NCBI RefSeq assembly: GCF_963921235.1
Contig: NC_086097.1
Location: 119,848,001-119,912,000 of the forward strand
Reading direction: 5' to 3'
Origin: Mobula hypostoma
Lineage: Eukaryota
DNA length: 64,000 nucleotides
Shown here: positions 1 to 64,000 of the stretch, in pieces
Layout of the letters: the number at the start of each line of letters is the position of its first letter
How positions within the stretch are numbered: position 1 is the first letter of the stretch
Notes under the pieces: generated by a model
Told to the model about the DNA's origin: nothing
Databases searched by the model: none
What the model saw: only the letters and a program-made list of their open reading frames with translations
Position numbers and translations under genes: made by a program

Positions 1-293
1 GATACTATCCCTAATTTCCCTTGTCAGCCACGGGTGCACTACCTTCCCTGATATATTCTTTTGCCAAACTGGGATGAACAATTGTTGTAGTTCATCCACG
101 CGATCTTTAAATGCTTGCCATTGCATATCCACCGTCAACCCTTTAAGTGTCATTTGCCAGTCTATCCTAGCTAATTCACGTCTCATACCTTCAAAGTTAC
201 CCTTCTTTAAGTTTAGAACCTTTGTTTCTGAATTAACTATGTCACTCTCCATCTTAATGAAGAATTCCACCATATTATGGTCACTCTTACCCA
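1..293 (-). mobile_element. CR1 LINE ORF2 fragment (same family as 32160-36215 and 49325-53230), runs off the window edge
   Basis: Near-identical to the reverse complement of ~33930-34222 and ~50925-51215 (region encoding LGKSDHNMVEFF...HPWLTREIRDSI). Confidence 0.93.
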
Positions 294-1588
294 AGTCAAG
301 AATATCACTGGTAAAAAGCTCCTCTGTTCTTCAGGTGGATGTTTGAAAGCAAAGGACAGTACCATTATCATGGAAAAATATGAGATTATGAACAAATGGA
401 CTGAGTATATTCAGGAATTGTTTGAAGACGATCGAGGTGAAAAATCAGAAATTAAGAAAAACATTGCAGGTCCAAGTATTTTAAAATCTGAAGCTCATAA
501 TGCAATAAATAAGATGAAGAAAGGAAAGGCAGCAGGTCCTGATGAATTAGTAATAGAACAAATTATCACCCTTAAAGATTATGGAATTGAAATTCTTACT
601 GATTTAATCAATGACAGTTATGAGACTGGAATAATACCAGCAGAGATGAAAAAATCAGTATTTATCACTCTTCCTAAGAAAGCTGGAGCAATAGAATGTG
701 AATTACATAGGACCATAAGTTTATTGAGTCTTATCACCAAGATACTTCAAAGAATTTTGATGACAAGAGTTAAAAGTAAGATACAAGCTGAAATAGGTAA
801 AGAACAATGTGGTTTTGTGAAAGACAAAGGTACAGGAAATGCAACATTGATGATAAGGATACTATCAGAACAAACTATTCAAGTGCAAAAAGATTTGTTT
901 GTTTGCTTTATCGACTACACAAAAGCATTTGATAAAGTGAAGCACAGTAAGTTATTTGAAATATTACAGAGAACTCTAGATCTAGATTTGAAAGACCTCT
1001 GCCTAGTCAGAAATCTGTACTGGAAACAAACTGCTGCTGTAAGAATAGATGGAGAAGTGAGTCAGTTTACCAAAATCAAGAGTGGCATTAGACAAGGGTA
1101 TGTTTTCTCCCCTGATTTATTTAACGTGGACTGTGGAACAATATTACAAAAAATAGGAGACATCTTGGGAATCAAAGTTGGCAGAGAAAACATCAATAAT
1201 TTCAGATATGCAGATGACACTGTGTTAATTGCAAGTATGGAGGAAGAACTACAAAACTCAATTGATATAGTTGTTGAGGAAAGTGCAAAAATGGGCCTAT
1301 CTATCAATTACAAAAAGACAGAATGTATGGTGGCATCTGAAAAGAAGGAGAATCCTATCTGCAGGCTGAGAATAAACGGGGAGGACATAAAACAAGTACA
1401 AAACTTTTGTTACTTAGGAAGCTGGGTGACATCAGATGGCAGCTGCGACATGGACATCAAAAAAAGAATAGGGATGGCAAAAGACACCTTTATGAGAATG
1501 AAGAGTATACTGACCAATACTAAGCTAGGCATGACAACCCGCCTCAGAGTACTGAAATGTTACGTTTATCCAGTTATCTTATATGGCT
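294..1588 (+). mobile_element. RTE-clade LINE, 5'-truncated, RT region (5' half, interrupted by HERO insertion)
   Basis: ORF 277-1746 has non-LTR RT motifs: KAAGPD, HRTISLLS, EQCGF, FIDYTKAFDKV, GIRQG, NNFRYADDTVL, FCYLGS, YPVILYG. After 1588 the reading frame runs into unrelated sequence. Confidence 0.9.
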
Positions 1589-4500
1589 GTGTACATACAT
1601 CTATTGATGCTTCTGGACACATCTTCAGTGATGTTCCTGGAATCATCGGGTGTTTCGGGTCTTTCAACATCATACAACCTACTCCAGGTGACCCAGCCGG
1701 AGCTGATCAGACCCCAGCTTGTGTCCAGATGGCTAGCTACTTATGACTCCATGGCTCCCCTCTTTTGAGCCACAGCCATCTTGAGGCCCTCTCTGCCACA
1801 TCGGTGGTACTGCGGATGGCTCTCCTCTTCCTCTCTCCCTCGATGCCCAAAACGCTGAAGGCTCTAACTAAAGAATGGGCTATGAATCCCCTACAACCAA
1901 CCTCCACTGGGAGACACCTCGCTCTCCATCCAGCCTGCTGACAGTTGCTGACCAGTCCTGCGTACTTGGAGAGCTTCCTTTCAAAGGCCTCCTCCAAGCT
2001 ATCTTCCCATGGGACTGCCAGCTCCAGCAGCACCACTTGCTTAGTAGACTCAGACACTAGGACAATGTCTGGTCGCAGGGTGGTGGCTGCGATATGGTTG
2101 GGGAACTTCAGCTGCCCTTCGAGGTCCACCAACAGCTGCCAGTCCCTTGCAGAGGTCAGAATGCCTGCAGATGTCCTTTTGGCAGGTATTGGCTGCTCCC
2201 CAGCTCTGACAAAGGCAATGGTCTGCTTGGAGGGTCGGGACCGCTTCGCCCACTCAACTCCTGCGCTGACGGCTTCAGCGACGGTCTTCAGGACCTGATC
2301 ATGCCTCCACCTGTACCGTCCCTCACCAAGTGCCCTTGCACAGCCACTGAGGATGTGCTCCAGGGCTCCTCGCTTGGAGCACAGTGGGCACGCAGATGAC
2401 TCTGCCTTGCCCCATGTGTGCAGGTTTGATGGGCTTGGAAGCACATTGTACACTGTCTGGATGAGAAATTGGATGCGGTGTAGTTCAGCTTTCCAAAGAT
2501 CAGCCCAGGTCATTTTCCTCTCCACCCATTCTCCCATCTTGTCCCAGCTCCCTGTTGCTTCATTCCCACCGCCTTGCAGGCTCTCATCTCCTCCACTACT
2601 GCCCTCACCTCCTCCTGAACTAGACGACGCCTTTCCTCCCCTATGGTGTCCATTTGGGGAGTTGGAAAGGATCCTAGCCCAGCTTGGCCTTGTGTGACCA
2701 TGGCCACCAGCCTCCTGTGACGCAGCCTCGCCTCTGCCTCTGAACAGCTTCCTCTGCCTTCCACTTCCTGCCAGTACTTACTTGGATCCCTGCTCTAGCC
2801 ACCTTCGGGTCACTTGAGTCCCTATACTGTAGCACTTCTCTGGCTCTTGTTACCTTGAATTCTTCCTCCAAGGATTTGAAGGGCAGTTGCAGTTTGTTGT
2901 GGTGTCCATAGAGTGCGATGCTGCTCAGGCTCTTTGGCAGCCCCAGCCATCTCCTGAGGTGGTTGCTAACCCTCCTCTCTAAGGTTTCGACTGTCGAGAT
3001 CGGAACTGCATAGACGAGGAGGGGCCACAGGATTCTGGGAAGAATGCCATGCTGATACACCCAGGCTTTAAACTTCCCAGGTAGGCCAGACTTGTCCACA
3101 GATTTCGGCCAGCCATCCAACTCGGTGCAGGTTGCCTGAATGGATGTTGTGTCCCTTAGAGAGCTGTCAAAAACTTTGCCTAAGCTCTTGACTGGCTTTT
3201 CTGTGATGGTTGGGATGGCTGTGCCTGCGATGCTGAACTGGAACTTGAACTCCACCTTCCCTTTCCTCAGCACCATCGATCTTGATTTGGCAGGTTTGAA
3301 ACGCATCCGGGCCCACTCCACCAGCTTTTCGAGCCCTTGCAGAATCCTCCGGCAGCCTGGGACTGATTCTGTGGTGACTGTGAGGTCATCCATGAATGCC
3401 CTGATAGGTGGTTTCTGTTGAGCGGAATTCATTCTGGGCCCTCTGCACTCTGGTTCAGCAGACTTAGTGAGCATGTTCATGGCTAGGGAGAACAGTGACA
3501 CTGAGATAGTGCACCCTGTGATGATGCCAATCTCCACCTTGTGCCAAGTTGATGTAATTGATCCTGAAGAAACCCTCATCCTGAAGTTGCTGTAATAATC
3601 AGCGATAAGGTCTCTGATTCTGCTGGGGACATGATATTTGGTCAGTGTGAGCTGCACCAGCTTGTGCGGAATGGAGCCATATGCATTTGCCAGGTGGAGC
3701 CACAACACTGACAGGTTGCCCTTGTTCTCTCTGGCCTCCCTGATGAGCTGTGTCACCACACCGGTGTGCTCCAGACTGCCCGGCATCCCTGAAATGCCAC
3801 CCTTCTGGACTGATGTATCAATATAGGTGTTCTTTGCTAGGTAGGTGCACAACCGGTTGGAAACTGCACTGAAGAAGATCTTCGCCTCGACACACAACAG
3901 GGAGATGATGCGAAACTGATCTACCTGGATGGCATTTTCCTCCTTCGGGATCCATTCCCCTTCAGCCACTCTCCACTGTTCTGGGATCTTCCCCCTTCTC
4001 CAGAAGATTCTCAGGACCTTCCACAGATGCAGCTGGAGTTTTGGGCAGTTCTTTACACTTTGTATGAGGTGTTGCTTGGTCCTAGAGCCAAGCTTGCCCT
4101 TGCTTTGCGGACGACCTCTCTGACTTCCTTTAGTTGCAGCTCTGACATGTCGAACTGCACATCCGGTTCTGGTGGGTCTATTAGGATGTCGCACTCTCCC
4201 AACTCCTGCTCTCTTTCAGGATCATTATATATCTTCTTCAGATGTTGGTCTATGTCTTCCTGCGAACAGGCCAGTTTCCCACTGTGCTTCTCCCCCAGCA
4301 ACTCCTTGGTGAACTTGAAGGTGTTGGCGATAAAGGCAGCACGTTTTCGGGCCCTTTCAGGACACCGTCTCCGATGCCACTCTGCCCGGCGGAGGACCCT
4401 GATCTTCTTTCGTAGTATGCTCATCAGCTGGGCCAAGCCATTGCGCTCCTCTTCTCCTGCCTCCTTGTATTGGGACTTCAGTGCTTTCATCTCCTGCCGG

Positions 4501-5219
4501 ATGTTGTGGATCCTCGATGCTCTTTGGTTCTTCGAGTAAGATGTTTTGGAGCCTTCCTTCTCCTCTTCTCCAAACCGTTCAGCTGCGATACTGACAATAA
4601 TTGTTGTCATGGCTTGCAGCTTCCTATCAACCCCTCCCTTTGCCGTTGCCTCCAGAATTTGGTTAACATCTTCATCAAACTGCTTCCACAGTGAAGTCAT
4701 GTTAGCTGCAGGCCATTTGATCTGCCTCCTTTTAGACTTCATGTTCGAGGGATTAGTTTGCAACACTTGGAGGTTCCGGGCACTATGGGGTGATTCCGGG
4801 CCTGGCCCCTCCTTTGTCTCACCAGGTTGGACACCTGCGCGTTGTGCTGCTCCTGCTCCCGCCAAACACTTCATCCTCGCTTGGTGGATCTTCAAGCCGC
4901 GATCGTTCTTGCAGATTTTGCCACATGCACACTGCTTCCTCATCGTCGTTTGTTCATTGCCTGGGTCTGATGTCGTTGTGTCCATCCGACTGGGGTGCTC
5001 ATCCTCCCCCCCTCTCGGGCACCCCTGGGAGTATCTTTTCCTTAGATTTTTTGTGGCTTTTGTGGGGGTCCTCCTCTCAGAGGACGCAGATTGGGTTGCC
5101 AGCCCGTTCTGCCCTGGTTGCCGTCTCTCCGGGCTGTCACTGACTCTCCAGTCATCACCACTCTTTTCGTGGTTGTCACCCAGTCTTTCCTGGCTGTCAC
5201 TGATTAACTCAGGGTGTAA
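1586..5219 (-). mobile_element. HERO-like RLE non-LTR retrotransposon, apparently full length (copy A)
   Basis: Single long frameshifted ORF with N-terminal zinc finger, RT, CCHC and PD-(D/E)xK-type nuclease; ~235-nt 5' leader (4986-5219) and ~150-nt 3' UTR (1586-1736). HERO assignment rests on motif style and needs an RT tree. Confidence 0.85.
1737..4985 (-). pseudogene. HERO ORF (ZnF-RT-CCHC-RLE), broken by three frameshifts (~4060, ~2745, ~2540)
   Basis: Consecutive ORFs: 4053-4985 (CACGKICKNDRGLKIHQARMKC), 2674-4194 (FRIISLL, VQKGG, LANAYGSIPH, GIITGCTIS, AFMDDL), 2510-2764, and 1737-2537 (CPLCSKRGALEHILSGC, RWRHDQVL, LRPDIV, LELAVPWE, RKLSKY, VEVGCRG). Confidence 0.9.
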
Positions 5220-5775
5220 GCTGTGTACATGCTTCTGGACACATCTTCAGTGATGTTCCTGGAATCATCCGGTGTTTCGGGTCTTTCAACATCATACAAC
5301 CTCCTCCAGGTGACCCAGCCGGGGCTGATCAGACCCCAGCTTGTGTCCAGATGGCTAGCTACTTATGACTCCATGGCTCCCCTCTTTTGAGCCACAGCCA
5401 TCTTGAGGCCCTCTCTGCCGCATCGGTGGTACTGCGGATGGCTCTCCTCTTCCTCTCTCCCTCGATGCCAAAAATGCTGAAGGCTCTAACTAAAGAACGG
5501 GCTATGAATCCCCTACAACCGACCTCCACTGGGAGACACCTCGCTCTCCATCCAGCCTGCTGACAGTTACTGACCAGTCCTGCGTACTTGGAGAGCTTCC
5601 TTTCAAAGGCCTCCTCCAAGCTATCTTCCCATGGGACTGTCAGCTCCAGCAGCACCACTTGCTCAGCAGACTCAGACACTAGGACAATGTCTGGTCGCAG
5701 GGTGGTGGCTGCGATATGGTTGGTGAACTTCAGCTGCCCTTCGAGGTCCACCAACAGCTGCCAGTCCCTTGCAGA
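5220..5775 (-). mobile_element. Second, 5'-truncated HERO copy (copy B: RLE C-terminus plus 3' UTR), directly upstream of copy A
   Basis: Direct repeat of 1586-2153 with roughly a dozen substitutions and one 12-nt deletion. Confidence 0.93.
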
Positions 5776-6172
5776 TGTTGGACAATATCTAGTAGCATGA
5801 GGAAACGAATTGAAGCAGCAGAGATGTGGTTTTTGAGGAGGATGCAAAGAATATCATGGATGAAACGAATTTCTAACGAGGATGTCATGAACAGAGCAAA
5901 CACAAAAAGAGGAATAATGTATGAGATCATGAAAAGGCAACATAACTTCATTGGACATGTGATTAGGAAAGAGGAGTTAGAATGCACGGTAATTATGGGA
6001 AAGATTGAAGGGAAGAAAGCAAGAGGAAGACAAAGACAAATGATAATGGAGACAGCAGCTAGAGAACTGGAAATGTATACCAATGAATTGATCCACTTGA
6101 CTCGAAACAGGAGTATGTAGGCCATGGCAGTCAAAGCTCAGACTGGGCATGGTACCTGATGATGATGATGAT
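5772..6172 (+). mobile_element. RTE LINE 3' half with (GAT)n tail
   Basis: Encodes CWTISSSMRKRIEAAEMWFLRRMQRISW...GHVIRK...GKIEGKKARGRQR, which continues YPVILYG from 1588; ends in tgatgatgatgatg. Confidence 0.9.
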
Positions 6173-6274
6173 TATATTGTACATTCAGTACTACCAATTT
6201 GGCAAGAATTCTTATGTATTTAGAAAAAAAGATAGAAAGTTTAGCTTTTTTCAACACAACAGATTCTGTAGATG

Positions 6275-6380
6275 AGTCCTAATGAAGAATCGTGGCCTGA
6301 AAAATCGATTGTTTATTCCCTTCCATAGATGCTGCCTGACCTGTTGAGTTCCTCCAGCATTGTGTGTGTGTTGCCCAAGA
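6275..6380 (+). mobile_element. Degenerate Penelope pseudo-LTR fragment
   Basis: agtcctaatgaagaatcgtggcctgaaaaatcgattg...gatgctgcctgacctgttgagttcctccagcattgtgtgtgtgttgc resembles 38836-38932. Confidence 0.7.
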
Positions 6381-6417
6381 TTAGCATTAGCATTATTTGT
6401 CACATGTACGTCAAAAC

Positions 6418-6695
6418 AGGGAACAGCTTCTCCCCCTGTGCTATCTGATTCCTAAATGGACATTGAACCTATGAACACTACCTCTCTTTTATGATATATA
6501 TTATTTCTATTCTTTGCATGATTTTTAAAAATCTATTCAATATACATATACTGTAATTGATTTACTTATTTGTTTATTATTATTTTATTATCTTTTTTCT
6601 TCTTCTTCTATATTATGTATTGCATTGAATTGCTGCTGCAAAGTTAACAAATTTCATGACACATGCCGGTGATGATAAACCTGATTCTGATTCTG
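6418..6695 (+). mobile_element. Rex1/Babar LINE 3' end with (GATTCT)n tail, inserted in a minus-strand SINE remnant (~6385-6950)
   Basis: Matches the reverse complement of 19610-19880 and 44935-45170. Confidence 0.75.
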
Positions 6696-7679
6696 AAATG
6701 TACTGTTGGAGTCAATGACCAATAGAGTCCAAATATGCGTTGGGGGCAGCCCACAAGTGCCACTACACTTCCGACACCAACATAGCATGCCCACAACTTA
6801 GTAAACCCATATATCTTTGGAATATAATAGGAGACTGGAGCACCTGGAGAAAATCCCCAATCCCCAACCATATAGACAGTGGTGGGAATTGAACGCTGGT
6901 TGTTGACTGCTGGTAAAGTTTTATGGTAACTATTATGCTACTGTGTCACCTCATTCTGGTCTCTAAAATAATTTGGAGATAGTCATGGAAACTGTAATGC
7001 CACTAAAATAAATGGGTGTATTTTGATGACATCATTGTCTATGTCCTTTAGAAGCTTCATAATCAAGCTTTGGGCCTTCTCCAGGCTGCGGCAGGGTTCA
7101 GAGCTGAGGACTCAATTTTGGTTCGGATTATTCTTTTTCATTTTAATTGTTTGCATGATATGTTTCTTTTCTTTCTCTTGCTTATCAGGTGTTGGTCTTT
7201 TACTTCTATTTTTATTCTTTTTTTCCTTAATTGGGTTCTTTTAGGTTTCTTGCTTTGTGGCTACCTGTGAGCAAACAAATCTTAAGGTTGTATAATTCTT
7301 TAATAATAAATGTACTTTGAACTTTGCAGTGAGCAATCCCTACTGGAGAACATTTTCAACCCCTTCCTATTGTATATCTAAAACATGGGGATCTTTAAGT
7401 TAAAAAAGTTAGAAATTTTTCTACAAGCTGTTTTATTTACTAATTACATCGTGTAGAGAATAGTGAAATTTCACCGCACATAACACAGTCCACTAATTCT
7501 CAAAGTCCACTATTCCTCCGAAGAATTAACAAACATAACTTTGGTAGGATTTAAACTAAGAGGATTTTTGTTCCCATCTTCTCAATCCACCTTCAAAACT
7601 TGCTATTGTGTTTGGGTGGGGTGGGGAAATTAAGCCTTTAGACAGTTTAAACGTGCACTTTAATGTATATATACACATA

Positions 7680-8702
7680 CAATGGCATGCAAAAGTTTGG
7701 GCACCCTGGTCAAATTTCTGTTACTATGAATAGCTAAGCGAGTAAAAGATGACCTGATTTCCAAAAGGTATAAAGTTAAAGATGACACATTTCTTTAATA
7801 TTTTAAGCAAGATTACTTTATTATATTCCTGCGTCCTCACCACAAAATTCAGCATCAGGAGTTTGCAAAGGAACATCTAAACAAGCCTGATGCATTTTGG
7901 AAACAAGTCCTGTGGACTGATGAACTTAAAATAGAACTTTTTGGCTGCAATGAGCAAAGGTATGTTTGGAGGAAAAAAGGTGCAGAATTTCATGAAAAGA
8001 AAACCTCTCCAACTGTTAAACACAGGGGTGGATCGATCATGCTTTGGGCTTGTGTTACAGCCAGTGATATGGGGAACATTTCACTGGTAGAGGGAAGAAT
8101 GAATTCAATTAAATACCAGCAAATTCTGGAAGCAAACATCACACCGTCTGTAAAAAGCTGGAGATGAAAAGAGGATGGCTTCTACAACAGGATAATGATC
8201 CTAAACACACCTCAAAATCCACAATGGACTACCTCAAGAGGTGCAAGCTGAAGGTTTGGCCATGACCCTCACTGTTCCCAGACCTAAACATCATTTAAAA
8301 TCTGTGGATAGATCTCAAAAGAGCAGTGCATGCAAGACGGCCCAAGAATCTCATAGAACTAGAAGCCTTTTGCAAGAAAGAAAGGGTGAAAATCCCCCAA
8401 ACAAGAATTGAAAGACTCTTAGCTGGCTCAGAAAGCATTTACAAGCTGTGATACTTGCCAAAGGGTGTGTTACTAAGTACTGACCATGCAGGGTGCCCAA
8501 ACTTTTGCTTCAGGCCCTTTTCCTTTTTTGTTATTTTGAAACTGTACAGGATGGAAATAAAAAAGTAATTTTGCTTAAAATATTAAAGAAATGTGTCCTC
8601 TTTAACTTTATGCCTTTTGGAAATCAGTTCATGTTTTATTCGCTCAGCTATTCATAGTAACAGAAATTTTGAACGGAGTGTCCAAACTTTTGCATGCCAC
8701 TA
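7680..8702 (+). mobile_element. Tc1-family DNA transposon, internally deleted, IR/DR type
   Basis: TA-flanked ~150-bp inverted termini (caatggcatgcaaaagtttgg / ccaaacttttgcatgccact). Transposase remnant ~7830-8480: [45 protein letters not shown], with stops and frameshifts. Confidence 0.92.
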
Positions 8703-9404
8703 TATGGACTCACTTTCATGAAGATGTCCATGATGGTGAGGAGGTGAGTGCCCATGCTGAAGCTAGCTGAGTTTACAATCCACTGCACCTTTTTCTCCTG
8801 ATTGTTTGCTGTAGCCACTCCATACTAGATGGATGGTGCAACCAGTCACAATGTTTTCTATGGTACATCTGCATAAATTTGCTCGAATCTTTGTTAGCAT
8901 ACCCATCTTAGAGACATACAGTATGAAAACAGGGCCTTCAGCCCATCATGTCCACACTAACCACTGAACACACATTTATTCTATTACCATTTTATACTCC
9001 CAATCTTCCTATCAATCCTTTCCCTAAATTTCATCTACACTAAAGGCAATTTACAGTAAATAACAAATCTGCCAACCCATGCATCTTTGGAACATAGAAG
9101 GAAACCAGAACCCCTGGCAGAAAATCATGTGTCACCCTGGAATGCTGAATCTGTAAGATAGTAGCACTTCACCCTGCCCAGCAATTAAAATGTGGATCCA
9201 TTCAAGGAGTGCTCCAGGTGAGGCACAGCATCCAACTACAAGTTCAAGTTTATTATCATTCAAACATACACATGCATACAGCTAAATGAATCATCGTCCC
9301 TCTGAGGCCAAAGAGCAAACACAATACATATGGTCAAACAAAACACATATAATTACAATCCAGCACAAAATAACATTTGTGCGAACTCCTCATTGGTGTG
9401 GCCT

Positions 9405-9685
9405 GAAGAGCGGTACAGTATTGTGGTTAGCACAACCCTTTACAGTACCAGTGACCCAGGTTCAATTCCCGCCACTGTCTGTAGGGACACTGAATGTTCT
9501 CCCCATGACTGCATGGCTTTCCTCTGGGTGCTACGGTTTCCTCCCACACTCCAAAGAAATATTGGCTGGTAGTTTAATTAGTCATTGTAAATTGTCCCAT
9601 GGTTAGGCTGGAATTAAATCAGGGGATTGCTGGGCAGTGCAGTGCATTGGGCCAGAAGAGCACATTCTGCACTGTATTTCAAAAA
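9405..9685 (+). mobile_element. tRNA-derived V-domain SINE (HE1-like)
   Basis: A-box-like tgtggttag, B-box ggttcaattcc, V-domain-like ctttcctctgggtgctacggtttcctcccaca. Related copies at ~17950-18260 (+), ~46015-46235 (+), ~62430-62680 (-), ~8910-9170 (-). Confidence 0.75.
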
Positions 9686-11030
9686 AGTACAAACAATAAA
9701 AGATGAAAAGTGTCCAGCGTAGGATGGGAGTGTGCCTTTGTGTTGGAGAATGGGGGAGAGTTTACAGCCAGGGTGTACTTGTGTGCTGGGTGGCAGCAGG
9801 GTGTCAAGACACCTAACAGCCTGGGGGAATAACCCAGCCTGACAGTTCTGGAATGAATGCAATGCAGTTTGCTGTGATGGCCACCATACAGTCAAATGAC
9901 AGTCTATATGCTATCAGTTCATTAAGGCACTGCAATCAGCTTTAACTAAAACATTCCTAAAGTCTATTAATACCTGAATATTGATGTGGTGTACAGGATC
10001 TTTAGCCAAGCATTCAATTTATTCCTTTCAGGTCTGTGATTGTACTGAAAACATCTACATTCACTGCCTATTCCTAAGTGGCCATGAATTAATGTGAAAA
10101 CATTCAGAATGCCGTCAGCACACTGACAATATGCTTAGCTGGGCACAGAATAGGTTAATCCGATTTCATTAAAATGAATGCAAAATTGCTTCACGTCAGA
10201 TTTTGGAATTCATTCCTTTAATAAATCAACTTGATGTATGCATTCTGACAAGGAAATGAAAGTAATACTAGTTGTGAAAAGGATCCATGTCAATTTACTT
10301 CATAAAAAATACTGACATTTGGCTGATCACTTTTACATTTGAATGGGAAATACTCACCAGGTCAGGTAGCATTTATGAAGAGAGAAATTTATTATTTCAG
10401 GTCAACAATCTTTCATCAGAGTGGAAGTTGAAAGTAGTCTCCATGGACATTTTCCTTCTTGATGCCTGAGAGAATATAATGTTCTTCCGAATGTTGCTGA
10501 ATGTATTAAAAGTACACTGTCATTTGCTAATACTTGCAAGGGTACTTCAATATACCACACTAACCTACCTCCCTCCCAAACTCCATATGTGCCACACCAA
10601 TACACGCACGATGCAATAATATTATATCCAATCTCGTGCAATGATTCACAGTCTTTTTTGCTGAACTTTTTCTCTGGCATCTCCCCACTTAGTTGCAACC
10701 ATTGAGTGAAAGGATATGTTCTTCAAGGCATGTACTATCAAACAGCTGCTTAAAACAACTGTGCTTAATAGAAGAAAGTAACACTTCATCTAAAGGTTAT
10801 TATGAGCCTGCTTGCTGATATGCTATCCTCAGCTGTCAACATCTCTGAAGATCTGCCCTGGGTCCAACATATTGATGCAATTACAAAGAAGGCATTAACA
10901 GTGACTATATTTCATTAGGAATTTGAGGATACTTGTAATGTCACCAAAAGCTCTTGCAATTATCTACAGCTATACTATGGAGAGTATAGCTAAGAGACTA
11001 CAGACAGTATAGTCTATGGAGAGCTATACT

Positions 11031-11714
11031 AAGGAGGAGAAGAAGGCGGTACGACGGCAGCACGTGTAGCCTCTCCAGTGAATGATATCTGTAATCTGTC
11101 AAGTACACAATTCTGCACAATTCTGATTTGATGGAGACGGACGTGAGAGTACGGAGGAGCATCTGGAAAACTTCTGAAATGCCCGCGTCTCTGCTACTGC
11201 TACTGTGTGGTAACCGGAATCTCTGGAGCAGAAGGCCCTGAATCCTCGGCTTTGCTTGTTTCAGCGGCCGGGGCTAGGTCAAAGGCGCTCAGCAGAGGAT
11301 GGTGCTCAGGAGGCTGTATCAGAGGGGCTAGTCGGAGGCTCGCAGTTTTCGGACGGACGGACTCAGTGTTGGCTGTGGTCGGCTGCTTCCAAGGTATCGG
11401 CAAGTTGATGGTGCCTGGAGGTTTATGGCAGGGAGTTTCTCCCTTTTGCCGCCTGGTATCGGGGACTTGGGAGTCGATCGACTCGGGGACTTTTGAAACT
11501 TTATTTACCGTGCCCATGGTTTGTTCTTCATCAAATTATGGTATTGCTTTGCACTGCTGTAACTATACGTTATAATTATGTGGTTCTGTCAGTGTTAGTC
11601 TTTGGTTTATCCTGTTTTCTGTGAAATCACTCTGGAGAAACAATGTATCATTTCTTAATGCATGTATACATTTCTAAATGACAATAAAAGAGGACTGAAT
11701 GTTCTCATAATCTA
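11031..11714 (+). mobile_element. Unclassified non-autonomous retroelement-like insert within a Rex1 remnant
   Basis: CpG-rich 5' part and LINE-like 3' end (aatgacaataaaagaggactgaatgttctcataatct); flanks 10830-10985 and 11715 onward are Rex1-like. Confidence 0.5.
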
Positions 11715-11808
11715 AACTTCACTCAACTTCACTCACCCCTCACTGTTCCCACAACTAACAGACTCACTTTCAAAGATTCTTTATCTCATGTTCTCGATAT
11801 TTATTGCT

Positions 11809-11841
<33 letters not shown>

Positions 11842-11992
11842 TCTTTATTTATTTATTCCTTTGCACAGTTTGTTGTCTTTTGCACACTGGTTGAGTGCCC
11901 AAGTTGGAGCGGTCTTTTATTGTTTCTGTTTTGGTTAATAATGTATGGATTTATTGAGTATGCCCAAAAGAAAATGAATTTCAAAGTTGTAT

Positions 11993-12486
11993 TGTCAGTA
12001 CCTCCAGCTGAACTCTGTCTTTTTGTGTGTTTTCCCCTAGCTGTCAGTCTGTGGTTTTGTATTGCCATGTACTCCTGTCCCCGCTCCTGCTCTACTCCGG
12101 CCTCTGTATTACTGAGTACTCCGTCTCTCATCTGCTTCTCATTATTACCTGTATTGCTGCCACCTGTGTCTCATTGTGCTCCACCTATCATCTGCCTCTC
12201 TGTTTATTGCTCAGTGTATTTCAGTCCTGTGCTTTCACCTGTTTGTTGCCAGATTGTGCCAGTGAATTTTCCTGAGCCTTTCCAGCATCCGTATCTGTAC
12301 TCTGTCCATCTGAATATCAACTCTGCCTGTTTCCCGATTCTAGTTTTTGGATTTCTCTGGATGTTTTGATCTCTGTCTGATCTTTGACACCGACAGTGTT
12401 CACACCTTGGGATTTGTTACTCAATTAATATCACTGTGTGCACAGTACTGGGCCTGCAATTGGATCCCTGCTCCATCGCCCTGACA
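11993..12486. mobile_element. Solo LTR
   Basis: TGTCAG...CTGACA termini; flanks tgtat/tgtaa (5-bp TSD, one mismatch); interrupts a Rex1-type 3' UTR that resumes afterwards. Confidence 0.75.
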
Positions 12487-13221
12487 TGTAAATGATGACA
12501 TATATTTACTTTGATAATAAATTTATTTTGAACTTTGACGTTTTTGAACCTTCAAAAAGTGATACCTCAAGAAGGCAGCATGCATGATGAAGGATCTCCC
12601 GTCACCCTGGACATATTCTCCTCTCATTGCTACCTTCAAGGAGGAGCCAGAAGACACACACTTGACATTTCAAGACCAGCTTCTTGCCCTCTGAATTGAC
12701 ATAGAACTCATGAACATTACCTCACTATTTTTTAAAATCTCTTTTTGCACTACTTATTAAATTTATTATTATTAACTGCAATGTACGGCTGCCACATAAC
12801 AATGGATTTCACAACATATGGAGGTGATATTAACCATGATTTTGATTCATACTTTAACTTATCTGTAGACAGTTTTAGCATGACATCTGTTTCCAAGTTG
12901 AGACGAAAAGAGTTTGTTGTTTTGCAAGAGATTGTTTAATGTTTAATGCCATTTCTGGTACATAAGTGTAAAGAAGAAATCAATAATTCTTACTCCGGAT
13001 CCAATGCAACATATAAAAAACACAGTAAGATAAAGGACGCAATATTTTTAAAAAACAATAAATATAAATTCATAATACAACTTGTATGCCTGGATTGACT
13101 GTATGCACATAAAGTGACACTAGTTACAGGAGCGCCTGTACATAAGATGACCTGGACAAAAAATCATAAAATAGTGGTAGCAGGGTATGTGGACGGGTGG
13201 ATTAGTGGATGAAGGTGTTTT

Positions 13222-13540
13222 TTCAGCCTTTAAGGCATCCGTTAGTCTTGTGAGACCATGGATCTGCACCTGGAAAGTATTCACTCTCCAGGGTGCAGGC
13301 CTGGGCAAGGTTGTATGGAAGACCGGCAGTTGCCCATGCTGCAAGTCGCCCCTCTCCATGCACCGATGTTGTCCAAGGGAAGCGCAAAGGCCAATACAGC
13401 TTAGCACCAGTATCGTCGCAGAACAATGTGTGGTTACGTGCCTTGCTCAAGGACACAACACGCTGCCTCAGCTGGGGCTCAAACTTGTGACCTTCAGGTC
13501 GCTAGTCGAATGCCTTAACCACTTGGCCATGTGCCCACAC
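13222..13540 (-). mobile_element. tRNA-derived SINE with CORE-like central domain
   Basis: Minus strand reads tggccaagtggttaaggc...gtttgagcc, then gtgtccttgagcaaggcac; same head as 58714-58830 (+). Confidence 0.75.
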
Positions 13541-13791
13541 ATTACGCCTTACTACTTGGAGAAAGTAACTGCTTTTGAACCTGCTGGTCCCTGCACGAAT
13601 ACTTCATGGATAGTCTCTGATGGGAGTGGGACAATCCATGAGCAGGGTGATATCTCTGGCCTTTTTCTGGCACCATTCTGTGTATATATATATGTCCTTG
13701 ATGGTGGGTAGGTTGGTGGCAGTGATGCCTTGGGCAGTTTTGACTACCTGTTGTAAAGCCTTCCTGCCTGCCTTAGTGCAGTTTCTGTACC

Positions 13792-14195
13792 ATAAGACCA
13801 TGAGACATAGAAGCAGAATTAGGCCATTCAGCTCATTGAGTCTGCTCTACCATTCCAATATGGATGATCCTGGATCCCACTCAACCCCATACATCTGCCT
13901 TCTCGTCATATCCTTTGATGCCCTGACCCATCAGGAAACTGTCAATGTTCACTTTAATTATGTTCACGGTCTTAGCCTCTGCCGCAGTCTGTCCCAGAGC
14001 ATTCCACAGATTCACTACTCTCTGGCTAAAAAAAAAATCCTCCTCCACTCTATTCTAAAGAGTTGCCCCTCAATTTTGAGGTTGTGCCCTCTAGTTCTGG
14101 ACACTCCCACATCCACCTTATCTAGTCCTTTCAAAACTTGGTAAATTTCAATGAGATCCCTACTCATTCTTCTCAATTCCTGTGAGTACAAACCC
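13792..14195 (-). mobile_element. CR1 3' fragment
   Basis: Encodes GLYSQELRRMSRDLIEIYQVLKGLDKVD...SRTRGHNLKI; has the CR1-type 3' tail. Confidence 0.8.
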
Positions 14196-16494
14196 ATGCA
14201 GTAATGCAGCAGGTTAGCATGCTGTCTGCTGCACATCTGTAGAAGGTAATGAGTATAGATGCCCATAATCCAGCTCCCTTCAGCTTGATAAGAAAGTAGA
14301 AGTGCTTGTGAGCTTTCTTGATTGTGTTCTGGGACCATGAGAGTTTGTGCATGGCGTGCACTCACAGGAGTTTGAGGTGGGGGCGGGTTGAAAGGTGTGA
14401 AATCGTTAGCCATATTGATATTGAGGAAAACATTATTTGCCTGGCACCAGGCCTCGAGCTCTTCCACCTCCTTTCTGTAGGTCGTCTCATTGTTGTTGGT
14501 GACAAGCCTCATCACTGTCATGTCATCGGCGAACTCGAACAATGCGATTACTCGGTGTTTGGCCATGCATTTCGTGTATGAGCAGAGTGAACAGCGACGG
14601 GCTCAGCACACAGCCCTGAGGGGGCACCCATGTTGAGGATGATGGGGAGGGAGGAGCGATTGTACATCCTGACTATCTGAGGTCTGTTGGTTAGGAAGCT
14701 ACAGGGTGGCGTATTTAAACCGAGGAGTAGGAGTTTGTACACTATGGTCTGTGGGACAATGCAAAACTAAATTGAGAAACAGCATTCTGACATAAGTGCC
14801 CTTAATTTCTAGGTGTGTCAGGGCCAGGTGCATGACGGATGCTATCGCATTTGTCGTAGAATGGTTCTGTCTGTAAGCATATTGGTGAGAGTCTAGTATT
14901 GAGGAATGAAGATTTTGATATATATCATTACCAGCCGATAAAAGCACTTCATGATGATTGGCTTCAGCTCTATCGGATGGGAATCTTTTTGTTCAAATAG
15001 TGTAGAGTTCTTTGGTACAGGGATGAGGGTTGCTAATTTGAAGCATCTGGGGACAGCAGCTTGGATGAGTGTAGTGCTTAAGATACCTCTGATGAGAGTT
15101 GGTGTGCACACTCCCTGAGTACTCAGCCTAGGATGTCGTCTGGTCAGGCCACCTAACAGGGGTTGACTCTCTGCAGAATCCTCCTCACATGTGCTGCTTT
15201 TACATATAATGGCTGCCCACGTGAAAGGGCTGGAGGTGGGGGTCGTGGTTGACTTCATGGCTAACATTCTGTTGCATGTTTTGAAGCATACATGAAAGTT
15301 GTTTAGAGCATTGGGGACGGAGGCCTCTCTCATACAGTTGACGCTGTTTTTCCTTGCCTAGCCAGTAATGCCCTCAAGCCACATATATTGGAGATCATCA
15401 ACAGCCAAATTTTCCTGAATTTTGTGTGTGTAGGTGGTCTTTGCCCTCTTGATGCCTAACATGAGGTATCTCCTGGCTGCTCTGAGAGCTGTTCTGCCAA
15501 CGGACTTGACTACTGGGCTTTTAGTAGTGAGTGCACCTCAGCATTCACCCAGGGCTTCTGGTTGGGCAGTGAGAAGGCTCTTCCTGAGGTTGTGTCATTA
15601 CCTACACGTTAACAGATATAGCTGGTGACAGATGAGGCATATTCCTCAAGGTCTGTGTCGTCTCTGTTTGTGGCAACCTCCCTGAACATCTGCCAGTTAG
15701 TCCGTTCAAAACAGTTCTGAAGCATAGAGATTGCCTCATTAGGCCATGGCAGTCTCTTGACTGGTTTCTCCATTGTCAGCAGCGGTCAGTGTGCTGGGAG
15801 TAACATTATAGAAATGTCATTCAGGCCAAGGTGATGACATGGGGTGGCTTTGTAAGTACCGCATTGGTTTGTATAAACATGATCCATTCTCCTTGTTCCC
15901 CTGTGGCCATGGTGACACGCTACTGAATTTTGGGTAAAATGTCCTGCAGGTTGTGATTGAAGTCCCCTGCAATTATGAAGAGACCACCTGGATTCTTGTT
16001 TTGTAGAAAGCCGATGATACTGTAAAGCTCTCCCAGTGCATCCTTAGTGTTTGCATTCACGGGGACATGGACAGCAGTGATGAACACAGCAATAAATTCC
16101 CTGGGCAAGTAATATGCCGGGTATTTAATTGTAAAATGTTCAATTGCCACAGAGCAGTGACTGCTAACAATAGAGTTTGTGCACCAACCTTAGTTACTGT
16201 GACTAACACCGGATGAGCAAAGCAAGCCTTATTCCGATAGATGTGCTGAGAGTCTGTGCACAAATTTACAGCCACTCTCTGGGATAATTAGCCACAATTT
16301 ATCAATGGAGTTAGCATAGAGATTATCTTTCCAAACCACGTCACCAGCCCTAATAAACTGATTTTCTTCAAGTGCAAAACAAATCTAGCTTTTGTTACAA
16401 AATTAAACTAAACTAACGGTGAGTGTTACGAATTTAAAACCAAGAGAAATCAGTACATTTTATTTGCTTCTCTTTCAAGTAACATCTAAGGAAA

Positions 16495-16725
16495 GCAAAC
16501 AAACTGGAAATCTGAAATAAAAAAATAAAAGACTTGTGATACTCAATGGGTCAGGCGGCATCTAAAGAAAGGAATAAAAAGTCAACGTTTTGGGCCTCCC
16601 ATTCATCCTGAATAAACACGGACTGTTTATTCACTTCAGTACATGTTGCCTGACCTGCTAAGTTCCTCCAGCATTTTGTGTGCGTTGCTGTGGATTTCCA
16701 GCATCTGCAGAATCTCTTGTGTGTA
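16495..16725. mobile_element. Degenerate inverted pair of Penelope pseudo-LTR ends
   Basis: Minus-oriented gggtcaggcggcatct...gtcaacgttttgggcc followed by plus-oriented gttgcctgacctgctaagttcctccagcattttgtgtgcgttgc. Confidence 0.6.
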
Positions 16726-17049
16726 TTATGCTGTGAGAATGCTATCAGTGATGGTGAGTGTGAGTGTGTAACAACTAAAGTTGATCTTTGATCCCTTCAG
16801 TTCACTTATTCGCCCTCTGTGGTTTTTTTCTCTTTTGTGTGAATATACATGTCTGTTTATGGACCTGTATGTGTGTCTGTGCACGTGTGAGTAGTTTGTA
16901 AGTGTGTGTGTATACACGTGTTTTAGTGTGTTCTTGGCACAAACAGAGCATCAAATAATATTATTCAAGACTTAGTGAGTAGCAGTCAATACTGTTATGA
17001 ACATTTTACTAAATGCTGATCAGTTTTTGGATAAATATCTCTAAATGCA

Positions 17050-17670
17050 GAACTCTCATCACTCAGGCTAAAGATAGCTGGGCTTTGCACATCCATACCC
17101 ACCTCATTCTACAGATGCACTATGTAGTAGAGAGCTTCCTGACAAACTGCATCACCGTTTGGAATGGAAACTGCACTGTGGCAGACAGGAAGGCTTTGCA
17201 ACAGGTATTCAAAACTGTCCAACACATCACTGGCATCAGCCTACCAACCATTAAGAACATATATATAGTAAACAGCCGAAAAAGCCAGTAGCATCATGAA
17301 GGATCCCACCCACCCTGCTCAAGGATTGTTTGTCCCACTCCCATCAGGGAGGAAGCTATGTAGCATCTGTGCCAGGACCACCAGACTCAAAAGCAGTTAC
17401 TTTCCCCAAGAAGTAAGACGAATCAACACCTCCACCCACTAACTCCACCACTACTTTATTATTTCCTATCAATCACCCTATGCCTAGTGACTCTATATGG
17501 GCATACAATCAATCTATTATATAAATTATCTTATGTATTTATATTTATTGTGTGTTTAATGTGATTCCTTACCTTTGTTTTTGCGTTCTTCATCAGATCT
17601 GGAGTAACAAGTATTTTGTTTGTGTCTTCTCTTGTGTACTGGAAGTGATATTAAACAATCTTTAATCTCA
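17050..17670 (+). mobile_element. Rex1/Babar 3' fragment
   Basis: Encodes ESFLTNCITVWNGNCTVADRKALQQV; followed by 3' UTR. Confidence 0.8.
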
Positions 17671-18279
17671 AATCTAAAATTGGGTGAACACCAGCATTTA
17701 TTGTCTTGTGAATATTTGCACTGGAAGACATTTTTGTTAAGGATGATTCTGACAAATGACATTTCCGTAAAAAGGAATTCAGAGAAAGGTTGGTTTACCA
17801 CATGAAAACATTCCTATTTTAGCTGTAAATTACTGCTCAATCACAGACACCAGCTAGTGCCATAATATAACTCCTGAAGCTTAACAGCATCTGCTTCCAT
17901 TTGCTTGTTTTCAATTTATGGTATTACAGTGCAAAGCTGCAATGGTTGGTTCCTAAGTAATGGATATTACAGTGCTCCCGATCACCGATTAATTCCTGCT
18001 GCTGTCAGTAAGGAGTTCGTATGTTCTCCCTGTGACTGTGTGGGTTTCCACAGGGTGCCTCAATTTTTCCCTGCATTCCAAAGACGTAGATTTAAAGTTA
18101 GCAAATTGTGGGCATGCTTTGTTGCTGCCAGAAACATGACAAAACTTGTGTGCAGCCCAGCACAATCCTTGCAGATTTGATTTGACGCAAACAACACATT
18201 TCACTCTGTGTTTTAATGTTTCAATGGATGTGTGATGAATAAAGCCAATCATTTCTCTCTTCTCTTTATTGAATTTGTA

Positions 18280-18722
18280 AATGCAGGAGATCCTGCAGAT
18301 GCTGGAAATCTTGAGCAACACAGGCAAAATGCTGGAGTAACTGAGCAGGTCCGGCAGCATCTATCAATGAGAATGAACAGTCAACGTTTTGGGCTGAGGT
18401 CCTCCCTCAGGAGTGGAAAGGTATGGGGAAGAAGCCAGAATAAGAAGGTAGGGAGATGGGAAGGAGTGTAAGCTACGAGGTGATAGGTGAATCCAAATGA
18501 TGGGGAAGCTGAGTAGGTGGGAAAAAGGGAGAAACCAGTTGAGGGAAAGATTTCAACCATGACCTGCCAGCTTATAATCCTTCCCCTCCTACACCTTCTT
18601 ATTCTCACCCATTTCCTTACCAGTCCTGATGTAGGGTCTTGGCCCAAAACATCGATTGTTTCTTCCCCTCCATAGATGCTGCCTGATTTGCTGAGTTCCT
18701 TCAGTATATTCTGTGTGTTGCT
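18280..18722. mobile_element. Inverted pair of Penelope pseudo-LTRs with decayed hammerhead motifs
   Basis: Minus copy ~18280-18540 and plus copy ~18560-18722 (agtcctgatgtagggtcttggcccaaaacatcgattg). Confidence 0.75.
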
Positions 18723-18839
18723 GATGGCTATACAACCAAGTATTACCAACTCTGCCTGAAAACTTCAAATCACAATTATTGATGTTCCAATGCCTGACTA
18801 GAACTTTATCATTATCTATTCTTTAGAATTCAGACTATA

Positions 18840-19340
18840 AATCATAGAACATAGAAGATAGAACAATAGAGCACAGTACAGGCCCTTCAGCCCATGATAT
18901 TATACGAACCTTTTTATCTACTCTACGATCAACCTAGCCATTCCTTCCTACGTAGCCATTCATTTTTCTATCATCCATACGCCTAACAGTTTCTTAAATG
19001 TCCCTAATGTACCTGCCTCTACCACTACCACTGTCAGGGCATTCCACACATCACCACACTTCATGTGTTAAAACTTTACTCTGACATGCACCCCCCCCCC
19101 ATACTTTCCTCTAATCACCTTAAAATTAGCCCTGATGGTAATAACCATTTCCACCTGGGAGAAGTCTCTGTCTATCCATTTGATCAACACATCGTATAAT
19201 CTTGTACACCTCTATCAAGTCGACTCTCACCCTCCTATACTCCAAAGATAAAAGCTCTACCTCAGTCAATCTATCCTCATAAGACATGCTGGCTAATCCG
19301 GCAGCATTCTAGTTAGTCTCCTCTGCATCCTCTCACCTAG
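18840..19340 (-). mobile_element. Old CR1 3' fragment
   Basis: Tail catagaacatagaagatagaacaatagagcacagtacaggcccttcagccc, followed by degenerate RT C-terminus. Confidence 0.7.
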
Positions 19341-19341
19341 T

Positions 19342-19602
19342 TGTTATGATTTATAACTCCAGAAACTAATTGAAAGAAAAACACAGGCGCTTGGACATGT
19401 TTTGTCTATTTAGAGTCTTTTCTCTTTTTTAATGTAGTGCTGATATATGATGTGGTGGCATAATATGCCATTCATGTACTTCTTACATGAATAACCATAT
19501 GCAATAACCCATAACAAATTATGTAAACAAACAAAGAATGCTTAATCAAATAATACATATACAATATTACTCAAATATTACTGAAATATTAAATACACAA
19601 CA
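19342..19602 (-). mobile_element. Solo LTR related to the Gypsy LTRs at 45590-45835 and 47868-48109
   Basis: Reverse complement begins tgttgtgtatttaatatttcagtaatatttgagtaat and ends cataaca, as those LTRs do. Confidence 0.85.
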
Positions 19603-19608
19603 CTTCTT

Positions 19609-22345
19609 CAGAATGACAATCATGTTTATTATCACCGGCATGTGACGTGAAATTTGTTAACTCAGCAGCAGTAGTTCAATACAATACATGGTCTAGCAGA
19701 AAGAAAAAAAATAAAAATAATAATAATAAATAAACAAGTAAATCAATTACGTATATTGAATAGATTTTTAAAAAGAGGCAAAAACAGAAATACTGTATAT
19801 TAACAAAAACGAGGTAGTGTCCAAAGATTCAATGTCCATTTAGGAATCAGATGGCAGAGAGGAAGAAGCTGTTCCTGAATCGCTGACTGTGTGCCTTTAG
19901 GCTTCTGTACCTCCTACCTGATGCTAACAGTGAAAAAAGGGCATGCCCTGGGTGCTGGAGGTCCTTAATAATGGACGCTGCCTTTCTGAGACACCACTCC
20001 CTAAAGAAGTCCTCGGTACTTTGTAGGCTAGTGCCCAAGATAGAACTGACTAGGTTTACAGCTTCCTGCAGCTTCTTTCGGTCCTGTGCAGTAGCCCCTC
20101 CATAGCAGACAGTGATGCAGCCTGTCAGAAAGCTCTCCACGGTACAACTATAAAAGTTTTTGAGTATATTTGTTGACATGCCAATTCTCTTCAAACTCCT
20201 AATAAAATATAGCCACTGTCTTGCCTTCTCTATAATTACATCAATATGTTGGAACCAGGATAGATCCTCAGAGATCTTGACACCCAGGAACTTGAAGCTG
20301 CTCACTCTCTCCACTTCTGATCCCTCTATGAGGATTGGTATGTCTTACTTCATCTTAGTCTTTCTGAAGTCCACAATCAGCTCTTTCGTCTTACTGACGT
20401 TGAGTGCCAGGTTGTTGCTGTGGCACCATTCCACTAGTTGGCATATCTCACTCCTGTACACCCTCTCATCACCACCTGAGATTCTACCAACAATGGTTGT
20501 ATCGTTAGCAAATTTATAGATGGTATTTGAGCTATACCTAGCCACACAATCATGTGTATATAGAGAGTAGAGCAGTGGGCTAAGCACACATCACTGTAGT
20601 ACGCCAGTGTTGATCATCAGCGAGGAGGATATGTTATCACCAATCTCCACAGATTGTGGAATTCGGTTAGGAAGTCAAGGATCCAATTGCAGAGTGAGGT
20701 ACAGAGGCCCAGGTTCTGCAACTTCTCAGTCAGGATTGTGGGAATGATGGTATTAAATGTTGAGCTATAGTCGATGAACAGCATCCTAACATAGGTGTTT
20801 GTGTTCTCCAGGTGACCTAAAGCCGTGTGGAAAGCCATTGAGATTGCATCTGCCATTGACCTATTGTGGCGATAGGCAAATTGCAATGAGTCCAGGTCCT
20901 TGCTGAGGCAGGAGTTCAGTCTAGTCATGACCAACGTCTCAAAGCATTTCATCACTGTCGATGTGACTGCTACCAGGCGATAGTCATTAAGGCAGCCCAC
21001 ATTATTCTTCTAGGGCACTGGTATAATTATTACCTTCTTGAAGCAAGTGGGAACTTCTACCTGCAGCAGTAAGAGGTTGAAAATATCCTTGAATACTCCC
21101 GCTAGTTGGTTGGCACAGATTTTCAGAGCCTTACCAGCTACTCCATTAGGACCTTCCGCCTTGCGAGGGTTCACTCTCTTTAAAGACAGTCTAACATTGG
21201 CCTCAGAGACGAAGATCACAGCGTCATCAGATGCAGCAGGGATGTTCACAGCTGTAGTTGTGTTCTCCCTTTCAAAGTGTGCATAGAAGGCGTTGAGTTC
21301 ATCTGGTAGTGAAGCATAGCTGTCATTCATGCTATTGGGTTTCACTTTGCAGGAAGTAATTGCAGACCCTGCCAGAGTTCGAGTGCAACTGATGTCGCCT
21401 CCAACCTCGTTTGAAATTGTCTCTTTGTCCTTGAAATAGCCCTCCACAAATCATACTTGGTTTTCTGGTACAGGCCTGGGTCACCAGACTTGAATGCCAC
21501 AGATCCAGCCTTCAGCAAGCGACATACCTCCTAGTTTATCCACAGCTTTTGATTTGGGAATGTACAGTAAGTCTTTGTGGGTACACACTCATCCACACAG
21601 GTTTTAAAGAAATCAGTAACAACTACAGCATACTCAACCAGGTTTGAAGATGAATTCCTGAATATAGTCCAGTCCACTGATTCAAAGCAGTCCTGTAGGT
21701 GCTCCTGTGCTTCCCTTGTCCATATTTCTTGGTCCTCACTGCTGGTGCTGCAGTCTTCAGTCTCTCTCTATATTCAGGGAGTAGAAGTACAGTCAGGTGA
21801 TCAGTCTTCCCGAAGTGAGGGCGAGGAATAACACGGTAGGCATTCTTGATAGTGGTGTAGCAATGGTCCAGTGTTTTGTTTCCTCTGGTATTGCAAGTAA
21901 TCTGTTGATGATAGTTGCCTAGTGATTTTTTTCAGCTAGCATGGTTAAAATCTCCCATAACGATGGTAAAGGCGGTAGGGTGCGCCGTTTCATGCATGTT
22001 GATCCCATTGCTCAGATTATCTAAAACCTGCTTGACATTAGCCTGAGGTGGAATGTAAACTGCTACCAAAATGATCCCAGAGAACTCCCATGGTAGGTAA
22101 AAAGGACGGCACTTTACTGCCAGGTCTGGTGAGTAGAATTGGGACAGCACTGATATATGTGTGCATGAAGAAGAGTTGATCATGAGGCATACTCCTCCAC
22201 CTCTGCTTTTGAGAGACTCTGTAGATCTATCCTGATGGTGTATAGTAAACTCATCGATCCGAATCGCTGCATCTGTTACAGAAGGGATCAACCAGGATTC
22301 CATGAAACAAAGGACACACGTGGTCCTAATGTCCTTCCTGCTTAG
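19609..22345 (-). mobile_element. Rex1/Babar LINE, APE plus RT plus 3' UTR, degenerate
   Basis: Collinear ORFs 21932-22375 (CFMESWL, RGGGVC, VAVYIPP, MGDFN), 21010-21447, 20617-21000 ([26 protein letters not shown]), 20345-20587 (LSPLLYSLYTHDC, KFANDTT) and 19847-20314. Confidence 0.92.
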
Positions 22346-22900
22346 GTATAACCTCCAACTCAATGTGGAATGCATCTCAACTCAACTATGCAACATATTG
22401 CTCTACAGTCATATTATGTACTACTATAAAGGCATCCACAGCAGAGTTTATTTTAAATTGTCTCATTCAGGCCTACAGATTTAATCACTGCAGAGGATTT
22501 TTTACTCTTGTGAGAGAACACCTTCCCAGATAAGGAGGCGGGGGATCACTCTTCTTGGCAGGTAAGACTTGCGGCTGGCAAGCAATCCCAGGATCTGGAG
22601 CCTCCTCCCATGGTGGTTGCAGGAGATAACTCTGGGACTGCAGGAAGTGACCCTGACAGCTCTGGACAACTTGCTTCTCAAACAATTGACTCTGACTCTC
22701 TTCAAGATCGACATGTCTTCTCCAGATGACATCAGACACAATCTCCATTGTGTAGGCCAGTGGCCCAGTTCTGTCCTTAATCTTTCCAAGTACCTACCTT
22801 TCTCTGCATTCAGTGGCCACTTTATTAGATACAAGCAATGTAATTTGATCTGGCTTTTAAACAAAATTGACTTCAGCTGGTAATGACTAATTGAAAAACA

Positions 22901-24112
22901 CACTCAGAAGCCACTTTATTAGGTACACCTGTACACCCCAATCATATAGCAGCAGCTCAATACATAAAAACATGCAGACATGGTCACAAGGTTCAGTTGT
23001 TGTTCAGATCAAACATCATACTGTGGAAGAAATGTGATCTAAGTGACATTGACCATTGAATGATTGTTGATGCCAGATGAGGTAGTTCGAGTATCTCAAA
23101 TTTTCACACACAACAGTCTCTAGAGTTTACAGAAAATGATGCGATAAACAAAAAACATCTACCAAGCAACAGTTCTGTGGGCAAAAAAACCTTGTTAATG
23201 TAAGGGGGTTTCGTCTTTTACTGCGTAGGCTAATTAAAATGGCTTCTTTGTTATGTTATACTGGGGAATGCTTCTTTGTTATGTTAAATGCTGAGAAAGT
23301 CTCTATCTAGACATTTGCTTAGGTTAGTACAGATAACAGGGTGCTATTAACCAACTGGGATAGTTGTTATGATTTTGGTCTATCTGGGAGATTTGCATGC
23401 ACGGGGTTTTGGGGCAGAAGGTGGGAGAGAGAGACAGAGGATGGACCAGGTGCTGTGATGTCCGCTAACGGGGTCGGACCCCCAGGAGGGCGTTCGGCAA
23501 GGAGATGGAGACGGACTCGTGTGGAGCGTCTGGTTGGCCACCGTTGTTGGTCCCAGGCGGCCGGTCGAGGTGGTCCGAGGGGTCTCAGGATGAAGAAGAA
23601 GGTTCTTGAGCTCCAACTGTTTGTGCACGAAGAGATTGAACTTTGATAAGTGTGGTGCCTTTTACTTTCCTTTTATATTTTATTCTCTATTAATCATATA
23701 GTTCCAGCAATATCTATAAACTGTAAATTATTTAATCGTATCTGGTGTATTGTCTGTTATTTGGGCGGGGTGGGGTACATCACACAGCATCCACACAAAC
23801 TAATTACCCAGTTTGGCGGGGCCGAGGGCTATTTCCCTATACGACAGCAAGCCAAGCGACCCTGAGGGTGGCCAGGGGGCTACATTAATGAGAGAGGTAA
23901 GAGGAGAAGGCCAGACTAGTTCAAGCTGACAGGAAGTTGACAGTGATTCAAATAACCATGTGTTACAATGATGGTGTTTGAAAGAGCATCTCTGAATGCA
24001 TAACTTGTTGAAACTTGAAGTGGATGGGCTACAGCAGGAGAAGACCACAAACATACACTCAGTGGCCATTTGATTAAGTACAGGAAATACCTAATGAAGT
24101 GGTCACTGAGTG
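22901..24112 (+). mobile_element. Non-autonomous Tc1/mariner element interrupted by a solo LTR
   Basis: TIRs cactcagaagccactttattaggta / tacctaatgaagtggtcactgagtg followed by TA; same family as 44507-48367. Confidence 0.85.
23199..23884. mobile_element. Solo LTR (686 bp)
   Basis: TGTA...TACA termini, perfect 4-bp TSD TTAA (23195-23198 and 23885-23888); host Tc1 sequence is continuous across it. Confidence 0.85.
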
Positions 24113-25584
24113 TAGGTCTCTAGGTGTCTGTTCCAAACACCATTACATGTCTTTATATAACAGTCAAAGATTCAATGATTCAAAGTACATTTATTATCAA
24201 AGTATGAATGCAGTATACAACTCTGAGATTTGTCTTCCCACAGACAGCCATGAAACAAAGAAATACCATGGAATCCATTCAAAGAAAAACATCAATCCCC
24301 CCACCCTAGGTAAAAAATAAAAACAAATTGCATAACTAGCAACAAAAGGAAGAGCAAAAAACACAGAATCAAAAACATTCAGGCATATTTGGTTCAGCTC
24401 AGTAATCATTATCTGCAGGCCACCCTCAATTCAAAAGCGCCCAAAATAGCAACAAAAAAAGGAGAGACCAGAAACCAGAAACACATCATAACATGAACTA
24501 CAGAGTCCCGTCCACAAATAAAACATCTTTGCGTTCCCTTTATCCTATTAGTTCTTCTTCATACCTTGCACAGATTGCTTGTCATGTAATTCCTGATGTG
24601 GCCACAGTTTCAAACCTTAATGACGTGCCATATATTTCTGAGTGCAACTGTCCAACGGATTTGGAGAAATAAATAAACTTTGAAGAATTCATGATGAAAC
24701 ACTTGCCCATTTCAGGTCCAAAGTCCACGGTGACTATTGCACCATCCTATGTGCTCAAACAATTTCTTCCATTCTGCCCTGCGCTTTGTGAATTTTTTGC
24801 ACTGTCAGTTAGTGAGGCATCTGATCTTCAAAATTAGTTCTCCTTTCTTTTCAATCCTTGCTCTTCTTCCCCAGCATTCTGTATGTCCTTGGCCCCCTCC
24901 ACTGCTGGGTTGATGGTAAGCACACACTAAAGCAGATGCCTCTCATATTCTGCTTGTGTAGTCAACATGATGTAATGAAAATTGAATTTTCTTACTCAAT
25001 TTTCCAATTCCAGTTTTCACTTTTATTCATGCTGCTTCTATTTACAATGTGGTTTTCATATGTTTATGCACACCATGTTCCATATCGACATTTTAATCTC
25101 CAAGTCTATTTTTAAATAATTCTTTTATTCTTTATAATTGTTGAATGTTGCTGTTTTTGTTACATTGTCATGCCAACACAACACAGCAAATTCCTAACTC
25201 ATGTAAATGTAGATGGCGAATAAAGTTGATCCTTGATAAACTTGCTGCTGGATTTTTTTTTTCAGTTAACCTATTCCCTCTCCATTCCTTTCTTCTCTTC
25301 TCCTGATCTCCCTACTTCCTCCTACACCCACCAAGCCCCCAATCAGTCGGTTTCCTTATCCATCTACTCCATCTACCCATCTCTCACACACTCCACTGGA
25401 TTTCCCCTTCCCACTGTTCCCATCTGTCCACCCCACTTCCCCTTCTTTGCCTCCATGCTCCACTTTCCTTTCCTATCAAATTCCATCAACTACAGCCCTT
25501 CAATGCCCCCACCTAGCACCTCCCAGCCTCCATTTCTACTCTCCCCTTCTCCAACTGTCTATCATCATTGGGGTGCTGGAGAGT

Positions 25585-25930
25585 GACAGAAGATTTGATA
25601 GAGATGTACAAAATTATGTGGGGTATAGATAGCAGGCTGTTTCAAATGTGGGTGGGTGAGCTAGAGATCATAGGTTAAGGGTGAAAGGTGAAATATTTAA
25701 GGGGACCCCGAGGGTGATCTTCTTCACTCAGAGGATGGTGAAAGTGTGGAACAAGCTACCAGATGAAGTGATAGATGCATGTTCAACTTCAGTGTTTAAG
25801 AGACATTTCGATAGATACTTGGATGGGAAGGGTATGGAAGGCTATGTTCTGTGTGTGGGTCGAAGGGACTAGCAGAATCAGTAGAGACCAGATGGGCCAG
25901 AGAGCCTGTTTCTGTGCTGTAGTGTCTGTA
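25585..25930 (+). mobile_element. Old CR1 3' fragment within Penelope remnants
   Basis: Encodes KGEIFKG...FFTQRMVKVWNKLP...FKRHFDRYL. Confidence 0.75.
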
Positions 25931-26710
25931 ACTCCGACACTCCTCACTTGGATTTGCAAGCTCTTGCTTCACCCTTTCTACTCACCTCTTTAGTACTGGC
26001 TAACTCTCCTCTACCTTCCCAGTCCAGATGCAGGCTCACACTTAATTGTCTGCTTTCCTCCCCGATGCTGCCTGACCACCTGGGTCCTTCCAGCGGTTTG
26101 TTTTCCGCTCTCTCAGTTACGCATTCTCTTCTGCCCTGCTCTTGGGCTTTGACAAGGAGGTTTATCCTTCATGGAATACCTGAAGCATTGCAGTTTAGTA
26201 GGTGCTGGAACTTGGAGCAAGAGAAGCAAGAGTTTAAACGCTGAGTCCTTGGCCAGAAACATCTACTGTTTAATCATTTCGATAGATGCTGCCTGACTTG
26301 TTAAGTTCATCCAGTATTTTGAGTTTGTTGACCCAGACTTTAAAAGAGTTAGGTCTCAGGACTTGCTGGTGAGTTCTGCATCACAGGACTCTAAAAGAGA
26401 TACATTTGCAAATTGTTAGTTAGCAACTGATTGGTTAATAAACTAAGTAAAAACAGTTAGTGAAAAGAAGTCAGGGTTAAGCTGAGTGGCATTTCACTTT
26501 GGCAGAGAAGGAACTTGATGTTGGGAGGTGGGTCAGAGGGTCAGAACGTCACCTTGCTGTCAGAGGATTAAGGGGTAGAGATGTCAGGAAGTGATGAAGA
26601 AGGTAAAAGTAGCGAACAGGAGATGATATTGGATAAAAGGAGTTGTATGGAGGAAGGCAAATGGCTGGTTTTTGGAAAATGGAAAATAAGCAGTGAACTG
26701 AGGATTGTAG

Positions 26711-27353
26711 CAACACACATCAAAGTTGCTGATGAATACAACAGGCCAGGCAGCATCTCTAGGAAGAGGTACAGTCGACGTTGCGGGCCGAGACCCTTCG
26801 TCAGGACTAACTGAAGGAAGAGCTAGTAAGAGGTTTGAAAGTGGGAGGGGGAGGGGGAGATCCAAAATGATAGGAGAAGACAGGAGGGGGAGGGATGGAG
26901 CCAAGAGCTGGACAGATGATTGGCAAAGGGGATATGAGAGGATCATGGGACAGGTGGCCTAGGGAGAAGGAAAAGGGGGAGGGGGGGAAGCCCAGAGGAT
27001 GAGCAAGGGGTATAGTCAGAGGGACAGAGTGAGAAAAAGAAGAGAGAGAGAGAGAGAAAGAATGTGTGTATATAAATAAATAACGGATGGGGTACGAGGG
27101 GGAGGTGGGGCATTAGCGGAAGTTTGAGAAGTCAATGTTCATGCCATCAGGTTGGAGGTTACCCAGACGGAATATAAGGTGTTGTTCCTCCAACCTGAGT
27201 GTGGCTTCATCTTGACAGTAGAGGAGGCCATGGATAGACATATCAGAATGGAAATGGGATGTGGAATTAAAATGTGTGGCCACTGGGAGATCCTGCTTTC
27301 TCTGGCAGACAGAGTGTAGGTGTTCAGCAAAATGATCTCCCAGTCTGTGTATT
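26711..27353 (-). mobile_element. Penelope-like element 3' end (GIY-YIG C-terminus plus pseudo-LTR)
   Basis: Minus strand encodes HFNSTSHFHSDMSIHGLLYCQDEATLRLEEQHLIFRLGNLQPDGMNIDF; 12-bp TSD tgaggattgtag at 26699-26710 and 27354-27365. Confidence 0.88.
26773..26808 (-). ncRNA. Minimal type I hammerhead ribozyme, core mutated (GAAA to GCAA)
   Basis: AGTC-CTGACGA-AGGGTCTCGGCCC-GCAA-CGTC-GACT. Confidence 0.65.
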
Positions 27354-28990
27354 TGAGGATTGTAGTGGCTTATCGGCTTATCCTTTAGTGATGAAGGCAG
27401 TAGACAGGGTTTACAGTAAATACAAAAAGGAAGAGTTTAAGGTATTTCTGAGATTTGACTGTGGTCTAGTTTCTGATATCAATCCAATTAGATTAACTAA
27501 GGATTTGAAAAAAAGACATTAGCAAGGAAGTTTACTCTTGGTGTTTTGTAAAGATACTAAGCAACATGAGAAAGCTTTAGAGTTAAAAGCTGTGGGAGGA
27601 AGAAAACTAACCCCAAAGAATTATATTGAATAACAGAGGCTTTGGGCAGTAATTACAGGAGTGCCTCAAGATTCATCCATGGACCAAGTTAAAAATAATA
27701 TAGTTGGGGGACACTAAATGTTTAAAGGGGTTTCATGTGAAGTAAGAACAGATAGCTTATTGGTGTTTCTTAAGTTTGATGGTTAAAAAGTTGCCGGATA
27801 GGGTTAGTTTAGGCTATATGAGTTCTATGGTTCAAGTCTACATGCCGCCCCCCCGCCCCTCTAAGATGTTTTCAGTACCAAAAATTTGATCGTGTAGCAG
27901 CTGTGTGTATGGGGTAAAAAGCAGTGTTGTATATGTGGTAGAGAACATATTTATGGTAATTATGGAGAAGACATTTGGTCAAAATGTAGCAATTGTGAAG
28001 GGGAACATAGCTCTTCTAATACAGGTTGTCCTGTATATAAGAAAAGTGTGTGAATGCAGCGTGTTTGAGTAGAAATAGACATTTCATATGTGGAGGCTCC
28101 TCAGAGAGCGCCAATGAGACCTATTAATATTCAGAATACAAATACTGTAGGCAGATACACTAGTGAAATTTAAGAGACTACTAGACAGGTATATCGAAGA
28201 ATTTAAGGGGGGGGGTTATATGGGATGCAGGGTTTAAGGATCAGCACAACATTGTGGGCCGAAGGGCCTGTACTGTGCTGCACTGTTCTATGTTCTACTG
28301 TAGACTAAATACAGTGTGTTAATTGCATGATTGTATAACAAAGAATCTGTTAATTGTTGATAAACTAAAAATTGCTACTTTAGACCATAAGACATTGGAG
28401 CAGAATTAGGCCAATCGTACAGCACAAACTAAAAGTAGGAGAGAAAAGAATCATTTAAAAGCTGTAGACAAACATCTAGTGATAAAAGACAACACTAGAA
28501 TTTATTACTAGTGCATTACAAGGAGGAGTAAATAATATACTGACTTCAAAGAAGGGCTGTTAGTTTTTTCCTCATTTCTTTTTTTTTGCTATTTTTCTTC
28601 TTTTTTTAATAAATTCTTCAATGAAATGCTAAAAGTTTATTAGCTAATGGTCAGGGGATACTAATGCTACAGTACTCTGTGGAGTTGGAGTGACACATAT
28701 GTGAAAGGGATAGTGGAGGAAGACTTTTTGGCATGCTTAAATGATGCTCAGTAAATAGCGATAATTAATCTCACGTTGGTCTACCAACCACTATTAAATA
28801 GTATTAGAAGAAGAAGAACAGAGTGGCTATTTTGTGAGTGGCTGCTGTTTTGTCACTGGTTGTCTCACTGTGGGCTTTGTTGAATACTGGCCTTCTCAGA
28901 GGAGAGCGAGCAACACTAAGGTGAGGTAAGGTTGGAGTAGTAACACCTCATATTCTGTCTGGGTAGCCTCCAACCTGATGGCACAAATAC

Positions 28991-29470
28991 TGTAGGGTAA
29001 TGTAATTGGTGGAAATGTACATTATTCATAACCACTGACATGGAGTGGGGTTTCACTTTACAAGGCTGGTTTGACGTAATGATGTAATTACTTAAAGGGT
29101 TGTTAGTGTGCTTTGAGTTCAATTTAATTGTGTTCAATAAATAAGTTTCTACGGCTTTTCAGAAACAAAACGCCTCCACTGTTTTATTCGTGAAACCTAC
29201 ACTGGTGATTCCGATGCTCTAGGATGATTTGAAACTGCTGGAGATCTGGGAGCAAGGCATCGTCGCTTGGTTCGTACAAACGAGGCTCAATTCACACTTT
29301 GAGAAATCTCCGCTGATACACCAAGTATTTCTATGTTGTAGTGTCTGTCAGCAACACCACAGCTGCGAGCTTAATGAGTCTACTGGAACACCTGCCAGAA
29401 CACGATGAATACCAATCACTGAAAAAAACATCTTTTACAGATTTTGGACTATCAAAGTCTTAGTCTGCCA
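28991..29470 (+). mobile_element. Gypsy element 5' end: LTR (28991-29201), PBS and start of gag, inserted in a Penelope remnant (~28915-29878)
   Basis: TGTAGG...CCTACA LTR; then ctggtgattccg (PBS-like); then degenerate LKL.EIW...AWFVQ.EAQF...TKYFYVV...FGLS gag N-terminus. Confidence 0.75.
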
Positions 29471-30511
29471 AACTTTTACTCTCCTTGTCTTTCTCTTCCC
29501 ATCACCTGCTCACTATCTTCCTTTGATACCCCTCCTCCTTTGTTTTCTCCCACCCTCCTATCAAATTTCTCCTTCTTCAGCCCTTTACCTTACCCAGCTA
29601 TCACCTCCCAGCTTCACACTTCATCCCCCACACCCCTCCCTACCCACTTTCCTGCTCATTTGGTCTCACCTATCAGCTACTGGCTTGTACTCCTTCCCAT
29701 TCTCACCACCTCCTAATTTTGGTTTCTGCTCCATTATTTTCTAATCCAACAAAGGGTCTTGGCCCAAAATGTTGACTGTTAATTCCACTGAGTAGATGCA
29801 GTCTGTCTTGCTCAGTTCCTTCAGAATTTTGCTTGTGTTGCTTTGGATATCTAGCATCTGCAGAATCCCTTGTGTTTTTGAGGTTGGATTAAGTTCTTCT
29901 TGTTCCTCAAAGCCTTTTAATCATGTTACAGTAGGTGATCTCATACCTCTGTGATGCTCCTCCTGCACAATGTGAAGACTCAGGGAGACTGCCCACGACC
30001 CTGATGACTAATTGTACAGGAACTGTATCCATGGTGCATCTCCTGACAATTACACGAAAACCCTGGAGCTGCACATGGATTTACTTTGGAGCATCTGTGA
30101 TGCGGAGAGTATTGTGGATAGCAGATTTAGTAATTTGGTCAGACAGCAATTTAAGGGCCGAGAGAAAGATAGGAAATAGGTGACTAACAGGCAGAGCAGT
30201 AAAAAGGTAATGCATACCAAGTATGATAGGTTAGACAGGAAGGTAAGGAAGGTGGGGCAGTGCTCTTAATTAAGGATAAGATCACAGCATATCATACAAG
30301 ACTTTAACTTGTATATTCTGTAGATTAAGCAAATCAAATTTGTCAAGGCAATCTTGAGGTAGACTTCATAGAATAAATCTGTAATAGCATTCTTGAACAA
30401 CATATCATTGAACCTACAAGAGAAAATATTATCTTAGATCAGGTCCTATGCAATGATATAGGTAAAATTAACAATCTTGCAGTTAGGGATCCTTTTCATG
30501 GTTTCAAAGAA

Positions 30512-32155
30512 TCATAGAATGCCTCAACACATAAACAGGACCTTTGGCCCATCTGGTCCATACTGAAATATTAATGTGCCTGGTTCCATCGAACTGCACC
30601 CAATCATAGCCCTCCATACCACCCCCCAATCCAAATGTTTCTTAAATATTGAAATCAAAGTTTCATCATCATTTCTGCTAGCAGCTTGTTCCATACTTCC
30701 ATGCAACTCTGAGCGAAGAAGTCCCCGCTCATGTTCACCTTCCACTTTTAACCCATGACCTCTAGTTCTCATCTCACCCAGCCTCAGTGGGAAAAAGCTT
30801 GCTTGCATTTACCCTGTCTATACCCCTTATAATTTTATATACCTTTCTCAAATCTCCCCTCAGTCTTCTACACTCTCGGGAATAAAGTCCTAACCTGTTT
30901 AAACTTTCCCTATAACTCCCCAAGTCCTAGCAAAATTCTTATACATTTTCTCTGCACTCTTTCAATCTTATTGACATCTTTTCTCTAGGTAGGTGACCAA
31001 AACTGCACTATAGAAATACTCCACTTCAGGCCTCATCAATGTCTCACACAAGTTTAACATAACATCCTATCTCCTGTAGTCAAAAGTCTGGTTTACGAAG
31101 ACCAATGTGCCAAAAGTTTTTTTTACAACCCTATCTACCTATGATGTCACTTTCAAGGATTTATGTATCTGTAATTTCGGATCCCTCTGTTTCTTCACAC
31201 TCCTCAGTGTCCTACTGCTCACTATGCAAAATTCTTCTGGTTTGTCCTCCCAAAGTGCAATGCCTCTCACTAGTCTGCATTAAATTCCATTTGCCATTTT
31301 TCAGCCCATTGTTCCAACTGATCCTGATCCCACTGCAAGCTTTAATAGTCTTCTTTGCTGTCCACTGCATCCCAAATCTTGGTGTCATCTACAGATTTGC
31401 TGATCCAGTTTACCACATTATCATCCAGATTGTTGTTATAGATGACAAACAACAATAGAGCTGGCACCGATCCCTGTGGCATACCATTAGTCACGGGCCT
31501 CCAGTAAGAGAGGCAAACCTCTACTACCACTCTCTGGCTTCTTCCTCAAAGACAACTTCTAATCTAATTTACTGCCTCATCTTGAAGACTAAGCGATTGA
31601 ACCTCCTTGACTGATCTCCGATGTGGGACTTTGTGAAAGACCTTTGCCAATAACCATGTAGACAACATCTACTACCTTGCCTTATCATCTTTCCTGGTAA
31701 CACAACTTAACACACACAAAGCCATGTTGTCTATCCAAATATATATATATATATATATATATATCCAGTTCCTCAAAATATTTCCAATAACTTACCCACT
31801 GCTGGTGTCAGCTTCACAGACCTATAATTTCCTGGCTTATTCTTAGATGATTTCTTAAACAATGGAACAACATTAGCTCTCACCAATTCACCATCACCTC
31901 CCCTGTGGCTAAGAACATTTTAAATATCTCTGCTAGGGCCCCTGCAATTTCTGCATTAGCTTCCCATGGGGTTTGAGGAAAGACTTTGTCAGGCCCTGGA
32001 GATCTATCCACCCTAAATTACCTCAAGTCAGCAGATACCTCCTCCTCTGTAACGTGTACATGGTCAATGCTCTCACTGCTGCATTGCCTCACTTCTATAG
32101 ACTCTGTCTGTCTCCAAATAAATACAGATGCAAAAAATTCTTTTAAGGTCTCCCC
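30512..32155 (-). mobile_element. Older CR1 subfamily ORF2 remnant with internal deletions and a (TA)n tract at ~31739-31763
   Basis: Encodes WRPVTNGMPQGSV...SKSVDDTKI and TRGHGLKV; CR1-type tail near 30515. Confidence 0.8.
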
Positions 32156-32205
32156 CTTTATTTGAAGCAAGGAAGGCGGTGAGGCTGTAGCGTATTGGGG
32201 AGGTC

Positions 32206-33152
32206 ATGACAGCTGAGATCGGCCCGTGGTTTGTTCCTCCTGCAGCATGTGGGAAATCAGGGATACTTCCAGTGTCCCTGACGACTATGTGTGCAGGAAA
32301 TGTGTCCAACTGCAGCTTCTGGCAGACAGCATTGAGTGGCTGGAGCTGCGACTGGATTCATACTGGAGCATCCGCGATGCTGAGAAAGCCGTGAATAGCA
32401 GGTTCAGTGAGTTGGCCACACCGCAGGTAAAGGCTACACAGACAGAAAGGGAATGGGTGGCCACTAGACAGAGTAGCTGTAGGCAGGTAGTGCAGGAGTC
32501 CCCTGAGGTCATCTCCCTCCTAAACAGATATACTGTTTTGGATACTGTTGGGGGAGATGTCTCATCAGAGGAAGGCAGCAGCAGCCGAGTTCATGGCACC
32601 ATGGATGGCTCTGCGGCACAGGAGGGAAGGAAAAGGAGTGGGAGAGCTATAGCGGTAGGGGATTTGATTGTACGGGGAATAGATAGGTGTTTCTGTGGCT
32701 GCAAACGAGACACTAGGAGGGTATGTTGCCTCCCTGGTGCAAGGGTCAAGGATGTCTCTGAGTGGCTGCAGGAAATTCTGGAGTGGGAGGGTGAACAGCC
32801 AGTGGTCATGGTGCACATAGGTACCAATGATATAGGTAAAAAATGGGATGAGGTCCTACAAGGTGAATTTAGGGAGTTAGGAGATAAACTAAAAAGTAGG
32901 ACCACAAAGGTAATAATCTCTGGATTACTACCAGTGCCACGTGCTAGTCAGAGTAGAAATAGGAGGATATTTCAGATGAATACATGGCTTGAAAAATGGT
33001 GCAAGGGGGAGGGATTCAAATTTCTGGGAGATTGGAACCAGTTCTGGAGGAGGTGGGACCGGTACAAACAGGACGGTCTGCATCTGGGCTGGACTGGAAC
33101 CAATGCCCTAGGGGGAGCGTTTGCTACTGTTGTTTAGGAGGATTTAAACTAA
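32206..33152 (+). pseudogene. CR1 ORF1 (zinc finger/leucine zipper plus SGNH esterase)
   Basis: CSSCSMWE...CRKC, GDL (GDS serine lost), CLPGA, VHIGTND, DGLHL. Frameshift just after ATG 32206; premature TAG at 33135 ahead of the natural TAA at 33150. Confidence 0.88.
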
Positions 33153-36100
33153 TGTGGCAGGGGGATGGGTACAAGTGCAGAGAGACACAGGGGTGTAAAA
33201 TGAGGGTAGAAGCAAAAAGTAGTAAGGTGAAAAGTAAAAGTGGCAGGCCGACAAATCCAGGGCAAAAATCAAAAGGGGACACTTTTCAACATAATTGTAT
33301 AAGGGCTAAGAGTGTTGTAAAAGCAGGCCTGAAGACTTTGTGTGTCAATGCAAGGAGCATTCGTAACAAGGTGGATGAATTGAATTTGCAGATAGTTATT
33401 AATGAATATGATATAGTTGGGATCACAGAGACATGGCTCCAGAGTGACCAAGGATGGGAGCTCAACGTTCAGGGATATTCAATATTCAGGACGGATAGAC
33501 ATGAAAGAAAAGGAGGTGGGGTGGCATTGCTGGTTAGAGAGGAGATTAACGCAATAGAAAGGAAGGACATTAGCCGGGAGGATGTGGAATTGATATTGAT
33601 AGAGCTGCATAACACTAAGGGTCAGAAAACGCTGGTGGGAATTGTGTACAGGCTACCTAACAGTCGTAGTGAGGTTGGGGATGGCATTAAACAGGAAATT
33701 AGAAATGAGTGCAATAAAGGAACAGCAGTTATAATGGGTGACTTCAATCTACATATAGATTTGGTGAACTAAATTGGTAAGGGTGCTGAGGAAGGGGATT
33801 TTTTGGAATGTATGTGGGACAGTTTTCTGAACCAACATGTCGAGGAACCAACTAGAGAGCAGGCCATTCTGGACTGGGCATTGAGTAATGAGGAATGGTT
33901 AGTTAGCAATCTTGTCGTGCGAGGCCCTTTGGGTAAGAGTGACCATAATATGGTGGAATTCTTCATTAAGATGGAGAGTGACATAGTTAATTCAGTAACA
34001 AAGGTTCTGAACTTAAAGAGGGGGAACTTTAAAGGTATGAGACGTGAATTAACTTAGATAGACTGGCAAATGATACTTAAAGGGTTGACGGAGGATATGC
34101 AATGGCAAGCATTTAAAGATTGCATGGATGAACTGCAACAATTGTTCATCCCAGTTTGGCAAAATAATAAACCAGGGAAGGTAGTGCACCTGTGGCTGAC
34201 AAGGTAAATTAGGGATAGTATCAATTCCAAAGAAGAAACAGACAAATTAGCCAGAAAAAGCGGCTCACCTGAGGACTGGGAGAAATTCAGAGTCTAGCAG
34301 AGGAGGAGTAAGGGCTTAATTAGGAAAGGGAAAAAAGATTATGAGAGAACATAAAAACTGACTGTAACATCTTTTATAGGTAGATGAAAAGAAAAAGATT
34401 GGTTAAGACAAATGTACATCCCTTACCGTCAGAAACAGGTGAATTGATCATGGGGAGCAAGGACATGGCAGACCAATTGAATAACTACTTTGGGTCTGTC
34501 TTCACAAAGGAGGGCATAAATAATCTTCCGGAAATAGTAGGGGACTGAGGGTCTAGTGAGAAGGAGGAACTGAGGGAAATATATGTTAGTAGGGAAGTGA
34601 TGTTAGGTAAATTGAAGGGATTGAAGGCAGATAAATCCCCCGGGCTAGATGGTCTGCATCCCAGAGTGCTTAAGGAAGTAGCACAAGAAATAGTGGATGC
34701 ATTAGTGATAATTTTTCAAAACTCTTTAGATTCTGGATTAGTTCTTGAGGATTGGAGGGTGGCTAATGTAACCCCGCTTTTTTAAAAAAAGGAGGGAGAG
34801 AGAAACCGGGGAATTATAGACCGGTAAGACTGACATTGGTGGTGGGCAAAATGCTGAAGTCAGTTATCAAAGATGTGATAACAGCACATTTTGAAAGCGG
34901 TGAAATCATCACATGAAGGCAGCATGGATTTGTGAAAGGAAAATCATGTCTGACGAATCTCATAGAATTATTTGAGGATGTAACTAGTAGAGTGGATAGG
35001 GGAGAACCAGTGGATGTGGTATATTTGGATTTTCAAAAGGCTTTTGACAAGGTCCCACACAGGAGATTAGTGTGCAAACTTAAAGCACACGGTATTGGGG
35101 GTATGGTACTGATGTGGATAGAGAATTGGTTGGCAGACTGGAAGCAAAGAGTGGGAATAAATGGGACCTTTTCAGAATGGCAGGCAGTGACAAGTGGGGT
35201 ACTGTAAGGCTCAGTGCTGGGACCACAGTTGTTTACAATATATATTAATGACTTAGACAAGGGAATTAAATGCAGCATCTCCAAGTTTGCGGATGACACG
35301 AAGCTGGGCGGCAGTGTTAGCTGTGAGGAGGATGCTAAGAGGATGCAGGGTGACTTGGATAGGTTGGGTGAGTGGGCAAATTCATGGCAGATGCAATTTA
35401 ATGTGGATAAATGTGAGGTTATCCACTTTGGTGGCAAGAACAGGAAAACAGATTATTATCTGAATGGTGGCCGATTAGGTATAGGGGAGGTGCAATGAGA
35501 CCTGGGTGTCATTGTACACCAGTCATTGAAAGTGGGCATGCAGGTACAGCAGGCGGTGAAAAAGGGGAATGGTATGCTGGCATTCATAGCAAGCGGATTC
35601 GAGTACAGGAGCAGGGAGGTACTACTGCAGTTGTACAAGGCCTTGGTGAGACCACACCTAGAGTATTGTGTAGAGTTTTGGTCCCTTAATCTGATGAAAG
35701 ACATCCTTGCCATAGAGGGAGTACAAAGAAAGTTCACCAGATTGATTCCTGGGATGGTAGGACTTTCATATGATGAAAGACTGGATCAACTAGGCTTATA
35801 CTCATTGGAATTTAGAAAATTGTGGGGGGATCTTACTGAAACGTATAAAATACTAAAGGGATTGGACAGGCTAGATGCAGGAAGATTGTTCCCAATGTTG
35901 TGGAAGTCCAGAATGAGGGGTCACAGTTTGAGGATAAAGGGGAAGCCTTTTAGGACCGAGATTAGGAAGAACTTCTTCACACAGAGAGTGGTGAATCTGT
36001 GTAATTCTCTGCCACAGGAAACAGTTGAGGCCAGTTCATTGGCTGTATTTAAGAGGGAATTAGATAAGGCCCTTGTGGCTAAAGGGATCGGGGGTATGGA
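33143..36100 (+). pseudogene. CR1 ORF2 (APE plus RT), multiple stops and frameshifts
   Basis: NARSI, GITETW, MGDFN, SDH, DKSPG, LDFQKAFDKV, FADDTK, RPHLEYC spread over fragmented ORFs. Confidence 0.92.
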
Positions 36101-38198
36101 GAGAAAGCAGGTACAGGGTTCTGAGTTGGATGATCAGCCATGATCGTACTGAATGGCGGTGCAGGCTCGTAGGGTTGAATGGCCTACTCCTGTACCTATT
36201 TTCTATGTTTCTATATATTTTGGAAAGAGTGATCACAGTATGACCGCATTTCTCACACAAAGGGAGAGTACAATAGTTCAATCTAAGATTACTGTTTTAT
36301 GTCTAAACAAGGAAAAGTACAATTGGAAGAATTAGGAGTTGGCCAGCAGAGCCTGGGAACACAGACTGTATTGTGGGATAGCAGAGAAACAATAGAAGAC
36401 TTTTAAAGATTTTTCAGTGTTCCACAAAAATATATTTCAATGAAAGTAAGGACTGTAGGGATAGGGAGACCTATCCTTGGATAACTGGGAAGTAAAGAAG
36501 GCCATTAAATTAAGTCTCATGCATGCTAAGTTACCAAGAGATTCAAGATTGCTATTGTCATTTTTCAGTACACAAATGTAAATGAGAACAAAATTACTGT
36601 TACTCTGGATCTGATGCAGCACAAGTAAGAACACAATAAGTATGAAGAACACAGCACAGAAAACACAATAAATATCAATTTAAATACAAATGCAATCCTA
36701 TAAAGCACAATGGACCAGAGAAAATTGAACAAACTACAAGAGTAGTGGGAAACTGTCAATGAATCATTCTCTGTTAAAGAATTTTGAACCTGTTTATGGT
36801 AAATCATCATTTACTGGTGGTTTAATCAGTTCTGATCCCTGCTGTGAGGGAGCTCAGATAGAGGTTTGTGTTTCCCTTTTTTTTCCAAATGGTTGCTAGC
36901 TCTACAATTACTTGATAGTTGATGTGTCTGGCTGAACATAGGAACATGCTGATTACAAAGGGCTATTTCAGCCCTTCTCACATGAGGGAGTACTCTCTAG
37001 CAGTCACTATGTTTACAGCCAGTCATCTAATTTCATGTCGCACTAAACTGCACATTGCAATATTGAAATATGAAGTATTTGTTGAATTATATCGGCTAGT
37101 ATTTGCAACAGAGCATAGGAAAGAGGCCTGTACATTTACAATAATGGAAGGCTTAATACTTCTGTTTAAGGTGGATAGTTCTGGATTCCTTGACAGTGTA
37201 AACATCCTTTACATTACATGGATTAAAGGATCTAATTTGTATCATAACTCACCAGGACAGTGACAAACTGGTGCAGTCAGACAATGTAAAAGAAACTTGT
37301 CTTTTTATTTCAAGTGACCCACTGCATCATGCTACAGCACGATATTGGGCGTCTATTACGTTCATTAGTAATATAAAGGTCATCACACTGATCCATCGAC
37401 TACTGGGCGTAAAATTACTTTAATAGGAACTTGTCTTCTGATTTTCAAGAAAACTTTCTGTTATCCCTGATTGAAAATCTGACTGGAAGTTTTGTATTGC
37501 GGTGAGACAGATCTTCCCTTCTGATGCCTGTGCTTAAACCAGGGCCTATATGGAAATCCTGTGGAAGTCCCAGATTCCAGCAGTTCTCCCACTGTACAGG
37601 CCATGTGTAAATGAATGGTATTCTCCAAGAGACTTCCCAGTTCAGAGGCTGGCAAGCCCACCTGTTGTTTCGGCACCAAATTAAACCTGGCACAAGTATA
37701 GCAATTCTCATTTAAGTGAGTGAAAACATCAGGTGCTAGAAGACAGTTAAGTGTGAATCTAAATGTGATTTGAGGATTGGGGCATTGGAGTTATCAAACA
37801 CAGTCACAGGCCCATCGGCCCAACTTGACCATACCGAACAAGATGCTTTCCTGAGCTAATCCCAGTTTCCTGTATTTGCCCCATATCCCTCTAAGGTTTA
37901 GGGTCTAAACCTTTCCCATCCACAAACCTGTCTAAATATCCTTTAAATTCTGGTATCCACTTCTTCCATTTCCTCAGACAATTTGTCCTACCACCGTCTG
38001 GGGAAAAAAATTGCCCTTCAGCTACCCTACACCTCCTTTTCCCTCCATCTCTTGCTCCTTCACCAATTATGTACCTGTTAGGTTGTAGATCCTTAAGGGG
38101 AAACACAAGGAATTCTGCACATGCTGGAAATTCAAGCAACACACACCAAAGTTGCTGGTGAACGCAGCAGGCCAGGCAACATCTCTAGGAAGAGGTAC

Positions 38199-38234
38199 AG
38201 TCGACGTTTCGGGCCAAGACCCTTCGTCAGAGCT
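38199..38234 (-). ncRNA. Minimal type I hammerhead ribozyme (core intact, stem I weakened)
   Basis: AGCT-CTGACGA-AGGGTCTTGGCCC-GAAA-CGTC-GACT. Confidence 0.72.
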
Positions 38235-38835
38235 AACTGAAGGAAGAGATGGTAAGAGATTTGAAAGTGGAAGGGGAAGGGGGAGATCCAAAATGATAGG
38301 AGAAGACAGGAGGGGGAGGGATGGAGCCTATGCTCTGTCTGCCAGAGAAAGCAGGATCTCCCAGTGGCCACACATCTTAATTCCTCATCCCATTCCCATT
38401 CTGATATGTCTATCTACGGACTTCTCTACTGTAAAGATGAAGCCACACTCAGGTTGGAGGAACAACACCTTATATTCTGTGTGGGTAGCCTCCAACCTGA
38501 TGGCATGAACATTGACTTCTCAAACTTCCGCTAATGCCCCACCTTCCCCTCGTACCCCATCCGTTATTTATTTATATACACACATTCTTTCTCTCTCTCT
38601 CTTTTTTCTCCCTCTGTCCCTCTGACTGTACCCCTTGCCTATCCTTTGGGTTTTCCCCTCCCCTCCCCCTTTTCCTTCTACCTGGGCCTCCTGTCCCATG
38701 ATCCTCTCGTATCCCTTTTGCCAATCACCTGTCCAGCTCTTGGCTCCATCCCTCCCCCTCCTGTCTTCTCCTATCATTTTGGATCTCCCCCTCCCCCTCC
38801 CACTTTCCAATCTCTTACTAGCTCTTCCTTCAGTT

Positions 38836-38871
38836 AGTCCTGACGAAGGGTCTCGGCCTGAAACGTCGACT
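38836..38871 (+). ncRNA. Minimal type I hammerhead ribozyme, intact
   Basis: Stem I AGTC/GACT; CUGACGA at 38840-38846; stem II GGGT-CTCG-GCCT; GAAA at 38860-38863; palindromic ACGU stem III; GUC site predicted to cleave after 38867. Confidence 0.82.
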
Positions 38872-39925
38872 GCACCTCTTCCTAGAGATGCTGCCTGGCC
38901 TGCTGCGTTCACCAGCAACTTTGATGTGTGTTCCTTAAGGGGATCTATTCTCTTCCAAGAAACCTTTTGTCTCAATGTACTCATAGTATCCCTTTTGATT
39001 CTTCTTTACCTTATCTACTAATATTATCTCATATCCTCTTTATTCTCTCCTGACCTCCCTTTAAAGGGTATTCCCACATTCTTATACACTTCAAGGGATA
39101 GGCGTGATCCTAGCTAAATCTACCTAGTATTTTTTACCTTTTAATATCCAATGCTTTAAGATCCCTAGTCAACCAGAGTTCCCTTGTCCTATTGGCTTTA
39201 CTCTTCACTCCACCTGGATCATGTTAGCCTTGAACTCTCCCTATTTCACTTTTAAAAGGCCTCCCACTTATCAAACATCCCTTCAACTGCTAACTTCCCA
39301 ACTCCTGTGCTCATTGCTCATGGAGTTGTGAAAACTAACGTGCGAAAGAGCTCTCTTTATGATGCTACCTACCTGCAGCTTACAAGAAGAGCAGAGAAAT
39401 GGGAGTGAAAGAGACGATAGAGTCATATTCCACGTTCTAATTTTAAGGGAACATCCCAACTGAGATTTAAGAAGACAATTGCAACAAAGGAAACAGATGG
39501 TGTTTGGAAGGGTAGAAAATATTTAGGGCATCCAATAATAGTTGAGAAGATGCAGGCTAATGGAGAGCAATATGTCATTGAGTGCTTTATAAACATCTAA
39601 TTGATTCAACTCTTCTCTCTGTTTTCAGGAGCCTGGCTCAAAAAGGCTTGAAAATCCAAGACCAATGGTCACCAATAGCAGGGCTTGGAGTTATTATCCG
39701 CTCTAGAGCAACAAGGGACTATTGCACATTGCACCATCATCCATTTTGTTCTTTGACCCAATAGTGCAAACACAAGTACAGGATCTCAGACATGACTGGG
39801 ACCATTACTGCACACTCCCCATTGTATTTTACAGCATGCAGAAGAAATTAAGGCATCAGAGGACCAGGGGACTATCTCTTAGGGGGTAGAACAAGAGAGG
39901 ACCAGTGGTCAGTGATACAATCTTG

Positions 39926-40278
39926 ACATAGAGTCATGGAGCCCTTCAGCACAGAATCAAGCCCTTCATCCCATCCCATGGCGAACTATTATTCTGCTTA
40001 GTCCCATCGACCTGCACCTGAAACATAGCCCTCCATCTCCCTCCCACATATGTACTTACCCAAACGTATCTTAAATGTTGAAATTGAACCCACATCCACT
40101 AGTTCTGCTGGCTGCTCATTCCATACTCTGACTGACCTCTGAGTGAAGAAGTTCCCCCTCAGGTTCCCCTTAAATATTTCACCATTTGCCCTTAACTTAT
40201 GACCTCTAGTTTTTGTCTTACGCAAGCTCAGTGAAAAAAACCTTGTTGCATTTCCTTTATTTATGCGCCTCATAATTT
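39926..40278 (-). mobile_element. CR1 3' fragment
   Basis: Encodes KTRGHKLRANGEIFKGNLRGNFFTQRSVRVWNE. Confidence 0.8.
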
Positions 40279-40964
40279 TCAATAACTGTACTCGGTACTG
40301 GCAGCCCACTTGGTTCAGTCCTATCTCTTAGTTGCCCCTTGTCACCATTCCTCCAACCACGGTGCCAGACTCCTTCCACTCATAGACACCTTTTCCTGAT
40401 GTTCCATGTCCTGATTACCCTGGTCACAATTGATTTCAATCCCATAACTGTTCAAAAAGCCCAAACCCCTGACTATCTGATTAACCCAGACATGATCTCC
40501 ACTTAGAGTACTTCTCCCAGCATCCTGCCATCAAGTTCCAATTAGCCCAGGAAAAAACATCCTCTCCCCAACCTTTCAATCGTTTGAAGGCCTGAGTGAG
40601 GCCTTTCTGAGTTCCTCAACTCATGAAGAATTAACATTATCCTTACCCACTACCAGGACTTAAAGGAAAGATAAAAGTAAGACTGAAAGACTACGGAGAA
40701 AATTTTCAATGATGTTGCTGGGACATGAGGTCCTGAGTTATAGGGAAAGGTTGAATAGGTTTGAACTTTATTCTATGCAGTGTAGGAGAAAGAGGCATAT
40801 CATTATGAACAGACTTTTTAAATAGTCATGGGATTGAAGACAATTGTGACCCAGTACTGCCAGGATGTCAGGAAGTGAGGTCGGTGAGTGGAAGGAGTCA
40901 GTCACCATGGTTGGTGATATGTTGAGAAGGTGAAACAAAGGGACTGCACCAAGTAGGCTGCAAG

Positions 40965-41860
40965 CAGAGCTGGATTTAGTGGGGTCAGGGCCCCTGGGCT
41001 GGAGACCCTGATGGACCCCTGCCGACACCATAAAATGCTGCTGTACCGAGCAAAAAAAGGCAAGAACAAGAGCAAAGGTCTTACTGGTCTAAATATCAAA
41101 GCTGTGGACCAAGACATTGGTTTAGTACAAAAAGTAGGCTATAAACAGGCCTTAAGAGGGAGGACAGAAAGTAATGCAGATTCTTAATTTGAAGGATAGT
41201 ATCTAAAGCACTCAAAAACTGACCTGGGCTTATTTGGCTTAGTGAAGTTATGAGGGAGACGAAGTATGATGTACCCAGTCTTAAATCTTTATTTAGCTAC
41301 TGCTGCATATACCATAGGCCTTATTTCTCAAACAATGCCAAAGCATTTTTATCCAGGTATTTTTCTCAGCCGTGTGTTCTGAGAAAGTAAAATGGAAATG
41401 AGAGACAAAAAGGCCAAGAGAGATGGCACTATGGCAAACTAGGAAACTTCGGATAGCCCGACTTAGTTGTTCAGATTCCTCTGTGGTCAGGAATCCCAAA
41501 GTCATGCTCTCTGCCTCTTCAACGTTAGCTGCTGACTGTGGCAAGGACGGTGGTCCTGTGCTAACGCTGGTGCTAGTGCTAGCTGTTGAACAGGTCTCCG
41601 CTTGTCCACTGGTCTCAGACTGTGACAAGAGCGATGATACTGCTGTACCATCGAGAACAGGTTTAAAAAAATTCTGTCAATTTCAATGTCTTTTTAAATG
41701 CTTCTTTCTCACGGTTCTCTTTTTCTTGTTTCTTTTTTCTTTTCTGTGCTCCACTCGTTCTTTTTTGTTCGCCATGATGATAGCTACCTATTTTGGGCCC
41801 CTCTGCAGCTCTGGCCTCTGGGCTGCAGCCCAGCGTAGCCCTGCCTAAGGTCCGGCCCTG
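40965..41860 (-). mobile_element. Non-autonomous hAT DNA transposon with transposase N-terminal remnant
   Basis: TIRs cagagctggattta / taaggtccggccctg; 8-bp TSD gctgcaag/gctgccag; minus strand encodes KRTSGAQKRKKKQEKE...KLTEFF followed by a Ser/Thr-rich linker. Confidence 0.8.
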
Positions 41861-42268
41861 GCTGCCAGTCTGGAGCACAGTTATTGAAACCTGGATATTC
41901 CCAGGATTGAATAACTGTGGTTACGCAGCAGACAACATGCACATCATTACCTGGTGGATGTCCGAGAAGAGCAAGCACATTTTTTTTTTGCTTTTGTAAA
42001 GTCAATGCTGAGAACAGCTGCAGTAAATTTTGCTCTAAAGTACATTAAAATTTTCTTTGGGTTCTTAATACTCTATTTAAATATCATTCCCGGAGCATAT
42101 TTCTCTGGCAAACAGTGCACCTCACTACATATTTTGATATACATGTGATAAATAAACTTGAATCTTGAATCATATATACATCAAATGTGTAAATCAGAGC
42201 TGAAAGTTCTTGATTTGATTCAATTTCAAGTTTATCTTTATTGTGATTCAACCATACACATGGATACT

Positions 42269-42689
42269 TCTCCATGGATTGTCACGTTGTCGTGGTGGAG
42301 AAGCTTGTGTGGTCCTGTGATCCCGAGAGCGATGCTGTCTGGAGCTATGCTCCTGGTAGGGTCACCCATGGTGGTAAGGTCGAGGGTGAGGTCCCTGACA
42401 AAGAACAGTCCAACCAAGACTTCAACGGTGGAACAGGCGGATGAAGTTACTTCGAACTCAATGGCTGTGAAGGCGGATGAAGGCTGCAACAAATCCATCA
42501 GTTCCAATCGTCGTGGTTTCCATGCCATTGGAATCAGTTTGTTGATTTGTGAAGTATCGTGTGCTTCTTGGAGTGCAACATCAAGTACACGTTAAACAAA
42601 TACACGCACAGGCATCTTCGCTCTGTGGGCCACTTGATCAACAGAACGAAGACCATCATCCTCGACCTCGAGGGATAGCCATGACGACG
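42269..42689 (+). mobile_element. Short non-autonomous RTE-derived retroposon (5' UTR plus 3' end)
   Basis: Perfect 13-bp TSD acacatggatact (42256-42268, 42690-42702); (GAC)n tail; 5' part has ttgtcgtgg...agggtcaccc...tgacaaa motifs typical of RTE 5' UTRs; no tRNA head. Confidence 0.8.
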
Positions 42690-45600
42690 ACACATGGATA
42701 CTGCTAAATGAAGCATCCTTCCTCTCTGGACAAGTTCAAAACTCAGTACATTTAGTCGCACGCAGCTCAGCACTGCAGCCAAGGTGCAAAACACGTTTCT
42801 TATAGTCTCTCCTCTCTCTCACACACACACACACAGTTATGATCCAGCACATCTAGTCACAAAATAATATTAGCACAAACCCACAAGTGGCAAGGCCTGA
42901 AGATTGACAGGTTGACATAAAGAGCAAGGTGCCTCTTTATGTAAGACAGTATAACTCTACTGGCACTATTTTAATGAAACAAGCAGTAGTATAAAAATGT
43001 GATCAACAGCAATAGAAGATGAAAAGTGACCAATGCAGAAAGAGGGTGTGTCTGTGCGATGAGGAGGGGGAAGGGCAGCAGTGCATTCAGACACAGTGTA
43101 CATGTGTGCTGCGTGTCAGCAGGGTGTTAAGTCTAACAATCTGCAGGAAGAAGCTGTTGCCAAGCCTGACAGTGCTGTTTCTCATGCTGTGGTTCTTTCT
43201 GTAGGCATGGTTTCTGTCACTCTCCATTCTAGAAAACATTTGACTTTCTGAAGACTAACTCTGAAAGTAGCAGTGCAACACACCCAAATCTCCATGTTTT
43301 TATGGAAATGTTTGTTTGATGATGAAATTCAATAAAAAATAAATTAAGAATTTACACAGGAGACTTATTATGTGAGTTAAATAGCCAACTCACATCCTGT
43401 GAAAGGACTGAGCGTGCATCTCTTGCCCTGTTTGATTAAAATTGAAAACTGATTAGTTCGGTCCCAGCGCAATTGCCTTGCAATTCAAGAAATGATATAA
43501 GTTCAATTATTGGGGTTAATAATCACCCAATAGAAAGAGTTAGTATTTACTCTGACATGTTGAGGAATTCAGGCACATATAAGTCTAATAACAGATAAAA
43601 TTAAATAGTGTTCAATCAAAACTAATTTTGAATGAAATCTTGCTGTTATGTTGTATAGTACCATTCTGCCTTGTTATTACAGCTACTTTACGAAAAGCAC
43701 ATCTCTGCATTTTAAGAATGTGTACGGTTGGAAGCATATGCATGATTGTAAAACAGTAAAGATGTGGATTTATAAAATTCCATTTTATTTAACAGTGATA
43801 TGGTTTTAGTCACTAAAGGAAAGATAAATATATTGGTGCTTATAAAGCTACTTGTTAGTTTTCTAATATAATGCTTAAAAAACACCAGATAAACTTCCCA
43901 AAGAATGTTTTGAGTGGTATCAATCCCAAATTCCTGTATTAACTTTCTCCACTCTATGCTAAGGTACATATTATAGTAACCATTAATGTGTTTAAAATCT
44001 GTATTGAAACATTACAGATAAAGGGAGAAAATACAAAGGAAGAAAATTGACTAGCTTTATTCTGCATAGTTATCATTCCTAGGATGAGCTGCAGGATTGA
44101 TTTTATATTGAAAATAGTTTATACTTAACTGCAATACAAATGAATACGAGTGAAACCCATTTATTTCCAATTGCTTTAATTTGGGAACTACTAAGCAAAT
44201 CAAGGAATTTTGATCATTTTAGTCAATGTTCAAAGCATTCACATTCGATTCCGTTATTGACCAAATTGAATGAAAACTAACCATATGCATTGACCACTTT
44301 CATAAGGCTATTACACCAGAGAAAGAAAGAATCCTAATATAAATGGAACTCTCAAAATACAATGATATTTATTCAATAGCAACTTTATGCAGAATAGTAA
44401 GAGGCTATTGGATTGACATGTGAACTGTGGAAGCATTTATAGAAACAATTGGATTGCTACGTATCTTCAATCTTGTCTTGATAAATCTTATCAGTATAGT
44501 AACCAACACTCAGTAGCTACTTTATTAGGTACACCAATACACCTGCTTGTTGATGCAAATATCTAATCAGCAAATATCTAATGTGACAGCAACTCAATGC
44601 ATAAAAAATGCAAACATTGTTCAGAACAAACATCAGAATGGGGAAGAAATGTGATCTAAGTGACTTTGACCATAGAATGATTGTTGGTATCAAACGGAGT
44701 GGTTGGAGTATCTCAGAAACTGCTGATCTCCTGGTATTTTCACACAGCCACAGCAGTCTCTACGGCTTACAGAAAATGGTACAAAAAACTGAATAAACAT
44801 CCAATGAGTGGCAGTTCTGTGGGCAACATGCCTTGTTAATAAGACAGGTCAGAGGAGAATGCCCAAGCTGGTTTAAGCTGATAGTAAGGCAACAGTAACT
44901 CAAATAACAATGCATTACAACAGTGGTGTGCAAGAATCAGAATCGAGTTTAGTATCACCAGCATATGTTGTGAAATTTGCTGTCTTTGTGGTGGCAGTAC
45001 AATGCAATACATAACAGAGAAAAAGATGTGAAATACAGTAAATATATATGTAGTTAAATTAAATAAGTAGTCCAAGAATAAAAATCAACAAGTAGTGAGG
45101 TAGTGTTCATGATTTCAATGTCCATTCAGAAATCAGATGACAGAGGGGAAGAAGCTGTTCCTGAATCATTAAAGTGTGTTCCTTCATGCTCCTGTACCTC
45201 TTTCCTTATGATAACAATGAGAAGGGGGCATGTTCTGGTTGATGGCTATCCTTAATGATGGATGCTGCTTTTTTGAGGCATCGCTCCTTAAAGATGTCCT
45301 GGACACTGCGAACGCTAGTGCTAATGATGGAGGTGACGAAGTTTCCAAGTCCCTGCAGCTTATTTTGAATCTGTGCAGTAGCACCCCCCACTCCACCAAC
45401 ACCCCTATACCAGACGGTGATGCAGACAGTTAGACGGCTCTCCATGGTTCATCTGTAAAAAATCACGAGTACCTTTGGTGATATACCAAATCTTCTCAAA
45501 CTTTTAATAAAATATACCTGCTGGTGTGCCTTCTTTGTAGCTGCATCGATATGTTGGGTCCAGTATAGATCCACAGAGATGTTGACACCTGTTGTGTATT

Positions 45601-46303
45601 TAATATTTCAGTAGTATTTGAGTAATCTTGTATATGTTGTTTGATTAAGTATTCTTGTTTATTTAAATAATTAATCATGGATTATATGTAAGAATATGTT
45701 AATTGTATATGTCATCACGTTACCATGTGATATGTGCACCACTCGCTTAAAGTAAACTTGAGCTATACTTGAATTTTTGAATTCCCGTGCATTTCTTTGA
45801 ATTCATTTAATGTGTTGAATTTACAAACCATAACATTGGTGATGAGATATTTTAAAATGAACTCAAGACAGCTGCCAACCTGCTAAAGCAGAGTGAAACA
45901 CTCGAAGTTAAAAAAAGCAGCTTAGTGTTATCCAGCATGTGGGGAGAAAGTCGTAGGAAGAGAAGACATAATCGAGTTTTTTTTTAACTCAGAAAACAGA
46001 AGAATGAGTACCAGCCACCCAGGTTCAATTCCCATAGCTGCCTGTAAGGAGTTTGTATGTTCTCTCCTTGATCACATGGGTTTCTTCTGGATGCTCTTGC
46101 TTCTTCCCACATTCCAAAATGTACCAGTTAGTAGGCAATAGGTTATTGTAAATTGTGCCACGATTAGGCTAGAATTAATTCAGAGATTTGGTTCAAAGTG
46201 CCGGAAAGGCCTATTCTGCACAATATCTCAATAGGTAAATAAGTTCAGGGTTCATAAAGAGTGAATATCGGGTGATAATAATCACTTTATAAAAAAATCA
46301 GAA

Positions 46304-47165
46304 ATGGCTGTTTGCATTGGAAAGATTGACATGTTTGCTTACACAGTGGATAATTGGCTCATGTATAGCGAGCTATTAAAACAGTATCTTGAAGCAAATG
46401 AATTAGCCAACAAGAAGCAAGTGCTAATTTTGCTGAGCTCTTTAGGTTTGCGGGAATACAGTTTGCTTCGAAGTTTGACTGTTTTAACCAATCCACCAGG
46501 AATTAGCTTCCCTGATATTGTAAAAGCAATGTAGGAACACTTAGAACCAAAACCATTGTTAATTGCAGAATGCTTTAGATTTCATAAGCAAAATCAAAAA
46601 GAAGGGGATTTCATTTAAGCATTTGTGACTGAATTGAAGATTGAGCATTGTCAGTTCAGTAATAGGCTTCATGATACACTAATAGATTGCTTAGTTTGTG
46701 GAATCTTAAAAGAAAACATTCAAAAATGGCTCCTAACTGAAGTACAGCTTACATTCAAATGAGCAATGGAAATCACTGTATCAGTGGGCAGTGAAAATTG
46801 CGGACAGAGATGCAATTGAACTGCAGTCAGGGATGAAAATGAGCATGAACAAAATTGCACCGTCTAAAAAGAAACTGGCCAAGCCAAACAAATAGTGTTA
46901 CCATTGTGGCAGGGGGTCACATACACCAAATAATTGCAGATTTAAAAGTTTGAAATGCAGAAGATGCAACAAAGCAGGGCACACTCATACAGTATGTCAG
47001 GCAGACAAAAGTAAATGGACTGCACAGTGAAGAGAAAGTGCTAAGAAGTCAAGTAGCAGTTTCAAAAAGAGCACTGATCTGCATGGTGTTGATGAAGAAT
47101 CTGATAGTGTTGGAAGTGACACAGGACGGTGTAGCCTTAAGATTTACATTGTGAAAATTAACAAA
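46304..47165 (+). pseudogene. Gypsy gag, degenerate
   Basis: MAVCIGKID..NWLMY..YLEANE..YSLLRSL, HLEPKPLLIAECFRF, LVCGI, and tandem zinc knuckles CYHCGRGSH...C and CRRCNKAGH...C; several stops. Confidence 0.85.
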
Positions 47166-47169
47166 TGAC

Positions 47170-47650
47170 AAGCAACACACATCAAAGTTGCTGGTGAACG
47201 CAGCAGGCCAGGCAGCATCTCTAGGAAGAGGTACAGTCGATGTTTCAGGCCGAGACCCTTCGTCAGGACTAACTGAAGGAAGAGTTAGTAAGAGATTTGA
47301 AAGTAGGAGGGGGAGGGGGAGATCCAAAATGATAGGAGAAGACAGGAGAGGGAGAGATGGAGCCAAGAGCTGGACAGGTGATAGGCAAAAGGGATATGAG
47401 AGGATCATGGGACAGGAGGCCCAGGGAGAAGGAAAAGGGGAGGGAGGAACCAGAGGATGGGCAGAGGGACAGAGGGAGTAAAAGGAAAGTGAGAGAAAGA
47501 ATGTGTGTATAAAAATAAATAGCGGATGGGGTACGAGGGGGAGGTGGGGCATTAGCAGAAGTTAGAGAAGTCAATGTTCATGCCATCAGGTAACTCTAAC
47601 TTCTGCTAATTTTTCACCTCCCCTTCGTACCCCATCCGTTATTTATTTTT
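47170..47650 (-). mobile_element. Penelope pseudo-LTR with a short inverted segment (~47594-47650)
   Basis: Near-identical to 26711-27150; hammerhead at 47235-47270 with core intact and AUC instead of GUC. Confidence 0.88.
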
Positions 47651-49324
47651 GCCAACAGGGTGCTCCCCCTTGACAAGAAAAATATTATCCCACAAGGGTA
47701 AGACAGCTTCCACAGCAATTAAGACTTTAAGCCTGAATAGGACAATTTAATATTTACTATGTTGTGTATGTCTGTATATAGTATTTGCATTATATAATAT
47801 ACTGTGTACTTCTCTAGATGAGATGCATTCTCTATGGAGTTGCAGTTTATGGCAAAGCAGGGAGGAGTGTTGTGTATTTATTATCTTGGTATCACTTGAG
47901 TAATCTTGTACATATTGTTTGATTAAGCACTCTTGTTCATTTAAATAATTATGGGTTATATGTAAAAGTACATTAATTGCATATGTCATTTTGCTACCAC
48001 ATGATATATGTGCGCTTTGCTTAAAGTAAACTCGAACTATACTGTATTTTCAGACTTCCGTGAAGTTTCTTTGAACTAGTTTAATGTTTTGAAGTTTCAA
48101 ATCATAACAAGACCCAGGAACCTGAAATTGCTCACTCTTTCCACTTTTGATCCCTCTATGAACACAGGTGTATGTTTCCTTGTCTTATTCTTTCTGAAGT
48201 CCACTTAAAGGATCAACATGTTGTTCATGGAGGGATAAAGAGAATCTCCAAATGAATAACACTTAAAACCTTTAAGCGGATGGGCTTCTGCAGCAGAAGA
48301 CCATGAACATACACTCAATGGCCACTTTATTAGGTACAGGGGCTACCTAATAAAGTGGCCACTAAGCATATATTCAGCTCATTGGTTGCTTTCATGAGGC
48401 TGTTATGCCCGACTAGTGATAGAGAGTACTCTGATGTAAATAGGATTCTCAAAGTACGATGATATTTATCGAACAAATAATTTGTTATTCAACAAATAAC
48501 AAATTTATACAGGATACTATTGGATTGACACATGCACTATGGAAGCATTAATTGAAGCACAGTGGATTGCTACATATCTCCAATCTTGTCTTGATAGATC
48601 TGCTGCAGTGTCTTGCCCACTTTGGTAACCTATGTGTATGTCAGCAGGAGAAGAGGGATGCTACTTTGTAATATCGCAGAAACACATACAGCAGTGATTT
48701 TACCTTTGTGATTTAAGTATACTAAAGGGTCACAGAGAGGTTGTTCTACATCTGTGAGCTAACGTATATCCGACAGAAATCTTCTGCAAGCTGAAAAATG
48801 TGCACCTGATCTTTTAACCTTCAGCTCTCTGGAGTACTGCACCTGTCAAGCCAGATAGTAATTCACAACTCAAATCTGCAACTTTGAATGCTGCTAAAGC
48901 TGGAGACATTATTCTGTGTCTTAACTGAATAAGTACCCTGTCATTTCCATGATCAGATAGAGAATAAATAAAATAACAAGGCCTCCCTCTAATGATTAGC
49001 CAGCAGGCAGGTTGTTAGCTTAATATGTAGATTGTCCACTGGCCCAATACCACTTGATTGATGAGGTCAGGTGAGCTTCAGGGAATGATAATTAGTTTAA
49101 AATGACCACAGTAATATTGATCACATTTAATGCAGGAATTATTTATGGTCAAGTACGACAGCTGTACTTTTATGCCACATTTTGTGTTGCAGCTTATGGT
49201 TTACAATACAATAAAATAAAATCTTTTCCCATTTAGACATCTGGTATCAACTTTAAACACAACCAGTTGGGGTGTAGTGCAGGTATTTCTGATCATTTTC
49301 CAGGGACAGCTTCACCACAACACT

Positions 49325-52300
49325 ATCTGATAGAGGTGATAGAGAGGAGTTGCAGGCAGGTGGTCACGCCGGGGCCACGGGAGGCAGACAAGTGGGTCAC
49401 AGTTAGGAGGGGGAAGGGGAAAAGTCAGGTAATAGGGAGTACCCCGGTGACTGTACCCCTTAACAACAGGTACTCCTGTTTGAGTACTGTTGGGGGGGAC
49501 AGCTTACCCGGGGGAAGCGACAGTGGCCGTGCCTCCGGCACAGAGTCTGGCCCTGTAGCTCAGAAGGGTAGGGCAAGGAAGAGGAGGGCAGTTGTGATAG
49601 GGGACTCGATAGTCAGGGGGTCAGATAGGCGATTCTGTGGACGCAGTCCAGAGACCCGGATGGTAGTTTGCCTCCCTGGTGCCAGGGTCCGGGATATTTC
49701 TGATCGTGCCAAGATATCCTGAAGTGGGAGGGTGAGAAGCCAGAGGTCGTGGTACATATAGGTACCAATGACATAGGTAGGAAAAGGGATGAGGTCCTGA
49801 AACGAGAATATAGGGAGCTAGGAAGGGAGTTGAGAAAAAAGACCGCAAAGGTAGTAATCTCGGGATTGCTGCCTGTGCCACGCGACAGTGAGAGTAGGAA
49901 TGCGATGAGGTGGAGGATAAATGCGTGGCTGAGGGATTGGAGCAGGGGGCAGGGATTCAAGTTTTTGGATCATTGGGACCTCTTTTGGCGCAGGCGTGAC
50001 CAGTACAAAAAGGACGGGTTACACTTGAATCCTAGGGGGACCAATATCCTGGCAGGGAGATTAGCAGGGGCTACTGAGGTGACTTTAAAGTAGAATGGTT
50101 GGGGGGTGGGAATCAAATTAAAGAGGCTGGGCGTGAGGAGGTTAGTTCACAACAGGGGAATGGGAACCAGTGCAGAGAGACAGAGGGGTGTAAAGTGAGG
50201 GTAGAAGCAAAAAGTACTAAGGAGAAAAGTAAAAGTGGCAGGCCGACAAATCCAGGGCAAGCATTAAAAAGGGCCACTTTTCAACATAATTGTATAAGGG
50301 CTAAGAGAGTTGTAAAAGAGCGCCTGAAGGCTTTGTGTGTCAATGCAAGGAGCATTCGTAATAAGGTGGATGAATTGAAAGTGCAGATTGTTATTAATGA
50401 TTATGATATAGTTGGGATCACAGAGACATGGCTCCAGGGTGACCAGGGATGGGAGCTCAACGTTCAGGGATATTCAATATTCAGGAGGGATAGACATGAA
50501 GGAAGGGGAGGTGGGGTGGCGTTGCTGGTTAAAGAAGAGATTAACGCAATAGGAAGGAAGGACATAAGCCGGGAAGATGTGGAATCGATATGGGTAGAGC
50601 TGCGTAACACTAAGGGGCAGAAGACGCTGGTGGGAGTTGTGTACAGGCCACCTAACAGTAGTAGTGAGATCGGAGATGGTATTAAACAGGAAATTAGAAA
50701 TGTGTGCAATAATGGAACAGCAGTTATGATGGATGACTTCAATCTACATGTAGATTGGGTGAACCAAATTGGTAAAGGTGCTGAGGAAGAGGATTTCTTG
50801 GAATGTATGCGGGATGGTTTTTTGAACCAACATGTCAAGGAACCAACTGGAGAGCAGGCTATTCTGGACTGGGTTTTGAGCAATGAGGAAGGGTTAATTA
50901 GCGATCTTGTCGTGAGAGGCCCCTTGGGTAAGAGTGACCATAATATGGTGGAATTCTTCATTAATATGGAGATTGACATAGTTAATTCAGAAACAAAGGT
51001 TCTGAACTTAAAGAGGGGTAACTTTGAAGGTATGAGACGTGAATTAGCTAAGATAGACTGGCAAATGACACTTAAAGGATTGACGGTGGATATGCAATGG
51101 CAAGCATTTAAAGGTTGCATGGATGAACTACAACAATTGTTCATCCCAGTTTGGCAAAAGAATAAATCAAGGAAGGTAGTGCACCCGTGGCTGACAAGAG
51201 AAATTAGGGATAGTATCAATTCCAAAGAAGAAGCATACAAATTAGCCAGAGAAAGTGGCTCACCTGAGGACTGGGAGAAATTCAGAGTTCAGCAGAGGAG
51301 GACAAAGGGCTTAATTAGGAAGGGGAAAAAAGATTATGAGAGAAAACTGGCAAGGAACATAAAAACGGATTGTAAAAGCTTTTATAGATATGTAAAAAGG
51401 AAAAGACTGGTGAAGACAAATGTAGGTCCCCTGCAGACAGAAACAGGTGAATTGATTATGGGGAGCAAGGACATGGCAGACCAATTGAATAATTACTTTG
51501 GTTCTGTCTTCACTGAGGAGGACATAAATAATCTTCCAGAAATAGTAGGGGACAGAGGGTCCAGTGAGATGGAGGAACTGAGCGAAATACATGTTAGTAG
51601 GGAAGTGGTATTAGGTAAATTGAAGGGATTGAAGGCAGATAAATCCCCAGGGCCAGATGGTCTGCATCCTGGAGTGCTTAAGGAAGTAACCCAAGAAATA
51701 GTGGATGCATTAGTGATAATTTTTCAAAACTCGTTAGATTCTGGACTAGTTCCTGAGGATTGGAGGGTGGCTAATGTAACCCCACTTTTTAAAAAAGGAG
51801 GGAGAGAGAAACCGGGGAATTATAGACCGGTTAGCCTAACGTCGGTGGTGGGGAAACTGCTGGAGTCAGTTATCAAGGATGTGATAACAGCACATTTGGA
51901 AAGCGGTGAAAAGATCGGACAAAGTCAGCATGGATTTGTGAAAGGAAAATCATGTCTGACGAATCTCATAGAATTTTTTGAGGATGTAACTAGTAGAGTG
52001 GATAGGGGAGAACCAGTGGATGTGGTATATTTGGATTTTCAAAAGGCTTTTGACAAGGTCCCACACAGGAGATTAGTGTGCAAACTTAAAGCACACGGTA
52101 TTGGGGGTAAGGTATTGGTGTGGGTGGAGAATTGGTTAGCAGACAGGAAGCAAAGAGTGGGAATAAACGGGACCTTTTCAGAATGGCAGGCGGTGACTAG
52201 TGGGGTACCGAAAGGCTCAGTGCTGGGACCACAGTTGTTTACAATATATATTAATGACTTGGATAAGGGAATTAAATGCAGCACCTCCAAATTTGCGGAT

Positions 52301-53230
52301 GACACGAAGCTGGGTGGCAGTGTTAGCTGTGAGGAGGATGCTAAGAGGATGCAGGGTGACTTGGATAGGTTGGGTGAGTGGGCAAATTCATGGCAGATGC
52401 AATTTAATGTGGATAAATGTGAAGTTATCCACTTTGGTGGCAAAAACAGGAAAACAGTTTATTATCTGAATGGTGGCCGATTAGGAAAAGGGGAGGTGCA
52501 ACGAGACCTGGGTGTCATTATACACCAGTCATTGAAAGTGGGCATGCAGGTACAGCAGGCGGTGAAAAAGGCGAATGGTATGCTGGCATTTATAGCAAGA
52601 GGATTCGAGTACAGGAGCAGGGAGGTACTACTGCAGTTGTACAAGGCCTTGGTGAGACCACACCTGGAGTATTGTGTGCAGTTTTGGTCCCCTAATCTGA
52701 GGAAAGACATCCTTGCCTTAGAGGGAGTACAAAGAAGTTTCACCAGATTGATTCCTGGGATGGCAGAACTTTCATATGAAGAAAGACTGGATGAACTGGG
52801 CTTGTACTCGTTGGAATTTAGAAGATTGAGGGGGGATCTGATTGAAACGTATAAGATCCTAAAGGGATTGGACAGGCTAGATGCAGGAAGATTGTTCCCG
52901 ATGTTGGGGAAGTCCAGAACGAGGGGCCACAGTTTGAGGATAGAGGGGTAGCCTTTTAGGACCGAGATTAGGAAAAACTTCTTCACACAGAGAGTGGTGA
53001 ATCTGTGGAATTCTCTGCCACAGGAAACAGTTGAGGCCAGTTCATTAGCTATATTTAAGAGGGGGTTAGATATGGCCCTTGTGGCTATGGGGATCAGGGG
53101 GTATGGAGGGAAGGCTGGGGCGGGGTTCTGAGTTGGATGATCAGCCACGATCATGATAAATGGCGGTGCAGGCTTGAAGGGCCGAATGGCCTACTCCTGC
53201 ACCTATTTTCTATGTTTCTATGTTTCTATG
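49325..53230 (+). mobile_element. CR1 (HER1-like) LINE, copy 2, 5'-truncated in ORF1, young
   Basis: Esterase half of ORF1 (GDSIVRG, CLPGA, VHIGTND, DGLHL; one frameshift at ~49710), long ORF2, (TTTCTATG)3 tail. Confidence 0.96.
50084..52951 (+). CDS. CR1 ORF2 APE endonuclease plus reverse transcriptase, ~950 aa open; premature TAG at 52949 removes the C-terminal tail
   Basis: Uninterrupted frame with NARSI, GITETW, VYRPP, SDH, NYRPVSLTS, QHGF, LDFQKAFDKV, GVPKGSVLGP, FADDTK. Copy 1 has AAG at the stop position and continues PFRTEIRKNFFTQRVVNL. Confidence 0.93.
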   Translation, partial: FKVEWLGGGNQIKEAGREEVSSQQGNGNQCRETEGCKVRVEAKSTKEKSKSGRPTNPGQALKRATFQHNCIRAKRVVKERLKALCVNARSIRNKVDELKVQIVINDYDIVGITETWLQGDQGWELNVQGYSIFRRDRHEGRGGGVALLVKEEINAIGRKDISREDVESIWVELRNTKGQKTLVGVVYRPPNSSSEIGDGIKQEIRNVCNNGTAVMMDDFNLHVDWVNQIGKGAEEEDFLECMRDGFLNQHVKEPTGEQAILDWVLSNEEGLISDLVVRGPLGKSDHNMVEFFINMEIDIVNSETKVLNLKRGNFEGMRRELAKIDWQMTLKGLTVDMQWQAFKGCMDELQQLFIPVWQKNKSRKVVHPWLTREIRDSINSKEEAYKLARESGSPEDWEKFRVQQRRTKGLIRKGKKDYERKLARNIKTDCKSFYRYVKRKRLVKTNVGPLQTETGELIMGSKDMADQLNNYFGSVFTEEDINNLPEIVGDRGSSEMEELSEIHVSREVVLGKLKGLKADKSPGPDGLHPGVLKEVTQEIVDALVIIFQNSLDSGLVPEDWRVANVTPLFKKGGREKPGNYRPVSLTSVVGKLLESVIKDVITAHLESGEKIGQSQHGFVKGKSCLTNLIEFFEDVTSRVDRGEPVDVVYLDFQKAFDKVPHRRLVCKLKAHGIGGKVLVWVENWLADRKQRVGINGTFSEWQAVTSGVPKGSVLGPQLFTIYINDLDKGIKCSTSKFADDTKLGGSVSCEEDAKRMQGDLDRLGEWANSWQMQFNVDKCEVIHFGGKNRKTVYYLNGGRLGKGEVQRDLGVIIHQSLKVGMQVQQAVKKANGMLAFIARGFEYRSREVLLQLYKALVRPHLEYCVQFWSPNLRKDILALEGVQRSFTRLIPGMAELSYEERLDELGLYSLEFRRLRGDLIETYKILKGLDRLDAGRLFPMLGKSRTRGHSLRIEG

Positions 53231-53708
53231 TCAATGCATTTTTCATCGGGGTTCAATAGAACTCAGAAGATGTGGATAGTTATTTTACGTTGTAATTAAT
53301 CGAGGTTGCTACTGCTTAGCCAGTTAGCCTTTTAGTCGAACAAGGCATTGGGCAGAAATATGGCATTTGGCAGAAATATTTTATTTGCACAATTTGTCTT
53401 CTGCACATTGGTTGTTTGTCTGTCTTTGTTTATGTATAGTTTATTTTAAATATATTCTATTGTATTTTTTTTAATTTTCCTGTATATGGCTGCAAGAAGA
53501 TGAATCCCAAGATAGTATATGGTGACATATACATACTTTAGTAATACGTTTATCTTTACCTTGACATGATTTGCCTTAGGAACGACATTTAACTTAAGTC
53601 TTAAGAACTGAAAGAAAACTTTAATGTACTTAAGAGAGGAATTTACTTCAGCTCTGCTCAGCATTAACCCTACAAGTAAAACCAAGCTGGATTTATATTG
53701 AAATAATA

Positions 53709-54511
53709 CAATGGCTTCTGGTTAATTGGTACACAATGAGAGCAGAGCATTTTGGTCCATTTAAGCAGCTGCCCAAATGAACCGAAGTTTCATGGAAATA
53801 TTAAAAGGCTTAATAAAGACAAAATACCATTTAACTGAGTTACAAGTTATGCATTTGAATAAAACACAGAACAAATTAGAAATCTATCAATACTATTACA
53901 GTATTACATGTAAACTGTGTATTAGTTCCTAATAGTTCTCAACAGAAGAATTCATCATTGCTGTGTTCTTTTGATTTAGATATCTAGTGCAGATGATGGA
54001 CTGTCTTCATCACGTTCCTGCATAAGGTCAAAACAAAAAAACAAAATGATCAAAATCACTGCTTTTTGAATCGGCACCCATCATCCCAGGTGGACTACAT
54101 AACACATGCACATGCAACTGTTGCTATTCAAAAATGGTTTGCTCTATAATGTCTAACAGCCATTTCTGGCATATCCAAGCCTGAATGATTGAAGCCACAG
54201 TAAGCAAAACAGATCTGAATTGTCTTACTGCTTATTTCTCACCAACTATCAGTGATAAAAATCACTGCTTTTTGAACACAAACACATACAAGTAGCGTTA
54301 TTTAAACATTGTTTGCTCTGGACAAATGCACACAACTGATGATAGTTAAAAACTGCTTGGCAACAGTATTCTGTCCCAATTAAACTGAATAGTACCCCAA
54401 ATAAATGAAAGGAAACTGGGCTATTTTCTCAATTAGATTTTGTTCTTTAAGATATGGTCCAACAAGCAGCTGTCTTGATTAGCTGATGGCCTAATTAACC
54501 AGAATCCACTG
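53709..54511. mobile_element. Tc1/mariner (Tigger/pogo-like) MITE
   Basis: TA-flanked TIRs caatggcttctggttaattgg / cctaattaaccagaatccactg; internal direct repeat aaaatcactgctttttgaa at ~54052 and ~54258. Confidence 0.8.
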
Positions 54512-55742
54512 TATAAAGTAGTATATACAGGCAAACAAATGCATTGTGATTGCCATGATTACCCATTGCAAATTGTTTCCTTTTGGTCTACTTTGCCTTT
54601 TTCACTATGCATTTTGGCTATTTTGAGGGCTATTTCTCACCAATGGAATCCTACAGGGTAACAAATGAAGAAGAGCAGGGTCAAGTACATCCTTATTAAC
54701 CAGACTGTGTCAACTGCTATTAGAAGACAAAAAGAAAATATATGTTGCAGATTTATACAGATGTATCACTGCTTTATTTTTAATTTGAATTTGAGTGATA
54801 ATCAACAGTTGTAGGTAACAGGTTGTAGAAATTGTATGTAATTAACCAAATCCTAATCATGGTGTTAAAGGCAAATCTGTAATTTATTTTGCTCTACCTC
54901 AGTCAACAGTGCCCTTACTATTTATTGCTTGCTCACATCACGTAATAGAAATTCAAACAACACATACTTCTGCTAAAATCACCAATGTCACTTTCAGGGT
55001 GGTGTTATACATGGAAGCAGAACAATTCTGCTCACAAAAATTGCAGATCTGAAATTCTTCATCTTTGTGATTTTTCACAGGAATCATTATTGTGTATTAA
55101 TGCTGTTTCTTTTAACTCACTGAGAGACAGTAATACAATTTCTAGCATTGTATTCTTTAGACCAAAAGGTCTTGCCTCATACTCATTCTCTGTACCACAA
55201 AGCAGAAGGTAGCAGATTGCTGCATTCACCAAAAATATGAATTACATATGTTTTTGTTGGTGCAATTTGCAAATTAAAACTTGCACTCCTATCCTTTATC
55301 TAACTCATTGACTGAATATTGGACTGAAGGGTGCAATCACTATTCTCCTTTCATGGCTAGAGAGGTTTATTGCTAACCTCAGCTTTCTGGCAAAGCAGCA
55401 CAATCTTTCCAAAGGGTCCAAATTGTTTGTGACAAAGTTAAACTTTTAACAAATATTCCTTGCTCAACTTCTTGTTGCAAACAAGGGCCAATCTTCAGTT
55501 CAATGTAATTTGCGAGCAGTAATCTGTTTGAAGTTCAAATGACATCTGGACTGTGTTAAGATCTGTGTTTTGCAAAAGGAAGTAACCATGCAAGTGCAAG
55601 ACAATGGAACTATGTTAATTGTCCTACCTTAAACCAGGCAACTACAGCTAAATTATTTGCATCATTGTCTTCGGAAGCTTTTAGACCTTCTTTGTAAACT
55701 ACTTTGTCCCAGCAAAGGTATCTGGAAAACACCACATGCAAA

Positions 55743-55899
55743 TGATGTCATCTAGTAGCAAACAGTATAAATATTAGGAAGCATTGGGGAAAACTTGGGG
55801 AAAATGACAGAAAGAAGGAGTGACAGAAAGAAGAACTAGAATTCATTCTTCAGTCTTCAGTTCTGCGGTGGATGACTCCTTTGCAACTCATTGGTATGT
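55743..55899 (+). promoter_or_regulatory. Candidate promoter and non-coding first exon
   Basis: CRE/ATF-like tgatgtca at 55743, TATAAATA at ~55766, donor-like TG|gtatgt at 55894; unique, TE-free context. Confidence 0.25.
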
Positions 55900-56555
55900 T
55901 CTTTTAGTTCATAAAAATTGTACCCATGTTTTTACATTTTTTGTAATTTGGAGATCTTTTATAAATCAGAACCTCTTTTATTAGGGTTCAATTTATGATA
56001 AAATTATTTGTCAAACTATTTGTCTAAATTTAAATGTGCATCATTAATAATAAAATAAATGGTGTTTAAACTACTTTGTTAGCTGGAAGTATCTCTTCCT
56101 TGGTAGGGAGGGAAAACCACCACTTAAATAGATATTGGAAGCTAAATCTCACTGCAGACACTAGACAGGGAAGTAAGCTAGTCCTTGAAAAGTAGGTGGA
56201 TAGAGCTTAACCAGTGAAAATACCTGTAGATATTTATATCAGATAGAGCTTAAAATTTTCTTATGAGTTTGGGGCTTTGCAGATAGGGAACCCAATACCA
56301 TCACGAGGGAAGCTGTTGGTCACCATTTCTAATCGCTCTAGAAAACTCCTTTCTCTATCATAAAGTTATTATTAAAATGTGCCATTGTCTCCAATAATTT
56401 AACATGTCTCAACTATCTACAATAATGGTAGGTATGGACTGTTTTCAAATATTTTTCTATAATTAACATCTGTTAACTCGGTGAATGTTCCTCTGTTAGT
56501 ACTGACTTGGTGGTCCATAACACATAAAGCCGACTTTTATCTATATTCTCCACAG

Positions 56556-56563
56556 AATGCAAG
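56556..56563 (+). other. Candidate 8-nt microexon, or 3' end of a longer exon
   Basis: cttttatctatattctccacag|AATGCAAG|gtaagt. Confidence 0.35.
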
Positions 56564-58389
56564 GTAAGTACTAATATTGTAAGTATTAATATTTTCAGGT
56601 TCATTTTTTATGTCTTGCTTTTCCTCCTTCTTTAAAAAATGGATTGCATTCTTTTTCATCTAAGCTGTCTTCAATACCAGTAGAGCTCTGAAAAGTGATA
56701 TTTTAACTCTGTGGGATATGCTCACACAAGAGACTGGCAGGGAAGCAAATATGAAAGCCGAGGTCAGGAGAGAATTCAGCTTGTAATTGTCCTTTCTAGC
56801 TGCAGCCTCTGACACCCGCTTTCCTCACTCAAATTATTATGGAAACATGCATTTTGCTGCAGGACATCATCTACTCCTGGAAGTCCACAAGCAAGCAGCA
56901 AATTAAAGCATAGAAACAAATGCTGACAAATGTATGGATACCAATGCACTCAGTATTCAGGTTAAGGTCACTGATTTGGTGATGGTTCTGAATTCTTTGG
57001 TGGCTCTTTAATGCCTTTATTTTTTCAATGTTTAAATCTGGCCTCAGGCCCTCCCAAAACCATGAGCTTTGACTTGATACATCTGCCTCGAGTGTGCTTC
57101 AGTGAGCAGAATTTGGATGCATGACTTCAGCATGTACAGTGTAGCTAATTTCCCAGGAGGCATCAATGTTGCTCATATCGGAATATATTATTTTCTTTCT
57201 AACGGCTTTCACTTAATAGCCCTCTGTGAAATGGTTTTGAAAAGAGCGAGACAATGCAGCAAAATAAAGAAATGGAGAAGGCTGAGAGTGCTCGGTGTGT
57301 TGGAGATTATCAGCGGAGAGGGAACAGTTAAATAAATCTCCTGCAGGACTGAGGTAAGTTAGAGCTGAAAAAACTTTCAACATTGAACAACACCATGCAG
57401 CAACAGTCTCCTCAGCCAACAAAGATGTGCTTAACTAATTAAGTTAGTAATTTTAAAGCCTTTTAAACTAGTCCCTTCTACCTGCACAAGTCTACACCCC
57501 TTCCATTCTCAGCATATTCATGCACCTGCTAAATGCCACGATTGTTTAAGTTAGGTTTTCATAAATTGTATTGTATTTCTTTATTGTCTTGCAAACGCAT
57601 GAAAGAAGTGAATCTCAAGGTAGCATAGGGTAAAATTAACATATGTTGATAGTAAATTTACTTTGACTGTAAATTTGACAGTCCACCAGAGGCAAAGCGC
57701 TCCCCACCATTGAGCACATCTACGAGGAGGGCTGTCACAAGAACGCAGCATTCATCATCAAGGACCCACACCATGCTGACCATGCTCTCTTCTTGCTGCT
57801 GTATCAGGCAGGGGATAAAGGAGTCTGAGGTCCCACACCATCAGGTTCAAGAACAGTTATTATCCTACGGCCATCAGGCTGCTGAGCAGTATGGATAACT
57901 TCACTCACTTCAACTCTGAACCGGTTCCACAACCTATAGACTCACTTTCAAGCACCTTACAACTCTTGTTCTAAGCTTTATCTATCTATTTATCTATGTA
58001 TCTAAAACAAGTTAAATATCGCAAACATTTGTTGTGAAATTTGTTGTTTTGTGGTTGCAGTACAGTGCAATGCATAGTAATAAACAACTATAAATTACAA
58101 TACGTATATAAAAATTTATCTAAATAATAGTGCAAAAGTGAGGGAAAATACTGAGGAAATGATTTTGTTGCTATTTTGGGTGATTTTCATTGGGGTGGCC
58201 TGCAGATAATGAACAACACAGTACTAAAGAGAACTGAACTGAATTGAACTGAATATGCCTGGACTCTTTGGATTTTGTGTTTAATTTTCTGTATTTTCTG
58301 CTCTTTATTTTTGTTGTTTGCACGATTTTTTTTGCGCCAGGGGTGCATTTGATGTCTTTCTTTGAATAGGTTCCACAATTTTAAACATT

Positions 58390-59660
58390 AGACCATAAGA
58401 TATAGGAGCAGAATTAGGTCATTTCATCATGGCTGATCCATTTTCCCTCTCATGCCCTAACCAATCAAGAATCAATCAACCTCTGCCTTAAATATACTTA
58501 AAGACTTGGCTTCCACAGCTGCCTGTGGCAATGAATTCCATAGATTTGCCACCTTCTGACCAATGAAATTCCTCCTTATCTCAGTTCTAAAAGGATGCCA
58601 CTCTATTCTGAGGCTGCGTCCTCTAGTTCTAGACTCTCCCACCATAGGAAACATCTCCTCCACATCCACTCTATTGAGGCCTTTCAACATTTGATAGGTT
58701 TCTATTAGGTCACCACATGGCCAAGTGGTTAAGGCGTTCGTCTAGTTATCTCAAGGTCGCTAGTTCGAGCCTCAGCTGTGGCAGCATGTTTGTGCCCTTG
58801 AGCAAGGTACTTAATCGCACATTGCTCTAGTCTGTGCGTGAAATGGCGCTCAACATAGACTTCCAATCTGTGCCTTGTAAGGCATGAAAATGCCCGACGC
58901 AGGCCTCTCATGGTCTGAGTCAGTGTTCCCCTCCCCATCACTCAATCTTCTGAATTCCGGTAAACAAAAGCCCAAAGCCATCAAACACTCTTCATATGAC
59001 AAGCTGTTCAATCCTGGAATTATTTTCATGAATCTCCTTTGATCCCTCTCCAGTGTCAGCTCATCCTTTCTAAGATAAGCGGCCCAAAACTGCTCACAAT
59101 ACTCCAAATGAGGACTCACTGGTGATTTATAAAACCTCAACATTACATCTTTGCTTTTATATTTTAGAACTCTTGAAATTAATGTTAATATTGCATTGCA
59201 TTTGCTTTCCTCACCACAGACTCAAGCTGCAAATTAACCTTTAATCCAGCACTGGACTCCTAAGTCCCTTTGTGGCTCAGATTTGTGAATTTTCTCTTCA
59301 TTTAGAAGATAGTCTACCCTTTTATTTCTTCTACCAAAGTGCAGGACTATGCATTCCCTGACACTGTATTCCATCTGCCAATTCTTTGCCCATTCTCTTA
59401 ATCTGTCTGTCCTTCTGTAAACTGTCTTATATCCTCAGAACTACCTGCCTATTTAGCATCTTTGTATTGTCTGCAAATTTTGCCACAAAGCCATCAATTC
59501 CATAATCGAAATCCTTGACATATAACAAAAAAAAAAGAAGCCATCCCAACACACACCACTGTGGAACATTACTGGACACTGGCAGCCAACCAGAAGAGGC
59601 TCCCTTTATTCCCACTCTTTGCTTCCTGCCAATCAGCCGCTGCTTTATCCATGCTGGTAT
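58390..59660 (-). mobile_element. CR1 3' portion, degenerate
   Basis: Encodes RKQRVGIKG...KFADNTK, VSPHLEYCEQFW, SRTRGRSLRI; CR1-type tail. Confidence 0.88.
58714..58940 (+). mobile_element. tRNA-derived SINE inserted in CR1
   Basis: A box tggccaagtgg, B box agttcgagcc, CORE-like gtgcccttgagcaaggtacttaa. Confidence 0.8.
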
Positions 59661-59754
59661 ATTTCTTTGTTTCATCGCTGTCTGTGGGAAAGATGGATCT
59701 CAGGGTTGTATACTGCATGCATACTTTGATAATAAATGTATTTCAATCCATGTG

Positions 59755-60395
59755 TCATTGCCCATTCAGAAATCTGGTGGTGGAGGGGATGAAGTTGTTC
59801 CTGAAACATTGAGTGTGTGTCTTCAGGCTCTTGTACCTCTTCCTGGATGGTAATAATGAGATAAGGGCATATTTTGAATGAAGGAGGTCCTTTATGATGG
59901 ATGCCACCTTCTTAAGGCATTGACTTTTGAAGGTATTCTGCATGATGGGGTTGCTAGTTCGTATAATGGCTGAATTCTGCAGCTTTTTTTCTGATCCTGA
60001 GCAGTGGCCCCTCTATAACATACAGTGATGCAACGAGTTAGAATGCTCTCTGTGGCACATCTGTAAAAATATGAGTGTCTTTGGTGACATACCAATTCTC
60101 CTCAAACTCCTAATGAAGTATTGCTGATGTCACGCCTTCTTTGTAATTGCATCAATATTTAGGGTCCAGGATAGATCCTCAAAGATGTTGACTCCCAGGA
60201 ACTTGAAACTGCTCACCCTTTCCACTTCTGATTCCTTGATGAAGACTGTGGTGTGTGTTCCTTTAATTTACTCTGCTTGAGGCCCACAATCAATTCTTCG
60301 GTTTTACTGACATTGAGAGCAAGATTGTTGCTGTGACACCACTCCACTAGCTGATCTATTTCGCTCCTGTACACATCCTTGTCACTATCTGAACT
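59755..60395 (-). mobile_element. Rex1/Babar RT 3' fragment
   Basis: Encodes YRSEIDQLVEWCHSNNLALNVSKTEEL, ESILTRCITVCY, KKVASIIKD. Confidence 0.85.
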
Positions 60396-61181
60396 TCTTT
60401 TGCACATTGGTTGTTTGTCAGTCTCTGTTTATGAGTAGTTTTTCATCAATTATGTTGTATTTCTTTGTTTTCCTGTGAATGCCTGCAAAAATTAATTTCA
60501 GGTAGCATATGGAGACATACATGTACTTTAATAATAGATTTACTTTGAAAATTAAATTTAATTATATTTGTCTCCTCTATCATTTAAAGTATCCATCACT
60601 CTCCATGTGAAAGAATCTTGTCCTGCACTTTTCCTTTGAACTTAACTCCTCCCATCTAGTATTAAACATTTCATCCTGGGAATCAGGCTTCCCACTATCT
60701 AATCCTCTCATAATGTTATAAATTGTTATAAGGTCTCCCATCAGCTTTCACCACTCCAGAGAACCCTGTAAGGTTGACCATGCTCTCCTTATGGTAGCAG
60801 ACCTCTAATCCAGGCAAAATCCTGATAAACCTCTTCAGTATCTCTGGAAAGCCTCCACATCCTTCCAGTGATGGGCAATCAGAGTTAGGTGTAGTTAGTT
60901 TGGTGATAAATAAAGTAGATTCAAAATGCAGAGAAAGGGGGAGTGGGAGAAGTTTCAGATTTCAAGTTGAATTATCATTCAATCATACAAGACTATAGCT
61001 AAATGAAACAGAGTTCCTTTGGGGCCACAACCAAGGTGGAAAAATACATTAGCAACAGCACACGATACAGTGCATGTAGCACATGTGGTTACAATTTTAG
61101 AAAAATTGTCACAAAACAGAAAGACATATATAGCTCAAGCCCCTGAGTTGTCCTGGTCCAGCTTATTCTTCAATTAAGCAA

Positions 61182-61250
61182 CCACTGGAGGGCAGCACCA
61201 AGCGAGCACTGGAGAGTAGCACTGAGAGAATACTGGAAGGCAGCACCAAT
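61182..61250 (+). repeat. Three 24-bp-period tandem units (cactggagggcagcacc-like)
   Basis: Units start at 61183, 61207 and 61231. Confidence 0.7.
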
Positions 61251-64000
61251 GGGAGGGACCAGCTCCTAACCCAGTACGGAATCCAGCAGCCCACAGCCAG
61301 CTCGGGGTACTCCTTCACCAGTGACCGCAACAAGATACTCCAATGCATGAGTGCCTTGTCTCCGCAACAATCAAGTCAATGCAGCTCCCCTGCCGTCGGT
61401 CTCACCAATGAACCAGTGAACCAGACTTGTAGTATTCTATTTTACCAATGTCCAACAGGGCCTTGCAATCACAATAAAAATATCCAAGACAATTGGTCAC
61501 ACCGTTTATTTCGATCTCATACCATCTCGACACAATGGCATGCAAGAAGTCCAGGTGACAACACAACAACGGTGTACAATAAATCCAGCTCCATCACTCT
61601 TGAGCAACTGGCTAATGGGATAGTCCTGCAATACCTGATGTTTCTAGTCACCAGCAGTGACTTGCAATTGTAAAACAGATGTACAGGATGAACAAATATA
61701 CCTTTGATTGGATGCGGAATGGCTGCCGCATCCAAGTGAAAAATAATGGAGATTAACTGAGGAAAGAGAAAATAAAGCAAGATGTAGGATATCCAGCAAA
61801 ACTATTTTTATGGTTTTAACTTAAATCCTATATTATATCCTCTTATGTAAAGGTGGGTTCCCTCGTTACCCGTCTGCAAATTCTTCCTCTTGTGCGGAGG
61901 CCAGGTAGGAAATTTAGCTGACTGATAGAATTCAGGGAAGGTCTTTTTAACAAGGCTCTGCAATAAGATGGACTTACCATCAGCCTTTCTGAGGATCTGG
62001 AGACCTGCTCTCAGTAGTACACAGCTGGCCCTGAGAGGTTCAAGATGCTGAATTGCTGTATCGGCATGCCAAGGATCTAATCTATTCCATGCTGTGTGGA
62101 GCAATGTCATGCATAATGTACATATGCATCACCTGAATTAACAACCATCTGCTTGTGGATATCTGTTTTCAGCGAGTATCCACCCTTCTGTTTTTCAAAT
62201 ATATCTGGCATGCTAGACAGTCACAAAATGAAGGTGTCATGAATTATGCCACGGTAGAAGCATGGACTTGCATAATCCACTCTGTCGGGCAGCAGATGGA
62301 CAACCAAGGGGTGGAATCTTTCCTGTTGTGATACTCTTCCAATTGTAATGCACTTGGAAGAGCCTCATGGACTTAGTGAGTAGTTTTGTGCAATTTAGAG
62401 AAATAGATCATCTTAGCAATGCAGTATTATTTTATTATTTAGAGATATAGCGTGGTAACAGGACCTTTGGTAACACTGCACAGTTACACCCATGTGATCA
62501 ATTAACCTGATGACCTCTACATCTTTGGAGCATGGGAAGAAACTGGAGCACTTGGAGGAAATTCACGCGGTCACGTGGATGATATGCAAACTCCTCACAG
62601 ACAGCAATGGGGATCTGAACCCAGGTTGCTGGCATTGTAATAGATTCACGCTAACCTCTACACTAAGGTGCTGCCCCAAAGACAAGTACGCTTAATTGAC
62701 ATATCATTCTCTGGCAATTCAGAAGTTGAAGGATCAGAGACCTCCCTTTGAGCAGCAGTGTAGAACAATGTTATGTTATAAGCATCTCCATCACTATCCT
62801 GGAATCCTGACAGCCACTGGATCTTGTCCTGGAGTTGAGAAATATTTCAAAGCAGAGATCTTAGAGAACATGCAGGCATTTCACATGCTGTTAAGCTACA
62901 TAAAAGTGGGTTGCTTGCTAAAAGTCCCTTGGTAGGACAGGAACTCCCTCTGCCAGCAGGCTTTCCTGCTCTGCGCTCCTCCTGCCCACTCTCACAGCCA
63001 ATGTTCATACCAAAGGCTGGTGCTGAAGAGAAGACAGTGCTTTCAGCAGATGGTGCACAATTCCCTATTGACTTCAGGAATATTAAAGAACTATAGGAGC
63101 AACACTCAGTGGAAATTAATTAACAACTTGCTTACAGTATCTGATGATCTCTAAAAATGGCATATTCAGCCATGCAAGGCTAGCATCTCGCATTACCCAT
63201 GTTGTTAAGAACTAATTTAGCAGTAATGGTATTGAATCAGCATTGCATACTGGTTGAAACAGTTTGCCCACTGTTCACGATTTCTGGAGGGATAGGCATT
63301 ACATACTCCAATGCTTTTCCCAAAGGAGTGCCTGGTACAACCCCCGTGTATGCATGTATGATAGTTGGGACCAAATAATGTGTGATCTGAAAGTGGATAT
63401 TATGGTACAATCTCCTGGGACTATTAAATTAAGAGTTGACAAGACAGTAAACATAACTGCAATGCAGATTCAGATTCATTTATCACGTGTACATCAAAGC
63501 ATACAGAGAAATGTGTTACTTGCATTAACAATAAACACAACCTAAAGTTGTGCTGGGCATCCTGCAAGTGTCACCACATATTTCAGTGACTACCAAAGCA
63601 TAGTCACAGTGCTCAGCAGAACAACATAAGTATCAACAACAACAACAATGACAGAACACAACAAAACAAAACAACAACGGCAAAACAAGCCCCTCTCTTC
63701 CCCTCCACATGCCTCTCCACCCACATACCCCAACAGGCCTTCAACCTCCGGTGCCTGGCCCAGAATCGCAGACATGAAGCCTCCGACTTCCTTACATGCC
63801 AACCCAATGGCTTTAACAATTGAGTGTTGACATCTGGACTTGCCGACTTCATCCTTTGACGTTCAGTATTGACCCTAGGACTTGGCGATCAGATCAGAAC
63901 TCTGAACAGAAGGCCCCAAATTCCTGACTTGCATAGACCTCCAACCCCAGGACTTACCTATCTGAAGCCTGCTGTCTGCACAGACCTCCAATCCTTGTAC

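Follow-up and report, generated by a model that had tools for sequence, protein, structure and literature searches.

HERO-clade LINEs with a hammerhead-like fold in the 3' tail and possible replication through circular RNA

We found that a full-length HERO-type LINE of Mobula hypostoma begins directly at the 3' end of a second, truncated copy and that both 3' untranslated regions hold a candidate hammerhead-like ribozyme. We put at about even the chance that HERO-clade LINEs replicate via a 3.6-kb protein-coding circular RNA, that the fold is a hammerhead of a seventh topology, in which CUGANGA and stem II are separated and the cut ends are clamped for ligation by a four-way junction, and that the leader, which on such a circle lies downstream of where priming starts, positions the reverse transcriptase (RT) and may drive cap-independent translation. 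Positions are those of the window, the whole stretch of 64,000 nucleotides that was analysed.

Layout and identity of the tandem

232 to 1588, plus strand: host RTE-type LINE ORF, 5' part (RVT_1 match, 3.3e-29; empty-site joints)
5776 to 6117, plus strand: host RTE-type ORF, continued part (ORF list; empty-site joints)
1586 to 5219, minus strand: copy A, a full-length, frameshifted HERO-type RLE non-LTR retrotransposon (RVT_1, zf-RVT, protein identity, tree)
about 5048 to 1740, minus strand: ORF of A, with its stop at 1739-1737
5049 to 5219, minus strand: leader of A, with repeated short hairpins, purine-rich loops and UGAC linkers, then more hairpins
1586 to 1596, minus strand: 3'-end motif of the HERO family (contig and read ends in runs X1, X4 and X21)
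5220 to 5775, minus strand: copy B, 5'-truncated, with the endonuclease C-terminus and 3' UTR (alignment to A; RTE joints)
5219 to 5220, minus strand: tail-to-head junction (crossed by contigs of X3, X7, X14 and X10)

The host ORF, for which we keep the RTE label of the preliminary description, spans 232-1588 (+) and picks up again at 5775/5776-6117. Uninterrupted RTE copies (runs X1 and X4) connect 1588 to 5775, mostly via CAGA. The whole A+B block occupies this single break and target-site duplication is absent; 3 nt (1586-1588) are common to element and host RTE at the 3' junction, and the 5' junction has 3-4 nt of microhomology with the RTE (5772-5775). Between these joints the block is split between A (1586-5219) and the 3' piece B (5220-5774/5775; 555 nt), both on the minus strand, and B joins the leader of A at 5220/5219 with zero spacer. 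Both copies end in ATGTACACAGC (minus strand, 1596-1586 in A and 5230-5220 in B), and no third HERO copy was found within the 64-kb window. The preliminary description had proposed just this arrangement, a partial copy joined spacerless to a full-length copy with the same terminus at one RTE site, and the alignment and the empty-site joints agree with it. Elsewhere, 3' ends at 1586/1587 followed by unlike flanks were seen in 88+65 contigs of X1, 64+66 of X4 and 11 reads of X21. The idea that CACAGC is an RTE target-site duplication, with A and B being two insertions at one host site, does not hold: at empty RTE sites GGCT is mostly followed by CAGA, and other HERO copies bear the motif to 1586/1587.

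B is 97.45% identical to the 3' end of A across 550 nt. One of the 14 aligned mismatches, 2154/5776, falls in RTE sequence, hence 13 substitutions were counted: 7 on A, 5 on B and 1 unpolarised. B is also missing the 12 nt directly ahead of the end motif, a deletion that is private to B because other family copies retain those nucleotides; the preliminary description did not mention it. With 7 derived changes on A and 5 on B, the two seem to be of the same age, and they likely arose in one event. A itself is dead, its reading frame being shifted near 4054, 2740 and 2526-2567.

These three frameshifts interrupt a single ORF of about 1100 codons, with an RVT_1 match of 2.2e-18 plus zf-RVT. Per segment, A shares 79-89% of its amino acids with teleost proteins and 51-70% with Tetraodon AAN12398. 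In an RT tree built without an R2, R4 or NeSL outgroup, A and the proteins of Tetraodon and Takifugu grouped together in a 21-row clade (100/100), and RT identity between A and these proteins (AAN12398/BAC82599 and BAC82598) is 67-70%. We take all three accessions to be HERO elements, named Zebulon, HEROTn and HEROFr. A also carries a CCHC knuckle and the C-terminal restriction-like nuclease motifs RH, PD, E and KxxKY, a motif set taken partly from PMC5678591 (partial text). The 3' flanks of HERO copies are dissimilar (consensus agreement 0.36-0.37), which indicates no strict target in most cases. The element resembles the HERO clade in having one ORF with RT, CCHC knuckle and C-terminal PD-(D/E)xK-type nuclease and in its non-specific targets; the clade is mostly without strict target sequence (PMC4640811, partial text). 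No GIY-YIG endonuclease match was found in the element, which instead has RLE motifs and a HERO-type RT and so is not Penelope-like. Nor does it qualify as an LTR retrotransposon, since the head length varies, no integrase match was found and target-site duplication is absent. No HERO relatives were detected in viral contigs; genome contigs gave a single 412-nt fragment, probably a contaminant of the bacterial record that contains it. Ribozyme-bearing loci extend to about 39-47% RT identity.

The tail-to-head junction in other copies

The preliminary description raised the possibility that the tail-head junction is typical of the family, and this was borne out: the junction is crossed in four studies, and a 3' tail precedes 19 of the 22 complete leaders. 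The crossing contigs come from runs X3, X7, X14 and X10 under three organism labels (bridging records include X14 no. 16, X7 nos. 30-32 and X3 no. 24). They represent other copies, not this locus, because they hold the 12 nt that B lacks. The X10 contig has just 28 nt on one side, and the RNA label of X10 is guessed; one X14 contig is one base short at the junction. Depth at 5228 vs 5194 was 1389/6870 in X3, 732/3805 in X7, 124/343 in X14 and 22/141 in X10, ratios that indicate presence only, not copy numbers, and are lowered by edge loss. Small-share runs X19 and X20 were excluded. In some copies the boundary with flanking sequence falls on the junction or close to it (X10 at 5221 and 5222; L011, L072, L044+), as would also be expected from the 5' end of a linear RNA.

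Among 79 metagenome loci, the 22 complete leaders were preceded by a whole ribozyme core in 16 cases, a partial tail in 3 and neither in 3; L001, L021, L024 and the second L054 were left out for a deep profile start or a repeated locus. Leaders outside the profile-building set gave 9/12 preceded by a tail. The exact junction pattern had 0 matches in metagenome contigs. The 3'-end sequence varies among families, and the gap to the leader hairpin is a constant 5-7 nt (window, L002, L005, L033). Head lengths in single-locus cases are about 25, 62 and 555 nt, the 25-nt head of L033 being identical to its own tail. Several contigs are permuted circularly or have terminal overlap (L009, L010, L012, L014, L019, L028, L029, L031, L047, L059); these are collapsed repeats, in which DNA arrays and RNA circles look alike. 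One locus, L007, is a head-to-tail join of two families just 68% alike, which is unexpected from a single circle.

The leader is conserved and covaries between distant families: it is 68-77% identical in nucleotides to most distant leaders, and 22/36 predicted pairs showed both-side change among 13 sequences. For the leader and the 3' UTR, minimum-free-energy folding gave z of -1.3 and -1.5, not significant against shuffles, in a method that cannot represent pseudoknots.

A hammerhead-like fold in the 3' UTR

An upstream structured 3' UTR, it had been suggested in the preliminary description, could supply an RNA-processing signal. For this part of the proposal there is now a candidate, a hammerhead-like fold in the tail.

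1612 to 1729, minus strand: hammerhead-like fold of A, with one stem III mismatch
1729-1720, 1719-1695, 1694-1690 and 1688-1682, minus strand: strand a, hairpin, strand b and strand c of A
1675-1673, minus strand: GUA triplet of A, predicted cut 1673/1672
1656-1653, minus strand: GAAA of A
1628-1622 and 1621-1612, minus strand: CUGAAGA and strand a' of A
5234 to 5351, minus strand: hammerhead-like fold of B, predicted cut 5295/5294, with two stem III mismatches

One stem III mismatch, at 1677/5299, is common to both copies, and the predicted cut falls 87 nt short of the element's 3' end. Around the junction, Rfam at E<=10 over 4900-5420 returned four chance-level matches and no known ribozyme.

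We found the core in 31 of 38 ORF ends, compared with 2/990 shuffles and 0/33 reverse strands. Four of the 7 misses have at most 154 nt downstream; the core was absent from three HERO ends of sufficient length (L030, L074, L079), and where the motif is visible in these full-length misses none has G at the H position. The core letters CUGANGA, GAAA and NUH occur in 33 distinct cores, with triplets GUC (14), GUU (10), GUA (7) and AUA (2), H being fixed by construction since the search required NUH. Core variants include U3-A8 and U3-G8. In two distinct cores U3-A8 replaces C3-G8, a covariation known from natural hammerheads (PMC4209133, partial text).

Helices that the search did not force were frequent among the 33 cores relative to the shuffled mean: helix b of at least 5 bp in 29 vs 3.5, c of at least 6 in 23 vs 6.2, the hairpin of at least 6 in 27 vs 4.0 and a of at least 6 in 19 vs 0.9, a being short in 14/33. 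In a structure-blind alignment of 31 cores (L020 and L041 left out), 91.4% of cells were paired and 20/23 pairs showed both-side change, with a covariation score of 0.685 against 0.205 when shuffled and at most 0.175 when slid. Stems I and III had 95.8% and 93.2% of cells paired, with both-side changes in 5/5 and 5/6 pairs, this pairing being partly required by the search. Helix c, which joins stems I and II, was 85.1% paired, with both-side changes in 6/7 pairs.

The canonical stem II, with its strand right after CUGANGA, was found in 0/33 cores. Instead the blocks run in the order S-G-C and the stem II strand comes from upstream, where it provides the pair beside GAAA (31 G-C, 2 G-U). The strand that supplies G10.1 precedes the cut site by 19-26 nt, and A9 enters a separate helix, which gives a predicted four-way junction. 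The fold resembles type-SGC hammerheads (HRIMA-1; Eckert et al. 2023, PMC10085705, partial text) in the order cleavage site, GAAA, CUGANGA, in its core letters, in the short linker between stems I and II and in a helix linking the far ends of these stems. In contrast to type SGC as given in that partial text, the base after A9 pairs with the base before GAAA in 0/33 cores. Moreover, the SGC RNAs described there come from sequence collections and no known-organism genomes, whereas the HERO folds lie in animal LINEs and are predicted only. With the order S, G, C present and block C split after A9 rather than unbroken, we predict that the HERO fold works like SGC and do not class it as SGC. Eckert et al. 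2023, in the same partial text, took the CUGANGA block as unsplittable and deemed six permutations possible. Self-cleavage of the split-block fold is not assured, because the canonical stem II is missing and because of that assumption.

Routes to the tandem and relation to known elements

The account that we favour, and hold to be somewhat better than an even bet, is ribozyme cleavage within each of two tandem tails, closure of the 3.6-kb unit into a circle and reverse transcription beyond a single round. A and B would then come from one target-primed reverse transcription running more than once around the predicted circular RNA. A parent copy with its own upstream tail would be transcribed across both tails, and both folds would cut after NUH to give a unit of ~3.6 kb with its ends held by helices a, b, c and III. 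Ligation would follow by ribozyme or host ligase, or the RT would pass the nick. The RT would begin 5-7 nt before the first hairpin of the leader with a few bases of target microhomology as primer, copy ORF and leader, pass the junction and stop variably in the second round. The template seems continuous at the predicted cut site because upstream pieces (B and 16 metagenome cases) often pass through it. Only copies with a head of at least about 145 nt, which holds the whole fold, would be parents of the next round.

The same cut-circle-copy model was put forward for Penelope elements (Cervera and de la Pena 2014, PMC4209133, partial text). Both Penelope-like elements and non-LTR retrozymes (bioRxiv 10.64898/2026.07.22.740005), as far as these partial texts go, share the partial tandem with a hammerhead inside the repeat and the proposed cutting, circularisation and more-than-unit copying. 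Penelope-like elements differ in their telomerase-like RT, GIY-YIG nuclease and type I hammerheads (same source), and retrozymes are non-coding, whereas the HERO element described here is R2-like, an RLE LINE of the autonomous kind, and the wiring of its hammerhead-like fold differs. Processing of RLE LINE RNA by a self-cleaving motif would also be shared with R2 and further LINEs that carry 5' HDV-like ribozymes (PMC6765202, partial text). In R2 this HDV-like ribozyme is located 5' and releases the RNA in linear form, whereas the HERO candidate is hammerhead-like and in the 3' UTR, with its predicted cut site 87 nt inside.

If the fold cuts, it would be a hammerhead wiring beyond the six permutations of Eckert et al. 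2023 in a widespread animal LINE clade. The circular route, if true, would bring Penelope-type circle-and-roll logic to an R2-like RLE lineage with another RT and nuclease, and explain in a testable way how the partial tandem of the 2003 pufferfish element came about. An RLE RT starting internally on a circular template would be of interest for engineering R2-type insertion tools.

That Tetraodon element is reportedly Zebulon, of the HERO clade, for which mobility in the form of a partial tandem array is said to have been suggested. The preliminary description did not know the head-to-tail mode to be described for HERO, which is not supported in that form: a partial tandem structure was published for a Tetraodon non-LTR element, and the title already names it (Bouneau et al. 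2003, PMID 12805276). The architecture is not new; the ribozyme and mechanism appear to be. In the accessible part of the HERO literature the ribozyme, a circular intermediate and a conserved structured leader are unreported, and the 2003 paper may treat the role of the repeat elsewhere in its text. A split stem II wiring was likewise not found in the accessible literature, and the supplements of Eckert et al. may list more SGC variants.

Alternatively, a linear RNA from leader start to 3' motif could have been copied up to its 5' end, where the RT jumped to another RNA at its 3' end, with the fold as an RT-binding or read-through-clearing element. Template jumps usually give variable junctions, and most of the junction depth, under three organism labels, is without listed indels. 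An active ribozyme would also strip the last 87 nt from a linear template, and the full catalytic core is retained, U3-A8 covariation included. We therefore regard such jumping as unlikely, even though L007 joins two different families, some copies begin at the leader edge, one junction variant is short by a base and the R2 RT is known to jump end to end (PMC5678591, partial text).

Uncut, more-than-unit linear transcripts of tandem parents, with a promoter in the upstream copy or host, might also serve as template, the ribozyme being slow, regulated or reserved for translation-ready monomers. HeT-A-like logic resembles this use of an uncut multimer. A templated, uniform junction and continuity at the cut site would follow with no ligation needed, and there is a precedent in the uncleaved oligomers that Weinberg et al. 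(PMC6765202, partial text) mention as Penelope templates. Heads would, however, shrink every generation unless arrays were long, a 555-nt head requires a parent of at least 555 nt and the four-helix pairing of the cut unit's two ends is left unexplained, so that we consider this route quite unlikely.

Independent insertion, in which the endonuclease favours a site just upstream of the leader and B landed later before A, would accommodate the heterologous tandem in L007 and the 2.4% between A and B, and site-specific RLE elements such as Utopia do insert in tandem at one target (PMC4640811, partial text). We judge it very improbable: most 3' ends lie in unlike flanks (agreement 0.36-0.37), the derived changes are even (7 vs 5), the 25-nt head of L033 equals its own tail and A would need to have begun precisely at the family junction. 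An assembly artefact or later local duplication is hardly credible, given that 13 substitutions plus one indel distinguish the two copies, that the host ORF reads on from one side of the block to the other and that the junction recurs in independent runs of four studies, away from any GATC site.

Layout and target site of the HERO block

The preliminary description had placed a head-to-tail block of two HERO copies at one site within an RTE-type ORF. We found that the block is real and consists of the following:

1586-5219, minus strand: copy A, a HERO-type element with RT, CCHC knuckle and restriction-like nuclease motifs
5220-5774/5775, minus strand: copy B, a match to the 3' end of A

B lies directly before A, is 97.45% identical to its final 550 nt, and lacks 12 nt directly ahead of the end motif ATGTACACAGC in which both copies terminate. 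No further copy of the element was found within the 64-kb window. Using metagenome contig L001 as outgroup, 7 substitutions were assigned to A, 5 to B and 1 was unpolarised, a count made without the last rows, which are misaligned, and without one RTE base. The changes are balanced, and the apparently equal age of A and B is compatible with a single event, which it does not prove.

The target site was read from contigs and reads of public sequencing runs (X-numbers) aligned to the locus. We found that host RTE-type elements without the insertion join 1588 to 5775, mostly via CAGA (11 contigs in X1 and 7 in X4 for the CAGA joint), and therefore the whole A+B block sits in one break without duplication, at one RTE site as first described. 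The 3' junction has 3 bases common to element and host, while the 5' junction shows microhomology of 3-4 bases and the loss of about one base. Many other HERO copies extend to 1586 or 1587, beyond which their flanks are unlike (88+65 contigs in X1, 64+66 in X4, 11 reads in X21), indicating that the end motif is the family's own and that targets are not fixed. An alternative, in which a host duplication frames two separate insertions, was ruled out by the empty RTE sites and the family-wide end motif. A and B are likely one insertion event.

GATC insertions were frequent when X4 was aligned to 1350-6000, which suggests a proximity-ligation library with possible chimeric joins; the tail-head junction itself is no GATC site. 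Depth in X1 and X4 was about two- to threefold higher over 4626-4937, and contigs link 1910/1911 to 4573-4599, possibly because a non-autonomous derivative has lost its interior, or through mis-joins in low-complexity sequence.

A Pfam RVT_1 match indicates that A encodes an RT, alongside the knuckle and nuclease motifs, with three frameshifts. For the RT, identity is 89% with a Limanda protein and about 70% with Tetraodon AAN12398. In a tree of 40 rows, which had no outgroup from other clades, A fell in one 100/100 clade with Tetraodon and Takifugu proteins, records that we take to be HERO / Zebulon. A is also 86% identical in DNA to L001 over 3.5 kb and 79-89% identical in protein to flatfish and mackerel records (P0001/P0130). 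This closeness suggests horizontal transfer, if the window's host is no teleost.

Tail-to-head junctions and leaders in other copies

The junction at 5219/5220 was crossed by contigs in all four runs aligned to 5010-5250 (X3, X7, X10 and X14; four studies, three organism labels). Past 5230 the crossing contigs enter the family's 3' end, including the 12 nt missing from B (7 contigs in X3, 2 in X7, 1 in X10), and X14 record 16 has a 12-nt insertion relative to B there, so these contigs derive from other copies and not from the window's locus. At least 31 letters flank the junction on either side in, among others, X14 no. 16, X7 nos. 30-32 and X3 no. 24. In the X10 contig one side has just 28, and the RNA label of X10 is a guess. 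Some copies begin in flank at 5169-5222, two of them 2-3 nt beyond the junction, and one X14 contig is missing one junction base.

A metagenome contig scan gave 131 stretches with 97 relatives, of which the best 80 were used, representing 79 loci. Circularly permuted or terminally overlapping contigs occurred at 10 of the 79; permuted contigs are collapsed repeats, which show that the junction is common and cannot tell DNA from RNA. A leader profile matched 26 times, with an intact leader start in 22. Upstream of these 22 lay a whole ribozyme-like core in 16, a partial tail in 3 (L005, L033 and L044 minus strand) and neither in 3 (L011, L072 and L044 plus strand). Since 10 of the 22 had gone into profile building, we also counted the remainder, and 9 of 12 had a tail upstream; L028/L029 and L057/L059 are same-family loci within the set. 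In these metagenome loci the proposed check on full-length 5' ends found a 3' tail before 19 of 22, and the tail-to-head junction is a family trait. The preliminary description had considered a tandem replication mode undescribed for HERO elements. This did not hold for the architecture, as Bouneau et al. reportedly described Zebulon in 2003 as a partial tandem array.

Where single loci could be read, the head measures about 25 nt in L033, 62 nt in L044 and 555 nt in the window. L044 holds two different HERO elements in opposite orientation, back to back; on the minus strand the head, about 62 nt of tail sequence, comes after unique flank. At L057:2189-2603 and L059:2239-2588 the predicted cut site lies about 340-410 nt from the leader, versus about 93-147 nt in others. 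At L007:85-7330 two HERO families, 68% alike over their full length, are joined head-to-tail via one tail-leader junction.

Leader DNA is 68-77% identical to most of the distant leaders and folds into repeated hairpins with both-side changes in 22 of 36 pairs (13 sequences). The 3'-end sequence varies between families, yet in the window, L002, L005 and L033 the first hairpin of the leader follows it by 5-7 nt. On a circular template this hairpin would lie directly downstream of the priming site. Spacing of this length could on linear RNA equally point to a start site and does not decide between them.

A hammerhead-like fold and a candidate replication route

Aligned tails share the motif order NUH, GAAA, CUGANGA. 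When only these words, the distances between them and stems I and III were demanded, a search recovered the core from 31 of 38 ORF ends and also from A and B, compared to 2/990 shuffles and 0/33 reverse strands. Four of the seven ORF ends without a core had at most 154 nt downstream; L030, L074 and L079 are true misses. In the window the predicted cuts are:

1673/1672, minus strand: predicted cut of A, 87 nt inside its 3' end
5295/5294, minus strand: predicted cut of B, 3622 nt from that of A

Four helical elements not required by the search exceeded shuffled controls in the 33 distinct cores: helix a (19 versus 0.9), helix b (29 versus 3.5), helix c (23 versus 6.2) and a hairpin (27 versus 4.0). 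In the best cases a, hairpin and b adjoin gaplessly, which predicts a four-way junction with the core as fourth arm. The base before GAAA paired with the base after A9 in 0/33 cores; its partner is a G that precedes the predicted cut site by 19-26 nt (G-C in 31, G-U in 2). When 31 of the 33 cores were aligned with MAFFT, 91.4% of cells were paired and both-side changes occurred in 20 of 23 pairs. Covariation scored 0.685, whereas shuffling gave 0.205 and sliding no more than 0.175. Sequence relatedness inflates the contrast with shuffles, and the search had partly selected stems I and III.

Two distinct cores have U3-A8, whose covariation is noted for Penelope hammerheads in PMC4209133. In L029, L033 and L028 the catalytic core has changed in a compensatory way to UUGACAA (U3-A8, with A9); in L057 and L059 it is UUGAAGA. 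Counting against the fold, Rfam gave no match to it, plain folds of leader and 3' UTR were not significant, and stem III is mismatched in A and in B. Eckert et al. 2023 (PMC10085705) list six hammerhead block orders on the premise that the stem II strand adjoins CUGANGA without a break, and demonstrate cleavage by type SGC. The HERO fold resembles that type in its SGC order, linker and I-II helix but violates the contiguity.

Our best reading, which we consider probable, is that a ribozyme-made circle is reverse-transcribed beyond one round. If the fold cuts, the RNA of a lone copy would lose its last 87 nt, making normal 3' ends impossible, whereas a copy with its own tail upstream would yield a complete permuted unit, its ends held together by four helices. 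Genomic copies are unbroken across the predicted cut site and often longer than one unit, a pattern that requires either a circle, ligated or clamped, or a multimer left uncut. An end-to-end template jump seems unlikely; starts at the leader edge could reflect a linear 5' end as well as a stall at the RT's own first cDNA. Uncut multimers as template could also supply copies that continue over the cut site and exceed one unit, and we regard them as rather improbable. L007 speaks most clearly against a model with one circle alone; it could reflect a switch within the conserved leader, later targeted insertion or chimeric assembly. As explanations of the arrangement, self-targeted insertion is very improbable and an artefact barely credible.

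A comparable model of cutting, circularising and over-copying was proposed for Penelope elements by Cervera and de la Pena 2014 (PMC4209133) and likewise by Weinberg et al. 2019 (PMC6765202), as far as their available text goes; "HERO" does not occur in that of the latter. No link of HERO to hammerhead or circular RNA was found in searches of the open literature, most subscription journals and Repbase Reports lying outside this scope. The rewired hammerhead and circular route remain predictions, absent from the literature searched.

Other repeats in the window and metagenome

1-295: fragment of the LINE family of 50078-52951
within 7676-8706: short frame 7799-8167 flanked by inverted repeats (about 155 nt, 90% alike)
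32217-33137: GDSL-esterase ORF, before the LINE relative
33158-36214: 91.8% relative of the 50078-52951 LINE
50078-52951: LINE with an open 957-aa endonuclease-RT frame

Frame 7799-8167 resembles a Tc1-type transposase remnant; Pfam gave no match to it at 1e-3. A 412-nt HERO RT fragment (L080, 74% identity) makes up an entire contig of a bacterial genome record and is likely host contamination.

Follow-up and report, generated by a model that had tools for sequence, protein, structure and literature searches.

Results

Organization of the HERO locus

The window analyzed here comprises 64,000 nt of contig NC_086097.1 of Mobula hypostoma. On its minus strand it contains a full-length non-LTR retrotransposon of the HERO type (Table 1), and no target-site duplication was seen where this element interrupts an older LINE. 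The ORF is split into three frames (4053-5246, 2674-4215 and 1737-2777, minus strand, with RT and zinc-binding matches) and comprises an N-terminal zinc finger, the RT, a CCHC knuckle and a PD..D/ExK endonuclease motif. The element combines RT with a C-terminal CCHC motif and RLE, has no APE, and clusters with reference proteins of the HERO clade. For its C-terminal part 189 relatives were found, mainly teleost and amphioxus proteins. In a quick tree the element groups with the pufferfish proteins BAC82598, BAC82599 and AAN12398, which we take to be HEROFr, HEROTn and Zebulon; a group of ten rows with support 99 includes pufferfish, Danio and Branchiostoma proteins. With 1840 exact matches spanning the cut site predicted below, HERO copies in this genome number in the thousands.

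A 5'-truncated repeat of the 3' end precedes the element, and the two copies of the 3' end are 97.5% identical over 550 nt. The two minus-strand copies of a folded 3' UTR motif reported by the first-pass annotation are located at 5234-5351 (copy A) and 1612-1729 (copy B). A deletion of 12 nt, present in copy A and in locus L023 and absent from copy B, removes the true terminal hairpin, GCAUC...GAUGU, which lies further 3' than the one first proposed. This hairpin is conserved in the window and in relatives, and ends with UGUAU about 10 nt before the end of the insertion. The 5' UTR opens with four to five short purine-loop hairpins with GUGAC/UGAC spacers. This array, possibly a protein-binding or translation element, is kept in the distant relatives L065, L067, L069, L076 and L084.

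Other repeats of the window include a canonical-order minimal motif, CUGAnGA-short stem-GAAA, at 38840 (plus), 47266 (minus) and 38230 (minus), which resembles the small hammerheads found in Penelope-like elements; related sequence seems to be present in L227 and L231. Further LINE ORFs on the plus strand (32217-33772 and 50078-52951) are one for a GDSL esterase with an APE fragment behind it and an APE-RT frame of 957 aa.

Table 1. Features of the HERO locus and of both copies of the 3' UTR motif; positions refer to the window.
Feature	Position (element or copy A)	Position (copy B)	Strand	Remarks
Older RT-bearing LINE, recipient of the insertion	232..1586, resumes after ~5779		plus	
HERO-type RLE non-LTR element, full-length	1587..5220		minus	ORF matches
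Copy A, upstream repeat of the element's 3' end, 5'-truncated	5221..5778		minus	directly joined to the full-length element at its 5' start
5' UTR	5085..5220		minus	directly after the invariant 3'-5' junction; array of short hairpins
P1 5' strand (closing helix)	5342..5351	1720-1729	minus	covariation
P2 hairpin, abuts P1 and stem II without linker	5317..5341	1695-1719	minus	covariation
Stem II 5' strand GGGUC, G10.1 first, displaced upstream	5312..5316	1690-1694	minus	
P4 5' strand and GA, K-turn NC side	5302..5310	1680-1688 (G>U at 1681)	minus	
Stem III 5' strand GGUUGU and H17 (A)	5295..5301		minus	predicted cut 5295/5294 (copy B 1673/1672)
Stem I post-cut strand UGAUGUU	5288..5294	1666-1672	minus	
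Stem II 3' strand GACCC, core G12-A13-A14, stem III 3' strand	5270..5283	1648-1661	minus	
K-turn bulge GAU, GA, P4 3' strand	5258..5269	1636-1647	minus	
Stem I 3' strand AACAUCA and core CUGAAGA (C3-A9)	5244..5257	1622-1635	minus	
P1 3' strand, directly after A9	5234..5243	1612-1621	minus	
Terminal hairpin and tail where insertions stop		1587..1610	minus	likely RT initiation element; 12 nt of it missing in copy A

Relatives of the 3' UTR motif

Folding of the single sequences gave only modest values (z = -2.4 for copy A and -1.4 for copy B), and relatives were therefore gathered for a covariation analysis. The collection consists of 79 metagenome loci, taken from the best 80 of at least 205 confirmed ones, and three loci from genome records, 82 loci altogether. 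In the 3' UTRs the sequence GAAAC is followed 20-40 nt on by CUGAnGA, which corresponds to the hammerhead core in reversed order. A strict descriptor of this arrangement matched 29 times in 28 of the 82 loci (the metagenome part being the best 80 of at least 205), always on the ORF strand, and exactly twice in the window, with H17 at 5295 and 1673; shuffling the 274,641 nt ten times yielded no match. A relaxed descriptor, which neither fixed U16.1 or H17 nor required P1, P2 and P4, gave 46 rows in 41 loci, and nine matches in three shuffles. After omission of six rows (L087, two of L099, an additional parse of L080, and duplicates of L063 and L068 at contig starts) 40 instances were counted.

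Using a covariance model, 51 matches were obtained in 83 sources, among them only the two known ones in the window. Four further full-length matches were found in this way: the core is kept in L121 and, with a changed U16.1, in L123, and is decayed in L118 and L101. Two further HERO-like families of this genome share the fold (1231 pattern matches; 28 of 30 inspected belong to these families). None of the Rfam covariance models, to which the first-pass annotation had pointed as a check, matched over the motif in the window (E<=10) or in 14 relative loci (E<=1). Viral contigs contained no protein relative, and none of 80 viral matches to the core letters forms the stems.

The motif is kept in relatives down to about 35% protein identity (range about 35-80%), and it is not universal. 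A weakly supported side of the tree with 24 rows at 33-39% identity is without a retained match, and the motif is absent from L081, L093, L096, L097 and L136 despite 319-2676 nt of downstream sequence; the remaining loci without a match are truncated contigs or decayed copies. The ORF ends of Takifugu, Tetraodon, the Danio cluster and Branchiostoma read like a translated 5' half of the motif, which therefore appears to span teleosts and amphioxus, as judged for these named taxa by translated ORF ends only, in addition to the metagenome hosts. In many fish families (P0004, P0040, P0042, P0097, P0104 and others) the ORF extends into the 5' half of the motif, so that coding and structure overlap. 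Three matches in prokaryote genome records were rejected as evidence of range because they look like eukaryotic contamination. The HERO relative in L141 (1617-2465) is closely followed by three tRNA genes, and targeting of tRNA clusters is possible; its contig is part of a bacterial MAG, perhaps as contamination. L142, a contig of 539 kb assigned to a Rhodospirillales MAG, carries LINE-like sequence with two motif copies and looks eukaryotic.

Six helices covary

A MAFFT alignment of 37 sequences, with ends set from the descriptor, was used for the covariation analysis. In the six helices 85.1% of 1405 cells are paired, compared with 59.4% in a shuffle control that ignores phylogeny and with 35-41% when the partners are slid; the covariation score is 0.63 versus 0.21, and 36 of the 40 base pairs show double changes. 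All four helices that had been drawn from the two window copies, apart from the pseudoknot and the terminal hairpin, are supported: the 10-bp closing stem P1 (79.6% of cells paired, double changes in 10/10 pairs), the GCUGGGG hairpin P2 (78.6%, 8/8), the helix CCUGGAG/UUCCAGG, here P4 (79.6%, 6/7), and GGUUGU/ACACCC, which is stem III (95.5%, 5/6). The pairing GGGUC/GACCC is likewise conserved (94.5%, 3/5), and what had been described as a pseudoknot corresponds to stem II of a hammerhead. The proposed terminal hairpin ACAUC/GAUGU, in contrast, is paired in 39.5% of cells versus 36.7% after shuffling and has to be abandoned. Its ACAUC belongs to stem I (UGAUGUU/AACAUCA; 95.6%, 4/4), the sixth helix, which had been overlooked, and its GAUGU overlaps G8-A9 and the closing stem.

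An MI-APC analysis that was given no structure (36 rows, effective number about 24, with L142 excluded as misaligned) placed its top 19 of 6932 column pairs without exception inside the six helices. RNAalifold by itself returned only P1, part of P2 and stem II; it misses the other helices because they cross these three. We regard the six-helix fold, on the strength of this covariation, as nearly certain.

The first-pass annotation had also read a kink-turn from the consensus of the two copies, each with one substitution, and these are present (C>G at 5270 in copy A, G>U at 1681 in copy B). Tandem GA/GA pairs with a 3-nt bulge recur in 26 of the 40 instances, where they cap stem III, and are lacking in 14. 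The Kt-7/U4 consensus comprises a C stem, a 3-nt bulge, tandem GA/AG and an NC stem, and these 26 instances possess all of them; unlike Kt-7/U4, the HERO K-turn would be a replaceable brace inside a ribozyme fold. In eight of the 14 exceptions (L078, L079, L124, L089, L090, L091, L105 and L112) a bulge in the opposite strand replaces it, which suggests that the bend and not an L7Ae site is conserved. The K-turn had been put forward as a site that recruits a host protein of the L7Ae family (15.5K/SNU13) for RT recognition. The K-turn consensus of the 26 instances agrees with this, as does the third bulge position, which is U in 20 of them; 15.5K prefers U in the K-turn bulge. Given that the K-turn is absent from the 14 others, several of which use another bulge, and that the invariant letters belong to the hammerhead core and not to the K-turn, such recruitment is very improbable as the main role. 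L7Ae binding may aid folding, which would be compatible with a ribozyme. RT recognition is more likely exerted by the downstream hairpin and the tail where copies end.

A hammerhead core in a rearranged order

As far as sequence and covariation can tell, the 3' UTR motif contains a complete hammerhead catalytic core, rearranged in order and enclosed by the six covarying helices. The residues C3 U4 G5 A6 N7 G8 A9 and G12 A13 A14 are present, and stems I, II and III covary. From 5' to 3' the motif starts with P1a, the P2 hairpin, stem IIa, P4a with GA, stem IIIa and H17. Behind the cut predicted after H17 by analogy to hammerheads follow stem Ia, a linker, stem IIb, GAAA, stem IIIb, the bulge with GA, P4b, stem Ib, CUGAnGA and P1b.

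The core CUGAnGA/GAA is exact in 37 of 40 instances and in both window copies, its letters being partly imposed by the search; as instances were chosen by core letters and by stems I-III, conservation of these is partly circular. Among the positions left free by the search, the pair U16.1-A15.1, whose U16.1 was not fixed, occurs in 40/40 instances, and H17, also not fixed, is variable but non-G in 39/40 (U16 C12 A11 G1). N7 is free (U27 A10 C2 G1), and G10.1-C11.1 is found in 37/40. This pattern, a non-G H17, a free N7 and fixed G8 and G12, follows the catalytic rules of hammerheads and points to a motif that is probably catalytically active.

The closest likeness is to the type-SGC hammerheads described in the accessible text of Eckert et al. 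2023 (PMC10085705). These share with the HERO motif the block order S, G, C, the short linker between stems I and II, the core letters and an extra helix that ties stems I and II together at their other ends; by analogy, P4 would be the equivalent of this interaction helix and would provide the peripheral contact of stems I and II. According to the same source, type-SGC ribozymes (HRIMA-1) cleave, and in some the interaction helix is directly joined to stem III; in the HERO motif a K-turn or a bulge connects the two. The decisive difference concerns block C. It is split in the HERO motif: A9 leads into the closing helix P1 of a four-way junction instead of directly into a strand of stem II, whose 5' strand is located upstream. 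Since A9 does not directly precede a stem II strand, the HERO motif falls outside the published definition of type SGC. A canonical block C was considered and rejected, because the strand after A9 makes 0-4 of 5 pairs with GACCC versus 4-5 of 5 made by the upstream strand (40 instances). In 29 of 40 instances the chain A9-P1-P2-G10.1 has no unpaired base. The predicted fold is therefore that of a type-SGC core whose two ends are connected by the K-turn, from P4 to stem III, and whose chain is opened again between A9 and G10.1 by a four-helix junction of the core, P1, P2 and stem II.

A viroid hammerhead reportedly tolerates one extra nucleotide between A9 and G10.1, and in the literature searched we found no report of a whole junction inserted at this place. 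The six permutations in the accessible text of PMC10085705 assume that CUGAnGA is attached to stem II, and these rules exclude a four-way junction between A9 and G10.1. No report of a hammerhead in HERO elements or of this topology was found in the literature covered, which included few subscription papers; neither is reported in the accessible parts of PMC4640811, PMC2684134, PMC7650587, PMC13580325, PMC6765202, PMC3088659 and bioRxiv 10.64898/2026.07.22.740005. Tested by sequence and covariation, the HERO motif thus behaves as a hammerhead that departs from the published permutations in one defining feature.

Genomic ends and partial tandems

For an analysis of the ends we used 30 copies collected by the C-terminal protein, 30 full-length copies collected by the 5' UTR alone and 87 unselected 3' ends. 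All but one of the 30 C-terminal-protein copies stop at one common tail, which lies 86-87 nt beyond the predicted cut, and not one of the 30 continues into a 5' UTR. Among the full-length copies 26 of 30 have their own 3' end repeated upstream, over a length of 36 to about 1890 nt, and one more has about 20 nt of it there. The repeat extends past the predicted cut in 22 of these 26 and begins beside it in one. The 3'-5' junction is nearly always identical, with 90 exact matches genome-wide. None of the 87 unselected copies starts within 3 nt of the predicted cut, which indicates that the template is continuous across the cut site. The 3' flanks of the unselected copies favor GC (G in 76/87, C in 51/87), as at the junction.

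Derived variants common to both repeats of a locus numbered 42, compared with 15.1 +/- 3.5 after permutation (0/2000), both repeats being comparable in 37 of 41 loci, and the concordance within loci at three polymorphic sites was 15/16, 18/18 and 8/11. The lower value of the third site and the 12-nt deletion confined to copy A in the window run against full concordance. The upstream repeats are on the whole shorter than copies made in a first pass, with 6 of 26 longer than about 400 nt versus 50 of 87, which fits a slowing of the RT on RNA already paired with its own cDNA. Long tandem arrays were not seen in 40 extended loci. Among the relatives, L063, L064 and L068 have a partial motif before the ORF, and the motif is followed by an ORF start in 5 of 30 instances, an adjacency that collapsed assemblies could also cause. 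Four of 24 RNA runs, represented by contigs only, which are unable to show ends, contained no joints or end piles.

In 11 of the 87 unselected copies (L366, L384, L391, L405, L407, L408, L410, L434, L436, L437 and L447) an internal deletion joins nt about 605-683 to about 3271-3354 with differing breakpoints; L011, L012, L015, L024, L030, L150 and L163 are further copies with internal deletions. It appears that the RT has repeatedly jumped about 2.7 kb from one fixed zone to another, and the breakpoints have no pairing or repeats that explain the deletions.

The first-pass annotation had offered a self-cleaving motif that resolves tandem transcripts as one interpretation. With the full, permuted hammerhead core self-cleavage is the best-supported reading of the motif. 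A simple resolution into linear units is not, because the ends of the genomic copies do not coincide with the predicted cut, and a linear unit RNA ending at the cut is contradicted by them as well. Insertion of truncated copies into the 5' start of their own element was also ruled out despite the GC-favoring 3' flank, because a flank specificity this weak cannot give an occupancy of 26/30 or variants shared within a locus.

The lack of ends at the cut fits ligation and equally fits an absence of cutting. The motif might then be a scaffold derived from a hammerhead, which would serve the RLE/RT protein for recognition or stability and in which the break between A9 and G10.1 would have abolished catalysis; the strand after A9, held in P1 and not paired with stem IIb, and the position outside the six published permutations (as far as given in PMC10085705) agree with this. 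However, stem II is formed through the upstream strand with the conserved pair G10.1-C11.1 and the mostly linker-free junction, and the catalytic rules are kept across the whole range of protein identity; why a scaffold should obey the rule for the cut site is not obvious. As the concordant partial tandems are left unexplained too, we consider a non-cutting scaffold unlikely.

The partial tandems could also arise without a circle, if the RT copied uncut read-through multimers from internal positions or jumped between RNA ends, and cutting by an active ribozyme only trimmed or regulated the RNA or aided translation. The RT of R2 is known to jump between RNA ends in this manner. In a Penelope-like element, according to the accessible text of PMC11167929, initiation is internal and unprocessed RNA is the dominant template, and the continuity across the cut site in the HERO copies is in line with such a template. 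Jumps between different RNAs, however, would not yield concordance within loci or a junction without added bases. Linear read-through would only shorten the upstream repeat with each generation, yet repeats of about 1.9 kb with 5' ends that all differ are found, and the long arrays are missing from the 40 extended loci. An active ribozyme without a circle is thus improbable.

Discussion

The reading that we prefer, with a probability of roughly 0.55, is that the motif acts as an active ribozyme that cuts the element RNA and re-ligates it into a circle, on which the RT starts internally. The transcript across a partial-tandem locus would carry two motifs and be cut at both. P1, stem II, P4 and stem III, about 28 bp, would span the nick and hold the two ends of the monomer in one rebuilt ribozyme, which would favor ligation. 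The RLE/RT protein would prime 86-87 nt downstream of the cut, copy one full turn and run a variable distance into the second one; the overrun would regenerate the upstream ribozyme, as in LTR regeneration. Formation of a circle by double cutting and ligation fits best with the invariant junction, the variable repeat length, the shared variants and the continuous template. For the circular RNA template itself, as deduced from the genomic anatomy, we see an even chance. The complete picture, in which HERO elements use a seventh and so far excluded hammerhead topology, a cage braced by the K-turn whose core contains a four-way junction, as a self-ligase that generates a circular RNA of about 3.6 kb for internal priming and more than one round of RT, is put forward tentatively, at slightly less than even odds.

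Penelope-like elements and retrozymes likewise have a hammerhead in a terminal repeat and partial-tandem insertions. In the accessible texts, initiation is internal for the Penelope-like element PAc, whose hammerhead is dispensable for insertion in vitro and at whose cut no reads end (PMC11167929), and retrozymes have circular RNA intermediates formed through their hammerheads, full-length hammerheads ligating efficiently (PMC6155905). Their hammerheads are of canonical order, usually minimal type I, and belong to GIY-YIG or non-coding elements, whereas the HERO motif is permuted and part of an autonomous RLE-type non-LTR element. The HDV-like ribozymes of R2, L1Tc and RTE are self-cleaving RNAs of non-LTR retrotransposons, as is predicted for the HERO motif, but they are of another class, lie at the 5' end and release linear RNA, while the HERO motif is in the 3' UTR and has its ends away from the cut. 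The type-SGC examples in the accessible text of PMC10085705 come from metatranscriptomes, none of them from genomes of known organisms, in contrast to the HERO motif in eukaryotic retrotransposon DNA. Zebulon of Tetraodon (Bouneau et al. 2003), which belongs to the HERO clade, likewise has a single ORF with RT and RLE. As the accessible part of PMC7599744 cites a pufferfish non-LTR element "with tandem structure" (Bouneau et al. 2003), the tandem anatomy of HERO is probably already known.

If the proposed reading is true, neither the descriptors in current use nor the Rfam models find this hammerhead architecture. Being compact and having helices across the nick, such a ribozyme could serve RNA circularization, and RLE-type LINEs are under development as genome-writing tools. 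For the elements themselves, the partial-tandem structure of HERO would have a mechanism, and circular RNA intermediates would extend from Penelope-like elements and retrozymes to RLE-type LINEs.
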